Source of the DNA: Macrostomum lignano
Lineage: Eukaryota
NCBI GenBank assembly: GCA_002269645.1
Contig: NIVC01005162.1
Location: 1-24,177, forward strand
Direction: 5' to 3'
DNA: 24,177 nucleotides
This document shows positions 1 through 24,177 of the stretch, piece by piece (the stretch's first letter is position 1; the number at the start of each line of letters is the position of its first letter). Below the pieces are notes generated by a model. It saw only the letters and a program-made list of their open reading frames with translations, ran no database searches and had not been told where the DNA came from. Made by a program: the position numbers and the translations under genes.

Positions 1-9765: not shown

Positions 9766-10445
9766 ATGGATACCGTTCAAGACTACAATAGTGTTAGGAT
9801 CGACCTATTCTCTCTCAAGTCGAGAGGTCCAAGCTACAACGGAACCGAGACGTACGACATTGAGTACGACGAACAGGGCCCTCTCTATCTTGCCAATGCG
9901 ACGCCCGTACTGATTGTCAAGGGTGTGAGAACCGACAATGAAGGCCGCGAATTCATCATTCTTTCCCAAAAGCACTTGGAGAGCTGCATACCAGAAGCGT
10001 TCAATTCCGTGTGTCACCAGCTCTCTATCCAAGGAATGGCGCTATTGGGGTACAACCCCACTTTTGGCTGCGACAGCGCTGCATTCGGATTGGCTCACGA
10101 CTTTAAAATGTACGACAAGAGCGGCAAGTTGTGCACCGACTACAAGAACAAGACGGGCTACTATAGAGTACTGTTCGCCCTAGACACGGCGGTGATTCAC
10201 GACTCGGTTCTAACCGCGGTACCAAAATTCAACAACTGCAATTCATAGAAGCTCCCAAGCAGGCGTTTGACCGCTGCTACTGGATTCCACCGTTAAAAAT
10301 CAAGGTAGGACGCAAGCGCGGAGCTGGTGGAGCTGAGCGGAAACAAAAGCAACCGAAAAAACCGCTTGCAGAACGTCGTGTGCGTAAACAGGGTGTTTTG
10401 CGCAAGGTGGAACCACCTACCGAACTTGGACTGGGCGCGCGCTAG
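9766..10445 (+). CDS. Putative OB-fold single-stranded DNA-binding protein, frameshifted near 10224
   Basis: DIEYDEQGPLYL...GV...FIILS and FKMYDKSGK...YYRVLFALD resemble viral OB-fold SSBs. The -1 frame continues KIQQLQFIEAPKQAFDRC (a typical last strand) into a basic tail ending at TAG 10443-10445. As given, the reading frame stops at 10248. Confidence 0.5.
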
Positions 10446-10845
10446 AACGTTTCATAGACCCCGGGCATTGTACAACCTGAGGATCGGAAAGTGTACAATA
10501 AACTTTTTCAAACGTTCATTATCTGCCATTGTTTTTGGTTGCCAATCAACCAACGATGTGCTGCGTCTTTTTGCTCAATGTAAACCAAACTCTGTTGTTA
10601 TCACTACCGGTACTTATCGTGCAGAAGTTAATGTTAAGCCAAACTTTTTCCGCCTTGCCAACTCGAGCTCGCGCTGGGTTGAGTGGGAGAGTGAGGTATT
10701 CAATGGGCTTGTAATAAAGTCCCCATTCCGCAAGGCCAAGTGCCTGCTGTGCGGAAAGAATGGTCGGTTAGTGTTCCTAGGAATACGAAACTATGACGAA
10801 CTGTGTAAAATGTACGACCACGTGACTGCTATTCTGCAACTCTAA
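10327..10845 (+). CDS. TATA-binding protein (TBP)-like protein with two TBP repeats; start unresolved
   Basis: Repeat 1 LQNVVCVNRV...INFFKRS..IVFGCQS compares with TBP LQNIVSTVNL...LIFSSGKMVCTGAKS. Repeat 2 EWESEVFNGLVIK...GRLVFLG...ELCKMYDHVTAILQ compares with SYEPELFPGLIYR...GKVVLTG...EIYEAFENIYPILK. No in-frame ATG precedes the domain. Confidence 0.75.
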   Translation: MELSGNKSNRKNRLQNVVCVNRVFCARWNHLPNLDWARARTFHRPRALYNLRIGKCTINFFKRSLSAIVFGCQSTNDVLRLFAQCKPNSVVITTGTYRAEVNVKPNFFRLANSSSRWVEWESEVFNGLVIKSPFRKAKCLLCGKNGRLVFLGIRNYDELCKMYDHVTAILQL

Positions 10846-10910
10846 TTATGCTTTGCTTATAAATAAACAAAATATGCACATGTATGCACGCAATGCTTAC
10901 CACCTTAATA

Positions 10911-11273
10911 ATGACAAACGGAATTTCTCGTCTTTGTTCTTGCCGTCGCGAGCTAGAGGAGCTCGGTGACGCGCGACCACATCGAAGGAGGGCCATTATT
11001 AGGGGAGCCGATAATGAGTTGATGCAGTGTCTGTGCGAGTTAAGCCACAATGTACTCAAGGGCAATATCGATCTATCCCCTAGACAGTTTGCAAGGTTGA
11101 AACGTTATAGAGAAGCCCTGCATGACATGGCCGACAAAAAACTGTCTATAAATAGGAAGAAGAATATGATACTATCGGACCCTCAAGTTGGAGGATTCCT
11201 ACCAATTCTCGCCAAGATTGCTGCTCCGTTAATCACTGGACTGTTTGGCGGTCTGCTAGGACAACGACGTTGA
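10911..11273 (+). CDS. Conserved small Polinton protein with adenovirus pX/mu-like hydrophobic C-terminus
   Basis: RRAII..AD.ELMQCLCELSHNVLKGNIDL...LKRYREAL...QVGGFLPILAKIAAPLITGLFGG. This is a familiar Maverick ORF pattern, and the GGFLP tail resembles adenoviral pX. An alternative ATG lies at 10884. Confidence 0.75.
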   Translation: MTNGISRLCSCRRELEELGDARPHRRRAIIRGADNELMQCLCELSHNVLKGNIDLSPRQFARLKRYREALHDMADKKLSINRKKNMILSDPQVGGFLPILAKIAAPLITGLFGGLLGQRR

Positions 11274-11275
11274 AA

Positions 11276-11857
11276 ATGGACAAGTACGTTGTGGTCCCCG
11301 AGGAGGAATTCAATCAGCTTAGACAGGGTACTCCGCGAGAAATTGCCCCAAAATCGGAGTACGAAAAACTTGTAGAGTACAATGCAAAGCTACAGACCCA
11401 ATTGGCTAAAGTAAAACCCCAAAAGACGACAAAGCAGCTATTTTCTGATAGGCAACAACGTATATGGAATATACTAACAGAAAAGCACCCCAGCCTAAAT
11501 TACAACCAATCGTGGGAAGTCGTTTTTGATGGTGAAACTTGGGGTGGCAGCAACGTTTTTGATCTTCTACAAGCCGTCACCACCAACACTAATAATCACC
11601 CGAAATATTCGACCGCTTTCTGGGCTCTGCTAGACAAGGCCCGTATACCAATGTCTATGCTCGGTCGGAAACAGCTCCCTGTGGAGGAAAAGAAGGTTGA
11701 CCATATGGTTGGTACCGATGATTACCGCGATGAATATGAGCACACAATTGCGACAGACACCCGCGATTTAACGACCACGCGCAACAAAGGTGTAAATGCT
11801 ATGCCCAACTTGTGGATCAAGGTGCCGGGATGGGTAAATATCACGATTACCAACTAA
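11276..11857 (+). CDS. Conserved Polinton hypothetical protein
   Basis: MDKYVVVP..., YNQSWEVVFDGETWGGSNVFDLL...P.....FW..L...RIP resembles an ORF commonly found upstream of Maverick integrases. Confidence 0.7.
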   Translation: MDKYVVVPEEEFNQLRQGTPREIAPKSEYEKLVEYNAKLQTQLAKVKPQKTTKQLFSDRQQRIWNILTEKHPSLNYNQSWEVVFDGETWGGSNVFDLLQAVTTNTNNHPKYSTAFWALLDKARIPMSMLGRKQLPVEEKKVDHMVGTDDYRDEYEHTIATDTRDLTTTRNKGVNAMPNLWIKVPGWVNITITN

Positions 11858-11931
11858 GACCGCCCGGAACCGAAAATACGATACTCTTTATAAATAGAAC
11901 CCTAATCCATACATAACCGCGCCCGGCGGTC

Positions 11932-12210
11932 ATGGGCGCAGCAGCCGCCGCATCAAAGCTTTGTGTAGACAACTCCCCAGCCGACATTACGTGCAACTAT
12001 TCATGCTGTGCATCCACACTTGTTGTCAATGAGGGCTCTAACCGCTCTTCGTCGAGTTTACGAACAAGGAGCCGCCGCTTTTTCAAATGCTGCCCGTGTC
12101 TATCAGGAGGCCAAACGTCTGGCGCCAAACCTGACAAGACGCCAAACCAGGGAATGGCTAGAAACCCAACCGAGTTACACCCGTCACCGGAGAGTCAACA
12201 GGACATTTAA
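11932..12210 (+). CDS. Small Cys-rich ORF (MGAAAAAS...) overlapping the integrase 5' end
   Basis: First ATG after TATAAATA (11889). N-terminal MG and a CNYSCC cluster. The 3' part overlaps the integrase in another frame. Confidence 0.35.
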   Translation: MGAAAAASKLCVDNSPADITCNYSCCASTLVVNEGSNRSSSSLRTRSRRFFKCCPCLSGGQTSGAKPDKTPNQGMARNPTELHPSPESQQDI

Positions 12211-13108
12211 AACGGGAAAAGTAATGTCGGGAGGATTCATGGAAACTCTACAAGCCGATTTGATGGACATGTCGCGATACAAACGTTGGAATGACGGACA
12301 TAAATATATACTAGTTGTTATTGATGTGCTTAGTAAGCAGGCTTTTTGTAGGGCAATTAAACTAAAGAGTGATACCCCCGCAGCGTTTGAGTCAATGTTG
12401 GCGAATGATTTCCCTGCCCGCCCCCTTTACCTGCACGTGGATCGGGGTACCGAGTTTTATAATCAGCGAATGCGCCGCATACTAAAAGACAATAATGTTA
12501 AAATGTACAGCACCAACTCTGTGTACAAGGCAAACATGGCCGAGAGGCTGATTAGAACTCTTCGAAAGCGTCTGGCTCGCTACTTTGAGCACAACAACAC
12601 GTGGCGTTGGGTTGACTACTTACCCAATTTGGTAGGTAATTACAACAACACGACGCATTCTACTATTGAGATGAAACCGTCAAGTGTAGGGTTCCACAAT
12701 CAGAAGCGTGTGTGGGAAAAGCTCTACCCGGATCAGCAAAAAGACGACCCCGTATATAAAAAGGGGGATTTTGTGAGAATTTCGAAATCTCGCCGGGCAT
12801 TCGACAAGGAGGCGTACGACATGTATAGTGAGGAGGTGTACATTATATCCAAAGTTTGTCCTGGACCCCCACATTTTTATCGTATTTCTGATTTGTCTGG
12901 TGAAGTGATTGAGGGACGGTTTTACTACAATGAACTGTCCAAATCTACCCGACCCGAGCGTTTTGTAATCAATAAAGTTTTGCGTAGAAACGTGTTAATA
13001 AATGGTGTTGCGCACCATTACGTTAGCTGGCGCGGTTATCCCGACACTTTTAATTCATTTGTACCTGTAAATGAAGTTATAAATATACGTCAACGTAATA
13101 ATAACTAA
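12029..13108 (+). CDS. Retroviral-like (rve) DDE integrase with C-terminal chromodomain (Maverick c-integrase)
   Basis: Catalytic triad in LQADLMDM, LHVDRGTEF and ANMAERLIRTL, followed by W...L...V..YNNT.HSTI...P. Chromodomain-like INKVL...HHYVSWRGYPDTFNSFV. The ORF is intact. Confidence 0.95.
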   Translation: MRALTALRRVYEQGAAAFSNAARVYQEAKRLAPNLTRRQTREWLETQPSYTRHRRVNRTFKTGKVMSGGFMETLQADLMDMSRYKRWNDGHKYILVVIDVLSKQAFCRAIKLKSDTPAAFESMLANDFPARPLYLHVDRGTEFYNQRMRRILKDNNVKMYSTNSVYKANMAERLIRTLRKRLARYFEHNNTWRWVDYLPNLVGNYNNTTHSTIEMKPSSVGFHNQKRVWEKLYPDQQKDDPVYKKGDFVRISKSRRAFDKEAYDMYSEEVYIISKVCPGPPHFYRISDLSGEVIEGRFYYNELSKSTRPERFVINKVLRRNVLINGVAHHYVSWRGYPDTFNSFVPVNEVINIRQRNNN

Positions 13109-13111
13109 TGC

Positions 13112-14251
13112 ATGGCTACCATGCATCTCTTTCTGCCTAGCAATGCGTGCCCCGAGCACTATCCCGAAAATAATCCGGCTCATTATTTTATTAATTTACC
13201 GGACACTCTCCACTTTCCGAATCATGAGGTTTGCCTCGAACGGATCTACTTTACCAAAGAATTTGAATCTTTCAAAAAATCTATACCGATCACCATTCGC
13301 GAACAGGAGGGCCTCTTGACGGCTTCGTCGTTTGCAAACCTTTGTCTCGCAGCGGGTCTGAAAACCCCTGAAGAATGTATTTCCGGCTTTCTAAACGGTA
13401 TCCGATACGTTGAAGGGGATAATAAGAAAATTGTCTTTTTAAGAACATCCCCAACCGCCTTTATGATTGTGAATACTTCAAAATCCACCGTCGGCATCAA
13501 ATTCCCGGATACCCTACCCAAGGTGTTTAAACTAGTCGCCGGCTTCGAGTCTAATGAGGATCTACCTACTGAACTCGTATTACACGCGGGGTGTGCAGCC
13601 TCCATCACCGCAGTTGTTGAGGAACCGACTGTGCAGTCAATGGACCATGCTCCAATAATAAGACAAGTTACTAGCGCAGCGTCTGATCAAATATTTTTTA
13701 TGCAGGGAGGATACTATAGTACACCTAAAAGATGGTGGAGGAACTCAACGAATTTAATTTGGAAACGGATCAAAGATCTCATAGCGGCTCCAGCACCTAG
13801 AACGGACTTTTTCGGATACAGCGAAGTTACGAATAGGTGTTATTACATTGGCTCGATGGATTACATGTTTGGGCTGGGGCGCTTGACCAGCGTGCTTGGT
13901 TTCCCAGAGCATGATTATACAACCCCATTTTTCGGTATATCGGATTTCTACGCAAACGCATCAATGGAATTAACCGGTGGAATACAAACAATGTACATCT
14001 ATTCGAGCATAGTCGATTCTGTTATTGTAGGAGACGTTAAAGTTCCTCTGTTGGGAGCTATACCGATGGATCCCAAAGTTCAGGGCGGTCGCGAGTACTA
14101 CGAGTTTGTCAATCCGGCATATCTACCGCTGGTTAAGCACCCATTCAAAACTATTGAAGTACAAATTAACGATGATATGGGCAGGGATATGACAAAAGTA
14201 ATGAGGGGCAAGACCGTCTTGAGCGTTAACATCCGCGAAAAGAAGCTATAA
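13112..14251 (+). CDS. Minor capsid protein (penton, single jelly-roll)
   Basis: N-terminal LFLPSNA...YPENNP..YFINLP...EVCL and C-terminal MYIYSSIVDSVIVGDVKVPLL...Y.PL....FKTIEVQINDDMG match Polinton minor capsid patterns. A local frameshift pair near 13727-13800 is possible (alternate frame reads MVEELNEF). Confidence 0.85.
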   Translation: MATMHLFLPSNACPEHYPENNPAHYFINLPDTLHFPNHEVCLERIYFTKEFESFKKSIPITIREQEGLLTASSFANLCLAAGLKTPEECISGFLNGIRYVEGDNKKIVFLRTSPTAFMIVNTSKSTVGIKFPDTLPKVFKLVAGFESNEDLPTELVLHAGCAASITAVVEEPTVQSMDHAPIIRQVTSAASDQIFFMQGGYYSTPKRWWRNSTNLIWKRIKDLIAAPAPRTDFFGYSEVTNRCYYIGSMDYMFGLGRLTSVLGFPEHDYTTPFFGISDFYANASMELTGGIQTMYIYSSIVDSVIVGDVKVPLLGAIPMDPKVQGGREYYEFVNPAYLPLVKHPFKTIEVQINDDMGRDMTKVMRGKTVLSVNIREKKL

Positions 14252-14294
14252 ATAAACAGCACAGCCTCAGTAAACTATATCCTAGTGCTTAATC

Positions 14295-14639
14295 ATGCCT
14301 TCTATTCTGATTGGTGGAGCTTTGCCTGTTTTCGCGGGCGCCCAGAGGGGCAACGGTTTGTTTGGAAGCATTGCCCGCTTCGCGCTGCCAATTCTAAAGA
14401 GTTTTGGTAAAAACGTTCTCCGTCATGGTACTAGAGCCCTAGCAACTACTGTTAACGATAGCCTCGAGCAAGGAGGCAATTTGAAAGAGTCTGTCCTGCG
14501 CAATTCTGTTCAGGCTGCCAAGGACGCCTTTAAAGACACGGTTACCCAAAGGGGTAGCGGACGAAGAAGAAAAAAGGCTCCGAAGCGTCTCAATTCAGAC
14601 ATTTTCAGCACTATAAATAAAAAGCCCCGCTTCAATTAG
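14295..14639 (+). CDS. Small basic virion protein with amphipathic helix (pVI/cupiennin-like)
   Basis: QRGNG is followed by the amphipathic LFGSIARFALPILKSFGKNVLRHG. A second QRGSG precedes the basic tail RRRKKAPKR. Confidence 0.75.
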   Translation: MPSILIGGALPVFAGAQRGNGLFGSIARFALPILKSFGKNVLRHGTRALATTVNDSLEQGGNLKESVLRNSVQAAKDAFKDTVTQRGSGRRRKKAPKRLNSDIFSTINKKPRFN

Positions 14640-14668
14640 ATTCGCCGAATCGAGTCTGTCTACTAAAC

Positions 14669-15949
14669 ATGTCCGAGTGTCTGTGTACAAAGTCCGAGTT
14701 TGAGCTCTTTGCCCCTCGAGCCCACCAGATTGCCGCTGTAGGTTCAACTACTGAAGAAATCCACCCGGTTGCCAGCGTCGAAAATGCGAGTGTGGTCGAG
14801 TTTAGAATTGTGGGCGGCGAGACGTTTGTCGATCTTAATGACATTGATCTCGAGATTAAAGGTTGTATTAAAGAGCTAATGGAGCCGATTTGGCGGCGGA
14901 TTCAAACGTGGCGCCAATCAATTACCTCTTGGAGACCATGTTCAAAAACGTGTCTCTTTCCATAAATGGTACACATATCGAGTCTAGCAACAACAACCAT
15001 GCCTACAAGGCGTACATTCGTACATGCTTGAGTTATGGGTCTGATTCAAAGTCTAACCAACTGCGGATGATGGGCTACGCTAAAGACGCTGGGGGTCAAA
15101 TGGCTGCGGTTGGAAATCCTGGCTTTGTAACTCGCAAGGCGATGGCTGCCGGTTCTCGAACATTTCATCTGTATGGCCCTCTTAGTCTCGACTTTTTTGT
15201 CACCAACGATCGTATGCTGCTACCCTACACTGATATGGTGGTTACGCTCACTCTGCAAAATTCGGGATTCGTTGTAGAGAATCACGCCGAAGGGGTTGAT
15301 GCAAAGTTGGTTCTTCAAAGTGCAAAATTACACGTTCGTCGGGTAAAGGCTAACCCCCAACTGGCCTTGGAGATTGAAGAACAGCTGTCAACTCAGAATG
15401 CAGTCTACCCCATCGAGCGCCTCGTTGTACACAACACCTCTGTCGCTGTAGGAGTTCGCGACGTGTCAATCAATAATATTTTCCCGGAGCAGAAGCCTAA
15501 ACTTGTCATTATGGGATGGTCAATAGTGCCGCATATAACGGGGTGGCCACCCATAATCCGTTCAATTTCGAGCCATTTGGGGCGGACAGTGTGGCCCTGT
15601 ACAAGGACGGGTCAGTCTGTGCGGTCAACCATTCACTCCAAGGTTCGCTGCCCAAAACTATGCTCGCGAATACGCCATGCTGTTTAAGAGCCTAGGGAAA
15701 ATGAATCGCGATTTGGACATTGACCTGTCATATTCGGATTATCGCGCTGGTTACTGCTTATTTGCGTGGAATCTAATGCCCGACATGGAACTGGGTGGAC
15801 ATAGCATGCCTCGCGAGAGAGGGAATCTTACCCTACAGATAAAGTTTTCTGCAGCCCTACCTGCCGGGATTAACGTTTTGGTGTTTGGTTACTTTGACAA
15901 CGCGGTGCAAATCACTAGAGGCCGCCAGCCCATTCTGGACTACGTATGA
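14669..15949 (+). CDS. Major capsid protein (double jelly-roll, hexon-like), broken by at least three frame switches
   Basis: KSEFELF...P......VEFRI...VDLNDI; VAPINYLLETMFKNVSLSING; FHLYGPLSLDFF...LLP; MVNSAAYNGVATHNPFNFEPF; YCLFAWNLMPD...GNLTLQIKFSAALP..INVLVFGYFDNAVQI. Frame switches occur near 14872, 15515 and 15610-15625. Confidence 0.88.
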
Positions 15950-16382
15950 ACACGTTGGAAATTTTGGAACGTTTAAAACTACCTGTGGAAGTGCGCGTTT
16001 GCCCTCTTGACAGAATTCCTGCACCTGTTTACCCTGCTGCATATGTAATTAATTTTGACACGGGTAATCTGCCAGGCACCCACTGGGGACTGATTTGCCT
16101 ACACGATGATAAGAGTGTGACATTTTTTGACCCCTGTGTATTGAACCCGTGCCGGAATTGCTCTCGGCTTGGATCTCGAAGCATGTACATTCACCTGTTG
16201 CTATGAATCGCCACCCTGTTCAACACCCTCTAAGTGTAGCGTGTGGGCCGCATGTGATTTTTGTGGCCGAAAAGCACTTTTTAGAGGGGTTGTCGATTGA
16301 AAAGATTTTAAGGGAATGTTACTCTACCAATCTGCTTGAAAATGATTTGATGGTTCGAAAACATGTTCTACAAATAAAATAG
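15946..16382 (+). CDS. Adenain-like cysteine (maturation) protease, one frameshift near 16136
   Basis: YVINFD...PGTHW (His), FFDP (Asp) and VQHPLSVACG (Gln, Cys). Adding one G restores FFDPCGIEPVPELL. ATGA overlap with the MCP stop. Confidence 0.88.
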
Positions 16383-16416
16383 TTTTTAATATTTGGAGTG
16401 TCAACTCGCCCTGAAA

Positions 16417-17046
16417 ATGTACCAAACAATTGATCCTGACGCTCTAAAGTTTGCTCCAAATACTTCGGCGATTTTTGCTGGTGTTAACCAGAGCGGAAAA
16501 ACAACTCTTGTTAAAGAATTGCTGCGAAACGAGTTTTTTCAGGACCCTAAGCCTGTTCGCGTTGATTGGTTTGGGCACTATCCAGACCCGGAACTGTTTG
16601 AATTACCGTACCCTGTCAATTTTCGCTCGTCTACATTTAACCCTGAAACCTATGTTCCCGCTCCGAATATTCTACTCGTTGTCGATGATCAAATGCAAGC
16701 CATGGAAAAAAACGCTGCTTTTACCGCATTTTTCACTCGCAAAGTCAGCCATGTGGGATTCCGGCTTTGGTACCTTGTACAAAACCTGTTTGCCAAGGGC
16801 AAGGAGCACCGCACTCAATCCCTTAACGCAAACTACCTTGTATTGTTCCGCAATGTACGGGACGTTAGTACAGTCGCCCATATTGCAAAGCAGCTTGTCC
16901 CCGCTAACCCAAAAAGTTTTGTTCAAATGTACGAAGACGCCACTAGGGAGCCCTACTCCTACTTGATTGTTAATTGCTTGCAGAACGCATCTGTTCGCTA
17001 CTATGCTAATGTGTTGGGGCGCTACCCCGTAGTCTATGCTAAATAA
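16417..17046 (+). CDS. FtsK/HerA (A32-like) genome-packaging ATPase
   Basis: Walker A GVNQSGKT, Walker B LLVVDD, then FTRKVSH...LVQNLF, RTQSLNANYLVLFRNVRD and YEDATREPYSYL. Intact, with AATAAA at the stop. Confidence 0.93.
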   Translation: MYQTIDPDALKFAPNTSAIFAGVNQSGKTTLVKELLRNEFFQDPKPVRVDWFGHYPDPELFELPYPVNFRSSTFNPETYVPAPNILLVVDDQMQAMEKNAAFTAFFTRKVSHVGFRLWYLVQNLFAKGKEHRTQSLNANYLVLFRNVRDVSTVAHIAKQLVPANPKSFVQMYEDATREPYSYLIVNCLQNASVRYYANVLGRYPVVYAK

Positions 17047-17125
17047 AACACTGTTGGAGAGCTTTGCTCTGTTTGCCGGATGGCCTGAACCTGAAACAAC
17101 TAAAATACGTGTTTTTTCTTTTCAA

Positions 17126-17796
17126 GTCCTCTGCAGCCTGGGGAGCTCTCTATCACTCACCGCCGGTCTGTCCCACGCCTCCAGACTGGGCCGCTCTCTC
17201 CGCGGGGGGTGTGATTCATACTGCCTCTCTGTCCACGCCGCGTGCTGCGACATGCCAGGGCAGCGCAGGGTGCCTCCACGCACTCTCTGTCCCAGCACCC
17301 CGTGTCTCTTTGTACCCCACCTCATACTGCTACAGGGGGCCGCCTGTTATCTGTCCCTTGCTACAGGGGGATGGCGGCTCTCCACGCACTACCCCTCCTG
17401 CTACAGGGGCTGCTCTCTGTCCCCAGCTACAGGGCTGCTCTCTGTCCCCCGCATGGGGGGCCGGTTGCTCAGTGTACAGGGCTGCGTCAGCATCGGGGGT
17501 TTCCTTCCTACACTAACCGCGTGCACACGACATTGGTGGGAGGGGCGGGAATCCCCCCGCCGGATGTACACCCGAGGGAGGCCCATGCGCTGAAGGTACA
17601 CTCGCTGGACGCCCACCCTGCCGGATGTACACTCGCAGGAGGCCCACCCCGCTGGAGGTACACTCGCTGGACGCCCACCCCGCTGGAGGTACACCCCGGG
17701 TGTACACCCCGAGGGAGCACCTTGCCGCGGTGCTAGAGGCCGACATCAGCCCGACGGACCTTCGCAAAATCAACGGATCTGCCGGCCCTTAGTAGT
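17126..17796 (-). repeat. Right terminal inverted repeat
   Basis: Ends CCCTTAGTAGT and is the reverse complement of the left TIR. Confidence 0.93.
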
Positions 17797-18000
17797 CCTG
17801 TGATCGTGAAGCCTATATGGAGCTCAAGCGTTTCAGACAAGAGAAAAAAGTTTTAAAGCTCTTAAAACGAAAGAGCTAGAACCCATCTAAGCAGGAATTG
17901 AAACCTAGCCAAATATGCCAACTACCAACTACAAACCTTACTGACGCAATCTACAACACACCTGACGGAAAACCTATGCAACCTAGATTCCTAGAACCCA

Positions 18001-18175
18001 CTAAACTGAAAACCTACACAACCTGGAAGCCACTAAACTGAAAACCTACGCAACCTAAAACCCACTAAACTGAAAGCCTACGCAACCTAAAACCCACTAA
18101 ACTGAAAACCTACGCAACCTGAAACCCACCAAACTGAAAACCTACGCAACTGAAAACTAAACTGAAAGCCTAAAC
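18001..18175. repeat. 32-bp A/C-rich minisatellite, about 5.5 copies (CTAAACTGAAAACCTACGCAACCTAAAACCCA)
   Basis: Units start at 18001, 18033, 18065, 18097 and 18129, with a partial unit near 18157. Confidence 0.85.
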
Positions 18176-19846
18176 CTGGAAACCTATATGAAATCGGAAA
18201 CCTGCAACGATTCCGCAACCAAAAAACAAGCTATTGAAAAGCTTTTTCTATGTATCATTCAAAACATTCAACTGGATTGGGAAATATGGTAATAATAATT
18301 ACACATAAATTTATGTATATTTATGCATTTAAACACATTATATAAATCGTATGTAAATATGCGTTTTATATGCAAATATTCGCCGAATTAAAAAAAAAAC
18401 CGTATGCATATTGAGAGCGAACAGATAATAACAAGCGCTTGTCAAGTTCAGTAGAGAACTTTGCATTCAATAAAATGTGTTCGGCATTCGAAATTACTAT
18501 AGACCGACGAATATCTGCGTGTAGGGGAAAGGGGGGGTTCCATAGTTACTGCTATCTCGGGTGTGGGAAACAGACAATAGGGGTGTAGACAGACGTTTGA
18601 AGAGCAGCTGGTAGCTGTGAATGGAAAGTTATCCTAATTTAGGAAATTTGCACAGGAAGATCTACAGAGAAGGCGGAGACATCAGGTTAGAAGTGTGGAA
18701 AAAGGTGTGAATATTTAGATTGATTGGAAGAATGCATTAGGCAAAAGAAACAGAAAACGATCCCAGATATAGGGTTACACAAGCAAACAAACAATTCACA
18801 AAACAAAAGGACGAATCTGGGAGCGAAAGAGAGAGGGGAATATTTATAATATGAATATGTGAGCATTTTATTTACTATGCAGGTTCTAATACACCAATAG
18901 AGCGCACAGAACACATCCGTAGAGGCAAAAAATATTGTCTAAACTGACGAGTATGCAGTTAGATATGAGCTCACAGTTTGAGTTTGGGATGGGGGCTCAA
19001 AGGATCCAGGCCATTTAAATTATAATTATAATTAATCTGTAATATGCTTTTGTATTAGCAAAAATAAAAACCGTGTTCGAATTATACAATCACTAATGGG
19101 CTAATACGACACGAACAAGAGCGAGACAATTGAATTAATCCATACAGATTATTGTACAATATAAGTATGCTGCAGACTTTGAAAACAGATTTTCGAACAG
19201 TAAAAAATAAATAAGGTCAGCCATCTTCTTAACTCACTCAAATCCAGCGAAGCCCTTAATAAGAGTACCATAAAATATTCCTGTCATAACCAATGCGAAC
19301 TCTTTATTTCATCAACTCTCACGCCCACCAGCCTGCGGACAGACGGACAACTAAAACGACAATCATAAAAAAAAGCTGGAATTAAAATAATAATAGATTT
19401 GCTTTTTTAATAAAGCAAACAGCTTCTACCAGTACCACCTCTTAGCTCTGAGTACACCACAGCTGTACAATTTAAGAAAAGGTGTGTTTTAAAAATAAAT
19501 TTATAACTTCATAAGCAGCAACATTCGCTGCACGGGTTCTGTTTGTCAATAGCTAAACACGCAAATATTAAATACAAAACAGCGAGGGCCAGGTTGGGGT
19601 CAGACATTCTGTACAAACAGCGTTCAAATTAATGGTTGGTTTAACCGCAGTAGGTTCTATATGTAGAACACAAAACTTAGTGTGGTAATTTTTTAATACA
19701 CAGAGACACAATGAAATATGTCTTCCCACCGGCCGTGGCTAGCATGGGAGCACAGAGGCCTATTGTATGTATAAATGTATATGCAGGAGCATTGAGGAAG
19801 CTGGAGGGGGCGGAGGCGGCGCAGCCTCATCCATCATCGGCGCGCG

Positions 19847-20592
19847 TCAGTGCATCTGGCCGGAGCTGAATCCGGCTATGAGCTTTGTGTACTTTTGCGA
19901 GCCCGGCGCCAGTCCAGCGGCCTGTTGGGCGGGATCCGCTGCCGCTGCCGCTGCTTGACTCTGCGAGCCTGCATGCAGCTGCAGCATTGGCAACTGCTGC
20001 TGGTGCTGATGCAGCTGGTGCTGGAGCTGGGGCAGACCCATGGCCTGAGACTGCAGCATGGAGGCCTGCATTGCCGAGCTCTCCATGCCGCCAGAGCCGC
20101 TGCTAGCCGTTTTGACCGGATGCGGAGCGCCAACGCTGAGCACTGTCGACGTGACCATGGAGGAGGGCACAGCTGAGGAGCCGGCGGCGGCCGCTGCAGC
20201 AGCTACAGCGGCCTGTTGCTGCTGCTGCTGCTCGCCTGCGGCAGACTCTCGCCGGAAAAATCTGTGCTGCATTGCCTCGTGAGGGCGCAGTCGTTGGCGA
20301 GGATCGTATTCCAGCATGCGGGCAACCAGGTCAAGGAAGCGGTGATAGTCGGCCGGGGAGTGGCCGGCCTCTCCGTGCCGCCGGCCGCCCGGGCCGCCCT
20401 GGTCGCAGCCCAGCAGGTCGCGCAGCAGGCGGGTGCCTGGCGGACGGTAGGTCACAGGGCGGCGAGACCCTGCTCCGTTGCCGCCGCTTTCAGCAGACGG
20501 CGGCCGTTTCGGCTGATAAGAACCGTCTGGCAGGCGTTCAAAGTACTTGCCGGACTTTTTGCCCATTTCGATAATGTGCTTCGGCGGCATGC
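19847..20592 (-). CDS. DYRK1: DYRK1/minibrain dual-specificity kinase, last exon (kinase subdomains X-XI plus Ala/Gln/Ser-rich tail)
   Basis: MPPKH...KYFERLPDG...YRPPGTRLL..LLG...GGPGGRR.GE.GHS.ADY..FLDL..RMLEYDP..R......QH.FF matches DYRK1A. The CAG acceptor at 20593 completes the Gly codon split from the upstream exon. Confidence 0.92.
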
Positions 20593-21631
20593 CTGATTCA
20601 GGTAATGAGGTGGTGGGGTGAGCTAGTTAGTGGACAGGGTGAAACTGCAGCCAGTGATGACGCTGAACAAGTAATCACAGATGCGTACGCAGGCACAAGG
20701 CACAGCGGCCCCGATTTTCAGACTTTCTCATTGTCAGGCAATGTACACAAGAGCGACAAGCTCCGAGCCCAGTTTTCACGAAGGGGCTCTAAATTACTAG
20801 CTAATTATGCGACTACAATGGCAGACTGTTGCTGCTTGCCCCCTGGATCTGGGGGGGGGGTTCACAAACTCAAAATTTCACAACATTGAACACCTTCCTT
20901 CACAAGGTCGAAAACTCGAATTTCGACGTTGCAACCCGATCTGGATAGGCGGATGTTAGTTTCGAGTCATGCCACTGAATGATATATAGATGACTAAATG
21001 TCACGAGAAAGACGTCAGACCAAAGTAGGAAATACGAACAGTAAATTACAGGTAAGAGCAAAGTTCCGAGGATCTGAACAGCCGGCCTATCCGCAGGCAA
21101 CGGAGAGATGAAAGTACAAGCGAGCAATTCAATAATCGAGTTAGGCTGGGGCGCGCAGAGACTCCCGACACATAAAAGAGCAGTAAGTGGCAAGCAAAAA
21201 CTCGGAGCTAGGCTGCAGACAAGAGAGAGAAAAAACACAACGCAGCAAGCACAGAAATCAGTGCGGTAGGCGAAAAAAGTGCCGCTGCAGCAAGCCTGCT
21301 GCAACCGCCCACTCCGCCCCTATCGAGCCGAGCCAAGCCGAGCTAATGCTTTTTTGCAGAGAGAAACAAGGAGGAAAAGCCGCAGCATTAAGTGTGCACG
21401 CATTGGCAGCCAGCTACCGCAACCACCAGAGGTTGAGGGAGGAGGGGGAGCAGCATGAATTTGCAGGGGGGGGGGATCAGGGAAGCGCAGTGCAGTAAAG
21501 TAGCGGCTAAGCTTTAAGCTGGTAGTAGTAGTATTATAGAGTTCAAGCCGCAGCAGCGCATGGACCAGCTTGTTAGAAAAGAAAATGCGACCCAGTTAGT
21601 GGAGAAAAGCAACCGCAACCCCTCCCGTCCC

Positions 21632-21657
21632 AGAGAGAGAGAGAGAGAGAGAGAGAG
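21632..21657. repeat. (AG)13 microsatellite
   Basis: Direct reading. Confidence 0.95.
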
Positions 21658-22357
21658 CACAGCAGCTAGTAAAGCGCAGCGCCGTAACCCTTTACCTCTC
21701 GCCTCGATCTAGAACCCAATACCTAATCCTTAGGTGCCTTAGTTGAGAAGGTCCAGCATTAGTAGTTAGTGCACGCCTAATAGGAGTCTCAGGACACTGT
21801 CCAAGCCAATCACGTGATAGGAAAAATAGTCCCGCTGCTATTCATTCAGGGCTAATTCAAATACGAACTGTGCAACACTTATAATACACGCTCGCTCGCA
21901 ATTTGAGGTCCGAAATGCGGGACAGAAGCCGCCTATTACAGGCCCGCTAGCTACTGAAAGAAGCCTTCGTCAAAGGAAAAGCTCTCTTCTTCTTCTTCTT
22001 CTCTCTCTCTCCCTTTCTTTTCTTTTATTTTAGCCGGGCGGAAAAAGCGCCGCCATTCGGTTGGTTTGGGGGTGGGTGTGGGATGAGAGGCAGGCCAGCA
22101 GCAACAAGGTAAAAAAAGAGAGAAGAAAAGAAATGTCAAAGCCGCTGGTGGCCTCTTTCAGGCCGCAGTCTTCACCGAGCCGCCGCCGCCACCGCCGCCC
22201 ACTTCGCAACCGCGCGAGCCCGTAGCCTAAGAAAATTATTTTATTGTCGTCTCCAAACAGCATAGCGACTCGCTCCCTCATCTACACCCCCACCCCCCAA
22301 CCCTGCTCCGTCTCTGTTCGAATTCATTCTTTAGTGATTTCCATTCAAGCCTAAAAC

Positions 22358-22360
<3 letters not shown>

Positions 22361-22396
<36 letters not shown>
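22361..22396. repeat. (AG)18 microsatellite
   Basis: Direct reading. Confidence 0.95.
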
Positions 22397-22399
<3 letters not shown>

Positions 22400-23002
22400 G
22401 CTGAAGATAAGACAAGCAGAATGACAGCTAGTGAATGAATGAATTTCATTTTTTCTCTCTTTCTCCCAGTGTTGCTACTTGACCGATTACTTCAACGGGC
22501 AGAGGGGGTGTTGCGCTCTAAGACTTAAGACTTAACCTGCCATAATACTTGCTGACGTTGCTGTTGCTGCTAAAATTATTTCTACTGGAGAGAGCCCAGA
22601 GCTATCAGTGCTAGAAGACAATTTAAGCAAAACTTATAAAAAGCAAATATTTGCAAAGGTGAAATTGAGCGCTGATAAAAATAGATGCATGTTTCATCTA
22701 ATAACTACTAAAATAAAAGTTAGAACAACTGTTATATATAATATGGGACACTCTGTAAATCCCTTAGCGAAGGTTTAGTCATCAAGTCAGAACTTCAAGA
22801 TGGGACAACTTAAGCCTGCAACTTTTGGGGAACCTGAGTCATCTGCTACTCGAGTCAGACTGCAAAAAAGTAAGGGAGATGCAGTGACGACATTCAGGCA
22901 GGGTTCAAGGTATATTTCATCAATCTCTTTAACTCAGTCATCAGTCATCTCACTCATCTGTCAAGCTCAAGCATATCCAGGGCAAACACAGTAAGTCTTT
23001 AG

Positions 23003-24177
<1,175 letters not shown>

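Follow-up and report, generated by a model that had tools for sequence, protein, structure and literature searches.

The TBP-like proteins of nucleocytoviruses serve a virus-encoded RNA polymerase. Herpesvirus TBP mimics (EBV BcRF1, KSHV ORF24, and HCMV UL87) are described, in the relevant sections of PMC4893493 and 10.1101/2025.08.25.672222, as sending host Pol II to late promoters in nuclear DNA viruses that lack an RNA polymerase of their own; the same sections describe the late promoters of beta- and gammaherpesviruses as carrying a private TATA-type word and as being tied to replication. Among Mavericks, intact vertebrate elements have been reported to be intronless (Barreat and Katzourakis 2021, PMC8097293), and the legend of Figure 5 in Starrett 2021 (PMC8502044) gives "TBP" for MELD viruses. 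Here, we describe a TBP-like frame in a Maverick-type element of the flatworm Macrostomum lignano, found in a window (i.e., the whole stretch of DNA analyzed) of 24,177 nt that represents contig NIVC01005162.1.

The element extends from 7274 to 17796 (10,523 bp), has all its genes on one strand, and is bounded by terminal inverted repeats of ~650 bp with 97–100% identity (left repeat, 7274..7929, + strand, beginning with ACTACT; right repeat, 17128..17796, + strand, ending with AGTAGT). Five sister copies (C181, C807, C150, C296, and C49) presented 6-bp target-site duplications; no 6-bp duplication was seen at the window copy. The ends of this lineage, designated group A (ACTACT/ACTACG...AGTAGT/CGTAGT at window positions 7274 and 17796 and in C296 and C49), run opposite to the AGTAGT...ACTACT ends found in a second lineage, group B, described below. 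The gene content includes a retroviral-type integrase (12029..13108, +; PF00665 (rve) at 38.1 bits, above the cut-off; 34–35% identical to group-B integrases) and a packaging-type P-loop ATPase (16417..17046, +) with a Walker A motif, weak AAA matches, and 31–33% identity to group-B ATPases. Between these lies a morphogenesis block (13112..16382, +) with minor capsid-, core-protein-, major capsid-, and protease-like parts assigned by synteny; it had no relevant Pfam match, its capsid, penton, core, and protease designations, which draw on synteny and tblastn, are presumptive, and its capsid-like part is 25–30% identical to group-B ORFs (tblastn). The major capsid-like gene occupies three frames in the window copy and a single 427-aa ORF in subfamily 2 (see below); the protease-like frame is broken in the window copy. 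The Maverick-type context proposed in the initial annotation is supported. A Fic-domain gene (7996..8775, +; PF02661, E 6.6e-14) has an HPFSDGNGR motif that looks intact in subfamily 1, and no tblastn match to this gene was found in the one subfamily-2 copy tested. A conserved ORF of unknown function at 9160–9640, ~170 aa long in subfamily 2 and duplicated in some copies of that subfamily, is broken in the window copy.

tblastn with three group-B protein-primed B polymerases (pPolB) gave no match to the window or to any of 10 group-A neighbourhoods, and the window element has no ORF long enough for such a polymerase; because it lacks pPolB, the group-A element is not an autonomous Maverick. 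No RNA polymerase gene was found in the element. Other pPolB families exist elsewhere in the genome. Of 91 matches in the genome, 21 are full-length at 97–99% identity and 21, at 75–78%, represent a second subfamily (subfamily 2, the window copy belonging to subfamily 1). Outside the element, the window contains a host exon of the ribosomal protein L14 family (3949–4251, −; PF00238) and another at 19847–20590 (−), without a Pfam match, which we take to be the C-terminus of a DYRK-like kinase. Host minisatellites with 21-, 34-, 32/16-, and 20-nt units are found at 3693–3860, 4301–4877, 17918–18157, and 22930–23880, respectively; the 34-nt unit holds CCAAT and the 20-nt unit TGACTCA.

The TBP-like coding exon (10372..10845, +) spans two TBP repeats in 157 codons followed by a stop. 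It is open in the window copy and lies within a stop-to-stop frame (10309–10845, +) of 178 codons that contains no ATG. All peptides quoted in the initial annotation for two TBP-style repeats fall in this one + frame, and single-sequence searches point to TBP beyond chance. The frame matched PF00352 in Pfam through its second repeat only (E 9.5e-5, 22.6 bits vs. a cut-off of 22.9); the relative P0001 scored 18.1 bits, subfamily 2 gave no match, and group-B proteins scored 76–89 bits. TBPs made up 18 of 19 PDB sequence matches at E ≤ 10 (best E 0.0034), and PF00352 clusters made up 28 of 30 matches in an ESM feature search (best 0.95). The AlphaFold (AF2) model of 10366–10842 (pLDDT 74, pTM 0.58), in which the first TTG (10366) was read as Met, presented two repeats of strands plus a helix; as the folding alignment contained host TBP and TRF2, this model is not independent of the TBP idea. 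The structural comparison proposed earlier returned only TBP-containing PDB entries among the Foldseek matches listed at E ≤ 0.001 (at least 44), and VIA placed the model at Z 10.9–13.1 to 38 TBP entries (rmsd ~6 Å over 156–158 residues; best match Z 13.1, rmsd 6.1 Å, 157 aligned), with the first row outside that TBP set at Z 6.7 (7amv_K). A two-repeat TBP saddle is thus the predicted fold of this frame. Between subfamilies 1 and 2, the TBP exon showed a pN of 0.13 and a pS of 0.70 (pN/pS 0.19, CI 0.12–0.27); the frame is real and under purifying selection.

The alignment supports the earlier statement that two of the four intercalating Phe are retained (INFF and EVF); these are the second Phe of repeat 1 and the first of repeat 2, the other two positions aligning to Leu (uncertain) and Gly. 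An Asn that may be the canonical strand-1 Asn is present in repeat 1, in an ambiguous register; its counterpart is lost in repeat 2, which reads ITTGT. An LQN motif highlighted previously exists as a peptide but may be off register (P0001 has Ser there, and the Asn of its CVN lies five residues on). Judged by aligned residues, the protein departs from canonical TBP in both Phe count and Asn, and loss of the two Phe and the second-repeat Asn may render its DNA binding weak. Canonical TBP bends the TATA box on binding and nucleates initiation by Pol II; its acidic C-terminal stirrup contacts TFIIB. This stirrup is the best-kept part of the element protein, with Glu108 and Glu110 invariant in 13 of 13 alignment rows, and in these acidic residues the protein matches canonical TBP.

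Upstream of the TBP frame lies an ORF (9766..10304, +), predicted here to be exon 1 of the same gene and to encode a putative OB-fold ssDNA-binding (SSB) protein. From the ATG at 9766, it comprises exactly 180 codons up to AAG/GTAGG (slashes mark predicted splice points) in 17 of 20 subfamily-1 loci and is out of frame in the other three, including the window copy, whose reading frame breaks close to the 3′ end; a 180-codon exon 1 is also present in 20 of the 22 subfamily-2 loci that could be parsed out of 23. With a pN/pS of 0.20, it is as constrained as the TBP exon. No match was found in Pfam, PDB sequences, or Atlas, and one PHROG SSB match had an E of 0.55. Its structural model is of low confidence (pLDDT 40); the best 5 of 48,161 chains in VIA for this pLDDT-40 model were all of viral SSB type (Z 4.9–5.2, rmsd 3.5–5.8 Å over 74–122 residues), namely Enc34 SSB, ASFV CP312R, baculovirus LEF-3, DUF2815, and T7 gp2.5, of which we take ASFV CP312R and baculovirus LEF-3 to be SSBs. 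Foldseek viral rows for the same model include phage SSBs. The modelled product is therefore putatively a viral-type ssDNA-binding protein. A canonical TATA-like site, GGGTATATAAG (9707..9718, +), is located upstream of exon 1 and may act as its promoter; its core is kept in both subfamilies, and GC-box-like runs precede it in subfamily 1 only.

The two exons are separated by a predicted 67-nt intron (10305..10371, +; AAG/GTAGG...CTTGCAG/AAC). A gene start at 10327, as given in the initial annotation, finds no start codon at that position or any ATG in the frame. An ATG start for the TBP frame was rejected as a candidate, there being none in the window, and the first Met of P0001 must be TTG. 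Donor and acceptor are kept in 20 of 20 subfamily-1 loci and in all 22 parsed subfamily-2 loci (of 23), are compatible with all five intact relatives, and lie in phase 0; the TBP frame opens at CTTGCAG/AAC in every parsed locus of both subfamilies. The spacer measures 66–67 nt in subfamily 1 and 195–206 nt, in all three frames, in subfamily 2 (64–206 nt over subfamilies and relatives). This combination of GT-AG ends conserved in frame with variable length is that expected of a spliceosomal intron. Both sites are identical between the subfamilies in spite of nearly saturated synonymous divergence (pS 0.70–0.76); against this, the 15-nt identity at the donor is one of 23 such runs. The five intact SSB relatives are 55–59% identical (a sixth is frame-broken); in all five, the domain ends with IK/V followed by Arg or Cys, where both subfamilies have Gly. 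The residue after IK/V always has G at the second codon place, corresponding to donor +5 (0.18 of element codons), a pattern noticed after the fact in what may be three or four independent lineages. Followed in the +1 frame, the relatives' tails continue into TBP with 19–23 of 28 and 46 of 46 residues compatible (shuffle means 5–9). At the TBP start of the five intact relatives, ATG is impossible in all five, TTG in one (P0159), and CAG is possible in all five. Splicing of the upstream SSB exon to the TBP exon, giving a fusion of ~337 aa, is likely the best explanation of these junction data, and what the initial annotation treated as a stand-alone gene is most probably exon 2 of a spliced gene. 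Because its exon 1 is broken, the window copy would not make the fusion. No donor-acceptor joint was found in contigs of 4 of 24 listed runs, for which RNA status is only a guess (they may be DNA) and cover is flat.

The same CAG could also receive the host spliced leader in trans, which would provide an in-frame AUG and yield a stand-alone 158-aa mini-TBP, maybe beside cis-splicing. According to sections of PMC8629364, the leader of M. lignano terminates in ATG, and [T/C]TNCAG is the leading trans-acceptor motif. TTGCAG conforms to this motif, the last 20 nt of the leader occur 62 times in the genome (control 0), and leader AUGs start ORFs in Schistosoma according to part of PMC9851317. The acceptor at the TBP start is in phase 0, which also speaks for this explanation. 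However, a conserved in-frame donor is found just upstream, and trans-splicing dominates where no such donor exists (same sections of PMC8629364); the stop of the upstream ORF lies past the acceptor, unlike in an operon, and contigs of the four runs show no loose end at 10372. We consider trans-splicing to be unlikely.

Seven copies of the word TATAAATA on the + strand (8771, 10858, 11147, 11889, 13078, 14247, and 14612; span 8771..14619) represent candidate late-type promoters. There are none on the − strand of the window element (0.2 expected), and 0 of 100 shuffles reached seven; subfamily 2 also has seven. An ORF start follows within 15–150 nt in 6 of 7 cases in the window element (background 0.17) and in 4 of 7 in the other count for this word (backgrounds over the words of both groups 0.09–0.18). 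Four of the seven group-A sites overlap AATAAA and could be polyadenylation signals. TATAAATA also conforms to the ordinary TATA consensus, and host TBP could read such a word. Another word, AAATGTAC, looked enriched (six sense copies) but was set aside, its sites reading as ATG-TAC contexts. Two 26-nt runs in coding sequence (10091–10116 and 11143–11168) are identical between the subfamilies; the latter holds TATAAATA, and the former has TTTAAAATG with an ATG in frame, a possible internal promoter or start.

PF00352 was searched against the genome; 150 of 330 candidates were scored, 12 rows representing host TBP and a TRF2-like gene and 138 others, and on seven contigs a PF00352 row lay within ~3.5 kb of a pPolB row. 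The TBP frame is thus not unique: those of the other rows that were examined lie in polymerase-bearing Mavericks, and "TBP" appears in the Starrett 2021 legend. The mapped group-B elements (G000:C754, C114, C878, C96, C393, C84, and C1113; L076–L093) are ~16-kb, pPolB-bearing Mavericks with an ATG-started TBP of 187–196 aa (dN/dS 0.15–0.29). The ATG of the group-B TBP sits inside the tail of the upstream ORF, which is presumably exonuclease-like, and the group-B pPolB ORF at L078:4767–7727 has an Endonuclease VII (PF02945) domain ahead of the polymerase domain. Host TBP (L046) and TRF2-like (L052) cores each form a single open frame and are present in three copies each; the core of host TFIIB, in contrast, spans more than one exon. 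Relatives with DNA context were found neither in viral_contigs nor, with a group-B query only, in metagenome_contigs. A search of representatives, whose profile included cellular TBP and TRF2, gave mostly cellular TBP and TRF2; among 16 proteins inspected (11 from this search), the element-like ones were group-B forms.

The two groups differ in the word found before their genes. All four group-A copies examined have TATAAATA seven times in sense and never in antisense (0.1–0.2 expected) and no CTTAAGA, whereas all seven group-B copies have CTTAAGA five to eight times in sense (0.9–1.6 expected) and TATAAATA zero or one time; this contrast is one of two groups of related copies, and the group-B word was chosen after one copy had been viewed. 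YTTAAGA is found ahead of most group-B genes: 45 of its 61 occurrences have an ORF 15–150 nt downstream (background 0.09–0.12), including the TBP gene in all seven group-B copies. The group-B word can arise from Leu-Lys/Arg codons. We take YTTAAGA to resemble the baculovirus late TAAG motif. In both groups, a gene for a ssDNA-binding protein (SSB-like in A, PC4 in B) lies downstream of a more ordinary TATA.

The element protein might alternatively be a decoy or inhibitor that soaks up TFIIB, TAFs, NC2, or Mot1, or that sits on host TATA boxes, with host TBP reading TATAAATA. A DNA-binding face minus two Phe and one Asn, a best-kept stirrup, and a word that is itself a canonical TATA would all fit such a role; this explanation, however, does not account for the non-canonical word that, in group B, precedes the same gene classes as well as the group's own TBP gene. 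The decoy is distinctly unlikely. An element-specific initiation factor is favoured over it on the strength of sequence comparison because the stirrup acids are invariant and because two TBP groups are associated with two different upstream words.

Read without splicing, the spacer encodes a basic tail of the upstream ORF. A +1 offset between the SSB tail and TBP recurs in six of seven lineages, although an intron alone would call for no such offset. Because of this recurrence and the basic tail, the unspliced product may also be used. In one locus, L017 (G000:C4486), a 66-nt spacer results in a natural unspliced in-frame SSB-tail-TBP ORF of 359 aa. TBP could, in principle, be translated without any splicing, either from the TTG at 10366, conserved across the two subfamilies and conceivable in four of five relatives, or through a +1 ribosomal frameshift from the SSB tail, for which the kept +1 offset and A-runs before the site would be suitable; contigs of three runs (X1, X2, and X6) cross the spacer, and only in unspliced form. 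Against this, P0159 can have no start-type codon at the TTG place, the offset is +2 in 13 of the 22 copies of subfamily 2, those with +1 running into a stop ahead of the overlap, and neither route accounts for the donor-like +5 G. Translation of TBP without splicing is hence very unlikely.

The proposed phylogeny with host TBP and TRF2 had 29 rows, including 14 of 104 TBP cores and three extra TRF2 and no archaeal or viral TBP. In this tree, both groups sat on very long branches away from cellular TBP, and neither a donor nor a common origin emerged. The element TBP scored 20 bits against a cellular-TBP profile and 0 bits against a TRF2 profile built from only three sequences; group-B TBPs scored 62–76 bits on the former. 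As a further alternative, the frame could be a host TBP that was captured and is now in decay, or that has a non-transcriptional role such as binding element ends in replication or packaging. This would suit the long branch and low score but is extremely unlikely, decay being rejected by a dN/dS of ~0.07 for the TBP exon, comparable to 0.055 for the ATPase.

Given the fold and its purifying selection, the lack of an ATG, the conserved phase-0 GT and CAG sites, and a word that precedes downstream genes on one strand only, we propose, with about even chances of being right, that the TBP frame is the second exon of an SSB-TBP gene whose fusion product reads TATAAATA promoters of capsid and integrase genes. 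Under the proposed SSB-TBP splicing, host TBP would first transcribe the SSB gene from the canonical TATA; unspliced RNA would give SSB with a basic tail and spliced RNA the fusion. The TBP saddle would bind TATAAATA before the integrase and virion genes, and its acidic stirrup would recruit host TFIIB and Pol II. More speculatively, the SSB half could tether the factor to replicating genomes, so that late transcription would follow DNA synthesis. The complete scheme, in which alternative splicing in a 10-kb polymerase-less Maverick yields an SSB-TBP that rides replicating DNA and fires host Pol II late promoters, and in which co-resident lineages keep private, insulating TBP/promoter pairs (TATAAATA vs. 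YTTAAGA), is tentative and rather more likely wrong than right.

In the openly accessible main text searched, the Starrett 2021 legend was the only mention of TBP in such elements; the main texts of PMC8097293, PMC10748475, and 10.64898/2026.06.19.733378 contain neither TBP nor TATA. TBP in such elements is already on record in that legend, and the splice, the SSB link, and the paired promoter words, which were not found in the same literature, are apparently new. No account of the timing of Maverick capsid genes was found there either. Large herpesviruses are known to direct host Pol II with TBPs of their own, for which six proteins are needed; if our proposal is true, the 10-kb element, with its 157-residue TBP, would offer the minimal version of such a system, and the SSB-TBP fusion would directly link replication to late transcription, as a one-protein coupling device. 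A conserved SSB-TBP intron, if true, would also speak against the notion of intronless Maverick genes. Since two lineages in one laboratory-model flatworm have different TBPs and words, specificity is testable by domain or oligo swap.

With cellular and archaeal TBP (PF00352; PDB 7egb_P, 2z8u, and 1ytb), the element protein shares the two-repeat saddle over its whole length (Z 11–13) and an ExExF stirrup. It differs in its low identity (16–19%), its 157-residue length with a shortened first repeat, the predicted SSB fusion, and, unlike cellular TBP, the lack of its own start codon. For exon 1, the likeness to T7 gp2.5-type viral SSBs consists of the top five VIA rows; its tail is basic whereas that of T7 gp2.5-type SSBs is acidic, and we know of no such SSB fused to TBP. 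The element has in common with Mavericks, Polintons, and adintoviruses its inverted repeats, integrase (rve), ATPase, and capsid-like block, together with the 6-bp duplications of its sister copies. It departs from them by group-A ends of ACTACT/ACTACG rather than AGTAGT, genes all on one strand, the absence of pPolB from the group-A neighbourhoods examined, and a predicted intron, in contrast to the intronless intact vertebrate Mavericks (PMC8097293). The TBP-like proteins of nucleocytoviruses (ASFV B263R, mimivirus TBP, and poxvirus VETF/VITF-3) share a viral TBP fold with it (7amv_K, Z 6.7), but these viruses have their own RNA polymerase and the element encodes none. Fold matches to the herpesvirus proteins BcRF1, UL87, and U58 were weak, and no Pfam match to herpesvirus-type partners was found among 16 element frames. 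Herpesvirus vTBPs are large and multidomain, with a Pol II-binding N-terminus, and act in a six-member complex on TATT, whereas the element has a 10.5-kb genome, a 157-residue domain, the word TATAAATA, and a kept TFIIB stirrup. By analogy, the element TBP likely works like the herpesvirus TBP mimics, as an analogue of that family and not as a member of it.
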